64,000 nucleotides of DNA from assembly GCA_977017645.1 (NCBI GenBank), contig OZ360220.1, forward strand, positions 317,688,001 to 317,752,000, given 5' to 3'. Within the stretch, counting starts at the first letter, position 1, and each line of letters starts with the position of its first letter. The position numbers and the translations under genes were made by a program. Source of the stretch: Torpedo marmorata (taxonomy: Eukaryota). A model generated the notes under the pieces. That model searched no databases, was not told where the DNA came from, and saw only the letters and a program-made list of their open reading frames with translations. Of the stretch, positions 1 to 64,000 are shown in pieces.

Positions 1-139
1 GCATAACCAAGTTGAATGCAAGAAAGTTCCCACATTCTTCACCACATCTAAAACATTGATTTGACAATTCTGATTTCATTTTATTCAATTTTTGTGATGT
101 AAGATACAGCTGATGTAAAAAATTATATTGAACTAATCT

Positions 140-560
140 TTAACTTACATTAATAGTGTTGGTCATGCTATCTCGACATAAATCTGACCATCTTTGTTCA
201 TCAATTATAACATTCAAATCTAGTTCCCACCTCTGTCTAGATTTATGAACTCCTTGTTTAAGGGTTCCTCTTTGTAACAAAGAGTACATTACAGAAGTAA
301 ATGTTTTAGTATTTCTTTTTCTAATAAGTTTCCACTTCACTACAACTTTGTAACAACATATCTGAACCTAATTTTTCCATTAAGTACCTTCTTAATTGAA
401 AATAACAAAAAAGAATATTATTCGTTATTCCATATTTATTTCTTAACTGTTCAAACAACATCAATTGACCCCTTTCATAACAATCTTCTATATTCTTAAT
501 TCCTTTCTGAAACCATATATTTAAAAATTGATTATCTCTTGTAAAAAGTATAAGATTATT
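140..560 (-). mobile_element. L1-clade LINE ORF2 C-terminal fragment
   Basis: ORFs 140-340 and 321-563 (WFQKGI, WELDLNV) are homologous to the other L1 ORF2 copies in the window. Confidence 0.8.
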
Positions 561-1111
561 CATGTTACAACTCTACAAATCTCTGGTGAGACCACACTTG
601 GAATATTGTGCACAGTTCTGGTCACCTCATTATAGGAAGGATGTGGAAGCTATGGAGAGGGTGCAGAGGAGATTTACCAGGATGTTGCCTGGATTGAAAA
701 ACAAGTCTTATGAGACAAGGTTAATAGAGCTAGGACTTTTCTCTTTGGAGCGTAGAAGGATGAGAGGAGACTTGATAGAGGTCTACAAGATTATGAGAGG
801 CATAGATTGGGTGGACAGCCAGCACCTGTTTCCCAGGGCAGGATCAGCCACCAGAGGACATACCGTATATTTCGGCATATAAATCAAGGCTTGAAACCCT
901 CAAAAATCACTCAAAAATGGGGGGTCGACTTATACGCCAGATATGCTTTTGAGACCTTAAATTCAACTAAAAAAAAAAAAAAAACGCTTGACGTAGATTC
1001 GGCGTATAAGACAACCCTGGAAGCACCTCCCCTCCACCGGCGCCGCCGCTCCCCGACACCTCCCCACCGCCGGGCACCGCCATAACCCGCCCAGACATTC
1101 TACAATTGTAG

Positions 1112-1353
1112 AGCCTGAGGTCGCCGCTCCTGCCCGGGAGCCCGAGGTCCCTGCTCCTGCCCGGTAGGCCGAGGTCCCTGCTCCTGCCGGGAGAACGAGG
1201 TCGCCGCTCCTGCCCGGAGAACGAGGTCGCTGCACCTGCCCGGTAGGCCGAGGTTGCCACTCCTGCCCGATATGCCGTGGACCCCGCTCCTGCCGGGAGC
1301 CCGAGGTCGCTGCTCCTGCCCAGTAGGCCGAGGTCCCCGCTCCTGTCCGGGAG
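1112..1353. repeat. GC-rich minisatellite, ~26-27 bp unit, about 9 copies
   Basis: repeated ccgaggtc(g/c)c(c/t)gctcctgcccgg(g/t)ag. Confidence 0.85.
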
Positions 1354-1510
1354 CCGACACGTAGCCGTGGTTCCTGCACTGAGCACACTTGGGCAGCAAG
1401 GCGACTTCTTCGATGTGAACGGCACCGCACCCGATGTTGAGAATGGAGTCGCCGTCGCTGACTCCGGCTGCAGCCGATGCTGAAGACTTGGACCCAGCTC
1501 CGTTTGGCAT
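1351..1510 (-). pseudogene. DMRT1: DMRT1-like exon 1 fragment inside the TIR element
   Basis: ATG at 1510 gives MPNGAGSKSS; SKKSP in an adjacent frame is followed by LPKCAQCRNHGYVS; matches recalled DMRT1 MPN...SKKSPRLPKCARCRNHGY; truncated before LKGHK. Confidence 0.8.
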
Positions 1511-2515
1511 TTTCCCGGCCAGAAGCAAAGGTTTTTTAAAGTTTTTTTTTACTTGCTTGCTTAATTTACAGATTTGTTACTTGGCGATTGGGGTGTTGTA
1601 ACAAAGTTTGGGTTGTTGCTGGGAGGCCCGGACACCAGTATCCGGCATGTTCCTTGCAGAAAATTGGGGGGTCGACTTATACGCCCGATATATGATAAAA
1701 CCATGAAAGTGAGGCTGAAAATGGGGACCTGACTTATCTGCCGGTCGACTTATATGCTGAAATATACGGTATGTACAAAGTTAAGGGAAGGAAGTTTAGG
1801 AGAGATATCAGGGGTACGTTTTTTACACAGAGAGTTGTGGGTGTCTGGAATGCCTTGCCAGGGATGGTGGTGGAGGCTGAAACATTGGGGGCATTTAAGA
1901 GACTCTTAGACAGACACATGGATGAGAGAAAAATAGAGGGTTACGGGGTAGGGAGAGTTTAGTACTTTTTATTTTAGGAAGGAATATATGGGTCGGCACA
2001 ATATAGAGGGCCGAAGGGCCTGTACTGTGCTGTAGTGTTCTATGTTCTATCTCCCTAGTCCAATGAGAATTCATGCACTCTCCAGAGTTAATAGACAACC
2101 AATTGAAACAAATGGAATGCTGTGGGGCCAGCTTCAAAAATGTTCCAACAAGAGCTCATCTCAATCAATTGCAGGGGGAGTAGTAAAGCTCTGTTCAGGA
2201 CTTCAGCTTCTGATTAACATGAGTCTGAGGAAGCAAAAAAGAGAAATTGTCTTCCCAATGTACTCCCAATGATTTATCCACTGCATTTCATAAAAGCATT
2301 CAGAACACTCATGGGCGAATTCAATAATGTGTTGAACAAAATTCATTCTCATTTATATGGAATTGAACAGCACTTCCTGAGCAAAAGAATTATTAGATAA
2401 TAATAAATTTATACCAAATGTAGCAATGGCCAAATTGATTATGAGCATCTCCATAAAGCCTAATTTCATTAAGTTTTCCATCAAACAGTGCATTCAGTCA
2501 AGAACACATAAATCT

Positions 2516-2857
2516 ATAAATATCATTTCTTCTTAAAAATTTGGAGCCCATATATGAAAGCTGTTGGTTTAAGGATTTGAAGATCTCTGGATATCGGATC
2601 TACTGGCATACTTGACCTCCATAATAGAATTAGTTTATAGATTGGCATTCTCCTTACTCTATCTTTTTCTTTCTTTTTTCTTCTTTTTTTTTTCTATTTT
2701 TATTTTCTATTTTTATTTTTATTAGATTAGTGGGTTTGGGAGGGTTGGGGAGGGGAGGGAGGGTGAAAATGTATCACAAATAACTTGATAATTTTATATT
2801 TTATTTTATGTATTTTGTGATTTAAAAATTTTAAATAAAATATTTAATAAAAAAAAC
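2516..2857 (+). mobile_element. 5'-truncated L1 (family A) 3' end
   Basis: same 3' UTR as at 16050-16370; G-tract, AATAAA, A-tail; TSD cacataaatct at 2505-2515 and 2858-2868. Confidence 0.88.
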
Positions 2858-3123
2858 CACATAAATCTCTTTCCAACTGCTCATGAAGTTTTTATGTGGT
2901 GTAGTGTTACTGGACATATTGTTGGAGCTAATAATGTTGTACTTTATCCATTACATGCCCTACATAAATTTTAAAATTTAAGTCAAATGTATTGAAAGGT
3001 ATTCTGTATATATATATTGAGCTTTTTATTGTGGATTTGAGTAGATTTGGTCAGATTTGTATCTTCATCACAAAAACACTCCATAACGTGTTGCAAAGTA
3101 AGTATAATTGTAAAATGTTGTAC

Positions 3124-3369
3124 CTTGCATTTGTATGGTTGGGCTGTTCTAATGGACTGAGAATGTAGCCTCTGTTCACCACTTCCCATTCTGGAAGCTG
3201 GACCTTTGCTACATAAAAGACACTGTTTGACCTGCTGAGTTTCTCCAGCATTTATGTTTTTTACTTCAACCACGGTGTCGACAGATTTTCGTGTTTTACT
3301 TCTGGAAGCTGGATTTCTGTTCTGGCTCCAGCTCGGTGTGAAACTGGCTACACCAAGACAGCCAACTCG
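3124..3369 (-). CDS. TRPM6: TRPM6 coding exon (246 bp including a 111-bp in-frame repeat insertion)
   Basis: ttttccccag|CGA GTT...TGC AAG|gtacaa; ends LHSQSIRTAQPYKCK (recalled TRPM6 LHSQFIRTAQPYKFK); phase 0/0; open frame throughout. Confidence 0.85.
3203..3299 (+). mobile_element. Penelope-like terminal-repeat fragment inserted in a TRPM6 exon
   Basis: 14-bp TSD ttctggaagctgga at 3189-3202 and 3300-3313; near-identical reverse complement at ~32230-32276. Confidence 0.8.
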
Positions 3370-4299
3370 CTGGGGAAAATACATTTATTTCTAAGACTGG
3401 TAATACTTCTACATATAAACTGACATGATTCAAGAGTATCATATTTCTATCTGTATTACTTCCAATTATATTTTTAAGAAAGGAATATTAAAGTGGTATC
3501 CTTACATATGCAAAAGTTGTTGACACTGTCGCAGCCTGGGAGGTGAGAATGATGAAAAAACTAGATATGTTCACTTTCACTTGTTCACGAAATTGACATC
3601 AATCTAAATCAGGGGACTGAATATACACAGTTCATAATCTAATGGGAAACCTTAAAGTTGTTACTTTTATGTAGCTCTGTGGCTTGCAATCTAATGTTGA
3701 AGTCAATCCAATTCAAGGAGGGAGTGCAAACTTGACTAGTTGTCTGACTTGCTCCAAGGTATTGCACCAAACCCAAGCCCAGGGAGCAGCATTTAAAAAA
3801 ATAAACTTGGGAATCTTAAAATGCTTTTCAAATAAATTTCAAATTTATTTTTAAATTATTGCAATGAATTGTTCATTTAGTTTTTTTATTGAATGTTTGA
3901 GAGTTTGTGTAAGTAATTTTTAGAAACATTTTAGAGTTCAAAGAGAATGTTGGAAAATATCACCAGGTCATGTCTTTCTGTAGATAAGGAGACGGGGTTT
4001 TTTTTTTTGCTTCTTGACCTTTATCCAGAATTGAGAGAAACATAGAAATTATCATGCCAAAGACAGATGTTATGGATATGATTGGGGGGGGGGGGTCAAG
4101 ACCTGGATGCAATAGCTATCATTAAAGAGGTAGTACTGAGCAAACGAGGGTCTAAAGATAGATAAGTGCTCTGGTCCTGATGGAATGCATCCCAGGGTAC
4201 TGACAGAAATGGCAGAAGTTACAGTAGAGGCTTTTGTGATTATTTACCATAATTCTCTGGACTCTGGGTAGGTCTTGGCAGATTGAAAGACAGCGAATG

Positions 4300-5050
4300 T
4301 CCAAGATCCAATTTATTGTCATGCAATAAAACAGTGTCATATCACACGAAATTCCTTTTGCCTGCTGTAAGGCAGACAGATTCGCCATCGGCAGAAATTG
4401 CCTGAAGCGCCTCTTACATTCAGAGAAAGAGAAGCAAAAGAGAGTCCCCCCAGAGTCACCCAGTGTCCGTAGATTCTCGCCTCCGCAGCCACACAGAGTC
4501 GTCCAAACCATTGGCAACCCGTGCTCCAGATCCGAACCTCCGACACGGTCAGGAACCCTTCAGCGCCTTCAGCAACCCCTCGCATCCCGGTTCCGATACC
4601 TGGTACCCCTTCAGCCAGTTTGAGCCAGTCTCCAGCAGCCCGCAGCCCGGCGAGAGTCTCCCGACAGCAGTCTCCAGCATGCCACAGCCTCCGCGGTTCC
4701 TCGCCTCAAGTCGCCAGCAGCCCGCCGCATGCATAGGTCTTTCAGCCGCAGAGCCCCCTCACTGGTCCGCCGCCGTGTTCACCGTCCTGTGGGTCGTCTC
4801 CTCTGCTTCTCCTTCTCAGACGGGGGATGGTCTCCCTGTTTTCTGGTGCCCTGCGCCAGTCCTCCGCTCCCCTGGAGTCTGCAACCCCTCGTGGCTGCTG
4901 CCGATCAGAGGCGCTGCCATCTTGGGCGCAGACCCCGCGGTCACGGGATTTTAAATAAAACCACTGTTGGCTCCTTTAACGGGCTGTTCAAAGCCCGTGC
5001 GGAGCTGACAGCAGTTGACTGGGCGGTTGGACCCCGCGGGAGCGCTGTAT
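4300..5050 (-). mobile_element. GC-rich non-coding retroposon, 5'-truncated copy
   Basis: highly similar to 63075-63850; AATAAA plus tcttg-type tail on the minus strand; interrupts CR1. Confidence 0.7.
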
Positions 5051-6108
5051 CTCCGCTATTTAAAAAAGGATGTAGGAAAAAGGCAGGTAATTATAGGCCA
5101 GTTAGTTTAACATCTGTGGTTCGGAAACTACTTGAAGCTATCATTAAAGAAGAAATAGCGAGGCATCTGGAGCGAAATGGATCCATCAGGCAGACACAGC
5201 ATGGATTCAGCAAACGCAGGTCCTGTTTGACGAACTTACTGGAGTTCTTTGAGGATATAACGAGCGTGGGCCATAGAGGGGAGCAGGTGGATGTTGTTTA
5301 CTTGGATTTCCAGAAGGTGTTCAATAAGGTGCTGCATAAAAGACATACATAAGATAAGGATGCATGGAGTTGGGGATGATGTATCAGCATGGAGAGAGGA
5401 TTGGTTAACCAATAGAAAGCAGAGAGTTGGGATACAGGGCTGTTTTTCTGGTTGGCAATCAGTGGTGAGCGGTGTGCGCAGGGGTCGGTGCTGGGCCCGC
5501 AACTGTTCACGATGTACATTAATGATGTGGAAGAGGGGACAGAGTATAGTGTATCTACGTTTGCTGGTGACAATAAATTTAGTGGAAAATGAAATTGTGC
5601 AGAGGATACAGAGAATCCGCAGAGAGATGTAGATACGATAAGTGAGTGGGCAAGGGTCTGGCAGATGGAGTACAATATTGGCAAATGTGAGGTTATCCAC
5701 TTTGGAAGGAAAAATGTAAGATCAGATTATTATATAAATGGCAAGTGACTGCAGCATTCTGCCATGCACAAGGACTTGGGAGTGCTTGTGCATGAATTTC
5801 AAAAGGTTGGTTTGCAGGTGCAGGAGGCTATCAAGAAGGAAAATGGAATGTTGGCTTTCATTTGCTAGAGAGATTGAATTTAGGAGCAGGGAGGTTATGC
5901 TGCAACTGTACAGGCACTGGTTAAGCCGCATCTGGAGTACTACGTACAGTTCTGGTCTCCTTACTTGAGGAAGGATGTACTGGCTTTGGAGGCGGTGCAG
6001 AGGAGGTTCACCAGGTTGATTCCAGAAATGAGGGGGTTGGCCTACGAGGAGATATTGAGTCGTCTGGGGCTGTACTCACTTGAATTTAGAAGAATGAGAG
6101 GGGATCTT

Positions 6109-6204
6109 TTTTTAAAAAATATTTTATTTAAAATTTTAAATCACAAAATACATAAGGTAAAATATAAAATTATCAAAATACTTGTGATACATTTTCACCC
6201 CCAA
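6109..6204 (-). mobile_element. L1 family A extreme 3' tail
   Basis: reverse complement of the L1 3' end; TSD agaggggatctt at 6097-6108 and 6207-6218. Confidence 0.85.
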
Positions 6205-6222
6205 TAAGAGGGGATCTTATAG

Positions 6223-7173
6223 TGTTACGAACTAACAAACCCTGTTAGTACTAACAAAGGAACAGCAATGGAAGATGCACCAGACAATGGTAAATTCAAA
6301 AGAATAGTTTTATTTGAACTATTAATAATATAACATATATTACTTATCTCTAAACTTAACTCTAACTTAAACCCCACTATGCGCAAATGTAAATGTGTGT
6401 GTGTTAAAGTCCAAACTAGTTCAGTTTAAACTTAAATCTGAAAAGTCACATTTAAAGTCCAGTTTCAAACTTCTCGTTGTATTTCAAGATCTTTTTAAGC
6501 TCACGAGTCTTTTGATGAGTTGTCTTCAGATGTGTTTTCACAAGTTTCCCCCTATCTTGTTCGGGTTATGAAACTACAAACTTCACAATGATTTCTTTCT
6601 TAATCAGGAGTAACATACGGTGATGTCCTATTTTCTTAGAAGCAATTGGAAAGTGGTCTTACTTATTTTAAAAGCCACTTATTATGTATTTCCTATGATA
6701 AGGATAATACACAGAGACAGTACCTCTATCCATTCAGAGATCACTGCTCAAATAATTCTGTCTTTCCAGAACGTCAAAGTTCTTCAGACTGCTTCAATCC
6801 CTGTTCTTTCAGGGTTCTTAAGTTTCTTCAGTCTGGCTCAGTCTGATTCAAAATGTCTGATTTCTTCAATAATATGGGTCTCTGACATCAATGACATCCG
6901 TCTGAATTCTTGGAAACCATGTGACCACTTCCTGGAATCTTTACAGTTGCCAGCTCCAGTTTCTTGGAAACCACGAGACCTTCATAACTCTGTCTTGCAG
7001 ACGTCACGACTCCGAAAGATGACCTCACTTCTCTTAGTAATGGTTTTTTTCTGCAAATGTGCTGTGACCGGTGTGTGACCCTGTACCAGACCACAACTAA
7101 CCTTACTTAACAATATATATAATTCTATAACTTAACTTTAAATATTAATATTAACATTAACACATCCATTACA
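6223..7173 (-). repeat. 3' LTR (951 bp)
   Basis: tgttacg...cattaca; direct repeat of 16882-18804. Confidence 0.92.
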
Positions 7174-7298
7174 CCTCCTTTCCACTGAGAAAATTTTGAA
7201 CTTCTAAAAGGTAAAAATTTTAAATTACAATCTACCATTTGTTTGATAGATTTCTCACACAACATGATACAAACAAATATTGCAGAAATAATGTAAGT

Positions 7299-10200
7299 TC
7301 AACATCTAGACAGGCAATCAGCAAAGACATTGTCCTTGCCTTTAATATGAGTTATTACTAAGTCATATTCTTGCAAAATTAAACTCCAGTTCAACAATCT
7401 TCTATTTTTATGTTTCATTTTACTCAAAAACACCAATGGATTATGATCAGTGTAAACCACAATTGATCCCATAGCATTGCAAATATAAACCTCAAAATGT
7501 TGCAAAGCCCATACAAGAGACAATAATTCCTTTTCAATAGTAGAATAATTCTTTTGGTGTTGATTGAACTTCTTAGATACATAAGCCACTGGATGCTCAA
7601 TACCATCATTTTCACTCTTCTGCAATAAAACTGCTCCTGTTGCGTCATCACTAGCATCTAATGCTAAAGAGAATGGCTTTCCAAAGTCAGGTGACCTAAG
7701 CATAGGCCTGTGACATAAAATGGCTTTTAGTTTGTCAAAAGCTTCTTGACAAATTGTTGTCTAAATAAACTTTTCACCCTTTTTCAAAAGATTAGTCAGA
7801 GGAATGGCAATGTCAGCAAAATTTTTACAGAACTTTCGGTAATACCCAACCATTCCTAAAAATCTCCTCACAGCTTTCTTACCCGTGGGTACAGGAAATT
7901 CAATAATTGTCTGAAGTTTAGCTTGAACAGGCGCCACTTTTCCTTAGCCAACAACATAACCAAGATAAGTCACCTCAGCATGACAAAATTCACTTTTAGC
8001 TAAATTAACAGTAAGATTGGCTTTCAAAAGTTTATCAAACAATTTCTCTAACGCAGAGATGTGTTCTTCCCATGTATCATTCCCTGTAACCAAGTCATCA
8101 ATATAAGCATCTGTATGTTTTAAATCTTGAGTCACAGAATTAATCATCCTTTGAAATGTTCCTGGAGCATTCTTCATTCCAAATGGTAAAACATTGTACT
8201 CATATAAACCCGCTGGGGTTACAAAGGCTGAAATTTCCCTTCTTCTTTCTGTTAAAGGCACACACAAGTAACCTTTTAATAAATCTATCTTTGTAATAAA
8301 TTTAGCTTTTCCAATCTTATCCACACAATCATCCACCCTAGGGATAGGATAAGCACCTGTTTTTGTCACTGCATTAACTTTTCTATAATCAGTGCAAAAT
8401 CTAACTGTCCCATCTGATTTAGGTACCAGTACACAAGGTGAACTCCAATCTGAAGTAGAATGTCTAATAATATTATTCTTTAACATGTACTCAATCTCTT
8501 GATCTACCTGTTTACATTTTTCAATGTTCATTCCATATGGATGCTGTTTGATAGGTCTTTCCTCTCCAACATCAACATCGTGGCAAGCGATGGAAATTCG
8601 TTGAGGCACATCCGGAAACAACTTTCTGAATTTTAAAATCAACTGTTTCATTTGTTCCATTTCCTGAGGTTTCAAATGAGCCAACTTCTCATCCAAATTT
8701 TTCAATATACTTGAATTAGGCAAATGAACTGGAACAATATTCTCTTTAAAATGACTCTCACAAGAATCAGCTTGCATGGTCTCATGATCCATTACCTCAG
8801 TTTTCTCCACAACCAATACCTCTGGTGAAGGCTGCTTCTGCCTAACATCCATATCCTCAAAATAAGGTTTTAACATGTTAACGTGGCAACTCTGTGTTTT
8901 ACGTCTCCTATCAGGAGTTTTAACCACGTAATTAACTTCATTTACCTTAGATTCTATTTCATAAGGTCCTGAAAATTTTGCTCTAAGAGGATTAGAAATT
9001 GTTGGAAAAAGAATTAACACCTTATCCCCTGGTTTAAAATTTCTCTCTCTGGCTTTGCTGTCGTACCAAAACTTCATATCTCCTTGAGCCATTTTTAAAT
9101 TCTCCTTAGGTATCTGACAGACCTTCTGTAAATGATCTTTGAGCTTTGAAACATAATCTAACAAATTTAACTGTACATCCTCATTAACCCACTGTTCTTT
9201 CAACAACATTAAAGGTCCCCTAACCTCATGTCCAAATACCAATTCAAAAGGACTAAAGCCTAATGATTCTTGTATTGTTTCCCTTACTGCAAACAAAAGT
9301 AAATGAACACCTTCATCCCAGTCCTTCTCATTTTCACAACAATAAGTCCTCATCATAGTTTTTAAAGTCAAATGGAATCTCTCCAAAGCTCCCTGAGATT
9401 CTGGGATATATGCAGATGATGTAATTTGCTTAGCTCCCAATTTATAAAATAACTACTGAAATACACCTGACATAAAGTTACTCCCCTGATCTGTCTATAT
9501 TTCTTTCGGCAAACCAAATGAAGTGAAAAATTTCACTAGAGCCCCAGACACAGTTTTTGCTTTAATATTCCTAAGTGGTATTCCTTCAGGAAACCTAGAA
9601 GCTACACACATAATGGTCAACAAATATTCATTTCCAGCTTTTGTTTTGGGCAATGGACCAATACAATCCACAATAACTTTGGAAAAAGGTTCTCCAAAAA
9701 CTGGAATAGGTTTTAAAGGTGCCACTGTGGGACTTTGATTAGGCTTCCCCACAACCTGACAAGTGTGACAGGTCCTACAAAATCTCTTAACATTTTTTAT
9801 TAAATTAGGCCAATAAAATTGTTTCATAATTTTATAGGTAGTTTTCCTTACCCCCAAGATGCCCACCTAAAGGTGTGCTGTGGGCCACGTTTAAAATCTC
9901 ATCTCTATAAGCTTAAGCAACCACAACCTGGTGAACAACTGTCCATTCTTCATTAGCAGGAATTTCAAGTGACCTCCATTTTCTCATCAATATACCCTCT
10001 TTGAAATAGTAACCAACTGGCACTTTCTTAATTTCTTCATTAGAGAGGGCTTTATCCTTAACGTCAGCAAGATCAATATCTTCATTTTGTTTCTCTATTA
10101 ATATTTCCCTGGAGAGTGACAAATCTTTTTCCATCTGCTGTTCACTGTCACAGACTTCCAACCCTTTTAATTCATTTTGTACATTACTGCTTTCACTGGC

Positions 10201-11740
10201 AAGCCTTCTTGCCATCACCCTTGTCACTGCACACGCTGGATATATATCTAAATCTGTCTCTGTTTCATCAATGACTGGCTTATCTGTTAATTTCACTGCA
10301 GGGATGACTTTACCTTCTGCCAAATCATTTCCTAATAATAACAAAATACCATCCATTGGTAAACTGGATCTAATCCCTATTTGAACAGGTCCATTAACTA
10401 ATTCTGATTTCAACATTATCTTGTGCAAAGGTATCGATTCCGAATCACATCCAAAACCTTTAATCAAATTTATTTCACCTGTGGCAGTCTTATCATTAAA
10501 CTCCAAAACACTGACTAACACAAGTGACTGAGCTGCCCCAGTATCTCTGAGTATTTTTACTGTTACCTGTGGTGATCCTTCCTCTAATGAAACTTTACCC
10601 TCTGACACAAAATATTCAAATTCCTCCCTAATCTTACCAGCAGATCCTTTTTTACTACCATGTATTTCATCTCTTTGAATACAAGCCTCTGGTACGGCTT
10701 TCTGTTCTCTCTTTCTCTTCAAGGAAAAACAGTTCGCTACCACATGACCAGGTTTCTTACAATAATTACAAAATGGACCAGAAAGTTTTTCATTTCCGGG
10801 CTTTTTTTCTTCTGTACCTCTAGCACCATTTCCCCATTTACTCTCTTCCTTAATTGGATACTTAAAATTACCTTCTTTAAAAGGTTTACCTTCTGAAAAA
10901 TGTCGATTGGGTACAAATCTGACTTTGAGAGTTGAGGCATATTCATCGGCTAATTTAGCAGCCTCCTGCCAAGTTGTCACTCCCTTTTCATCTAAATATG
11001 TTTTGATATCATGAGGAACACACCTTTTAATTTCCTCAACTAACATCAACTCTTTCAGTCTGTTACAATCACCATTTATTTCTTTTGATGTGCACCATCG
11101 GTTAAAGCACACAGCTTTATTATAGGCAAACTCCATATAGGACTGGTTCCCAGCTTTCTTCAAAGTCCTGAATTTTTGTCTATATGCTTCTGGAACCAAT
11201 TCATAAGCCTTAAGCACAGCTTGCTTTACAATACATAATCAGTTGCTTGTTGGATGGTAAGAGCAGAGTAAGCCTGCTGAGCCTTTCCTCTAATTACACT
11301 CTGTAACATGAGGGACCAATGGTTTCTTGGCCATTTCAAACTCTCAGCCACTTTCTCAAAGTGTTGAAAATATTTATCAATATCATCCTCATTAAATGGA
11401 GGAACTAACTTTATCTCTCTACTAGACATAAAATTCTCACGAGAACCAAGATATAAAGCTCCTGCTCCTCTCATCTCTAGTTCAAACCTCCGTTTTTTTC
11501 CAGCTTCTTCTGCCTCAAATCTCCTTTGCCGTTCTGCTTCCTCTCTTTGTTTTTCCTATCTCTCAGAATTCTATATTTTTCTAAGTCCATCTCCTTTACA
11601 CGTAGTTCAATCTCCATTCTACGTCTCTCTAACTCAACCTGTTCCATCTGTACCTGCTGCTTAAGAGGTTTACTCTCAAGAAATAGTTTTAACTCCTCTT
11701 TTTCAAAAGTCCCCTCTTTTAACATAAAATAACTTAACAA
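7299..11740 (-). pseudogene. Gypsy gag-pol (gag, PR, IN, RT, RNase H) with stops and frameshifts
   Basis: collinear ORFs 11477-11740, 11226-11474, 9913-11217, 9495-9866, 7944-9440, 7299-7703. Confidence 0.92.
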
Positions 11741-14700
11741 TTACAGCACGGAAACAGGCCATTTGGCCCTTCTAGTCCTCACCGAACCAAACACTGCTCT
11801 CTAGTCCCACCTACCTGCACCCCGCCCATAACCCTCCACTTCCTTCTCATCCATATACCTGTCCAACTTTTCCTTAAATAATAAAATTGACTCTGCTGCC
11901 ACTACTTCTCACGGAAGCTCATTCCACACCGCTACCACTCTCTGAGTAAAGAAGTTCCCCCTCATGTTACTTCTAAACCTCTGCCCCTTAACTCTTAACT
12001 CATGTCCTCTTGTTTCAATCTCTCCTACTCTTAACGGAAATAGTCTATCCACATCCACTCTGTGTATCCCTTTCATAATCTTAAATACCTCTATCAAATC
12101 CTCTCTCAACCTTCTACGCTCCAAAGAATAAAGGCCCAGTTTGCTCAATCTCTCCTTGTACTCTAGATGCTTAAACCCAGGTAACATTCTGGTAAATCTT
12201 CTCTGCACTCTCTCCACTTTGTTGATATCCTTCCTATAATTTGGCGACCAGAACTGCACACAGAACTCTAAATTAGGCCGCACCAACGCCTTATACAATC
12301 TCAACATCACTTCCCAACTCCTATATTCTATGCAATGATTGATAAAGGGAAGCATACTAAAAGCCTTCTTCACCACCCTGTTCACATGAGTTTCTACCTT
12401 CAGGGAACGATGCACCGTTATTCCTAAATCTTTCTGCTCTTCTGTATTCATCAATGCTCTCCCATTTACTACGTATGTCCTGTTCTGATTCTTCTTACCA
12501 AAATGAAGCACCTCACACTTATCAGCATTAAACTCCATCTGCCATTTTTCAGCCCACTTTTCTAAGCAGCCCAAATCCCTCTGCAATCCTTGAAAACCTT
12601 CTTCATTATCCACTATTCCACCTATCTTAGTATCATCTGCATATTTACTAATCCAGTTCACCACACCATCATCTAGATCATTGATGTATATAACGAACAA
12701 CAATGGGCCCAATACACATCCCTGAGGCACACCGCTGGTCACCGGCCTCCAACCTGACAGACAATTATCCACTACCACTCTCTGGCCTCTCCCTTCCAGC
12801 CAATGTTCAATCCATTTGACTATCTCAAAATTTATACCTAAAGACTGCACCTTCCAAACTAACCTTCCATGTGGAACCTTATCGAAGGCCTTACTGAAGT
12901 CCATATAGACAACATCCACTGCGCTACCCTCATCCACATTCCTAGTCACCTCTTCAAAAAATTCAATCAGATTGGTCAAACAGGACCTCCCGCTCACAAA
13001 TCCATGTTGAGTGTTCCTGATCAGACCCTGTCTATCCAGATATTTATAAGTACTATCTCTAAGAACTTTCTCCATTAATTTACCCACCACAGACGTCAAA
13101 CTCACAGGCCGATAATTGCCAGGCTTCCTCCTTGAACCCTTTTTAAATAACGGAACCACATGCGCAATACGCCAATCCTTCGGCACTATCCCCATCTCTA
13201 ATGACATTTGGAAAATCACCGTCAGAGCTTCTGCTATTTCCTCACTTACTTCTCTCAAGGTCCTGGGGAAGATCCCGTCGGGTCCCGGAGACTTATCCAC
13301 CTTTATATGCCTCAAAAGCTCTAACACTACAACTTTCGTAATCACTATATTCTCCATATTTACCCAATTTGCTTTTTTTATCTCGCATAACTCAATATCC
13401 TTCTCCTTGGTGAATACCGAAGAAAAGAAACTGTTCAATATCTCCCCCATTTCTCTAGGCTCCACACACAGTTTTCCGCTCTGATTCTCTAAGGGACCAA
13501 TTTTGTCCCTCGCTTTCCTTTTACCATTAACGTATTTGTAGAAACCTTTTGGATTAATTTTCACCCTGCTTGCTATAGTCTCCTCGTACATTCTTTTAGC
13601 TTTCCTAATTCCTCTCTTAAGATTCTTTTTACATTCAATGTATTTTTCAAACATCTCGTTAATTCCATGCTTCTTATACATAATGTACGCCTCCCTTTTT
13701 TTTCGAACCAAGTTTCCAATATTCCTCGAAAACCACGGCTCTCTGAAGATGGGTTTCCATCAGAATTTTATAAAGAGTTTAAAGATTTATTAATACCTCC
13801 ATATATGGAAGTATTGCATCAGATTACGGAAACTCATTCACTACCGAAAACTTTTTAAAATGCAATAATTACAGTTATACCAAAGAAGGATAGGGATGTA
13901 TTAAAAACTGAATCTTATAGGCCTATTTCATTATTAAATGTAGATTATAAAATAATGGCAAAAATTTAGCAAATAGAATGGTTAATTATTTGCCAGATTT
14001 GATTCATGTAGATCAAGCAGGTTTTATTAAGAATAGATATTCAAAAGATAATATAGCTAGATTGATTAGTTTAATTAATTTGCATAAAAAGAAACAAGAT
14101 TTACCATTAGTTTTAACATTAGACGCTGAAAAGGCTTTTGATAGATTAGAGTGGAATTTTTTATTTAAGATATTGGAAAAATTTGGCTTTGGAAATACAT
14201 TTATTAATTGGATTAAAACTATATATAAAGAACCATCTGCTAAAGTAGTTACAAATGGACAAATTTCCTCAAAATTTCCTTTGACTCGTTCTACTAGACA
14301 GGGATGTCCTCTGTCACCAGCATTATTTATTTTGGCGATAGAACCTGTGGCTGAATTAGTTAAAAAAGATCCTAAAATAGTTGGTATTAAAGTTGGTACG
14401 GAAGAACATAAAATTAGCTTGTTTGCGGATGATGTACTGATATATATGACAAAATCCATTACATCACTTCAACAATTATCTATTATATTAAGAGATTATG
14501 GGGAAATATCTGGATATAAAATTAATTCTGATAAAAGTGAAATAATGGCATTATCTCAAGGTGATTATAGTAGATGTAAAGAAATTACACAATTTAAATG
14601 GGCAAAGGAGGGAATTAAATATTTGGGAGTAAAGGTTGATATAAAATTGGATAATTTATATAAACTAAATTATTTACCATTATTTGCGAAAATAAATAAA

Positions 14701-16606
14701 GATTTAGAGAATTGGAAAGATTTACCTATAACTTTAATAGGAAGGGTAAACTGTATTAAAATGAATATTTTCCAAGAATTCAGTATCTTTTTCAATCAAT
14801 TCCTTATGGAATTCCTCAAAAACTTTTTAAAGATTTAAATTTTATTATTATAAAATTTTTATGGAAAGGAAAGTTAGCAAGAGTAAGTATGGAAAAATTA
14901 ACTTGGAATTATGAAATGGGTGGTTTACAACTTCCTAATTTTCAAAATTATTATAAAGCAGCTCAATTAAAATTTGTTAATGAATTTTTTGATTCAACTA
15001 AATCTTCTGCTTGGATTAAGATAGAATTAAATAATATAGGAGAAGATTTCAAAGAAGAAATTATTTATAAATGGGATTCTAAACTAATATCAATAAAAAA
15101 GAAGAATTCGCCCATTTTAAAATATTTGTTAGAAATATGGAATAAGACGGATAAGGAAATAGGAGCAAAAGGATTAGTTTCTTCAAAGATGCCTTTATAT
15201 CAAAATGAACTTATTCCATTTACTATTAATAATCAATTATTTAAAATTTGGTTTCAAAAAGGAGTTAAGAAGATTAGTGATTGTTTTGAAGATGGGAAAT
15301 TTATTACGTTTCAAAGAATGAAAGATAAATTTAATGTATTAGATAATACATTTCTGGCTTATTATCAAATTAAAGCTTTTTTGACTGAGAAATTAGGTTA
15401 TGTTTTGACTTTACCAAGACAAAATGAATTAGAATTATTAGTTACTAATGGAGATGTTAATAAATTTATTTCTCAGATGTATAAATTGTTTCAGAGGAAA
15501 ATGCCTAAAGTAGGATTGCATAAATCAAGATTAAAATGGGAATTAGATTTGAATGTAAATATAGATGAAAATCACTGGAAAGAATTATGTAAATTAAGTA
15601 TGACGAAGATTATTAACGTTAGATATAGATTAGTTCAATATAATTTTTTTCATCAATTATATTTAACACCTAAAAAATTAAAGAAATTTAATCCGGCATT
15701 ATCAGGTTTATGTTTTAGATGTAATAAAGAAGAAGGGTCTTTTGTACATTGTACATGGTTTTGTCCAAAAGTTTATGATTTTTGGTTGAAAGTTTAAAAT
15801 TTTTTAGATAAAGTATTTAAGATCACATTTCCAATAGATCCTATGATATTCTTGTTTGGAGATATTAAAAAATGTAGTATTAAGAAGAAATTAAATATGT
15901 ATCAAGTAGAATTTTTGCGAATTGCTTTAGCTGTTTCAAAAAAATGCATCGCTATTACTTGGAAATCGGATTTAGATTTAGGATTAGAAAGATGGCATGC
16001 AGAACTTCGTTCGTGTAACCACTTGAAAAAATTACTTATAATTTACGTAACAAATATCATTTTTTCTTAAAAATTTAGAGCCCATATATGAAGGCTGTGG
16101 GTTTAAGGATTTGATGATCTCTGGATATCGGATCTACTGGCATTTTTGACCTCCATAATAGAATTAGTTTATAGATGGCATTCCCCTTACTCTATCTTTT
16201 TCTTTCTTTCTTTTATTTTTACTTTTATTTTTTATTAGTTTAGTGGGGATGGGGGGTTAGGGAGGTGAGGGAGGGAGGGGGGGTGAAAATGTATCACTTG
16301 TATTTTGATAATTTTATATTCTATTTTATGTATCTTGTGATTTAAAAATTTAAATAAAATATTTTTAAAAAAATAAAGTGCACAAGTAAGAGTCCTTAAA
16401 AAAAAAAAAAAAAGAAGAAAACCACGGCTCTCTCAAACCTTTTGCCCCTCCTTTTAACCTAACAGGAACATAAAGCTTTTGCACTCTCAAAATCTGATCT
16501 TTAAAAGACTTCCATCTCTCTACTACATCCTGCCCATAAAACAAATTGTCCCAATGCACACCCTGTAAGTCCTTTCGCATCTCCTCAAATCTAGCTTTTC
16601 CCCAAT
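11738..16606 (-). mobile_element. CR1 LINE (5'-truncated) inserted in Gypsy gag
   Basis: 600-aa RT ORF 11909-13711 (YADD) whose upstream part lies at 16417-16606; caatta at both junctions. Confidence 0.92.
13745..16416 (+). mobile_element. L1 family A, 5'-truncated, inserted in CR1
   Basis: RT (DAEKAFD, RQGCPLSP, FADD), CFRC...HCTWFC zinc knuckle, poly(A); 17-bp TSD gaaaaccacggctctct at 13728-13744 and 16417-16433. Confidence 0.95.
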
Positions 16607-16881
16607 TATTTGTAACTCCATTTTTTTTAAATGACAGCTTTACCCCCTCAATTCCCAACCTTTGGGCTATAGTTACTGAATCACTTCTTGTCGCCTTCTG
16701 CAATTCTGCAAAGATTGGCGATGTCGAAAATTGTTCTATATCCATTGCTGTTGTTTTGTTTCCACACACTCAAGCCTTTTAATTGGCTTTCAAAAAGAAA
16801 TTTAACAAAACAAATCGAAAATTAATTGATCAAATAAGCTCTCATTAAGCTCATAAATCTTTGGTAAAAATCACGAACGAG

Positions 16882-18804
16882 GAACTAACAAACCCTGTTA
16901 GTACTAACAAAGGAACAGCAATGGAAGATGCGCCAGACAATGGTAATTCAAAAGAATAGTTTTATTTAAACTATTAATAATATAACATATATTACTTATC
17001 TCTAAACTTAACTCTAACTTAAACCCCACTATGCGCAAATGTAAATGTGTGTGTGCTAAAGTCCAAACTATTTCAGTTTAAACTTAAATCTGAAAAGTCA
17101 CTGTCAAAGTCCAGTTTCAAACTTCTCGTTGTATTTCAAGATCTTTTTAAACTCACGAGTCTTTTGGTGAGTTGTCTTCAGACGAGTGTTTTCACAAGTT
17201 TCCTCCTATCTTGTTAGGGTTATGAAACTATGATCTTCACGATGATTTCTTTCTTAATCAGGAGTAACATATGGTGATGTATTTTCTTAAAAGCAATTGG
17301 AAAGTGGTCTTACTTATTTTAAAAGCCACTTACTATGTATTACCTATGAAAAGGATAAAAAAGGATAATACACAGAGACAGTACCTCTATCCATTCAGAG
17401 ATCACTGCTCAAATAATTATGTCTTTCCAGAACCATATAACCATATAACAATTACATCACAGAAACAGGCCCGTTCGGCCCTTCTAGTCATGCCGAACAC
17501 CTTCTCCCACCTAGTCCCACTGACCCGCACCCGGCCCATAACCCTCCACACCTCTCTCGTCCATATACCTATCCAACTTTTCCTTAAACATTAAAATTGA
17601 ACCTGCATCTACCACTTTGGCCGGAAGCTCGTTCCACCCTCCCACCACCCTCTGAGTGAAGAAATTCCCCCTCATGTTTCCTCTAAACTTTTCCCCCTTC
17701 AATCTCAATCCATGCCCTCGTGTTTGAATCTTCCCCACTCTCAATGGAAAAAGCCTGTCCACGTTGACTATCTGTCCCCTTCATAATTTTAAATACCTCT
17801 ATCAAATCACCCCTCAATCTTCTGCACTCCAGGGAATAAAGTCCCAGCCTGCTCAACCTTTCCCTGTAACTCAAACCCAGAAACCCATGCAACATTCTTG
17901 TAAATCTCCTCTGCACTCTCTCTATTCTGTTTATATCCTTCCTATAATTAGGCGACCAAAACTGCACACAATATTCCAAATTTGGCCTCACTAATGCCTT
18001 ATACAACTTCAACATGACATCCCAACTCCTGTATTCAATACTCTGATTTATGAAGGCCAACATACCAAATGCTTTCTTCACCACCCTATCTACGTGTGAC
18101 TCAACTTTCAGGGAATTATGTACCAGAATTCCTAAATCTCTCTGTTCTACTGCACTTCTCAATTGTCTTCCATTTAACATGTATGACCTTTGCTGATTAG
18201 TCCTACCAAAATGTATCACCTCACATTTATCAGTATTAAACTCCATCTGCCATGTTTCAGCCCACTCTTCTAACTGTCCTATATCCCCCTGCAAGCTTTG
18301 ATAACCCTCTTCACTATCCACAACACCACCAATCTTCGTATCATCTGCATACTTACTAATCCAATTTACCACCCTATCATCTAGATCAAAGTTCTTCAGA
18401 CTGCTTCAATCCCTGTTCTTTCAGGGTTCTTAAGTTTCTTCAGTCTGGTACAGTCTGATTCAAAATGTCTGATTTCTTGAATAATATGGGTCTCTGACAT
18501 CATGTGACATTACATCATCAATGACATCAGTCTGAATTCTTGGAAACCATGTGACCACTTCCTAGAATCGTTACAGTGGCCAGCTCCAGTTTCTTGGAAA
18601 CCATGTGACCTTTATAACTCTGTTTTTGCAGAAGTCACGACTCCGAGAGATTATCTCACTTCTCTTAGTAATGTTTTTTTTCTGCAAATGTGCTGTGACC
18701 TGTGTGTGATCCTGTACCAGCCCACAACTAACCTTACTTAACAATATATATAATTCTATAACTTAACTTTAAATATTAATACTAACATTAACACATCCGT
18801 TACA
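16882..18804 (-). repeat. 5' LTR interrupted by CR1, inner terminus eroded
   Basis: matches 6229-7173; the first bases (tgttac) are missing. Confidence 0.88.
17433..18385 (-). mobile_element. CR1 3' fragment inserted in the LTR
   Basis: ORF 17683-18372 (YADD, LVRPNLEYC); (ttatatgg)n tail; absent from the other LTR. Confidence 0.92.
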
Positions 18805-19683
18805 ATAGAAACATATAAAATTATGAAAGGCATAGATAAGACAGAGGCAGTAAAGTTGTTCCCATTGGTGGGGGAGACTAGAAATAGGGGACATAGCCTC
18901 AAAATCCAGGGTAATATATTTAGAATGGCGATGAGGAGTAACTGCTTTTCCCAGAGGGAAATCTATGAAATTTGCTGCCCATTGAAGCAGTGGAGTCCAC
19001 GTTAAGGGATACGGGGAAAAGGCAGGGAGGTGGAGATGAGACCATCATCAGATCAGCCGTGATCTCATTGAATGGAGGAGCAGGCTCGACGGGCCGGACG
19101 GCCGACTTTTGCTCACATTCCTTATGTTCTTAAATCACATTTAAGTTGCAGAGAAAGGGAAAGGATGGAGAGAACAAAGAATGTTTGTGATAGGCTGATG
19201 ACTGACCGACTCATGTGGTGTTCAGTGATGGCTGTGAGAGGATGGTGAAGGTTTATTAATTACAAATGATCTGACAGTGATGCAAGGAGAAGATAAATGA
19301 CAACAGGAAGTGAGAGAGAGAAAGAAAAAGTGAAAGCAAAAACATGTCGATATAGAAGATCCAAAATGAAGAACCAGAACCACAACCAGGATGCTGGAAA
19401 TCTGAAATAAAACTGACAATGCTGGAAATACTCAACATATCAAGCAGAATATGTGGCAGAGGAAACCAGAGATACTGCTGGTCAGTTATGATATAAACTA
19501 GAAAGGCTAATTATCTGAAGTTGTTCAATTCTCAGGGCGGAAGTTGAAATGCCATTTTTTCAGATTGCATTGGGTTTCATTTAGGATTCTTAACAGTGTG
19601 GAGGAACAGAGAGATCTTGGGGACCAGGTCCATCGATCCCTCAAGGTTGTCACACAAGTTGATAGGGTGGTTAAGTAGGCATT

Positions 19684-20161
19684 ACACGACATTACAGACA
19701 AAACCCTCCCCACTATTGAGAACATCTACAGGGAACGCTGCCGTTGGAGGGCAACAGCAATCATCAAAGACCCACACCACCCAGCACACGCTCTGTTCTC
19801 GCTGCTGCCATCAGGAAAGAGGTATAGGTGCCACAAGACTCGCACCTCCAGGTTCAGGAACAGCTGCTACCCCTCTACCATCAGAATCTTCAACGACAAA
19901 CTCAATCAGAGACTCATTTAAGGACTCTTACTTGGGCACTTTATTGATTTTCTTTGCTCTCCCTGTATTGCACAGTCAGTTTGTTTACATTCGTTATCTG
20001 TTTACAGTTCTTTTGATTGTTTACATGTTTACGCTGTGTACAGTTTTTTTTGGGTTTTTTTGCACTGCCAATTAGTGGTAATTCTGCTGCGCCCGCAGGA
20101 AAAAAGGAATCTCAGGGTTTTATGTGATGTCATGTATGTACTCTGACAATAAATCTGAAAT
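19684..20161 (+). mobile_element. Rex1/Babar-like LINE 3' end
   Basis: encodes KDPHHPAHALFSLLPSGKRY; tail aataaatctgaaat. Confidence 0.8.
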
Positions 20162-20200
20162 ATGGTGTGTTGGCCTTCATTAGTCAGGGGATTGAGTTCA

Positions 20201-22559
20201 ATAGACAATAGACAATAGGAGCTGGAGTAGGCCCTTCGGCCCGTCGAGCCAGCACCGCCATTTTACAGATCATGGCTGATCACTACTATCAGTACCCCTT
20301 ACCAGCCTTATCCCCATAACCCTTAAATCCTCTGCCCATTAGAGTCTTATCTAACTCTCTTTTGAACATAATCAGCGAATCTGCCTCTACCACCCTCTGT
20401 GGCAGAGCATTCCACAGATTCACACTTCTCTGGCTAAAGAAATTTTTTCTCATCTCCGTCCTAAAGGGCCTTCCCTGAATTCTTAAACTATGCCCTCTAG
20501 TCCTCGTCTCTCCCATCATTGGGAACAAGTAATCTGACTTCACCCTGTCTATCCCCTTGATAATTTTGTAAACCTCAATCATATCCCCCCTCATCCTCCT
20601 AAACTCCATCGAATATAAGTCCAGTTTTTCTAACCTTTCAGCATATGTCAACCCTGCCATTCCTGGAACTAACCTTGTAAATCTGCGCTGCACACCCTCT
20701 ATAGCTAGTATGTCCTTCCTCAAATTTGGAGACCAGAACTGGACGCAATACTCCAGGTGGGGTCTCACCAGGGCCCTTAACTGCAGAAGGGCGTCTCTGC
20801 TCCTATAGTCCAATCCCCTCTTTATGAAAGCCAACATGCCATTTGCCTTCTTCACAGCTTTCTGTACCTGCATGTTAGCCTTCAGTGACTGGTGAACAAG
20901 TACACCCAGATCCATTTGCACTTCCCCACTCCCTAGCTTGTCACCATTTAGATAATACTCTGCTTTCCTATTACTGCCCCCAAAATGGATAACCTCACAT
21001 TTGCTCACATTGAACTTCATTTTCCATTCTTCAGCCCACTCCCCCAACCTGTCCAAGTCCCTCTGCATTTTCCTGACATCCTCTTCACACTTTACACCGC
21101 CACCCAGTTTAGTGTCATCTGCAAATTTACTCAAGTTATTAATAATCCCATCATCCAAATCATTTACATAAATGACAAACAACTGAGGACCCAACACCGA
21201 TCCCTGCGGCACTCCACTCGTCACATCCTGCCATCCTGAAAAAGACCCGCTTACCCCAACCCTTTGTTTCCTATTTCTTAACCAATTTCCTATCCACGTC
21301 AGCACCTTACCATCAATACCATGCTCCCTGATCTTGCCCACTAGTCTCCCGTGCGGTACCTTATCAAAGGCCTTCTGGAAGTCCAAATACACCACATCCA
21401 CTGGCTCTCCCAAGTCCACCCTCTTTGTCACATCTTCAAAAAATTCCAGAAGGTTAGTCAAGCATGACTTACCCTTAAGGAATCCATGCTGACTAGCCCT
21501 TATACTATTATTTCTGCCTAAGTGTTCTGCTATTACTCCTTTTATGATGGATTCCAATATCTTCCCCACCACTGACGTCAGGCTGACTGGTCTATAATTT
21601 CCCGTTTTTTCCCTCCCTCCCTTCTTAAAAAGCGGCACCACATCAGCCACTCTCCAATCCACAGGTACCTCCCCCGAATCTATGGAGCTTTGGAAAATGT
21701 CGACCAGTGCCTCCACAATTTCCAGAGCAACCTCTTTAAGCACCCTGGGATGCAGCCCATCAGGCCCTGGGGATTTATTAGCCCTCAGTCCCAACAATTT
21801 ACTCTCAACCTCCTGCTTCTGGATCCTAATATCTATCAGATTCCCTACTTCCCCAGGAAAGTTCCCCCAGTCTCCTGATACCGCATGACCACTACCCCCT
21901 AACTGACCAACACCTATATCTTCCTTGGTGAAGACAGATGCAAAGTATTTGTTAAATTCCTCAGCCATTTCCTTGTTTTCAGTAATAATTTCACCCTTTT
22001 CCATTCTTAATGGACCAATTTTAGACCGAACCAATTTCTTCCTCTTCACATATTTAAAAAAGCTTTTGCTATCCTCTATTATATTACTTGCTAATTTCTT
22101 CTCATACTTCATTTTCCCCTCCCGTATGACTTTCTTAGTTACCCTCTGATGTTCTTTGAAGGTTTCCCAATCCTCAAGCTTCCCACTCCGCTTCGCTATC
22201 TTATACTTACTCCCTTTGGACTTGATAATACACTTGATTTCTTTAGTTAGCCACGGCTGCCTTTTGCATCTCCTTGAGCCTTTCCTCCACTTTGGAATGA
22301 ATTTATCCTGAATCCTGCGAAAAATGTTCAAAAATACCTGCCATTTTTCCCCAGTTGTCCTCCCAGCTAGTGTATTATTCCATTTTATTTTGGCTAGCTC
22401 TTCCCTCATAGCTGCATAATCTCCTTTATTTAACTGCAGTATAGATGCTTCCGACTTCCTTTCTTTTTCCCTTTCCAGTTGAATATCAAAAGTAACCATA
22501 CCATGGTCACTATTCCCTAATGGCACCCCTACCTCGAGGTCGCTTATTAACTCTGCCAT
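20201..22559 (-). mobile_element. CR1 LINE, 5'-truncated, 756-aa uninterrupted ORF2 part
   Basis: SDH end of endonuclease, RT ([13 protein letters not shown]); (tattgtc)n tail. Confidence 0.95.
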
Positions 22560-23989
22560 GAGGTAATGTTACAGCTCTATGAAACTCTGGTTAGACCACA
22601 CTCAGAGTATTGTATTCAGTCTGGTCACCTCATTACACGAAGGATATACTGTAGATGCTTTGGCAAGGGTGCAGAGGAGATTTACCAGGATGATGCCAGG
22701 ATTGGAGAATATGTCATATGAAAGAAGGTTGACAGAACTAGGGCTTTGTTCTTTGGGGTGACAAAGGATGAGGGGTGACTTAATAGAGGTATATAAGATT
22801 TTTGAGGGGCCTGGATAGGCTGGACAGCCAGCACCTTTTTCCTGGGGTGACAATAGCAAATAACAGGACATCAGTACAAGGTGAGTGGAAGAAAGTTTAG
22901 GGAATATGTCAGAGGTAAGTTTTTTTACTCAGAGAGGGGAAGGTGCCAGGGATGGTGGTGGAGGCTGATACAATAGGGACATTCAAAAGGCTCTTAGATG
23001 AGCATGTGGATGTAAGAAAAATAGAGGGTAAAATGAGAGGTAGGGAAAAATTAGATTGTCACGGAGTAGGTTTACATGGGTTGGCACAAATCATGGCATG
23101 AATGGCCTGCACTGTGCTGGAATGTTTGGAGTTCTGTGTTCTACTAGAATAGTGCAAGAATCCAAAGACAGAGAGTTAGAATAGGAGAAGGCTGGCAAAT
23201 TACATTTTCAGGCATCTCGGAGAGTTTAATGGACATTCATGATCTTACTCTTCCCAATGGCACCAACCTACTCTCCTTCAAAGCTTTCCTAGTCCACATT
23301 CCACTTCATCCTTTACTGGTGCTTCAACAAAAGAGATTTTTCATTCAGTTCAAGGCTCAGAGATCAAAAACTTCAACAACTCATACAACTCCCAATCTTT
23401 CTTCTCGTTACTTGCTGTTGATCCACCTCTCCTTCAAGCTTCTGCCCTGTACTGTTTACACTCCCCTTCTGATCTTCCCCTCTCTGACGCGTCATGACAT
23501 CATTGAATGGCAAATCAGGCTCGAGTGGCTTTCTGCCACCTCCAGATCTCTGCGGTCACATGATCACATCATTGAGGACTAAATATCCAGATCATTATCT
23601 TTCCTGGTACGACTAGGGAAAGCGTGACGGCTGCTCTGGACCTCAGGTACAAGAGTCAGGACAGTTACTGCTGCCACAGAGGGTGTTCACACCAGGATTA
23701 TGACTGACAGCATGACGACTGTTTGAGCAGGATTCCCACCCATCCATTGAGGAAGCTGCTGTGAAAGAATCTGTTTTGCCTGTTATGTTAAATGCTACAA
23801 CCCCAGTTTGACCATTGTCATGAATGATCTTTTTACTTCACTTTCACCATGTTGCCTATGTATTTTTAAATCCAAAATGGCATTGGAGTGTGGTGATTTT
23901 TTTTTTTTTTGCTATGTCTGAATACCACTCAAAACAAAGATTTTCACTGTATCATTACACGTGACAATAAGCTAAACTCTCATGCTGCA

Positions 23990-25540
23990 TCTGCCAGGTG
24001 TCTTGTTATTTCTTTCTTAATGATAGCTTCAAGCATTTTCCTAACTACATACGTTAAGCTAACTGGTTTATAGTTACCTGCCTTTTATCTAAATCAGTTT
24101 TTTTTTTAAAAACAGTGGCGTGACATTTGCTATCTTACAATCTGCTACGACTTGTCCAGATTATCACAAACGCCTCTACTATAACTTCCACTATTTCTTT
24201 CATTACCGTGTAATTCATTCCATCGGTTCCAGGAGACTTAATCAAACTTTAGGCTTAATAGTTTGCTAGCACTACCTCTTTAGTGATCAAAATTATATTA
24301 AAATCTGCACCTCACATCACACTCATAACTTCTTTGTTTGGCATGTCCTCCACCACAAAAACTGATATATATTGTCGTTCAAAGTCTTGGCCAGTTCTGC
24401 ATTACCTCCTTACCATTAATTGCCCATCCTCATCTTCAAAGGGACTTGAGTTCACTTTAGCTATCATCTTCCACTTTACAAAATTATAAAAACTTTGACT
24501 ATATGTTTTTATATTGTTATGGACCATGACTGACAATTTGGACTGTGGACGGTAAGCAGGAAGGATGAAGTCTTTTGGAGTATACACTGGGACCTGGTAC
24601 TGAAAGAGTTAACTTGCCCAGGACTTCTTGTATTTACCAGAGAGAGACATCAGGGGGAGACAAACTGTGGAAAGATACTTGGGTGTGAAACTTTGGAAGA
24701 AGACAGCTAGAGAAAACTCTCTCTCTACTGTAAGGCCTGAAGTGGAAAACTGAATCAGTGGCAGTTTTGGAGTTGCAAAGGCGGGAGAACTCAGCAGGAT
24801 CCAGGCTTGTGCATCCCAGAGAAGAAGTTGGGAGAATAGCACAGAGTCTCTTGAATCAGAAAAGTCCAGGCTTGTGCATCCCAGGGGAAACGGCTGGGAG
24901 AAATACAGGGCCTGGTAATTCAACAAAATCCTGAGTTGTGAGAACAGCTTTTGTGAGGAACCGGCTGTGGGATCCAAGTACACGCCTTAATCCAAAACGG
25001 ATCTGAATTTGCGATCCTTGTGAAAACACCAGAAGGGAAAGTCATCAGAGAAGAAAAGAAAGCCAAGTATTCGTAAGCATAAACAGTCATTGTCTCTCAC
25101 CAACATTCATTAAGAAGTCCTTCTTGCCAGCACACAGAGCTGAATTTGGACCCTGAACATAGAGAGTGAAATTTTGTGGACTGTATTTTTTTTTTAACTG
25201 ACTTATTTTTATGACTGACCTGGGGTTTTTGGGGAAAGTTTTTCCATTTTTACATGAGGGTTGGGCACAGACTGTAATGGTCTGGGCTTTACACACACAC
25301 ACACCTTTTAGATAAGAATAGTGTTTATAGACATTTATAGTGGGGTTAATTGCTGTGAAATTATATGTTTAATTGTCTTTAATAAATATAAATTTCAATT
25401 TTACCCCTTTTGCATTGCGTCTTCTGTTTTTGCTGGTTTGAATTTGTAACAATATTTTGTGCAAATTTACTTTCATATTTTATCTTCCCCTGTTGCTTGT
25501 TGAATCATTATTTAAAGTTTTCCCAATCTTCCAGTTTCCC
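23990..25540 (-). mobile_element. Degenerate CR1 fragment split by a solo LTR
   Basis: NFVKWKMIAKVNSSPFEDEDGQL remnant; CR1-like sequence resumes after 25455. Confidence 0.65.
24515..25451 (+). mobile_element. Solo LTR (937 bp)
   Basis: tgtta...taaca termini; ATAT TSD at 24511-24514 and 25452-25455; AATAAA at 25381. Confidence 0.8.
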
Positions 25541-26777
25541 ACAATAGTTCTGTGTCATTTGGGAATGGTCATCAATCTGAAACATGAAAGCTGCTTTTCT
25601 CTATTAATGTTGCAGGAGCTGTAAAGTATTTCTCATGTTTTTTTTTACTTTATTGAGTAATAAAGTCATGGTTAGTTATTAATTTTATGGTAAAGGATCT
25701 GTGGATGAGTGAAGTGATCATAATATAATGGAATTTGATATTAAGCTTGATTGATATTGATATGCACAAAGCTAATAGGTTAATTTTATTAAAGCTGGTG
25801 AGTGAGATAAGAAGAGCAAATTGCCTGAGGTCTTTGGAAAATTGAATTTGAAATGTGGTGGAATTTATGTTATGCAAACAATTAACAATAATTAATCATT
25901 CTTAATGAATGTTTCCTTAAAGAACCCAAACTCCAGTGGGAACATGTTAAATAAAAAAGGTTCAGGATATAAATAGATACAAGGTGGATGCTTAGAATGT
26001 TGCTAGAAATGTAATGTATGCCAGAGTAGCGTTTTAAAAATCATCAGCAAATAACCAAAAAAAGACTAAAAATCATGGGCGGTAGAGTTAGCCTAGCGGT
26101 TAGCGCAATACTATTACAGCGCCACTAATGCGGGTTAGAATACGGCGTTGTTCGTAAGGAGTTTGTACGTTCTCTTTTCTTTTTCAATCTTTTTATTAAT
26201 CATATTATAGGTAAACAATACATGAGGGGAGTAGGAGTACATAATCAAGAAGAAAAAAAAATCACTATATGACATCATATGATATAACATATTGCATTAC
26301 ACCACAATTAACGAATATGTTCTCAACTCCTCAAACTGAAATCTTCAAAAAAAAAATGAGGTTTTTATTTTATTATATAAAACCCCACCTAATCTAAAAA
26401 AAAGACTGGGCAGCCTATCCTGAGAATTTATTAATAAAATTAATCGTCTGGTCTTCACCAACAAAGAGAAAGAAAATAAAATTAAATATAATCCGGAAGG
26501 GAAAATAATTATACTAACTAGGTCATGTGGAAATAAGTCACCAAGTCTCTTCAAATTTAACAGAAGTATCAAATGTACGACTCCTAACTTTCTCTAAACT
26601 TAAACATGATATAATTTGAGAGAACCATTGAGTCAAAGTAGGTGAATTAGAATCTTTCCATTTAAATAAAATAGCTCTTCTAGCCAACAATGTAGAAAAG
26701 GCTACAACCCGATGTGTGGAAGTGGGAACTCGTCCCACTTCTGAAATTATAATTCCAAAAAGAGCAGTCAATGGGTT

Positions 26778-27752
26778 AGGAAACAACGTCTCCTCCTCAC
26801 TGATTATCAACACAGGCGCACCCCAAGGATGCGTGCTTAGTTCACTGCTCTACTCGTTATACACTCATGACTGTGTGGCCAGGCACAATTCCAATGCCAT
26901 ATACAAGTTTGCCGATGACACCACAGTTGTCGGCAGAATCACAAACGCCAATGAGGAAGCGTACAGGAGGGAGATAGATCAGCTCGTTGAATGGTGTAAT
27001 GACAACAACCTTGAGCTCAACGTCAGCAAAACCAAGGAGATGATTGTGGACTTCAGGAGGAAGTCAGGGGAACACAACCCAGTCCTCATCGAGGGCTCAG
27101 TAGTGGAGAGGGTCAAGAACTTCAAATTCCTGGGTGTCAACATCTCCGAGGATCTGTCCTGGAGCATCCATGTGGATGCAATCACAAAGAAGGCTCGTCA
27201 GCGGCTATACTTTGTGAGACGATTGCGGAGATTCGGTATGTCGCCAAAGACTCTCGTGAACTTCTACAGGTGTAACGTGGAGAGCATTCTAGCTGGTTGC
27301 ATCATTGCCTGGTATGGTGGCGCCAACTCCAAGGACAAGAGCAAACTCCAGAAGGTTGTTAACTCGGCCTGTGACATCACGGGCACCAAACTTCACTCCA
27401 TCGAGGACATCTACATGAGGCGATGTCTTAATAAAGCAGCCTCTATCCTCAAGGACCCCCACCACCCAGGCCATGCCCTCTTCACGCTGCTTCCATCGGG
27501 GAAAAGGTACAGGAGCCTAAAGACGAGCACTCAACGGCACAAGGTCAGCTTCTTCCCCGCTGCCATCAGATTCCTGAACAATCAATGAACCAAAGACACT
27601 AGTGCACTATTGTTTATAATTTTTTTTTATATAGTAATGTCGTTACAATGGTTAATATGAATGTTAATTGCACTATGATGCTGCCGCAAAGCACCGAATT
27701 TCATGACTTGTTCATGACAATAAATTCTGATTCTGATTCTGATTCTGATTCT
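26778..27752 (+). mobile_element. Rex1/Babar-like LINE, 5'-truncated
   Basis: TGAPQGCVLS, KFADDTT, LLPSGKRYRS; (attctg)n tail. Confidence 0.9.
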
Positions 27753-28823
27753 GAAACTAATATCCAGTATAGCTGACAAAGTCTTAAAAATATCTATCCA
27801 ATACCTCTCCAACATAGGGCATGACCAAAACATATGAGTTAGAGAAGCCACTTCTGATTTACATCACAAATAGGACTAACATTGGAAAAAATACCGGCCA
27901 ATTTGTCTTTCGACATATGAGACCGATTTACCACTTTAAACTGAATCAAAGAATGTCGAGCACATATTGAAGAGGTATTAACCAATCCAAAAATCTTCTC
28001 CCATGATTCCTCTGGAAGATGTAACTGAAGTTCCTCTTCCTAGGCCCTTTTAATTTTGTCATTAGAATTTGATTGCAATCTTAATAACTTATTATAAATA
28101 TTACCTATTAAACCCTTATGAGAAGGATTCAAATGAAAAAAAGTATCAATCAAATCTGGTTGGTACAATGTTGGGAAGGTAGGCAGTAAAGTATTCAGAA
28201 AATTTCTAATTTGGAAGTATCTAAAAAAATGTGACTTAGGCATATTATATTTATTGGATAATTGTTCAAAATACATTAAGCTACCATCTATAAACAAATC
28301 TGAAAAAGAGACGATTCCTTTAATCTTCCAAAGAGAGAAGGCTTGATCAATTACAGACGGTTGAAAAAAATAATTAAGAGAAATGGTACTCAATAAAATA
28401 AAATTTTTCAAATCAAAGGACTTCCAAAATTGAAACCAAATCCGTAATGTATGTTTAAGTATTGGGTTGAAGGTATGCCTACTAATCTTGGAAAGTGTAA
28501 AAGGAAGAGCTGCACCCAATAAAGAGGCTACTGAATATCTCTGCACGGAATTCAATTCCAAATCTACCCAATAAGGGCGTTCAAATTTATCAGAATAGTA
28601 GATCCAGAAAATAATATAGCAGATATTAACTGCCCAATAATAGAGTTTAAGATTAGGTAAAGACATACCACCATCTTTCTTTAATTTCTGCAGATGGAAT
28701 TTACTCAATCTGGCATTCTTTTTATTCCAAATATATTTTAGAGTCAATATTATCAAAAAAGGATTTTGGAATAAAAACTGGAACTGCTTGAAATAAATAC
28801 AAAAATTTAGTTAAGATTATCAT

Positions 28824-31800
28824 TTAAAAAAAATATATTGTATTTAAAATTTTAAATCACAAAATACATAGAATAAAATATAAAATTATCAAAAATACTT
28901 GTGATAAATTTTCAACCCCCCCTCCTACCCTCCCCTCCCCAACCCTCCCAACCCCACTAATCTAATAAAATAATAAAAAAAAAGGAAGAAATAGAAAAGA
29001 AAAAGATAAGGTAAGGAGAATGTCAATCTAATAAATACATCTATAAACTAATTCTATTATGGAGGTTAGGTAGCCAGTAGATCCAATGTCCAGAGATCTT
29101 CAAATCCTTAAGCCAACAACTTTCATATAAGGGCTCCATATTTTTAAAAAGAAATGATATTTATTCTGTAAGTTATAAGTAATTTTTTCAAGTGGTATAC
29201 ATGAACGAAGTTCTGCATGCCATCTTTCTAACCCTAAATCAACATCAGATTTCCAAGTAATAGCAATGCATTTCCTTGAAACAGCTAAAGCAATTCGCAA
29301 AAATTCTATTTGATACATATTTAATTTCATCTTAATACTAAATTTTTTAATATCTCCAAACAAAAATATCATAGGATCCATCGGGAATATAATCTTAAAT
29401 ACTTTATCTAAAACTTTTTTTAACTTTGAACCAAAAATCGTAGACTTTTGGACAAAACCATGTAGAATGTACAAAACAACCTTCCTCTTTATTACATCTG
29501 AAACATAAACCTGATAATATCAGGTTAAATTTCTTTAATTTTTTAGGTGTTAAATATAATTGATGAAAAAAATTGTATTGTACTAATCTATATCTAACAT
29601 TAATAATCTTGGTCATACTTAATTTACACAATTCTTTCCAATGATTTTCATCTATTGTTACGTTCAAATCTAATTCCCAATTTAATCTTGATTTATGAAT
29701 TCCTACTTTAGGGATTTTCCTCTGAAACAATTTATACATTTGAGAAATAAATTTGTTTACATCTCCTTTAGTAACTAATAATTCTAATTCATTCTGTCTT
29801 GGTAAAATCAAAGCATAACTTAATTTCTCAATCAGAAAAGCTCTAATTTGATAATAAGCAAAAAGTGTATTATCTAATATATTAAATTTATCTTTCATTC
29901 TTTGAAAAGTAATAAATTTCCCAGCTTCAAAACAATTATTTATTTTCTTAATTCCTTTTTGAAACCAAATTTTAAATAATTGATTATTAATAGTAAATGG
30001 AATAAGTCCATTTTGATATAAAGGCATCCTTGAAGAAATCAATCCTTTTCCTCCTATTTCCTTATCCGTCTTATTCCATATTTCTAATAAATGTTTAAGA
30101 ATAGGAGAATTTTTCTTTCTTGTTGATATTAATTTAGAATCCCATTTATAAATAACTTCTTCTTTGGAATCTTCTCCTATATTGTCTGTCAGGTTGGAGG
30201 CCGGTGACCAGCGGTGTGCCTCAGGGATCTGTATTGGGCCCATTGTTGTTCGTTATATACATTAATGATCTAGATGATGGGGTGGTGAACTAGATTAGTA
30301 AATATGCAGACGATACTAAGATAGGTGGAATAGTGGATAATGAAGAAGGTTTTCAAGGATTGCAGAGGGATTTGGGCTGCTTAGAAAAGTGGGCTGAAAA
30401 ATGGCAAATGGAGTTTAATGCTGATAAGTGTGAGGTGCTTCATTTTGGTAAGAAGAATCAGAACAGGACATACGTAGTATATGGGAGAGCATTGATGAAT
30501 ACAGAAGAGCAGAAAGATTTAGGAATAACGGTGCATCGTTCCCTGAAGGTAGAAACTCATGTGAATAGGGTGATGAAGAAGGCTTTTAGTATGCTGGCCT
30601 TTATCAATCATTGCATAGAATATAGGAGTTGGGAAGTGATGTTGAGATTATATAAGGCGTTGGTGCGGCCTAGTTTAGAGTTCTGTGTGCAGTTCTGGTC
30701 GCCAAATTATAGGAAGGATATCAACAGAGTGGAGAGAGTGCAGAGAAGATTTACCAGAATGTTACCCGGGTTTAAGCATCGAGAGTACAAGGAGAGATTG
30801 AGCAGATTAGGTCTTTATTCTTTGGAGCGTAGAAGGTTGAGAGGGGATTTGATAGAGGTATTTAAGATTATGAAAGGGATAGACAGAGTGGATGTGGATA
30901 GACTATTTCCATTAAGAATAGGAGAGATTGAAACAAGAGGACATGAGTTAAGAGTTAAGGGGCAGAGGTTTAGAGGTAACATGAGGGGGAACTTCTTTAC
31001 TCAGAGAGTGGTAGCGGTGTGGAATGAGCTTCCGGGAGAAGTAGTGGCGGCAGAGTCAATTTTATTATTTAAGAAAAAGTTGGACAGGTATATGGATGAG
31101 AAGGAGGTGGAGGGTTATGGGCAGGGTGCAGGTAGGTGGGACTAGAAGAGTGTTTGGTTCGGTGCGGACTAGAAGGGCCTAATGGCCTGTTTCCGTGCTG
31201 TAATTGTTATATGGTTATTATATGGTTATATTATTTAGTTCTATTTTAATCCAAGCAGAAGATTTAGTTGAATCAAAAAATTCATTAACAAATTTTAATT
31301 GAGCTGCTTTATAATAATTTTGGAAATTAGGAAGTTGTAAACCACCCATTTCATAATTCCAAGTTAATTTTTCCATACCTACTCTTGCTATCATTCCTTT
31401 CCATAAAAAATTTCTAATAATTGAATTTAAATCTTTGAAAAATAGTTGAGGAATTTCATAAGGAATTGATTGAAAGAGATATTGAATTCTTGGAAAAACA
31501 TTCATTTTAATACAATTTACTCTTCCCATTAAAGTTATCGGTAAATCTTTCCAATTTTCTAAATCCTTTTTTATTTTCACAAATAATGGTAAATAATTTA
31601 ATTTATATAAATTAGCCAATTTTGTGTCAATCCTTATTCCCAAATATTTAATTCCTTCCTTTGCCCATTTAAATTGTGTAATTTCTTTACATTTACTATA
31701 ATCCCCTTGTGATAATGCCATAATTTCACTTTTATCAGAATTAATTTTATATCCAGATATTTCCCCATATTCTCTCAATAACGCAGACAGTTGTACTAAA

Positions 31801-32033
31801 GATGTAGTAGATTTTGTCATATATATCAATACATCATCTGCAAATAAACTAATTTTATGTTCTTCCATTCCAACTTTAATACCAACTATTTTAGGATCTT
31901 TTCTAACTAATTCTGCCAAAGGTTCTATCGCCAAAATAAATAACGCTGGTGACAAAGGACATCCTTGTCTAGTAGATCGAGTCAAAGGAAATCTTGAAGA
32001 AATCTGTCCATTTGTAACCACTTTGGCAGATGG
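28824..32033 (-). mobile_element. L1 family A inserted in L1 family B
   Basis: ORFs 31218-32021, 29404-30183, 29100-29474; TSD aagattatcat at 28813-28823 and 32034-32044. Confidence 0.92.
30184..31227 (+). mobile_element. CR1 3' fragment inserted in L1
   Basis: 270-aa ORF nearly identical to the C-terminal part of the 11909-13711 copy; (ttatatgg)n tail; tatatt at the junctions. Confidence 0.92.
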
Positions 32034-32217
32034 AAGATTATCATCTTAATAACATTAATACGACCTATTAAAGATAAAGCCAATGGAGACCATTTAGAAA
32101 GAGATTGTTTCACATAGTCTATAAAAGGAAGAAAGTTACATTTATATAGATCTTTAAATGTTTTGGTAATTTTAACCCCAAGATAGGTAAAATGATCTTT
32201 ACCCACTCTAAAAGGTA

Positions 32218-32310
32218 AAAAACAGAAAAGCTGGAGAACTCAGCAGGTCAAACAGTGTCTTTTATGTAGCAAAGGTAGAAATACATAACCGACGTTTCAG
32301 GCTTGAGCCC
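32218..32310 (-). mobile_element. Penelope-like terminal fragment
   Basis: reverse complement reads gggctcaagcctgaaacgtc...gacctgctgagttctccagc. Confidence 0.7.
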
Positions 32311-32764
32311 AACTCGCTCTTTTAAAGATTCAACTTATATCCAGAGAAACTACCAAATTGGGAAAGCAAAGACAACATTGGAGGAATAGATTTCTCAGGA
32401 TCTGAAATATATACTAAAAAATCATGTGATTATAAACAGGTACATGCATGTTTATTGGGAATAACTCGCTCTTTTAAAGATTCAACTTATATCCAGAGAA
32501 ACTACCAAATTGGGAAAGCAAAGACAACATTGGAGGAATATATTTCTCAGGATCTGAAATATATACTAAAAAATCATCTGCATATAAAGATACTTTGTGA
32601 ATTCCATCTCCTCTATTAATTCCCTGAATATCACTAAAATCCCAAAGTGCTATTGCAAGGGATTCCAAAGCTAAATTAAATAATAAAGGGCTAAGAGGAC
32701 AACCCTGTCTAGTTCCTTGAAATAACCTAAAAAGTGAAGATTTTTGATTATTTGTAATTACAGC

Positions 32765-34684
32765 ATTCGGCAACGCCATGGAAGCTCTGGCAAAGGCAAC
32801 AACGCTGGTACATCCACGAGCCAACGCACCAACAGCTCTCACGGTCGACTCATCAGGCACAGCCGTGAGCGGAGTGCTGGAGCAAGTGATCAATGGTAGC
32901 TGGCAGCCCCTCGCCTTTTTCAGTCGCCACCTGAGACTGCCCGAACAGAGATACAGCGCTTTCGACCGGGAGCTCCTCACTCTCTACCTCGCCATCCGAT
33001 ATTTCTGCTATTTCACAGCTTTCATGGACCACAAACCAGTCACGTTTGCCTTTGCCAAAGTGCCTGATCCTTGTTCAGCCCGACAGCAGCGCCACCTGAC
33101 CTACATCTCAGAATACACGACTTGCGTCCAGCACATCTCAGGCAAGAGCAACCAGGTCGCAGATGCGTTGGCCCGCACGACCATCAATGCCATCCACGCT
33201 CTGGCCCCAGGTGTCGACTACACGGCCGTGGCGGCCGCTCAACGAAATGATGAAGAGATGCTCGCCTACCACACTGCCATCTCAGGCCTAAAGTTGTAGG
33301 ATGTGAGATTCGGACCCGCTGACACCACACTCCTCTGCGACGCGTCTACGGGACAGCCAAGACCCATCATCCCCGCTACTTGGCGCCGCTGGATTTTCGA
33401 CATGGTTCACGGCCAAGCTCATCCTTCCATCCAGGCAACGAAGGAACTTATGGCAGCCAAATTCATGTGGCATGGGTTGCTCAAACAGGTCGGCAACTGG
33501 GCCAGAGAGTGCATCCCCTGTCAAACCTCCAAGATTCAGAGACACATCAAGGCGCCTCTGCAGACATTCACCCTGACACACCAGCGTTTCGACCACATCC
33601 ACGTCGACATCGTTGGACTGCTGCCCCCATCCAAGGTGTCACCCACCTCTTCACCATTGTTGACAGATTCACAAGGTGGCCGGAGGCCATCCCGCTCTTG
33701 GATACCTCCACTGTGACGTGTGCGCGTGCCCTCATCGCCCACTGGATCATTCGCTTTGGCGTGCCGGCGGACATCTCCTCTGACAGAGGTGCGCAGTTCA
33801 CCTCCGAGCTGTGGTCAGCAATGGCGCGGCTGCTTGGCACTAATCTGCACCACACAATGGCCTACCACCTGCAATCAAACGGCATAGTGGAACGCTTTCA
33901 CCGGCACATGAAGGCATCCCTCAAAGCTCGGCTCACGGGCCCAAACTGGATGGACGAATTGCTGTGGGTCATGCTAGGTATACGCACTGCCCCCAAGGAG
34001 GACCTGGCAACTTCCTCGGCCAAGCTGGTGTACGGTGCCCCGCTTACGGTCCCAGGGGTCTTCATCCCGGCGGCGCGTGCACATCAAGAAACTCCCGCGA
34101 CCATGCTGACGTGCCTCCGTGAGAAGGTGGGCATGCTTTCTCCAGTCCCAACGTCCCGACACGGTCTCACAGCCACGTACATCCCACCCGACCTCAAGGA
34201 CTGCCAGTACGTTTTCCTTCGCCGAGATTCTCACCGTACACCTCTGCAAAAGCCTTACGAGGGACCCTTCAGAGTACTGCAAAACGACGCCATGGCTTTC
34301 ATCATTGACATGGGTGGCAGACACGAGACGGTCTCTGTGGACCGTCTTAAGCCGGCACACTTGGACATTGACCAACCAGTGCAGGTGGCACAACCCCGCC
34401 GCAGAGGGCGTCCACCCTCACGACTAAACCCGCCCTCAACTCAACCAGCTGCAACCCCGAACACAGGAGACACATGCACAAGATCAGGCCGCCTAGAGTA
34501 CTGGCTCTTATCTGAGAGTGCAGCTGACTCGACGCACGGGACCATAGCACGGGACCATAGCACGTCTTCTTGACTTTTGCGGCCAGCAAGTTAAAGCGTC
34601 CCTTGTCCGTTGACGGTTTTATTAAGCTGTAATGTTAACCATTAAACTCAGTGTTTAGACAAAACGCGAACGACCTCAGCTTCA
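32765..34684 (+). mobile_element. Gypsy 3' part (RNase H, integrase, probable partial LTR)
   Basis: QPLAFFSR, YSAFDRELL, DHKP, SDRGAQFTSELW, VERFHR, PYEGPF; standard RH-IN order. Confidence 0.9.
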
Positions 34685-36959
34685 TAAAATGTCCGTGGCA
34701 AGGTTCTAAAAAGATTAGAATCACTAAATACCTTACAAAGTCGGGGGGTAAGTATATTAGCAAAACATTTTTAAAAATTCAGCGGTATAACCATCCGGGC
34801 CTGGTGCTTTGCCAGACTAAATGGAGGAAATTGCTTTAAAAATTTCCATCTCTGAAATTGGAGCTTCCAATAAAAGTTGATCATTAGGAGAAATTTTAGG
34901 GATATTCAACCGTTGCAGGAATCTATCCATAGAGATAGAATTATCGGGAAACTCATATTTATATAAATCAGAATAGAATTCCTGAAATGTCATTAATTTC
35001 AACATGATCAAACACAATGCTACCATCTTTTTTACGAATTTTAGTCATCCGTCTTTTGGCCATAGCTGATTTTAATTGACTAGCTAACAATTTACCTGAT
35101 TTATCCCCATGTACATAAAACTGGCTTTTAAGTTTAAGGAGTTGGCTTTCAATAGAGTATGTTAAAAGTAAATCATGTTGTGTTTGAAGTTCTACCCTTT
35201 CCTTATAAAGATCAGAATTAGGCATCCTTGAATATACTTTATCAATTTCTTTAATCCTATTATTCAGTAGCAATACTTCTTCCCTTGTACGTTTTCTTAG
35301 CCCAGCTGAATAGTAAATTATTTGTCCCCTAAGGTATGCCTTAAACATATCCCAGACAGTTAAACTCGACATTTCCTCAGTTAAATTCGTTAAGAAAAAA
35401 TAAGAAATTTGTTCCTTAATAAATTTTTCATCTTGAAGTAAGGTCGAATTAAACCGCCACTGCTGGGCTCTGGAAGTAACATCAGAGAGTGTAAAAGAGA
35501 GTTTCAAAGGCGCATGATCAGAAACAGCAATTGCGCTGTAGGCACAATCCGTTACCGAGGGAACTAATCGATTATCAACAAAGAAATAATCAATCCTAGA
35601 ATATTGATGATAAATGTGTGAAAAAAAAAAGAAAACTCTATCATTTGGGTGTAAAAAATGCCAAATATCAACAAGTCCATAATCTAACAAAAAAGAATTG
35701 ATAAAGGTAGCAGATTTATTAGGCAACATCGGATTTGAAGAAGATCTGTCGATTAATGGGTTAAGGCAGCAGTTTAAGTCTCTGCCCATAAGCAGCATGT
35801 ATTCGTTCAAACTCGGCAGGGAAGCAAACACCCGCCTAAAAAATTCTGGATCATCAACATTCAGAGCATACATATTAATCAAAGCAACCTTCTGATTACA
35901 CAGTGCACCCATAACTATTAAAAATCTAACAGTAGGGTCTGTGATCGTATTAAAATGTACAAAGGGAACATTAGAGCCAATAAAAATCGATACACCTCTA
36001 AATTTAGACTGAGATGAAGAGTGAAATTGCAAACCCTTCCAAAACTTAAAAAAACGATGCTCGTCCTCTTTACGAACTTGTGCAAAAATAAGGAGTTTTT
36101 ACGTTCTCCCTGTGTCTGCATGGGTTTCCTCCAGACGCTGCAGTTTCCTCCCACCCTTCAAAACGAACGGGTATTGTAGGTTAATTGGGGTATTTGGGTG
36201 GCACGGGCTCGTGGGCCAGAAGGGCCTGTTACTGTGCTGCATGTCTATTCAGGTAGTCTTGCGGAGAAAGCAGGTGCTGTTTCCCCATCTGAAGACAACT
36301 TTTTTTTTTAAAGAAACACAAATAAGAATAAATTAGAAAACAAAAAAAGCAGGAAAAAAACAGCTTGGATTGGATTTTGGAGATCAGTAATTGCCACAGG
36401 TTTGGGGAATACAGAAGTCCCAAACTTGTTGGTTAACTCCAGCTGCCTTTCTCCAACATTCATGCCCGGCAATGTGCCCTAAGATCCTGCTCTGTGGAGG
36501 TTGGGTGCAGGGTCCCAAGCCTATTCATTTGGATGGGGATTGTGGGGCTACAACGCAAATAGGTCAATTACATTACCTTTATTATTAATGTTTTCACTTG
36601 TTTAAAAATTTGCAAGTTGAGTTTTCATTTTTATAAGTATTATTTTTAAGTATATCATTTATTTTTATAGTTCTTAAATGTTTCAGATTGGGTCTAACAT
36701 TCAGAAACACAAAACCTTGAGAATTTTGACAACTGGATTTAAGGTTTCTCCTTTTGTAGACCCTGCTGTTGCTAAGGTCATGATTGTGCAGGCTAGGACA
36801 CTTCAGACCTCCAGGATAGGCTTCCCATGTCTAGACCTGCTGAACTCAGGACAGTGGTGATCACAAGTCAGCACTTGCATGAGTTGGTCCAACCCAGCAT
36901 CACTGTGGAATGTAAGAGTAATTAATATTATTATATTAAGTGTAGGAGAAATTAAAAGT

Positions 36960-37690
36960 CAATAAATCACCATGACTTGATGGCCTTCATCATTGGATTT
37001 TAAAAAAGGTGGCTGCAGAGATCAGGAACTTAAATCATCAAGGCATAGAAGAGCACGGACCAAATGCAGGTAAATGGGATTAGCATGGATAAGAACAATA
37101 TGGCGGGTGAAGGATTTGATACAGATACAGCAAGCATTTAGGAAGACCAATGGTATGTCAGATTTATTACAAGGTTGAAACATAAGAATGTTGTTTCTTA
37201 AATAAAACTTGGATATGGCTTTAGGGAGAGGAGGATGATTTATTTTGTACAGTTTTGATCTTGCAACCCAAGGAAAGATACATTATCCTCAGATGGTGTA
37301 ACAACAATTTATGAGATTAATTTCCTGAGGGAGAGGAGAGATTGAGAGAAGGGTACATTGTCTCAGGGGTTTTAAAAGAATAGGAGGTGATCTCAGTGAC
37401 AGGGTAAATTCTCAGATACTGATCGTCATTGCTGAAGACTCAAAACTAATGGTCATACTTAGAGAATGATTGGTTACTTGGACTGAAATAACAAAAAGTG
37501 TCTACTCAGGGTTGTGAATCTTCAGAATTCTCTACTTTACAGGGTATGAAGGGTTAATCAATAGCGTTCTGGATCGTAATAGAATAAAGGAAATCAGGGA
37601 TATGCAAACTTGAGGGAGATGAGGGATATGCTAAATTTTGGAGTAAACTCAAAGAATCATATTATCCATTCCTGTTCCTTTCTTATGCCA
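36960..37690 (+). mobile_element. Highly degenerate CR1 remnants
   Basis: eroded CR1 3' motifs (aggaggtgatctc, gggttgtgaatct). Confidence 0.5.
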
Positions 37691-37867
37691 TCAGAACTCC
37701 TCTAATTTAATCACACAAGTAATTCATTAACAATCCCCTGGAATAACTAAGAAATATTGACAGATTTATTATCTCTCACTGCTGAGTCTTTGATTATGCA
37801 TTCAAATCTGAATGTGCAGTTTAAACCAATCAGGTTGAAATAAGATGACACACCTGTCACCTGCTAT

Positions 37868-38125
37868 GCGGCACGGATGGCGTAGCAGTTAGCGCAACGC
37901 CTTTACAGCACCAGCGATCGGGACCGGACCTGGGTTCGAATCCCGCGCTGTCTGTAAGGAGTTTGTACGTTCTCCCCGTGTCTGCATGGGTTTTCTCCGG
38001 GGGCTCCGGTTTCCTCCCACCTTTCAAAATGTACCGGGGGTGTAGGTTAATGGGGTGTAAATTGGACGGCACGAACTCATAGGGCCGAAATGGCCTGTTA
38101 CAGTGCTGTATGTCTAAATTTTTTT
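37868..38125 (+). mobile_element. tRNA-derived SINE (HE1/V-SINE-like)
   Basis: A box tggcgtagcagtt, B box ggttcgaatcc, core gtttgtacgttctccccgtgtctgc, CR1-like 3' tail. Confidence 0.88.
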
Positions 38126-38153
38126 TTATTTAAAAATTTAAAAAAACTAAATA

Positions 38154-41100
38154 CAGAAAAACCTCTGTTATGCAGAATTCAAGCAACCAGCATCCGGCAA
38201 AAAAGTCAAGGGAAAAAAATAAATAATTAAAAAGAATTAAAATAAATAAGAATAAATAACATGTAAATAAAAGTTTAAAATTGTAAAAGTAAATGTTCTC
38301 TGAAGTAACACATAAACCTTTGGTGAAGATGGGAGCAAATATTCAGCCAGCGGAGTGCCTTGGTCGTGCTTTGCTCGTAGCAGCTGTTTGAATAAAGTTG
38401 TGTTTGAATAAAATGGTGTCGCTCAGGATGAAGAGCTGGTTGATGCTGTTGGCTGCTTGCTTAGTATGAGTCTTAGTAAGAGGCTCACTCCCTGCTTAGT
38501 AAGAGTCTTTATCTTTATAAGTATACAGTATTATTAAGTATATTAGTAAGGATTTATCTGTAAACTTGGGGAGGGGGGGGTTAATTATCTATAATGTTAT
38601 TGTTCACCTTTCGGGTGGCTCCGTGGAGATACAGCGATGGTTAAATGTTTTCAAGGAATGTGACTGAAAATAAAGTAAAATTCTTTAAGGTTTATATATT
38701 CATGCAAGTGAAGTTTGTTCAGTGTAAGTGCAGTGCCATATTTTTGTCTTTTAAACTGTTTATTCTTTTTTTTTTTTTTTTTTATTTAAACTTTTAAATC
38801 ACAAAATACATAAAATAAAATATAAAATTATCAAAATACATGTGATATATTTTCACCCCCCACCCTCCCTCCCCTCCCCAACCCCCCCATCCCCACTAAT
38901 CTAGTAAATATAAAATAAAAATAAAAATAGAAAAAAGAAAGGAAGAAAAAGATAGAATAAGGGGAATATCATCTATAAACTAATTCTATTATGGAGGTCA
39001 AATGTGCCAGTAGATCCGATATCCAGAGATCTTCAAATCCTTAAACCCACAGCTCTCATATATGGGCTCCAAATTTTCCAAAAAAAAAAGATATTTATTA
39101 CGTAAATTATAAGTAATTTTTTCCAGTGGTATACACGAACGGAGCTCTGCATGCCATCTTTTTAATCCTAAATCTAAGTCAGATTTCCAAGTAATAGCAA
39201 TGCATTTTTTCGAAACAGCTAAAGCAATTCGTAAAAATTCTACTTGAAACATATTTAATTTCTTTTTAATACTAAATTTTTTAATATCTCCAAATAAAAA
39301 TAACATAGGATCCATTGGAAATGTAATATTAAATATTTTATCTAAATTTTTTTTAACTTAAAACCAAAAATCTTGAATCTTTGGACAAAACCATGTAGAA
39401 TGAACAAAAGAACCTTCCTCATTATTGCATCTAAAACATAATCCTGATAATGTCGGATTAAATTTCTTTAATTTTTTAGGTGTTAAATATAATTGATGAA
39501 AGAAATTATATTGTACTAGTCTATATCTAACATTAATAATCTTCGTCATACTTAACTTACATAAATCTTTCCAGTGATTTTCATCTATATTTACATTTAA
39601 ATCTAATTCCCATTTTAATCTTGATTTATGCAATCCTATTTTAGGCATTTTCCTCTGAAACAACTTATACATTTGAGAAATAAATTTATTAACATCTCCA
39701 TTAGTAACTAATAATTCTAATTCATTTTGTCTTGGTAAAATCAAAGCATAACCTAATTTCTCAGTCAAAAAAGCTTTAACTTGATAATAAAGCTAAAAAT
39801 GTATTATCTGGTATATTAAATTTATCTTTCATTCTTTGAAACGTAATAAATTTTTCAGCTTCAAAACAATCATTTATCTTCTTAATACCTTTTTGAAACC
39901 AAATTTTAAGTAACTGATTATTAACAGTAAATGATATAAGTCCATTTTGATATAATGGCATATTTGAAGAAATTAATCCTCTTCCACCTATCTCTTTATC
40001 CAACTTACCCCATATTTCTAACAAATGTTTAATAATCGGTGAATTTTTCTTTTTTAATAATATTAATTTAGAATCCCATTTATAAATAATTTCTTCTTTA
40101 AGATTTTCTCCTATATTATTTAATTCTATTTTAATCCAAGCAGAAGATTTAGTTAAATCAAAAAATTCATTATCAAATTTCAGTTGAGCTGCTTCATAAT
40201 AATTTTGAAAATTAGGAAGTTGCAATCCACCCATCTCATAATTCCAGGTTAACCTTTCCATACTTACTCTTGCTAACTTTCCTTTCCATAAAAATTTCCT
40301 AACAATAAAATTTAAATCTTTTTTAAAATTTTGAGGAATTCCAAAAGGAATTGATTGAAAAAAATACTGCACTCTTGAAAAAATATTCATTTTAATACAA
40401 TTTACCCTTCCCATTAAAGTTATGGGTAAATCTTTCCAATTCTCTAGATCTTTCTTTATTTTCACAAATAATGGTAAATAGTTTAATTTATATAAATTTT
40501 CCAATTTTGTATCAACCTTAACCCCCAAATATTTAATTCCTTCTTTAGCCCATTTAAATTGTGTAATTTCTTTACATAAAGTATAATCACCTTGAGATAA
40601 AGCCATTATCTCACTTTTATCAGAATTAATTTTATACCCAGATACTTCACCATATTCTCTTAATATAATAGATAGTTGTTGAAGTGATATAATAGATTTT
40701 GTCATATATATCAATACATCATCTGCAAACAAACTAATCTTATGTTCTTCCATACCAACTTTAATACCTACTATCTTAGGATCTTTTCTAACTAATTCAG
40801 CCAAGGGTTCTATCGCCAAAACAAATAAAGCTGGTGACAGGGGACATCCCTGTCTCGTAGAACGTGTCAAAGAAAATTTTGGCGATATTTGTCCATTTGT
40901 AATTACTTTAGCTGATGGTTCTTTATATATAGTTTTAATCCAATTTATAAATGTATTTCCAAAACCAAATTTTTCTAATACCTTAAATAAAAAATTCCAT
41001 TCTAATCTATCAAAAGCCTTTTCAGCATCTAATGTTACAACTAATGATAAATCTTGCTTCTTTTTATGCAAACTAATTAAACTAATTAGTCTAGCTATAT

Positions 41101-42030
41101 TATCCTTTGAATATCTATTTTTAATAAAACCAGCTTGATCTATATGTATCAAATCTGGCAAATATTTAGCCATTCTGTTTGCTAAAATTTTTGCCATTAT
41201 TTTATAATCTACATTTAATAGTGAAATAGGTCTATATGATTCAGTTTTTAATACATCTCTGTCCTTCTTTGGTATAACTGTAATTATAGCATTTAAAAAT
41301 GTTTTCAGCAATGAATGAGTTTCCGTAATTTGATCCGATACCTCCATATATGGAGGTATCAATAAATCTTTAAATTCTTTATAAAATTCTGATGAAAACC
41401 CATCATCACCCGGAGATTTACCACTCTTCAGCGAAGAAAAAACTTCACTAACTTCCCTCATTGTGAAAGGCAAATCTAAAGAATCTCTACTCCGAATATT
41501 CAATTTAGGTAATACAATTTTAGATAGGAATCTATTAATTTTAGAATCATCTTGATCAATCTGCGATTTATATAAATTCTGATAATAATCTTTAAAAGTT
41601 TCATTTATCTCTTGAGGTTTATAAGTTATTTCTCCAGTATTTTTCTTCCTTATAGCATTTATAGTTTTAGAAACTTGTTCTTTTTTTAATTGCCATGCCA
41701 AAACCTTATGTGCTCTTTCTCCTAATTCATAATATCTTTGTTTAGTTTTCTCAATTACTTTTTCCATTCTATTTGTTTGTAATAAATTATAATGTAATTT
41801 CTTCCCTATTAAACGATTTCTTTTTTGAATTGATCTATTTCTCTGTAAATCCTTCTCCATAAGTTCAATTTCTTTTTCCAGTTTTTCTGATTCCTTAAGA
41901 TAATAAACTGTTTATTCTTAATGCAGGTGTATTAGTTAGGTATTGTAAGAGTGAGTCTCAAGCAACGAGAAAACTCGCTTAAATGGCATCTACCAATCCC
42001 CTTAGGTGCCGGATACCAGGGGTTTTATTG
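38154..42030. mobile_element. Tigger/pogo-like non-autonomous DNA transposon split by L1
   Basis: TA flanks at 38152-38153 and 42031-42032; imperfect TIR cagaaaaacctctgttat / ataccaggggttttattg. Confidence 0.65.
38768..41903 (-). mobile_element. L1 family A, 5'-truncated, 694-aa RT ORF
   Basis: ORF 39776-41860; poly(T) on the + strand; 16-bp TSD taaactgtttattctt at 38752-38767 and 41904-41919. Confidence 0.95.
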
Positions 42031-42275
42031 TATATGCATTACCAACACTCAAAGTCACTTCTCCTTCAAAATAGTTGTGGGAAAAATGGTTAGATTAAAT
42101 TAAAGAAGATTTGATTACTAAAATTATTTGTTATTTTTCTTTTGACAGTTCCTGAATGGTTATTAAAATAAAGTTTTTAAAAACACAATCATAACTGAAA
42201 TCAATGAATTAAAAACCATCAATAAAGCAACAGAACATTCACACACAGGTGATGGACAAAACAACTTTTCCATAC

Positions 42276-42416
42276 CTTATGCTGTCTGTAGAGGCTGTTA
42301 TAAATGAGTCTAAAAGATTTCCGTGTATAACTGCTTCTGTATGCACCTCCAACCAGGTATTCCATCACCAAACCAATATCGATCAGGGTAACCTTGTAAC
42401 CAGGTGGTAAGTTGCT
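42276..42416 (-). CDS. TRPM6: TRPM6 coding exon (141 bp)
   Basis: tag|AGC AAC...CAT AAG|gtatgg; [47 protein letters not shown]. Confidence 0.94.
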
Positions 42417-42871
42417 CTAAAAACAAGAACTGGTATTAAAATTCTCTGTAAAATCTGCATACTTTATTTGTGATGCAAAATTCTCTTCAATCATCTCATT
42501 GCCTATTGAGTTGACTTACTTCAGCTTAATTTTCTCAGTCAATAGCTGCCGTGGGACATGCCATGCTGGGACTGAAAATGCTCAAGGATAAAGTTTTCCT
42601 TATAAGTCAAAAACCTATGTAGACATAGCCTCTCCCTGTTGAGTCTTTCCTCATTCAGATTTTCTATTTTCTGTAACAGGACAATGGCCAATGTCCACCC
42701 AAATGAAAAGTGCTTTAAACAGTTGTTTTTCATATATCAACTTTGAACAGTTGTTTTTCATATAAATAGGCAGGTCTGAATGGCCTAATTCTACTCCTGT
42801 GGTCTTATGGTCTTTTTCATGGAAGCAAACCCAACAAAACCTTAGGGCCTCAGAACAAAAAGACGGAAAGA

Positions 42872-43910
42872 TCACAGTCTGTCTGGGTCGGTAGCAGAAC
42901 GTCGAGCACCGTCACGCTGAGCACTGGTGCACCTCAGGGATGTGAGCTCAGCCCGCTCCTGTTCACACTACTGACCCACAACTGTATCACCAGATCCAAC
43001 TCCAACAGTATCATCAAGTTTGCAGATGACACAACAGTAGTTGGCCTCATCAGCAACAACGATGAGTCGCACGATAGAGAAGAGGTGGAAAATCTCGTGA
43101 AATGGTGTGAGAGCAACAACCTGAGTCTCAACGTGGACAAGACGAAGGAGATGAACGTGGACTTCAGGAGGACCAGGAATGACCACCCTCCACTACACAT
43201 CAACAACTCTGTAGTGGAGAGAGTGGAGAGCACCAAGTTCCTTGGAGTTCACTTAACTAGTGACCTATCGTGGACACTCAAAATCTCCTCACTTGTCAGG
43301 AAGGTGCAACAGCGACTGCACTTCCTGAGAAGACTGAAGCAGGCAAGGCTACCAGCCACCATTATGTTTACCTTCTACAGAAGCTCTATCAAAAGAGCCC
43401 TGGCCGGCTGCATCACAGTGTGGTACGGTTGCTGCAGAGAAATGGATCAGAGGTCAATCCACAGGACCATAGGAGTGGCAGAGAGGATCACTGGAGACAC
43501 CCTGCCCCCATCAACGTGATCTACCAGGATCGTTGTCTGAAAATGGCATGCAAAATCATTGAGGACCCCTTCCACCCTGCACACAGTATCTTTCAGCTGC
43601 TCCCGTCGGGGAAGAGATACAGGAGTATCAGAGCCAGCACCACCAGGCTGAGGAACAGTTTCTTCCCACAGGCAGTGAGAATGCTGAACGACCAAAGGAA
43701 CTGCTCACACTAACCATCCGAGACTCTCATTTGTACAAAACAATATTTATTTATTTATTTTTGTAGATATAATACTTGTCCTGCATATGTATTATTTGTC
43801 TGTGTGTGTTATGTCTGGTTGTGTGTCTGCATATTTTTGCACCGAGGACCGGAGAACAGTTTCGTCGGGTTGTACTTGTACAATCAGATGACAATAAACG
43901 TGACTTGACT
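42872..43910 (+). mobile_element. Rex1/Babar-like LINE, 5'-truncated
   Basis: TGAPQGCELSP, KFADDTT, LLPSGKRYRSI; aataaa plus gacttgact tail. Confidence 0.88.
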
Positions 43911-43923
43911 AATTATATTAATG

Positions 43924-43926
<3 letters not shown>

Positions 43927-43958
<32 letters not shown>
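43927..43958. repeat. (TTA)n microsatellite
   Basis: about 10 consecutive tta units. Confidence 0.9.
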
Positions 43959-43960
<2 letters not shown>

Positions 43961-44311
43961 AATAATCATGTTCTGCATTTCCAAATGAACACAAATGTAA
44001 AATAAGGAAATCAGGAAAAAATTGTCTCATACAACAACCTGAAAAGATTTCTTTACATAATAGTCAGTATGCTGTGTGGAGAGATGATTTTACACTTATT
44101 TACCTAAATTAGATGTTTAAGATGTTAAGAATATGGTTTGATTGCCGACAGAGGACTAAACAAATGCTAAGGTATGGAATGGGTAAGTCCAGTATGAGAG
44201 AGCATTTGGAAGTGAAGTTCCATCCTTCTCAGACATGTCTATATTGCACACTCAGCATAAATAAATAAACACTAACATACACTTAGCGAGTGTCTCTACA
44301 CCCAACTATAC

Positions 44312-44365
44312 CTGCTTCATATCTTGAACCAAGTGGTGCAACAAAAGATTAGTTGGACTTTGTTT
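44312..44365 (-). CDS. TRPM6: TRPM6 coding exon (54 bp)
   Basis: cag|AAA CAA AGT...AAG CAG|gtatag; KQSPTNLLLHHLVQDMKQ, close to recalled TRPM6 KQGPTNTLLHHLVQDVKQ. Confidence 0.92.
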
Positions 44366-45149
44366 CTGTGGAGTAAATTATTAATATATCAGTATATTTT
44401 CTGTTGAAATACAGATATAAGTTAATGTTACAGATTAACCATCACTTCAACACAGACCATGGATCAGGTAGTCATTCAACTGACCTAACAAAGACCCCTC
44501 AGAATTTCCAAGCTCAAGATTGGGATGTAATGTATCACTTGTCCACGTATGTCATCACCACAACAATCCAAATGTTGGACTTCACCCAAAATGAGGTGAT
44601 AAATTGATCAGTCCACTCTATCTCCAGTCTCTCCACCTTCAGTGCAATGTGCTTTCAATATTCCCTGTCTAGAGGCAACGGCATAGCAAGTCACCAATCT
44701 TATTTCATTCTCTCCTCCCTGACCGTGACTTCTATGAACATGGACAGGATTAAAAAAAGATCAACATGCATCCTGCCTCAGACGTACTGAGGTGACATTC
44801 CTTGTGGCCACCAGTGCAACATGGGAAATGGCAAAATGACAGCTTGATTTACACTCCGTCAAAATTTCTTTCCTATTGAGAACTACCGAGGTGAATTTCA
44901 CTCCAATATCATCACTGGGTCAAATACAGGATTATTTCCACTAATCACTGACACCACCCTGTATGACTCTTCTTCCTCTATCTGACCCATTTGGTCTCTC
45001 TCTTGCTTTGTTCGGCATCTCCCAGTCCACTGCCTCTGTCTGTCATGTTTCACCTCTGCCTGATTTGCCAATCCCATGTGGGGCCCCTGTCTCACCCCAT
45101 CCCACCCTGTCCTCTTAATACTTCTTCTGTACTACAGTAACTATCCTCA

Positions 45150-45712
45150 CACCTGATGAAAAGTTCTGGGTACATCAGCAAAATGTTGATCATTCTTTCT
45201 CTCCCACTGATGCTGTTCAACCTGCTAAGTTCCTCCAGCAGAAAGTGTTTAGCTTCAGATTCTAGCATCTGCTACGAGCAAATTGGAGGAACAACACCTT
45301 GTATTCTGTCTGGGCACTCTCCAATCAGATGGCATTAAACTAGTTTTCTCAAATTTCTGTTAATCCACTCCCCCCAAGTCTCTCTTTCCCCATCCCTCTG
45401 TCTTCTTTCCTCCAGCTTCCCACCCCTTCCCTTCCCGCTCCTATCATAGAGCTATCTTCTCCCCATCACATTTCAGCTATTTTTTTCTATCCTCCCACCT
45501 TTATCCACCTATGACCTCTTACCTATTAGCTTGTGCTCCTCCCTCTGCCCCTTTCTCCGGCTTCTCCTCTCCCCCTACCTTTTTATTCAGGTGCTTGCCT
45601 GCTTTTGCTTCTAGCTGACGAAGGGCCCAGGCCTGAAACGTTGATTACCCGTTATTTCATATGGATACTGCATGACCTGCTGAGTTTCTCGAACACATTT
45701 GTGTATTGCATT
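45150..45712 (+). mobile_element. Penelope-like element remnants (GIY-YIG C-terminus and terminal repeat)
   Basis: KLEEQHLVFCLGTLQSDGI near 45280; pyrimidine-rich UTR; ctgacga...gaaacgtt motif. Confidence 0.75.
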
Positions 45713-45764
45713 GTCACACAGAATTCTTTGCCTGACAGGAATATTTGGGTACATCAGCAAAGAA

Positions 45765-46370
45765 AATATTGGAAGATGAGAAGGGGAAATTGATATTGAA
45801 TAATGATGAAATGGCCGAGGCCTTGAACAAATATTTTGTGTCAGTCTTCATGGTAGAAGACACGTCCAGCATGCCAAAGAGTGGAGATAGGGATGCGAAT
45901 GTTGGTGATGGCCTTGATAAAATAGTTGTTACAAAGGAGGTAGTGATGAACAAACTAATGGGACTAAAGCCGGACAAATCCCCTGGTCCTGATGAAATGC
46001 ATCCCACGGTTCTGAGGGAAATGGCAGAAGTTATAGTCGATGCATTGGTGGTCATATACCAAAATTCTCTGGATTCTGGGCAGGTCCCGGCAGATTGGAA
46101 GACAGCAAATGTCACGCCACTTTTTAAGAAGGGATGTAGGCAGAAGACTGGGAACTATCGGCCAATTATCTTAACGTCTGTAGTTGGGAAAATGCTTGAA
46201 GCTGTCATTAAGGATGAAATAGTGAGACATTTAGAACGAAAGGGTTCAATCAGGCAGACGCAGCATGGGTTTAGGAAGGGCAGATCTTGTTTGACAAACT
46301 TGTTGGAGTACTGAGGATGTGGAGAGGCTGCAGAGGGATATAGTTAAGTTAGGTGAGTGGGCAAAGTTTT
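45765..46370 (+). mobile_element. CR1 ORF2 internal fragment
   Basis: KSPGPDEMHP, NYRPIILTS, QHGFRKGRSCLTNL. Confidence 0.88.
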
Positions 46371-46879
46371 AATCCTCTTATGAAACCCACAATAGGCAAA
46401 ACATCAACTGGGTTGGCAGGAAAAGTCATTTTCTGTTCAACCCATCATTGGAATCATGGTCACTATTTGAAAAGACAGGATAAAGCAAGCTGGCTGTGAG
46501 CCGGTGCTCCCTTCGATATAACTGATGGTCAGTGACTTGCTGCTTGTTTTGGGCCTTTGCATGTGATTGGCAAAAGGCAGAAAGCTGAGACAGGCTGGAG
46601 TTCAGATACCAGTACTCCCACTCTACCCCTAACCTCATCACTGGGCCCGGTGGGGGAGGGCTGATGTACTGGAAAGTGGAGCTGCTGCATATCGTATCTG
46701 GCGTCTTAACCCATGTACATTGCATTGGGATCACTCAGCAGCACTCAATGGGAAAGAGGTGCTAAGTTTATTTATTTTAACTTTTTAAATGAGGTGTTCA
46801 CTTAATTATATGTTTTTAGATGGCTTTTAAAATGTTTTTAAATTATTTAAATCCAGTCGAACTTTCTTTTAATACAAGA

Positions 46880-48240
46880 TCAGGAGTAGGCCAATTGATC
46901 CCTTGAGCCCTCAACACCATTCAATAAGATCATGGTTGACCAAATCATGGCCATACCACCACTTTTCCACACTCTCCCCATACCCTTGGACTCTCTTTAG
47001 CTTAAATATTTGTCAAATATATGCCTTGAATATATTCAATAATTTCAGCTCCACAGTTGTCAGGTAGTTACAAAATAATCCTGAAAATAAGTTCTTCCAC
47101 GTCTCAATCGAAAATGGATGACATTTCTGAAGCTCTGCCCCGCATGTACCCTTACTAGGAAACATACTCTCAGCATCCACCCAATCAATGCCCCTCTTCT
47201 ATACTCCAATCAGCTTAATCCAACCTGAACAAAATGTCTTCATATGCCAGTCCCTTCTCTTCACTGCCTCCAATGCAAGCACATACCGTATATCCTTACA
47301 ACAGAAGTGAACTGTACACAATTCTCCAAATGTAGTGTCAGAAGTCCCCTGTAAGGTTGCATCAAAGCTTTGCTACTTTAAGGCTCCATACACTTTGCAA
47401 TAAGGGGCATATTCCATTCACCTTCCTAATTACTTTGTGTGCCAACATGCTAACTTCTTGTGTTTCAGGTATGAAAACCCACAGATCTTTATGTACCACA
47501 ATATTTTGCATTCAAACTCTGTTTTAAGTATTAATCTACTTTTTCATTCTTCCTTTCAAACTGGATAACCTCACATTTTCCCACAGTATCCTCCATCTTA
47601 CCCACTCACTTATTTAAATTTTTAAAATTTAGACATACATACAGCACGATAATAGGCCCTTTCGGCCCACGAGCTCGTGTCGCCCAATTACATCCAATTG
47701 ACCTACAACCCCCGATAAGTTTTTTGAACAGTGGGTGGAAACCGGAGTACCCAGGGAAAACCCACACTGACACGGGGAGAACATACAAACTCCTTACAGA
47801 CAGCGCGGGATTCGAATCCCGGTCCCAATCACTGGCGCTGTAACAGTGTTGTGTTAACCGCTACACCAACTGTGCCACCCTTAATCTACCTATACCCTTT
47901 ATGGGCTCTTTGTGCCTTCCTCATACAATTCTGCATCATCAGCAAATCTTACTGCCATGTGTTTGGTCCTTTCATCCAAACCTTCAATGCAGATTATAAA
48001 TAGTGGAGGCCTATGCACTGATCTCTGTGGTACCCCACTAATAATCATCTGCTAATCCTGAGTTAGATTTTTGTTTGTGAGCTAATCCCCTATCTGTACC
48101 AATATACTACACCCAACCTGACGTGTACTTATCTGGTAAACTTATTTTTTTATGTTAATCATTGCCTTCTGGAAATCCAAATGTGTTACATCAACTGGTT
48201 CCCCTTTATCTATCCTGTTTGTTACATCTTCAAATAAACC
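46880..48240 (-). mobile_element. Degenerate CR1 remnant containing a SINE
   Basis: eroded reverse-complement CR1 3' sequence (accattcaataagatcatgg, ggataacctcacatttt). Confidence 0.6.
47610..47880 (-). mobile_element. tRNA-derived SINE
   Basis: reverse complement of the 37868 copy. Confidence 0.88.
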
Positions 48241-48399
48241 AGAAAATTTCTCAACAAAATGTTCTTTTTATAAGACATAGAGTGGATCAGCCCAAAATGT
48301 ACAACAATCTTTGCTTTTCACTCAGCATTCTATTGTGGCCATCCTCTGTAAATAAATGTTCTAACATGTGAAAGAAAGCCTCATGCAGTTAAAAAATCA

Positions 48400-48585
<186 letters not shown>

Positions 48586-50619
48586 TTAAATATCTCAATT
48601 AACTCCAAGCCCAACCATTGCAGTTTTCTGAGTTCTGGTTAAAATTATAAATTGTGTTAGCTGTCATATAAACCTAGTGTAGATACATTGATAAGCAAGG
48701 ATGCTTTATAAACTTGCGAATTATACTAGCAGAAAAAGTCTAAATTTTAAATAGGTAGGAAGGCTGATGAGGACCAGAAAGGGAAAATTCTTTCACACCT
48801 GCAACAAACCATTTCAATATCTGATCAAACCACCAACCCCTTAATCACTTCCAGATCTTGTTTGCTGTTTCCAAAATTCACAGACTTCCTTTTGTTCTTT
48901 ACTGAGTTGCAGTGATGCTGACTGTAATTGGAAAGTCATTACTACTGTTGATTTCACAGCAATGTTACCTGATCGGAACAGATTTTTCCACTGATGGAAT
49001 GAGTGGACATTCCTGGCAGCAGGAAGCCAAGCAATCCTGATTTATGCGATCAGTAAGATGAAGAGCTTAGATATGAATCCACAGCTCACCAAATCAGGGT
49101 TGAACAGCCTGCTGGCAAGTAAATGGAATCAAACACAAGGCAGATAGGACCAATTATGAACCAATCACAGTTCAAAAGTAATGCAGCAGAACACACAGAA
49201 ATGTTCTGCTCTCATCTATCCTCGAAAATTAACTCTGAAGTTATCCACTTAGGGCTTTTCTGTCTCACCTCCCACCAGAACTCCATCTCACACAAAGCTT
49301 AGGAGGAAATCTTGTTTTATGAAAATGAAATCTGGGTGGGAAAATGACCAGGTTAACATCGGAATGTTACCCAAAGCAACCGTCTGAAACCCACACAGAG
49401 CTCTCACCATCTATAGCCAGGCACAAATACAGTTAAGATTCTTGAAAAGGTCCCAGTCCTTACCCACATCACAGAAACAACATGTTGACTAGCTTAGAAG
49501 TCAAGAAAAAGACAATATTTTCTTCCTAGACATGTTTCCTTGGTGGAGTGGCTGTAGGCTGCTATGAAATCCATTACTGGTGTGGAGTGCACCATTGACA
49601 TGCTCTTAGGGGCATCACAATAGTCTCCGGTAAATGACTGTTTTGAGCAACAAAGACTACAGATGCTTCAATCTTAAGGAAACATGAGTTACTAGAGGAA
49701 CTCAGCGAGGCAGGTTGCATCCATGGGCAGAACGATCAGTCAGCATTTCAGATTGGGAAAGGGGGATTATATTATATATATGAATGGAGAAAGGAACTGT
49801 AGATGGGCCAAGGGGTGACAGGGTATTAGGCAAAAGATTGAAGATTTCTGTATACTTCAAGTGGACCGGAGCCCATTCACCACAGCCCCTGACTCCTAAC
49901 CAGCGTCCGGCCCCACCATATCTGCAGCAGCAGAACACATTCTTAGAATTTTCAATTTTGGCTTAATCTCTCTCATTGTCAACTTGCCATAGAAATAGTT
50001 TATTTTTTATTGATTGATGCCTCTCAGATTGCGACAACTATTGAATCCCATCTTATTCTTCCCTGTGCTGATAAAGAGTCCCATTCTCTCTCTCATCCCC
50101 ACATTGACCCTGAGCTTCTGATTGTCAGGCATTTTACCAACGTCATTTAGATGCCACTCTGATCTCTGTCTGTGGTCTTTTACACCATTACAAAGAGGAC
50201 CAGAGCTAGCTGGAGGACCAACACCTCCTTTTTTATCTGGGCACAGAACAGCCTGCAGGACTCTACTTTGATTTCTCCAACTTCAGATAAATTGATCGCT
50301 CTTTCTTCCTGTTTGTTTCAGGTCTGGCCATTTGTACATGCCATTACTCTCTGTTTTTGTTTTCATTTGTATATTCTGGTCTGTTCAGGACATATCAGTA
50401 GGCCAGACAATCCAACGTCACCCAGACTTCCCCACATTAGTGACACGTTACACATGCAAAGGACCTTAACAGTCCATTCAATGGCTGTCCATCATTTCAC
50501 TCAATTACTTACATTCCCTTTGTGCTCCCCATTGCCCTCCTCCAACTTCTCCATTATGTAGACTAATTTGTTTTCTGTCTTTCCCAGGCCTGACATACTG
50601 TAGGGTCTTCAACCTGCAA

Positions 50620-51219
50620 TAGCCCTTTTTATGGTGCAACCCCGCAATAAAGTAGGCTCAATAAAATAAAATAAAAAGGTGAACTTATTTTTTATGGTGA
50701 TGACCTATATGACATTTCCAGCGTTGTCTTTATGCTGAGCTGCGTCGGGAACCGGCTTCCCGATCTGAGGGAGGCGGGGCGAGTGGTGCAGTAGCGCCGC
50801 CCGTCGCCGTGAAGTCAAACATACGTGCCGACCAATGGCCGTCTTCGTTACCCATAATCACCCACGCAGCTGGAACCGCTCTGCCAGCGCCAGTGTCAGG
50901 GAAACGCAGAGCGGTTCCAGCTGCGTGGGGGATTATGGGTAACGAAGACGGCCATTGCCATATACATCAACTCTCCTGGGTCGCGGGCTGATGGCGTCAT
51001 CGCGACGTCATCAGACCTCCCCTTGCCAGACGCTTTAGGCTGCTTTCGTTTTATGGAGGAGGTGGAGAGATTCTCTCCACCTCTGTGTCTACCTCCTAGG
51101 CGTTTCGGAGTACGCCTTGCCAATCCGCCATCGGACTTTTTATGAAGGTAAGTGAGGCGACTTAAAGACAGAAATGTTCTGTCTTTAACATCGCTTTCTT
51201 TGCACTATAAAAGGGGCTA
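50620..51219. mobile_element. MITE with ~20-bp TIRs and a large internal hairpin
   Basis: tagccctttttatggtgcaa / ttgcactataaaaggggcta; inserted in a Penelope-like remnant; TSD TA or TAG; superfamily uncertain. Confidence 0.75.
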
Positions 51220-51574
51220 GTGTCAGGTGGTTTATCTTTCCACAGATGCTGCTCAACTTCCAGCATTTCTGTTCATGGTTCAATGGATTTGTTTCTCGAC
51301 TTTATCGGATATCTTTATATTATTCAGTGATTCTTGCAAAAATGCAACCATGAAGTTGATGTAATCTGATTGAAAAGCAATGCTTTCGGTGGTCAAATAG
51401 TTCTTTTAAAATAAAGGGTAAAACAATCAGCGAGAGGAACTCAGCAGGTGGAGCACAGCTGGAGGAATTCAGCAGACCGAGCAATGTTACACACACCATT
51501 TGGAGAGATGTTTCTCCAGTAATCAATTTTAATTACAATTTTTAATCTTTTAGTAATTAGAATAAGAATTAGAA

Positions 51575-51665
51575 TAGAGACAGAGACAGAGAGAGAGAGT
51601 TGGAGAGAGATAGAGAGAGAGAGTTGGAGAGAGAGAGATAGAGAGAGAGAGAGAGTTGGAGAGAG
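51575..51665. repeat. (GA)n-rich repeat in the CR1 5' region
   Basis: gagagagagagttgga units. Confidence 0.85.
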
Positions 51666-51820
51666 TGTGGATATGGCAGCCAAGGCAGGGAAATGCTCCT
51701 CTTGCAGGATGTGGGTCGTCAGGGAAACCAGCAGTATCCCTGATGACTTCATCTGTGAGAAGTGCATCCAACTCCAGCTCCTGACAAAGGAATTCAAACT
51801 GAGTTAAGGAATTGGAGCTG

Positions 51821-53462
51821 TGTATTAAAATGAATGTCTTTCCAAGAATTCAATATCTTTTTCAATCAATTCCTTATGAAATTCCTCAGAAATTCTTTAA
51901 AGATTTAAATTTAATTATTAGGAAATTTTTGTGGAAAGGAAAGTTAGCTAGAGTAGGTATGGAGAAATTAACCTGGGATTATGAAATGGGTGGTTTACAA
52001 CTTCCTAATTTTCAAAATTATTATAAAGTAGATCAATTAAAATTTATTAATGAAATGTTTGATTCAGGAAAATCTTCTGCTTGGATTAGAGTAGAATTAA
52101 ATAATATAGGAGAAGATTTGAAAGAAGAAGTTATTTATAAATGGAATTCTAAATTATTATTAACAAGAGGGAAAAATTCTCCTATTTTTAAAGATTTGTT
52201 GGAAATATGGAATAGAGTGGATAAGGAGATAGGAGGGAAAGGGTTAATTTCTCGAAAAATGCAAAATATCAATATAAACTTATTCAATTTACTGTTGATA
52301 ATCAATTATTTAAAATTTGGTTCCAAAAGGGAATTAAGAAAATAAATGATTGTTTTGAAGCTGTTAAATTTATTACTTTTCAAAGAATGAAAGAAAAGTT
52401 TAATGTATTAAACAATACACTTTTTGCTTATTATCAAATCAGAGCATTTTTAGTTGAAAGGTTGGGTTATAGTTTGACTTTACCAAGACAAAGTGAACTG
52501 GAATTATTAGTTACTAATGGAGGTGTAAATACATTTATTTCTCAAATGTATAGATTGTTACAGAGAAAAATGCCTAAATTAGGAATTCACAAATCAAGAT
52601 TAAAATGGGAATCAGATCTGAATGTAACAATAGACGAAGAACATTGGAAAGACTTATGTAAACAAAGTATGACGAAGATTATAAACGTTAGATATAGACT
52701 AGTGCAATATAATTTTTTTCATCAATTATATTTAACACCTAAAAAATTAAAGAAATTTAATCCGACATTACCTGGTTTATGTTTTAGATGTAATAGAGAG
52801 GAAGGTTCTTTTGTACATTCTACTTCGCTTTGTCCAAAGATATATGATTTTTGGTTGAAATTTAAAAAGTTTTTGGACAAAGTATTAAGAATTACACTCC
52901 CAATGGACCCTATGATATTTTTGTTTGGAGATATTAAAAGAATTAGTATTAAGATGAAATTAAATATGTATCAAATAGAATTTTTGAGAATTGCTTTAGC
53001 TGTTTCTAAGAAATGCATTGCTATTACATGGAAATCTGATGTAGATTTAGGGTTAGAAAGATGGCATGCAGAACTTCGTTCATGTATACCACTTGAAAAA
53101 ATTACTTATAATTTACGTAATAAATATCATTTATTTTTGAAAATATGGAGCCAATATATAAAAACTGTTGGTTTAAGGATTTGACGATCTCTGGATATCA
53201 GATCTGACTGGCGAACCTGTGTTCCACAATAAAATTAGCTTATAGTTGTTCTTTTTTAGATTGACATTCTCCTTATTTTATCTTGTTCTTTCTTTCTTTT
53301 CTATTTTAGTAGATTAGTAGGGGTGGGAGGGTTAGGGAGGGGAGGGAGGGTGGGGGGGGTGAAAATGTATCACATGTATTTTGATAATTTTGCATTTTAT
53401 ACTATGTATTGTGTGATTTAAAAATTTTAAATAAAATATTTTTAAAAATAAAATAAAAATAA
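51821..53462 (+). mobile_element. L1 family A inserted in CR1 ORF1
   Basis: ORFs 51812-52345 and 52387-53184; 15-bp TSD aaggaattggagctg at 51806-51820 and 53463-53477. Confidence 0.94.
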
Positions 53463-56400
53463 AAGGAATTGGAGCTGGAATTGGATGAACTCCGGATCAT
53501 TCGGGAGGCAGAGGGTGTGATTGACAGGAGTTACAGGGACACTATCACACCTAGGAGGCAGGAGGAGGGTAGATGGGTAACGGATAGGAGAGGGAAAGGG
53601 AACAGGTTGGCAGTGCAGGGCACCCCTGTGGGCGTTCCCCTGAATAACAAGTATACCATTTTGGATACTGTTGAGGGGGACGACCTACCAGGCAAAAGCC
53701 ACTAAAATCAGGTCTCTGGCACGGAGTCTGGTCCTGTGGCTAAGAAGGGAAGGGAGGAGAAGAGGTGAGGTGTAGTGATAGGGGATTCCATAGTTAGGGG
53801 ACAGATAAGAGGTTCTGTGGAGATCGAGTATCCTGGATGGTATGTTGCCTCCCTGGTGCCAGGGTCCGAGATATCTCAGAACGAGTTCACGGCATTCTCA
53901 GGAGGGAGGGTGAGCAGCCAGATGTTGTGGTCCATGTAGGGACCAATGATGTGGGTAGGAAGGGTGAGGAGGTCCTGCAAGGAGAGTTCAGCGAGTTAGG
54001 CACTAGGTTGAAGGAAAGGACTTCCAGGGTAGTGATCTCAGGATTGCTCCCCGTGCCACGTGCTGGTGAGGTTAGAAATAGGAGGATAATGCAGTTTAAC
54101 ATGTGGCTAAAGACATGGTGTAGGAGTGAGGGCTTCAGGTTTCTAGATAATTGGGCTCTCTTCCAGGGAAGGTGGGACCTGTTCCGACGGGACGGTTTGC
54201 ATCTGAACTGGAGAGGGACTAATATCCTTGCGGATAGGTTTGCTAGTGCTGCTCCGGTGGGTTTAAAGTAGATTTGCAGGGGGAGGCGAACCAGAGTGCC
54301 AGAACAGATGGAGGAGTGGAGGAGGGAAAAGATGATGTTAAAATTGCATGCACCGTTAGAAGTCAACGTGGTGGAAATGTTCTCAGATGCATCTATTTCA
54401 ATGCAAGGAGTATTGTAGGAAAGGCAAACGAGCTTAGAGCGTGGATTGGCACATGGAATTATGACATTTTGGCCATTAGTGAAACTTGGTTGCAGGAGGG
54501 GCACGACTGGCATCTCAATGTTCCGGGTTTCCGTTGTTTTAGACGCGATAGAACGGGGGGGGGACGAAAGGGGGAGGAGTGGCATTGCTAGTCATGAAAA
54601 ATATCACAGCGGTGCTCAGGCAGGACGGACCAGAGGGCTCGTCTACTGAGGCTATACGGGTGGAGCTGAGGAATGGAAAAGGTATGACCACACTCATGGG
54701 GTTGTATTATAGACCGCCCAATAGTCAGCAAGAATTGGAGGAGCAAATCTGTAGATAGCAGACAGCTGCAGAAAACATAAAGTTGTGATAGTAGGTGATT
54801 TTAAGTTTCCACATATTGACTGGGACTCCCATACTGTAAAAGGACTGGATGGCTTGGAGTTTGTCAAATGTGTTCAGGAAAGTTTTCTAAACCAATATAT
54901 AGAGGTACCAACTAGAGAGGGTGCAATACTGGATCTCCTATTAGGGAACGAGACAGGACAGGTGACAGAGGTATGTGTAGGGGAACATTTTGGGTCCAGT
55001 GATCATAATGCCATTAGTTTCGTTAATTATGGAGAAGGATAGGTCTGGGACTCGGGTTGAGTTTCTAAATTAGAGAAAGGCTAAATTTGAGGAAATGAGA
55101 AAGGATCTAGAATGCATGGATTGGGATAAGTTGTTTTCCGGCAAGGATGTGCGAGGTAAGTGGAGGACCTTCAAAGGTGAAATTTTGAGAGTACAGAGTT
55201 TGTATGTTCCTGTCAGGATCAAAGGCAAGGTTAGCAGGTATAGGAATCCTTGGTTTTCGAGGGATATTGGGGATCTGGTTCGGAAGAAGAGAGAGGTGTA
55301 CAACAGGTATAGGCAACATGGAGCAAATGAGGTACTTGAGGAGTATAAAAAATGCAAGAAAAATCTCAAGAAAGAAATCAGGAAGGCTAAAAGAAGACAT
55401 GAGGTTGTTTTGGCAGACAATGTGAAGGAAAATCCTAAGGGTTTCTACTGGTATATTAAGAGCAAAAGGATAGTAAGGGACAAAATTGGTCCGCTTGAAG
55501 ATCAGAGTGGTCGGCTTTGTATGGAGCCACAAGAGATGGGGGAGACCTTTAATGGTTTTTTTTCCTCAGTATTCACTCAGGAAAAGGGCATAGAGTCGTG
55601 GGAAGTAAGGAAAACAAGCAGTGAGGTCATGGAACCTATACAGATTAAAGAGGAGGAAGTGCTTGCTGTCTTAAAGCGAATAAGGGTAGATAAATCCCCA
55701 GGGCCTGACAAGATATTCCCTCGGACCTTGAGGGAGGCTAGTGTAGAAATCGCTGGGGCTCTGACAGAAATATTTAGAATGTCCTTAGCCACGGGTGTGG
55801 TGCCGGAGGATTGGAGGATAGCTCACGTTGTTCCGTTGTTTAAAAAAGGCTCCAAAAGTAACCCTGGAAATTATAGGCCTGTGAGCCTGATGTCAGTAGT
55901 AGGTAAATTATTGAAAGGTGTTCTAAGAGATCGGATATACAATTATTTGGATAGGCAGGGACTGATTAGGGATAGTCAACATGGCTTTATGTGTGGCAGA
56001 TCGTGTTTAACCAATTTTATAGAGTTTTTCGAGGAGGTTACCAGGAAAGTTGACGAAGGAAAGGCTGTGGATGTTGTCTACATGGACTTTAGTAAGGCCT
56101 TTGACAAGGTCCTGCATGGGAGGTTAGTCCGGAAGGTTCAGACGCTAGGTATTCATGGTGAAGTAGTGAACTGGATTTGACAATGGCTGGACGGGAGAAG
56201 CCAGAGAGTAGTGGTGGATGATTGCTTCTCAGATTGGAGGCCTGTGACTAGTGGTGTGCCTCAGGGATCGGTACTGGTACCATTGTTGTTTGTCATCTAT
56301 GTCAATGATCTGGATGATAATGTGGTAAATTGGATCAGCAAGTTTGCAGATGACACTAAGATTAGAGGTGTTGTGGACAGCGAAGAAGGTTTTCAAAGCT

Positions 56401-58584
56401 TACAGAGGGATCTGGACCAGCTGGAAAAATGGGCTGAAAAATGAAATGCAGACAAGTGTGAGGTTTTGCATTTTGGAAGGATAAACCAAGAAAGGACATA
56501 CACGGTAAATGGTCGGGCACTGAGGAGTGTGGTAGAATAGGGGGATCTGGGAATACAGATACATAATTCCCTGAAAGTGGCATCACATGTGGATAGGGTT
56601 GTAAAGAGAGCTTTTGGCATTTTGGCCTTCATAAATCAAAGTATTGAGTACAGGAGTTGGGATGTTATGTTAAAGTTGTATAAGACACTGGTGAGGCCAA
56701 TTTTGGAGTATTGTGTGCAGTTTTGGTCGCCTAACTACAGGAAGGATATCAATAAGATAGAGAGAGTGCAGAGAAGATTTACTAGGATGTTGCCCGGACT
56801 TCAGGGACTGAGTTACAGGGAAAGGTTAAACAGGTTAGGACATTATTCCTTGGAGCGTAGAAGAATGAGGGGAGATTTGATAGAGGTATTTAAAATTATG
56901 AGGGGGATAGACAGAGTAAATGTAGATTGGCTTTTTCCACTGAGGGTCGGTGAGATTCAAACAAGAGGATGAAAGGGTGAAAGGGGAAAAGTTTAGGGGG
57001 AACGTGAGGGGGAACTTCTTCACACAGAGAGTGGTGGGAGTGTGGAACGAGCTTCCAGCTGAAGTGGTAGATGCAGGCTCGTTTTTAACATTTAAGGGGA
57101 ATTTGGACAGGTATATGGATGGGAGAGGTATGGAGGGCTCTGGATTGAGTGCAGGTCAGTGGGACTAGGCAAGAAAAAGTGGTTCGGCACAGACTCGAGG
57201 GGCCGAAGTGGCCTGTTTCTGTGCTGTAATTGTTCTATGGTTCTAACCTACAAAACTGCACTTATATTTCCTCAGCACAAGTGAAAATGAAATGCTACAT
57301 AAAGAAGAGAGTCTAATGGAAACATCCTGCCACAATTAGCACCTTCAGTCAAGAAGGAGTAACTGGGGTGGGTAAGTGGTGGAAATCCACTCACAATCAT
57401 TTAGGGATCCCATAATTTTGTAAATCCTCTTGATCTCAGTGCAAATTGTCATGGAATTAACTTTAATCATTTAGGAAAGGATGGTCTGTCTCAAGTGGGA
57501 AAGGGAGAAGAAATCATTCACAGATCGTGGCTGAAATTTACAGCTCCCATTGCAAACCACTTAGAGAGTTTGATCATTTCAAATCTAAAAGTAACAAGTT
57601 GAAAAAAAATCTATCTTTCAGTACAAAAGAATGGAATTCATAAACACAGTATTTTTTTTTTCAGAGAAACAGGTTCTATCTGCCATGCACATTAACAGTT
57701 TAGATTTCCCCAGAACATACTCATTGTGCAATTATAACCTCAGAGGTAATGAGGAAGAAACTAGTGATGCATTGTATCATAATTTCTAAATGTTACAGGC
57801 TTCCATAAAGAGCCTGAGTTGTTCAATTAGCATAGCACAGGTTGTACTCAGGAGACCAAAGTGTCGACATTTTCTTACAACTGAATGCATTTTACTGAAA
57901 GCCAGTTATTTTCGATTCTGCAGGTGTGCTGCTTTGAATAGGAATGTTATACAAATTGTGTGCTTAGAGATTTTTCTGTTTTAATGCACTGACAACATGA
58001 TAATTATGAAATGTTTCAGATGAATTCTGCTTATGCTTTCTCTTCACACCTATTTAGAAGTATCACGTCACATCTCTCATGAGATCCCAGCGATCTTCAT
58101 ATACATTGAACTGCAGTAGAATTGCTATTGCAGTCCTTAATACAGGAAAATACAGGAATATTTTGCCCAGAGCATGACTCCATAATGGATGAGCAATTAA
58201 TTGGTCAACCTGCCCTTGGGGATGTTAGTGACAGGAAGCGGGATATCAACATACAACAATCCACGCCCACCTGAATAGGGAGGCAATGCAACTCACTGAA
58301 AATATTGCACTTCCCGCACTACAGCAGTGGTTCAGTGACTGTAGAATAGTTCCACCACAGAGATAATGTTATATATATTTTTTTATAGTTTCTAGATCCA
58401 GAAACTCAAGTTATAGTCAGATATCACTCAACTCCTGTGGTTCTGCCAGAGTCCAGAGTAACTTCCAAATTAGTCCCCCTTTCCTACTTTAAAGCAAGGG
58501 ATCTGCAGCTCTCCCTCATTTATCCAGCTAGTTTTCTGCCTTTACCATCAACCTCTGCCAGTGGCTCTCACAGAACTCTCACAG

Positions 58585-58872
58585 GGGTGGCACAGATTTG
58601 CGTAGCGGATAGCGCAACGCTGTTACAGCGCCAGTGACTTGGGTTTGAATCCAGCGCTGTCTGTAAGGAGTTTGTATGTTCTCCCCGTGTCTGTGTGGGT
58701 TTCCTCCAGGCGCACCAGTTTCCTCCAGGCGCACCAGTTTCCTCCCACCATTCGAAAGCTTACCGGGGGGGTTGTAGGTCAATTGGGTGAAATTGGGCGG
58801 CATGGGCTCATGGACCGAAAGGGCCTGTTACTGTGCTGTATGTCTAAAAAAATTTGTAAATTTAAAAAAAAA
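58585..58872 (+). mobile_element. tRNA-derived SINE with a small internal duplication
   Basis: same family as 37868; gtttcctccaggcgcacca occurs twice near 58699-58737. Confidence 0.88.
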
Positions 58873-59095
58873 ACTGTTACATGGCCAAATTTCAAGGTGA
58901 AATATGGATTTTCAAAAATGGCCTTTAGATCTTAATAGTGAAGATATTAAAATATGGTTGTCAATTTGGTCAGCATGAACAAGTTGGGCTGAAGGTCCTG
59001 TTTCCATGCTGTATAACTCAAAGACCAATATTGAATATCTGAAATAAAAATTGCTGCAGATCTTTAGTAAATCTGGCAGAAATTGTTTAGAATAC

Positions 59096-59196
59096 CTTCC
59101 AATGTTGCCCATAAACCAAAATGTTTCTCTTGGCAATGTCCACTCTGTCCCATGCTAGTGCCAAACTTAGCTGGTCTGATGCAGAAGCATTTGTAC
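59096..59196 (-). CDS. TRPM6: TRPM6 coding exon (101 bp)
   Basis: aag|GT ACA AAT...TGG AAG|gtattc; [34 protein letters not shown] (TRPM WDRVDIA motif). Confidence 0.95.
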
Positions 59197-59280
59197 CTTC
59201 AGAAAACAAAATAAATGTTACTTTAGGATATCATGGGATTGGGGACATTGCGTTTCAAGAAATTTATGAATCATTAATAC

Positions 59281-59353
59281 CTTTGAGAAGAGCGGTTAAG
59301 ATCGCCAAGTCAATGTCCTGCTGCTCTTCTGATTCTGCATCAAAAATTGTAAT
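59281..59353 (-). CDS. TRPM6: TRPM6 coding exon (73 bp)
   Basis: cag|ATT ACA...CTC AAA G|gtatta; [24 protein letters not shown]; phase 0 in, phase 1 out. Confidence 0.93.
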
Positions 59354-59409
59354 CTGTGTTCACAAAAGACAGAGCTGTTATCCTTTCATCCATAAACTTA
59401 ATAAATTTA

Positions 59410-59940
59410 ATTGATGTTGAGGCTTTATAAGGCACTGGTAAGACCTCACGGAGTATTGTGAGCAGTTTTGGGCTCCTCATTTAAGAAGGGATGTACTGAC
59501 GTAGGAGAGGGTTCAAAGGAGGTTCACTACGATGTATTTGTTGGAATTTAGGAGAATGAGAAGGGATCCCATTGAAACATTTTGAATGTTGAAAGGCATG
59601 GCCAGAGTAGATGTAGAAAGTTTGTTTCCCATGGTGAAAGAGTCTAGAACAAGAGGGCACAACTTCAGGATTAAATGGTGTCTGCTTAAAACAGAGATGC
59701 ATTGGAACTTCTTCAGCCAGAGGGTGGTAAATCAGTGGAATTTGTTGCCACAGGCAGTTGTGGAGGCCAGGTCATTGGGTGTATTTAAGGCTCTTGTTTA
59801 TTCATGACATCAAAGGTTATGGGGAGAAGGCCAGGCAGTGGGGCTGAGTGGGGAAATGGATCAGCTCATGATTGAATAGCAGGGCAGACTCAATGGGCTG
59901 AATGGCCTATTTCTGCTCCTATGTCATGGTCTTGTGATCT
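59410..59940 (+). mobile_element. Degenerate CR1 3' end
   Basis: RTRGHNFRI, FFSQRVVN; lies about 55 bp from a TRPM6 acceptor. Confidence 0.8.
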
Positions 59941-61515
59941 AAATCTAATAATTTCCTTCCCTTTTGAAGCTATTTTGTTCCCAACCATTCCTTTTCCAAC
60001 TACTTCTTCTGCTTAATTACTGTCATTCTCCCTTTCTCTCTAGGTCGGATGTAGTTTTTCAGGGTACAGCTTGTCATTCTTATTGGCAGAACCTTGACAA
60101 TGAATGATGACAATTATTTGATAAAATGAGATCAAGGTGAAATAATCGGTCACTATCAGAAGCTGAACAGAAAATAACAATTTGGTTGGCTCACAGGAGC
60201 ATAAGCAGACCACTGTCTCCCTCAAATATGTCCAAATGTTCTATTAAACATTGGCTGTCCAGTTCTCAGTTCTGTTTACTGACCTTTAAACTTTATCCCT
60301 TGATAACTATCAGTAAAAAAAAAAACTCACTGCAAGTCTTGACATTTCAATTAACGCAGCCTCCACACCCTTCACGGGGAGAGAATTCCACATTCTTTTT
60401 TGCTCTTTGTCTGATTTTTTTTATCAGGCTTGAATGGCCTACATCTAATTTTACAATCACGCTCCCACTTCTTGATATCTCCACTGTGGGACATTCGTTT
60501 TTAAATCTCCACTTCATAAACTTTATTTTTTGCACCTCAGTAAATTAAATAAATTCAAAACTGAAATGAATATTAGAGGTAATCTGTTTCACAATCTGAT
60601 GCTATTGTTCTCCGAGCGTAATTCACCCCTCCGGGAATGTGGGGCCTGTATAACTCTCTTGCCCTCTCCTCTGTAGTTATTTTTCTGATGACTACTTGGT
60701 TGTAAATTCAGAGGATGTTTTAATTTCACATGTCAGGATGTTTTGCAACTCAAATATTTTTGTTTACCTTATGCCGCATTTTAATATCTTTTCAAAAATA
60801 AAATATGCTCAGTTGTTCGAATAATCCATATAACCCATGCATGTACTTAATGATAAACTAAAAATAGTTTTAGTCATAAAATGTTGGTGTTTGCTTTAGC
60901 ACCTCCTCTGACTGCTTTATTTCAATCCATTTAATATTTTAGGGACTATTAATGTAATAAAAAACAGTATTTAATCATCAATCAAATCAGAGGATACACA
61001 TTTTTAAGAACAGGAGGATTGCTTGTCAGCAGCAGAAGACATTGGAACTCCTACCAATAGGACAAGCTGCCACCATGTCTGGATGCAGGCAAGATGTTTT
61101 ACTAGTGGAGGCCATTGATGCAGTTTTATCAACCTTATGCCTGTAGAAATCTCCTCGACACGTTAAGTACCAGCCTGTGATCACAGGTCAAAACTTATCA
61201 AACAACTAAACATCGATGAACTTGAACATATGGAATTATTTATTTCTTATTCACTAAAACTGTGGAATCCACCATGCCATAAAATTCTTCTTTCCTTTCC
61301 TGTCATTTCTTCTTTCAATGACAAAATAGAAAAAATTATCATGATTCACCTTTTATTAATGATTAAAAACCTCATCCATAAAAGTATGAACTGAAACCAC
61401 TTTTTTAATACAACTGTTTAACCTGCATGGTATTGAAACACTGCAAGAATATCTTCATGGGGTCTTGGGGAAAACCTATTACCCATTTTTTCACAGCTAA
61501 ATTAAACATACTCAC

Positions 61516-61639
61516 CGATTCTCTATGCTCCATACATTCCATAAGAATTTTAAATAAGTGATCAGATTGCTTTTGTCCAAAATTAAACGTCTTCTGGATC
61601 ATTTCTATTAATTCAATTTCCAAGCCCGGATACAATTTC
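61516..61639 (-). CDS. TRPM6: TRPM6 coding exon (124 bp, probably orthologous to human exon 9)
   Basis: tag|G AAA TTG TAT...GAA TCG|gtgagt; encodes KLYPGLEIELIEMIQKTFNFGQKQSDHLFKILMECMEHRES, resembling recalled TRPM6 [24 protein letters not shown]. Confidence 0.9.
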
Positions 61640-63074
61640 CTATCATAAATGAAAATTATGTTTGAATAACAGATGAAAATTAGATCAGTGCTATATAAAT
61701 AAAACTTCTTGTTTTATTCAATTCAGATAGGCTGAAGTCTTGAAACATCAAGATCTTCATAGAAGGTGCACATGCTCTCATTCTGGAAATTGTGAGCAGC
61801 ATTCTTTAATAAATGGAAGATTGTCAGCTCTGGGCCCCAAGGTTCCCCACTAGAACTATATAATCATACATGGCCCTGAAACCTGCGTACTTTGCCTTGG
61901 AAGCTACTTCATCAAAGGCATTTGTACGGGAGCGAAATGTTCTCTTCCACAGAAAGCCAGGACGACCTCCAATTAAATTGCAAAGATACTTGGGAGAAGA
62001 AATCTGTGGTGGTCGATACCAGCAGTCAGCCCTGAATGATCGAGATACAGCATAAAAAAAATTCTCAAATGTGGGTGCAGGTCAGTGAATGCATCCTTAA
62101 ATGCCATCAGTTACACCAATGGCCTCAGACATTGCTCAAGGTGCTACATCTCCATAAGTCACTTGCTGTCTCAGTCAATCAGGACTCTCACCTAATATTC
62201 ATACATTCCAACTCATTGGAAGCGCACAACAACATCTCAGAGCCTGCACAGATGGTCAGCTATTTAGTCAGACAGGCACATGACAAACACTAAAATACAC
62301 GCAATTCTCTTGCAAGTAACATACCACGACATGCAGCAGGAGCTAAACAAATAGGAAGAGACACAGCTCTATCACTTTATTCCAATAGAAGAGGTGCTGT
62401 TCACCACTGTAGGAACAGCAATTCTTTAGGCCCTAAGCCAGTAGCATGGTGAAAACTACAGACAAGACAATGCACATAACCAATCCTCCTCCTCCTCATC
62501 TCACAGCCTTTCTATCTTGCAGCATGCAGATAGTGTAGCTGTGCTCTTCATCCTCTCATCACAAACTACCCTTATGCTGGGGGCTTTGGGGGATCTGAGG
62601 GTTCTTTGTTGTTTTCCCTTTCGAAGTGAGCATAGAAGGCATTGAGCTTGTCCATAAATGAATGATGCTGCCTTGTTTCGCCTTATAGGATGTGATGGTG
62701 TATGCAAGCCCTGCCACAGCTGTCAACCATCCGACTGAGACTCCAGTGGAGGAGGCAGAGGACAGACGATCGCTGTGGGAACAGATGAGGGGGGGCTGGC
62801 TTAAACTGGCTGGAAACCGGAGCCCAAGATGGACATTGCAGAGTGCAGGTTCCCCCTTTTCTCCTCCTGCTTCCATGTAGGTGTAGTACTTTTATCATTT
62901 GGTTCTGATGTGTTTTGTCTCTATTCCCTTATGTTCAATCTAGCATTGATCATCAAATTCTGTGGCAAGACGAAGGATTTGAATGAAGGAATGTGACACG
63001 TGAAATGAAACTATGAGAACATTTCAAGGGAGCAGAAATCTTATCTTGGCTGATCTGGTGAGCTCATTGAACAC

Positions 63075-63935
63075 TTCAAGATTCAAGATTCAATTTATTC
63101 TCATAGTAATAAGACAGTGTCATATTCCATGAAATTTCTTTTTGCCTGCTGCAAGGCAGACAGATTCGCCACCGGCAGAAATTGCCTAAGCGCCTCTTAC
63201 ATTCCTTACAGTCAGAGAAAGAGAAGCAAAAGAGAGTCCCCCCAGAGTCACCGAGTGTCCGTAGATTCGCCTCCAGCGCTTCCGCAGCCACACAGAGTCC
63301 AGTCCAAACCATCGGCATCCCGAGCTCCAGATCCGAACCTCCAACATGGTCAGGTCACCCTCGGCACCCCCTCTCATCCCAGTTCCGATACCTGGTACTC
63401 CTCCAGCCAGTTCGAGCCAGCCTCCAGCAGTATGCAGCCCGGTGTGAGTCCCCCAACAGCAGTCTCCAGCAGCCCACAGCCTCCGCGGGTTCCTCGCCTC
63501 GAGTCGCCAGCAGCCCGCTGCATGCACTGGTCCTTCAGCCTCAGATCTCCTCACCGGTTCGCCGCCGTGGTTACCGTCCCGTGGGTCGTCTCCTCCGCTT
63601 CTCCTTCTCAGACAGGGGATGGGGGGGTGATCTTTCCGTCCTCTGGTGCCCTGCTCCAGTCCTCCGCTTCCCCGGAATCTGCAGCCCCTCGTGGCTGCTG
63701 TCGGTTAAAAGGCGCTGCCATCTTGGGCGCAGACCCCGCGGTCACGGGATCTCATATAAAACCACCGTCGGCTCCTTTAACGGGCCGTTCAAAGCCCGTG
63801 CGGAACCGATGGCAGTCAACTGGGCGGCTGGACCCCGCGGGAGCGCTGCATCTCTGCTCCCACACTCCCTGCGGGTCTGCACCAGCGGCAGCGCTGCCGC
63901 TACAGCGGCTCCGGCAGCGGCATCATTTCGATCAC
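63075..63935 (-). mobile_element. GC-rich non-coding retroposon, longer copy
   Basis: (tcttgaa)n tail and AATAAA on the minus strand; paralogous to 4300-5050; 5' boundary uncertain. Confidence 0.72.
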
Positions 63936-64000
63936 TATCACAGCCACTCTTTGTCAAAGGAGGTACCAATCACAACCACCCTTCGTTGAAGTGAACACAT

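What the first reader, a model, noticed from the sequence alone, without database searches (positions are those of the whole stretch)
863..1769. Pack-type DNA transposon carrying the 5' end of the sex-determination gene DMRT1
Seen: a 907-bp element with 20-bp TIRs and a TA TSD whose removal restores the host CR1 frame. It has no transposase. On the minus strand it reads ATG CCA AAC (MPN, 1510) ... TCG AAG AAG TCG CCT [1 nt short] CTG CCC AAG TGT GCT CAG TGC AGG AAC CAC GGC TAC GTG TCG, i.e. SKKSP(R)LPKCA(R>Q)CRNHGYVS. Known: MPN start and KKSPRLPKCARCRNHGY fit DMRT1 (DMRT2, DMRT3 and DMRTA have GV), and partial or whole DMRT1 duplicates became sex determiners (Xenopus DM-W, medaka dmy). Inference: a Tc1/mariner-type element captured genomic DMRT1 exon 1 plus upstream sequence and transposed it, so a dispersed DMRT1-bearing Pack-TIR family may exist. 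The DM domain is truncated, so a functional protein is unlikely.
Basis: partly seen in the sequence, partly recalled or inferred. Interest (0 to 1): 0.9.

Follow-up and report, generated by a model that had tools for sequence, protein, structure and literature searches.

The report
Sex-gene fragment relayed between transposons
In a ray genome, a broken piece of the testis gene DMRT1 sits inside jumping genes at more than 1,400 places, carried by three unrelated kinds of transposon that likely passed it from one to another, while a fourth transposon carries the DNA-binding exon of its relative DMRTA1; the copies are likely decaying without a function.

Summary
Confirmed, and larger than reported. 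Window 863-1769 is a non-autonomous pogo/Passer element (TIRs, TA duplication, inside a CR1 LINE). Its cargo is genomic DMRT1 (leader, part of exon 1, intron-1 minisatellite) from the single DMRT1 locus of this ray genome. A 22-nt pattern across a cargo-specific 44-nt deletion has 1,447 exact hits (control 0). Of 60 such copies, 18 sit in Passer ends, 21 in Tigger-like ends (TA) and 18 in hAT ends (8-bp TSD); 3 were unassigned. They share deletions, and hAT and Tigger-like copies carry sequence from the Passer carrier, so the cargo was captured once and likely relayed between superfamilies. Four copies keep a longer DM domain. A different hAT family carries the whole DMRTA1 DM domain plus intron (40 copies checked). 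Forkhead and homeobox controls show no such amplification. Published multicopy animal Pack-TIRs have 3-5 copies. No role in sex determination is supported.

The parts
861..862 (.). TA target-site duplication (left)
863..1769 (-). Non-autonomous Passer (pogo) Pack element, subfamily Y, carrying DMRT1 cargo
863..1022 (-). 3' end with TIR; 85% identical to the 3' end of the transposase-bearing Passer relic L126
1023..1079 (-). Second GC-rich filler of unknown origin; shared with older Passer-X' and Tigger-like carriers; not found in the 20 kb around DMRT1 exon 1
1080..1110 (-). Remnant of the 3' subterminal sequence of the older Passer-X family (first carrier)
   Evidence: read from sequences
1111..1356 (-). 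GC-rich minisatellite derived from DMRT1 intron 1; copy number varies between elements
1351..1667 (-). DMRT1 cargo: leader (probably 5' UTR) and 5' half of exon 1, with family-wide 21-, 44- and 1-nt deletions; cut inside the DM domain at a 6-nt microhomology with the intron
1100..1510 (-). Chimeric 136-aa ORF: DMRT1 N-terminus, short shifted stretch, DM residues 3-15 of 47, then minisatellite
1664..1769 (-). 5' end with TIR; 95% identical to the Passer relic L126
1770..1771 (.). TA target-site duplication (right)
562..1930 (+). Host CR1-type LINE fragment interrupted by the element (CR1 label recalled; frame restoration shown)

Best explanation
The element is one of more than 1,400 dispersed, transposase-less DNA transposon copies that carry a broken 5' piece of DMRT1, captured once from genomic DNA, likely by a Passer (pogo) element during gap repair, and likely handed on to Tigger-like and hAT shells. 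Step 1: a Passer-X element took up the stretch from about 185 nt upstream of the ATG into the intron-1 minisatellite. DNA-level capture is shown by the intron sequence; template switching is inferred from a 2-nt junction microhomology. Step 2: Passer transposase acting in trans amplified it (inferred from ends shared with transposase relics), while deletions, several at short microhomologies, trimmed the DM domain stepwise (intermediates shown). Step 3: the already-deleted cargo moved into Passer-Y, Tigger-like and hAT ends (common descent shown), by nested insertion plus trimming or by gap filling from the abundant copies (route inferred, not resolved). Step 4: each shell amplified it again, and the copies now likely decay neutrally and are likely methylated. 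A separate hAT family captured DMRTA1 exon 1 and intron 1 independently.
For: One DMRT1 gene: L043, in order with DMRT3 and DMRT2 on C2, named by homologs; its exon end has one full-length match and four partial copies. 1,447 exact junction hits, reversed-pattern control 0; 2,889 candidates. Both TIRs found in 17 of 30 top copies, TA|TA in 16; flanks unrelated apart from partial common repeats. [quoted passage not shown] Long-cargo copies L062-L064 have Passer-X ends; 29 other top X-end hits lack DMRT1. Sample of 60: 21 Tigger-like (TA|TA in 13 of 17 with both ends), 18 hAT, 18 Passer, 3 unassigned. hAT TSD within 1 mismatch in 18 of 24 with both ends. The shells exist without cargo: 26 of 30 Tigger-TIR hits; L235 has the hAT end plus a SCAND3/ZBED8-like ORF. 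Relay markers: the shared 44-nt deletion; a second deletion of the DM part in all 21 Tigger-like, all 18 hAT and the 3 classified Passer-X'-type copies; the Passer-X 3' remnant in 13 of 18 hAT copies; the Passer-X' filler in 15 of 21 Tigger-like copies; the cargo start shared by X and long hAT copies. A Passer element nested in the same hAT family shows nesting occurs (L229). CpG sites diverge 12-16% against 2-4% elsewhere.
Against: The sample was picked with the 44-nt junction pattern, so sharing that deletion is by construction; the relay rests on the other markers. All 60 come from contig C1 and omit 4 already-held Passer-Y copies among the first 64 listed. Markers conflict on the order: hAT shares a shortened spacer with Y but the DM deletion with X' and Tigger, so recurrent deletion or conversion is needed. 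No transposase was found for the Tigger-like shell; that label rests on TA TSD and recalled TIR likeness. No cargo-less parent was found for the DMRTA1 hAT among held loci. Counting all mutations gives a synonymous excess in the Y ORF (115 vs 95.7 expected, z 2.8), which neutral decay does not predict unless the counts are non-independent.
Confidence: 0.85

Rival explanations
1. The cargo helps its carriers: a germline-open, CpG-rich DMRT 5' end raises transposition or blunts silencing because silencing it would also hit the host gene, and this is why it was re-used by several shells and why a second DMRT gene was captured.
For: Three shell types amplified the same cargo. Two DM genes 10 Mb apart on C2 were captured independently, while Forkhead (82 candidates) and Homeodomain (388) show ordinary counts against 3,770 for DM. 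Both captured regions are CpG-rich (obs/exp 0.81 and 0.98). Bat Helitrons with 5' gene ends reach higher copy number (PMC4224331). The conflict model exists for maize (10.1101/777037, listing only).
Against: Cargo CpGs decay about as much as TE-end CpGs (11% vs 15%). Cargo-less MITEs of the Tigger-like shell are more common than cargo-bearing ones (26 of 30). Only two control families were tested. Mass action of an abundant template can explain re-use.
Confidence: 0.25
2. Some copies are co-opted by the host (truncated DM peptides, DMRTA1 DM cassette exons, or small RNAs acting on DMRT1) and affect gonad development or sex.
For: The ATG frame is open to the DM half in 36 of 53 Y copies. Many hAT-DMRTA1 copies hold an open DM domain between an AG and the native GT donor. 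DMRT1 duplicates became sex triggers in other vertebrates (PMC12758760, listing only).
Against: Context-matched test: 41 vs 38.2 expected synonymous among unique changes, 23 vs 21.3 among singletons; 17 frameshifting indel events in 53 copies. Y copies keep only 3 of the 8 zinc ligands (ligand count from established DM structure) and 45 of 60 sampled copies have no DM part. Sharks and rays have an old XY system with known sex genes off the sex chromosomes, and Dmrt1 was not detected in bamboo shark gonadal primordia (PMC12318234).
Confidence: 0.1
3. Each transposon family captured DMRT1 independently from the gene, or the copies are retrocopies or segmental duplicates.
For: Different shells start the cargo at different points.
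Against: Intron-1 minisatellite retained; element-specific TSDs and unrelated flanks; identical deletion breakpoints and Passer remnants inside hAT and Tigger-like copies.
Confidence: 0.03

Closest known systems
Animal Pack-TIRs (Tan et al. 2021, PMC8277862; passages read)
   Same: TIR DNA transposon ends and TSDs around a host fragment with an identifiable parent; short junction microhomology; dispersed copies with distinct TSDs.
   Different: That survey of 100 genomes found four multicopy cases (1.4%) with 3-5 copies in the passages read; here at least 1,447 copies, a cargo shared by pogo and hAT shells, a graded deletion series, and a second capture from the same gene family. 'shark' occurs 0 times in its main text.
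Bat Helitron gene capture, HelibatN3/NUBPL (Thomas et al. 2014, PMC4224331; passages read)
   Same: 5' UTR, first exon and part of first intron of a vertebrate gene amplified to about a thousand copies; 5' ends amplify most.
   Different: Rolling-circle elements, not cut-and-paste. The sequential capture described there adds new genes to one Helitron; it does not move one cargo between superfamilies.
Passer family of pogo transposons (Gao et al. 2020, PMC7386202; passages read)
   Same: [quoted passage not shown]
   Different: Non-autonomous, with host cargo in place of the transposase; DD35D spacing not tested on the broken relics.
Plant Pack-MULE / Pack-TYPE elements (review PMC13317346, passages read)
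   Same: Non-autonomous TIR elements carrying gene fragments, mostly pseudogenic.
   Different: Animal host; one cargo at very high copy rather than many cargoes at low copy. 'recaptur' and 'nested' occur 0 times in that review.
DMRT1 duplicates as sex determiners: Xenopus dm-W, medaka dmy (recalled; listings only)
   Same: Duplicated 5' part of DMRT1.
   Different: Those are single sex-linked loci with a complete DM domain (recalled); these are dispersed over many contigs and broken, with no sign of selection.

Membership tests
Pack-TIR | TIR-element ends on both sides of non-TE sequence, with TSD | tested here: met
Pack-TIR | Identifiable parental host locus without the same TE ends nearby | tested here: met
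   L043; no Passer, Tigger-like or hAT end within 10 kb either side
Pack-TIR | DNA-level capture, not retrocopy or segmental duplication | tested here: met
   intron-1 sequence present; unrelated flanks
Pack-TIR | Microhomology at capture breakpoints | tested here: inconclusive
   2 nt at the 5' junction, none clear at the 3' junction; chance level not excluded
pogo/Passer | TA TSD and TIR of 40 bp or less | tested here: met
pogo/Passer | [quoted passage not shown] | tested here: met
   L126, all three over Pfam cut-off, DDE_1 only just
pogo/Passer | DD35D triad and phylogenetic placement | not tested
   relics are frameshifted; no tree built
Tigger (second shell) | TA TSD and TIR | tested here: met
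Tigger (second shell) | CENP-B_N + HTH_Tnp_Tc5 transposase sharing the ends | tested here: inconclusive
   only MITEs or truncated ends among 30 TIR hits; the name rests on recalled TIR likeness
hAT, Buster/Charlie type (third shell) | 8-bp TSD with short TIR | tested here: met
   18 of 24 within 1 mismatch
hAT, Buster/Charlie type (third shell) | hAT transposase sharing an end | tested here: met
   L235 ORF hits SCAND3/ZBED8-like proteins; their hAT origin is established knowledge
hAT (DMRTA1 carrier) | 8-bp TSD and TIR | tested here: met
   9 of 9 readable and 10 of 12 within 1 mismatch
hAT (DMRTA1 carrier) | Autonomous partner | not tested
   no genome search made; none among held loci
DMRT1-derived sex determiner (dm-W/dmy type) | Complete DM domain in frame | tested here: not met
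   window copy holds DM positions 3-15 of 47; the longest copies lack the end of exon 1
DMRT1-derived sex determiner (dm-W/dmy type) | Sex linkage and gonadal expression | not testable with these tools
   no sexed reads; no run on record as RNA

The most novel reading that the evidence does not exclude
DM-gene 5' ends are selfishly useful cargo in this ray lineage: they were captured twice (DMRT1, DMRTA1) and re-used by three transposon shells because they shield or boost their carriers in the germline, putting over a thousand DMRT1 decoys in epigenetic conflict with the host's testis gene and seeding the genome with DMRTA1 DM-domain cassette exons.
Probability: 0.2. Interest if true: 0.9.

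Novelty: new variant of a known kind. Interest (0 to 1): 0.72.

Why it matters
It is an animal Pack-TIR family hundreds of times larger than those in the survey I read. Its intermediates record one host fragment moving between transposon superfamilies, which I did not find described. The cargo comes from a gene whose duplicates have repeatedly become sex determiners, so this shows a concrete route for scattering DMRT pieces. It also gives a vertebrate test of the gene-capture conflict model, with cargo-bearing and cargo-less subfamilies of the same shells as built-in controls. In practice, DMRT1 exon-1 probes, primers and DM-domain counts in this lineage will cross-react.

Tried and rejected
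Naive pN/pS of 0.53 on 53 Y copies was set aside after a base- and CpG-matched null showed no excess among unique or singleton changes. Expression: no RNA holder listed; two laid runs are only guessed to be RNA, so their coverage is not used as evidence of transcription. Of the 20 listed runs only 4 were laid; the small shares of unlaid runs are not used. A Pfam scan of the C-terminal piece of the L235 frame found no hAT domain; a homolog search on another piece did. A planned homolog search with the chimeric ORF was not completed, so annotation of such proteins in other species is untested. Capture in cis from a nearby element: no shell ends within 10 kb of DMRT1 exon 1. A third captured DMRT gene: not seen among 20 further DM hits (19 DMRTA1-hAT, 1 gene-like exon); 33 of the 87 listed hits and 3,620 unscored candidates were not examined. 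No tree was built, because the core shared by all shells is about 150 nt; order was read from indels. No absolute date was attempted. Earlier scan notes: three look-ups returned nothing. Repbase and Dfam could not be searched, and no supplements were read (Supplementary Data 1 of PMC8277862 may bear on the copy-number comparison).

Full report
Observation. The element is real: inverted arms at 858-885 and 1747-1774, TA on both sides, and an open CR1-type frame once it is removed. The interior is GC-rich (0.61-0.72 at 1001-1500) in AT-rich surroundings. The rest of the window holds LINE and LTR-element fragments and no recognisable host gene among 39 long frames (read by eye).

Source gene. A DM-domain search of the 6.2-Gb own genome gave 87 matches from 150 scored of 3,770 candidates. 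L043 (C2:246.43 Mb) lies in order with DMRT3- and DMRT2-type exons on the same strand. Its best near-full-length homologs are shark and ray DMRT1, with Narcine bancroftii at 88% over the whole query, and PDB 4yj0. The genome is therefore likely a ray, probably an electric ray (inference). The element aligns to L043 positions 1197-1549 (E 2e-80) and its repeats to the intron-1 minisatellite. The cargo keeps a Gly-Val pair found in other rays and sharks but absent from both the resident gene and Narcine DMRT1. Capture therefore preceded that loss, if the loss happened once.

Family size and ends. The cargo search gave 2,889 candidates, the top 40 at 93-100% over about 311 nt. A 22-nt pattern across the 44-nt deletion has 1,447 exact hits and the reversed control 0. 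It matched 18 of 24 cargo copies picked by their left end, so the true number is likely near 2,000 (inference). Among the top 30 copies both TIRs were found in 17 and TA|TA in 16. Of 29 other loci found with the left end, 24 carry cargo and 2 are transposase relics. One relic, L126, shares the window's ends at 95% and 85% and encodes BrkDBD, HTH_Tnp_Tc5 and DDE_1, the Passer architecture (PMC7386202, passages).

Older forms. The second half of exon 1 has one full match (the gene) and four partial copies. L062-L064 keep the leader, the whole zinc-binding part of the DM domain and intron sequence, but lack the end of exon 1 and the splice donor. Their ends belong to a related family, Passer-X, whose 29 other top hits lack DMRT1; those read are transposase deletion derivatives. 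L065 adds the 44-nt deletion. The window's subfamily Y adds 21-nt and 1-nt deletions and a cut from the DM domain into the intron at a short microhomology. The 44- and 1-nt deletions offset each other, so a 136-aa chimeric frame exists.

Relay. I fetched 60 of the first 64 listed pattern hits, all on C1; the 4 omitted were Passer-Y copies already held. Only 18 had Passer ends; 21 had Tigger-like ends (TA|TA in 13 of 17 with both ends), 18 had hAT-like ends and 3 were unassigned. By eye, two of the three are a truncated Passer-X' copy and a hAT-type copy, and two copies the script called Y have X-like ends. Top hits to the Tigger-like and hAT ends carried cargo in 30 of 30 and 27 of 30 (queries came from cargo copies, so this is biased). 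hAT TSDs were within one mismatch in 18 of 24. Both shells exist without cargo: 26 of 30 hits to the Tigger-like TIR (1,021 hits in all), and L235, whose hAT end adjoins a SCAND3/ZBED8-like frame. These shells took the cargo from the Passer element, not from the gene: all 39 share a second deletion with Passer-X' copies, 13 of 18 hAT copies keep the Passer-X 3' remnant, long hAT copies begin at the X breakpoint, and 15 of 21 Tigger-like copies keep the X' filler. The 5' flank of long hAT copies fits X better than the gene but is ambiguous. One spacer marker groups hAT with Y instead, so the exact order is open. L229 shows a Passer element nested in the same hAT family, so nesting followed by trimming is an available route; gap filling from abundant copies is the other. 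Classes differ 3-5% from their own column majority and 5.6-8.9% from the gene.

Second capture. Of 50 DM hits examined as loci, 10 are gene-like and 40 are copies of DMRTA1 exon 1 plus intron (name) at 79-94% identity. They lie in a different hAT-like element with 20-bp TIRs and 8-bp TSDs (9 of 9 and 10 of 12 within one mismatch). A 27-nt pattern has 43 hits including the gene. No in-frame ATG precedes the DM domain in the frames printed, which were picked by HMM score. A subfamily has a 360-nt open AG...GT cassette lacking the first cysteine; splicing is untested. Forkhead and Homeodomain searches gave 82 and 388 candidates, ordinary gene counts by my knowledge; two controls do not amount to a census.

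Other organisms. Twenty runs under eight organism codes hold part of the stretch. In the four laid, organisms E, C and D gave 116, 318 and 245 contigs covering 29 of 30 bins, with pieces bridging the 44-nt junction. Organism H gave one contig whose loose end resembles the segment the elements lack, as expected for the gene alone. The family thus appears shared by related organisms and was not seen in one more distant one. Transcription is not shown.

Function. The Y frame is open to the DM half in 36 of 53 copies, with 17 frameshifting and 9 in-frame indel events. Against a base- and CpG-matched null in 38 copies not picked by cargo similarity, synonymous changes are 41 vs 38.2 expected (unique) and 23 vs 21.3 (singletons); counting every occurrence gives 115 vs 95.7 (z 2.8), which may reflect shared descent or hotspots. 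CpG sites diverge 12-16% against 2-4% elsewhere, which implies germline methylation (inference). Sharks and rays use an old XY system with known sex genes off the sex chromosomes (PMC12318234, passages). Neutral decay is the best reading.

Comparison and verdict. It meets the Pack-TIR features I could test. The animal survey found four multicopy cases of 3-5 copies (PMC8277862, passages); about a thousand copies of a 5' gene end are known from bat Helitrons (PMC4224331, passages). Seven literature searches listed no DMRT-carrying transposon and no cargo relay between superfamilies; I saw those results as listings only, the library is incomplete, and repeat databases were not searchable. Verdict: new variant of a known kind, interest 0.72.

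Noticed in passing
L034 (G000:C2:256478365) and 40 checked copies, e.g. L048, L059, L299: Independent hAT-like family carrying the whole DMRTA1 DM domain, the exon-1 donor and up to about 650 bp of intron; one subfamily forms a 360-nt open AG...GT cassette.
   Followed up: yes
L057 (G000:C2:256448128-256448268, -): Divergent DM-domain exon 30 kb from DMRTA1, with a stop right after the domain; no match to the shell library tested.
   Followed up: partly
L283 (G000:C79:10330649-10330762, +): Another divergent DM exon, not a copy of DMRT1 or DMRTA1; possibly an extra DMRT paralog.
   Followed up: partly
L031, L038, L055, L032 (G000:C22:158.07-158.18 Mb and 191.98 Mb): Second DMRT cluster (DMRT3-like, DMRT2-like, DMRTB-like and DMRTA2-like exons; names recalled), paralogous to the C2 cluster.
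   Followed up: no
L043:1700-2373: A 670-bp GC-rich 30-nt minisatellite starts about 60 nt into DMRT1 intron 1.
   Followed up: partly
L229:1500-3000: Transposase-bearing Passer-Y element nested inside the hAT shell that elsewhere carries DMRT1.
   Followed up: partly
L143, L145, L148, L185: Left ends of these cargo copies look intermediate between Passer-X and Passer-Y, suggesting that ends were remodelled toward the active transposase.
   Followed up: partly
L252-L280: At least two cargo-less Tigger-like MITE subfamilies (about 300-350 and 580-630 bp) whose interiors are of unknown origin.
   Followed up: no
window 7299-11238 and 32748-34573: Broken LTR-retrotransposon-like gag/pol frames among many LINE fragments; observed only.
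   Followed up: no

What the first reader, a model, noticed from the sequence alone, without database searches (positions are those of the whole stretch)
3124..3369. In-frame retroelement insertion inside a TRPM6 coding exon adds 37 amino acids
Seen: 97 bp of repeat plus a perfect 14-bp TSD total 111 nt (37 codons) with no stop in the TRPM6 frame. The peptide PASR is duplicated around SKTRKSVDTVVEVKNINAGETQQVKQCLLCSKG. The insert matches a Penelope-like end at ~32230. Removing it leaves a 135-bp, 45-aa exon, the length I recall for the paralogous TRPM7 segment. Inference: direct exonisation of a retroelement into a variable linker of a Mg2+ channel, either tolerated or a sign of relaxed constraint in a marine fish.
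Basis: partly seen in the sequence, partly recalled or inferred. Interest (0 to 1): 0.85.

Follow-up and report, generated by a model that had tools for sequence, protein, structure and literature searches.

The report
Jumping-gene scrap in decaying TRPM6 exon
A 97-letter end piece of a common jumping gene sits in frame inside one exon of an electric ray's magnesium-channel gene TRPM6, but that exon is likely optional and decaying, so the piece probably does not lengthen the main working channel.

Summary
A 97-nt 3' end of a Penelope-like element plus a 14-bp target-site duplication adds 37 open codons to the TRPM6 loop exon (3124-3369, minus strand; orthologue of human exon 15). A relative's DNA shows the empty site; a closer relative (~1.5% apart) carries the insertion. 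The gene is single-copy, with 38 mapped exons open, and groups with Narcine (electric rays). The claim that 37 residues are added to the channel is not shown and the evidence leans against it. The exon is symmetric with weak splice sites. Both Narcine models and one isoform in each of two Mobula sets lack it. The second insertion carrier has a stop at the exon's first codon, and this genome has lost a Phe kept in 97 of 97 orthologues. Against decay: the exon was constrained on older branches, its splice sites are intact, and an open frame arises by chance only ~10% of the time. No RNA could be tested. Best reading (0.55): an in-frame insertion into an optional exon that is now mostly skipped and drifting.

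The parts
3124..3369 (-). TRPM6 loop exon (14th mapped coding exon; orthologue of human exon 15), 246 nt, phase 0/0, 82 open codons
   Evidence: orthologue alignment; numbering from PMC9174589
3370..3390 (-). Splice acceptor and pyrimidine tract; third weakest of 37 acceptors in a leave-one-out matrix built from this gene
3118..3123 (-). Splice donor (GT); sixth weakest of 37 donors
3189..3202 (+). Target-site duplication, copy 1 (14 bp)
3203..3299 (+). 97-nt 3' end of the terminal repeat (pLTR) of a Penelope-like element, with the 40-nt tail, starting about 16 nt behind the likely hammerhead cut site; antisense to TRPM6
3300..3313 (+). Target-site duplication, copy 2 (its first letters also match the element's own 3' end)
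3154..3156 (-). Ser codon where 97 of 97 matched TRPM6 orthologues and both laid relatives have Phe
3367..3369 (-). First exon codon (Arg, CpG); reads as a stop in organism A, the other insertion carrier
42276..42416 (-). Upstream TRPM6 exon (141 nt, ends in phase 0; orthologue of human exon 14)
44312..44365 (-). TRPM6 exon (54 nt)
48415..48549 (-). TRPM6 exon (135 nt)
59096..59196 (-). TRPM6 exon (101 nt)
59281..59353 (-). TRPM6 exon (73 nt)
61516..61639 (-). TRPM6 exon (124 nt)
32218..32310 (-). Another 3'-end copy of the same Penelope-like family, without the tail, in the upstream intron

Best explanation
A 97-nt end piece of a Penelope-like retroelement inserted in frame, with a 14-bp duplication, into the loop exon of an otherwise intact electric-ray TRPM6 gene, and that exon is likely an optional one that is now mostly skipped and probably drifting without selection. 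Shown: insertion, duplication, donor family, open frame, empty and filled sites in relatives, intact rest of the gene. Inferred: target-primed insertion shortly before this lineage and organism A split; a weak symmetric exon whose skipping keeps the frame, so the working channel would be the skipped form (as in the Narcine models); loss of constraint on the exon from about the time of the insertion. Whether the insertion caused the skipping or was merely tolerated is not resolved.
For: (1) Phase 0/0, so skipping keeps the frame; acceptor 3rd weakest and donor 6th weakest of 37. (2) The exon is missing from 2 of 2 Narcine bancroftii models, 1 of 6 Mobula birostris isoforms and 1 of 5 isoforms of a second Mobula set; the window groups with Narcine at support 1.0. 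(3) Organism A carries the insertion and differs at 5 of 135 host-exon bases (1 stop at codon 1, 3 missense, 1 silent) against 18 of 1232 (1.46%) in introns; P(4 or more amino-acid-changing) = 2e-4 at dN/dS 0.19, 0.008 at 0.5, 0.07 at 1. (4) This genome has Ser for a Phe kept in 97 of 97 orthologues; 3 of 20 invariant loop columns are changed against 16 of 1001 in the core (Fisher p 0.005). (5) 5 of 8 exon changes fall on the two short post-insertion branches where 21% are expected, p 0.013. (6) The other 37 mapped exons are open with GT-AG junctions, 2058 codons, no stop; the next exon has dN/dS about 0.16 against organism B (5 changing, 8 silent); there is no second TRPM6 copy or spare loop exon.
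Against: No transcript of this lineage was seen. 63 of 67 elasmobranch proteins that span the region keep the exon (60 of 64, plus 3 read). Against organism B the exon differs at 4 of 127 bases (3.1%) and the intron at 6.6%, so it was constrained on the older branches. Both splice dinucleotides and the frame are intact here, and a random antisense insertion of this piece is in frame and open only 10% of the time, which favours an exon still in use at insertion time. The stop in organism A rests on one contig of depth 11 and may be one allele. Changing:silent 6:2 in the loop exon against 5:8 in the next exon is not significant (p 0.18). The loop is about 3.4 times more variable than the core in other elasmobranchs too, which weakens point (4). 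RefSeq isoforms are models; the Narcine genome and reads were not available. All tests are post hoc on small counts.
Confidence: 0.55

Rival explanations
1. The exon is still spliced in as the main form, and TRPM6 of this ray carries 37 extra residues in a flexible cytosolic loop.
For: Frame and both splice dinucleotides intact; only about 10% of random antisense and 5% of sense insertions of this piece would be open and in frame; orthologous segments vary from 31 to 50 residues and reach 81 in some Heptranchias models; the loop is coil with pLDDT 23-29 in a weak model of the alligator orthologue; the exon was constrained on older branches.
Against: Stop at codon 1 and Leu-to-Arg in the conserved motif in the other insertion carrier, Phe-to-Ser here; both Narcine models lack the exon; weak splice sites.
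Confidence: 0.22
2. The whole TRPM6 gene is under relaxed selection in this strictly marine lineage and is on its way to loss; the insertion and the stop in organism A are early lesions of a constitutive exon.
For: In the next exon this genome has Gly-to-Arg and Met-to-Leu at columns that are invariant in 66 of 66 aligned TRPM1/3/6/7-type proteins; Gly-to-Arg is shared with organism A. Window and Narcine have the two highest counts of changes at invariant core columns (16 of 1001, 32 of 983; others 0-11). Stingray kidney trpm6 is lower in seawater than in fresh water (PMC9396271).
Against: 38 exons, 2058 codons, no stop or frameshift; dN/dS about 0.16 in the next exon; 8 of the window's 16 core changes are shared with Narcine, leaving 8, within the range of other species; core identity to Pristis is 94.9%, as high as between other rays.
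Confidence: 0.15
3. The exon is used only in part, through an in-frame acceptor inside or next to the insert, so little or none of the repeat is translated.
For: In-frame open AG sites exist at 3321, 3234, 3231, 3222, 3171 and 3156; shorter 31-residue forms occur in the Cetorhinus model; this would bypass the stop in organism A.
Against: These sites have poorer pyrimidine tracts (3-9 of 18 against 10), and the damaging changes in both carriers lie in the 3' part that would still be used.
Confidence: 0.06
4. Assembly artefact or private polymorphism.
For: No reads of the assembled individual were available.
Against: An independent, ~1.5% diverged DNA run enters the insert from both flanks, a relative shows the clean empty site, and the duplication is perfect.
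Confidence: 0.02

Closest known systems
Penelope-like elements (endonuclease-bearing; Cervera and De la Pena 2014, PMC4209133; Frangieh et al. 2024, PMC11167929)
   Same: Full copies have direct terminal repeats around one ORF with reverse transcriptase then GIY-YIG, a minimal hammerhead core in the repeat, tandem units, and two 3'-end classes 40 nt apart (the 'tail'). The insert is a tail-bearing 3' end.
   Different: Only 97 nt; the hammerhead core and ORF are absent. A 14-bp duplication is uncommon in this family here (10 bp or more in 5 of 54 copies). The clade within the group was not tested.
Retroelement insertions into coding exons that cause skipping or altered splicing (mouse alleles tabulated in PMC6466679, e.g. 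Poc1a cha: exon skipped, frame kept; Atp7a Mo-ca: 81-bp antisense L1)
   Same: Short retroelement piece inside a host exon with host splice sites; in-frame skipping is possible.
   Different: Those are new disease alleles; this one is shared by two wild lineages about 1.5% apart and lies in an exon that relatives already skip in some models.
Exonisation of transposable elements (Alu-type; recalled, not from a call)
   Same: Antisense repeat sequence that could be read as protein.
   Different: No splice site comes from the repeat; inclusion is not shown.
Vertebrate TRPM6 exon 15 loop (human S552, the most prominent phosphosite in PMC5318989)
   Same: Orthologous exon by position (human exon 14 ends at c.1638, PMC9174589) and by its conserved C-terminal motif.
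   Different: Here it carries an insertion and changes at invariant residues; no function of the loop has been tested in the passages I read.

Membership tests
Penelope-like element (donor family) | Single ORF with reverse transcriptase | tested here: met
   L072:5538-7244, 569 open codons, RVT_1 E 2.5e-6, 27.8 bits, just under the 29.6 cut-off; two more copies E 2.5e-4 (3 of 6 donor ORFs scanned)
Penelope-like element (donor family) | C-terminal GIY-YIG endonuclease in the same ORF | tested here: inconclusive
   E 0.002, 18.7 bits, under the 22.6 cut-off, at residues 474-508 after the RT, in 1 of 6 ORFs
Penelope-like element (donor family) | Direct terminal repeats (pLTR) and tandem arrangement | tested here: met
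   Insert matches both ends of L072 (3181-3282, 7482-7580) and repeats every 4193 bp in L068
Penelope-like element (donor family) | Minimal hammerhead ribozyme in the pLTR | tested here: inconclusive
   Core-like pattern with a stem just upstream of the insert; no Rfam match at gathering score in 8 loci; fold z-score 0.29
Penelope-like element (donor family) | Optional 30-40 nt tail (two 3' ends) | tested here: met
   Of 34 hits in 464 kb, 16 end near query position 240 and 15 near 270-280
Penelope-like element (donor family) | RT groups with Penelope/telomerase RTs in a tree | not tested
   No tree of RTs was built
TRPM6 | Melastatin, channel, coiled-coil and alpha-kinase exons in order; groups with TRPM6 orthologues | tested here: met
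   38 exons mapped; best hits are shark and ray TRPM6 at 96%; three other paralogous loci lie elsewhere at 63-70%
Exonised transposable element | Repeat supplies a splice site or a new exon | tested here: not met
   Acceptor and donor are orthologous host sites; orthologues start and end at the same residues
Exonised transposable element | Repeat sequence present in spliced mRNA or protein | not testable with these tools
   No RNA holder listed; no protein with the insert found (a weak search)
Cassette (skippable) exon | Length multiple of three, same phase at both ends | tested here: met
   246 nt, phase 0/0
Cassette (skippable) exon | Skip isoforms in relatives | tested here: met
   4 of 67 elasmobranch proteins, all from rays; annotation only
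Cassette (skippable) exon | Skipping in this species' transcripts | not testable with these tools
   No RNA of the lineage
Unitary pseudogene | Stops, frameshifts or lost splice sites in constitutive exons | tested here: not met
   None in 38 mapped exons; the first coding exon was not located

The most novel reading that the evidence does not exclude
Electric rays are shedding a TRPM6 exon that other jawed vertebrates keep and that holds the human channel's most phosphorylated site, and the process is caught in stages: absent from Narcine transcripts models, still constrained in organism B, and switched off in one lineage by a Penelope insertion after which two sister lineages broke it independently (a stop in one, loss of an invariant Phe in the other). 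That would give a natural deletion mutant of a regulatory loop in a vertebrate Mg2+ channel-kinase.
Probability: 0.3. Interest if true: 0.6.

Novelty: new member of a known kind. Interest (0 to 1): 0.38.

Why it matters
Insertions in coding exons of conserved genes are rarely fixed, so each case says something about the exon. Here the case warns against reading an open frame as a longer protein: the comparison with relatives turns an apparent gain of 37 residues into a likely exon loss. If skipping is confirmed, electric rays run TRPM6 without a loop whose C-terminal motif is conserved across TRPM6 and TRPM7 and whose human counterpart carries S552, which makes the loop's role directly testable. 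If inclusion is confirmed instead, it is a clean, datable case of Penelope-derived peptide in a vertebrate ion channel.

Tried and rejected
Protein search with the exon itself found nothing (weak), nor did the PDB search. No RNA holder listed; X6 gave no laid contig and X13 only a 71-nt piece under 90% alike that is probably a paralogue: no evidence either way. The representatives search returned unnamed fragments and was not used beyond a few alignment rows. Rfam found no hammerhead at gathering score and a single-strand fold was no better than shuffles. The AlphaFold model of the alligator orthologue is poor overall (mean pLDDT 45.8), so no fold search was run and the loop's disorder is only weakly supported; passages of PMC10167348 did not say whether the loop is resolved. 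No second copy of the loop exon in the 46 kb between its neighbours. In one search, 36 difference rows were not shown, so organism A's changes in the next exon are incomplete and no dN/dS was computed for it. Rejected: assembly artefact, pseudogene, TRPM7 or TRPM3 identity. Ten literature searches listed no paper on this exon or insertion in rays; one search listed 15 of 192 papers; the library lacks most subscription journals and no supplements were read. Earlier scan notes: none near or alike; one unrelated elephant-shark note was not used.

Full report
What is there. On the minus strand, 3124-3369 is a 246-nt exon bounded by AG and GT, in phase 0 at both ends and open for 82 codons. Inside it, 97 nt (3203-3299) lie between two identical 14-mers (3189-3202, 3300-3313). 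Insert plus one duplication is 111 nt, 37 codons. The junction and the right flank occur once in the 6.2-Gb assembly.

The gene. The upstream exon's best hits are shark and ray TRPM6 at 96%. With fetched proteins and tblastn over 464 kb of the window and its neighbours I mapped 38 coding exons from window position +109844 to -115250, all with GT-AG junctions, 2058 codons and no stop; the first coding exon was not located. Only one TRPM6 locus was found, with three paralogous loci elsewhere. In a 23-protein tree the gene is sister to Narcine bancroftii TRPM6 at support 1.0, so the animal is an electric ray. Human exon 14 is 141 nt and ends at c.1638 (PMC9174589, passages), as does the exon upstream here, so the exon in question is the orthologue of human exon 15. 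Human S552, reported as the most prominently phosphorylated TRPM6 residue (PMC5318989, passages), falls in it by that numbering.

The donor. The insert matches at least 40 other places at 96-99% (40 of 2362 candidates scored). Each of its two differences from the commonest letter among 43 copies is shared with 9-10 copies, so it is young. Longer copies have the same sequence at both ends of a 4.2-4.3 kb unit with one ORF scoring as reverse transcriptase (E 2.5e-6) followed by GIY-YIG (E 0.002), both under Pfam's cut-offs, and a hammerhead-like core just upstream of the insert's start (not confirmed by Rfam or folding). Copies end at two places 40 nt apart, the 'tail' signature described for Penelope-like elements (PMC11167929, parts 1-2 of 4 read; PMC4209133, part 1 of 4). 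The insert is a tail-bearing 3' end lying antisense to TRPM6. Duplications of 10 bp or more flank 5 of 54 copies examined, against 4 of 2000 shuffled pairs.

Relatives' DNA. Organism B (X2, X4; one sample) has the empty site with one copy of the 14-mer. Organism A (X1) enters the insert from both flanks and shows no skip joint; its introns differ from the window at 18 of 1232 bases, so it is not the assembled sample and the insertion predates the split. The overlaps into the insert (25 and 19 letters) are below the tool's bridging rule, as expected where contigs stop at a high-copy repeat.

Is the exon used? No RNA was available. Indirect evidence for skipping and decay: the exon is symmetric; its acceptor is third weakest and its donor sixth weakest of 37 in a crude matrix from this gene; it is absent from 2 of 2 Narcine models, 1 of 6 Mobula birostris isoforms and 1 of 5 isoforms of a second Mobula set whose species name was cut in the output. 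Between the two insertion carriers the 135 host bases differ at 5 places: a stop at codon 1, Thr-to-Lys and Leu-to-Arg and one silent change in organism A, and Phe-to-Ser in the window. That Phe is kept in 97 of 97 matched orthologues out of 98 examined, and the Leu is never Arg among them. Four amino-acid-changing differences are unlikely at the constraint of the next exon (dN/dS 0.16 measured; P 2e-4 at 0.19, 0.008 at 0.5) and compatible with neutrality (P 0.07). Five of eight exon changes fall on the two short post-insertion branches where 21% are expected (p 0.013).

Evidence the other way. 63 of 67 elasmobranch proteins spanning the region keep the exon. Against organism B the exon is more conserved than the intron (3.1% against 6.6%), so it was not dead in the common ancestor. 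The stop rests on a single contig of depth 11 at a CpG. The changing:silent contrast between the loop exon and the next exon is not significant (p 0.18), and the loop is about 3.4-fold more variable than the core in other elasmobranchs. For a gene-wide relaxation: the next exon has Gly-to-Arg (shared with organism A) and Met-to-Leu at columns invariant in 66 of 66 aligned proteins; but the gene is intact and its core is 94.9% identical to Pristis. TRPM6 was reported present in all gnathostome lineages examined, with possible losses only in a lungfish and two amphibians (PMC13143021, abstract and passages); stingray kidney trpm6 was 8.1, 11.0, 7.7 TPM in seawater and 21.4, 20.7, 11.7 in fresh water (PMC9396271, passages).

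How it most likely works. Shown: a Penelope-like 3' end inserted with a 14-bp duplication, in the one antisense frame of three that is open, in an ancestor of this lineage and organism A. Inferred: the exon was already weak and optional in rays; because both the skipped and the lengthened message keep the frame, the insertion did little harm; afterwards the exon took damaging changes in both descendants, which is most simply explained if the working channel comes from the skipped message. I put this at 0.55, inclusion as the main form at 0.22, gene-wide relaxation at 0.15, partial use through an inner acceptor at 0.06 and artefact at 0.02. The structure model is too weak to add more than that the segment is predicted as coil.

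Comparison and novelty. Retroelement insertions into exons that lead to skipping, sometimes in frame, are catalogued in mouse (PMC6466679, passages), so the kind is known. It is not exonisation, since no splice site comes from the repeat. New member of a known kind; interest 0.38, rising to about 0.6 if RNA shows staged loss of this conserved exon across electric rays.

Noticed in passing
window 3130-3131 (organism B): The X2 and X4 alignments both stop at 3131, eight bases before the donor; by the record coordinates X4's contig ends there and X2's has 32 letters left over. Organism B may differ from the window at the exon's 3' end (insertion, deletion or two alleles). The letters were not shown.
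   Followed up: partly
L021:5694-5974 (next TRPM6 exon): Gly-to-Arg and Met-to-Leu at columns invariant in 66 of 66 aligned TRPM proteins, and Tyr-to-Phe at a 62-of-66 column; the first and third are shared with organism A and absent from organism B.
   Followed up: partly
window 3382: Organism B has a pyrimidine at acceptor position -13 where the window and organism A have G; the insertion lineage may have a slightly weaker tract (direction of change unknown).
   Followed up: no
P0002, P0081 (Narcine models): Both start about 85 residues later than other ray TRPM6 and show the most changes at invariant core columns (32 of 983); isoform X2 also lacks a 22-residue exon before the kinase.
   Followed up: no
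P0356, P0359 (Stegostoma isoforms): These skip the upstream 47-codon exon, whose skipping is reported as pathogenic in humans (PMC9174589).
   Followed up: no
window 11912-13759, minus strand: A 616-codon open reverse-transcriptase frame of a LINE (CR1/L2-like by recall) in the 39-kb upstream intron.
   Followed up: no
G000:C31:152207518-152218378 (L067, L068) and L072:3181-7580: Tandem and near-full-length copies of the Penelope-like family, 98.6% alike between tandem units, with long open frames: a young, very abundant family.
   Followed up: partly
window 59197-59280: An 84-nt intron in a gene whose other introns run to 39 kb.
   Followed up: no
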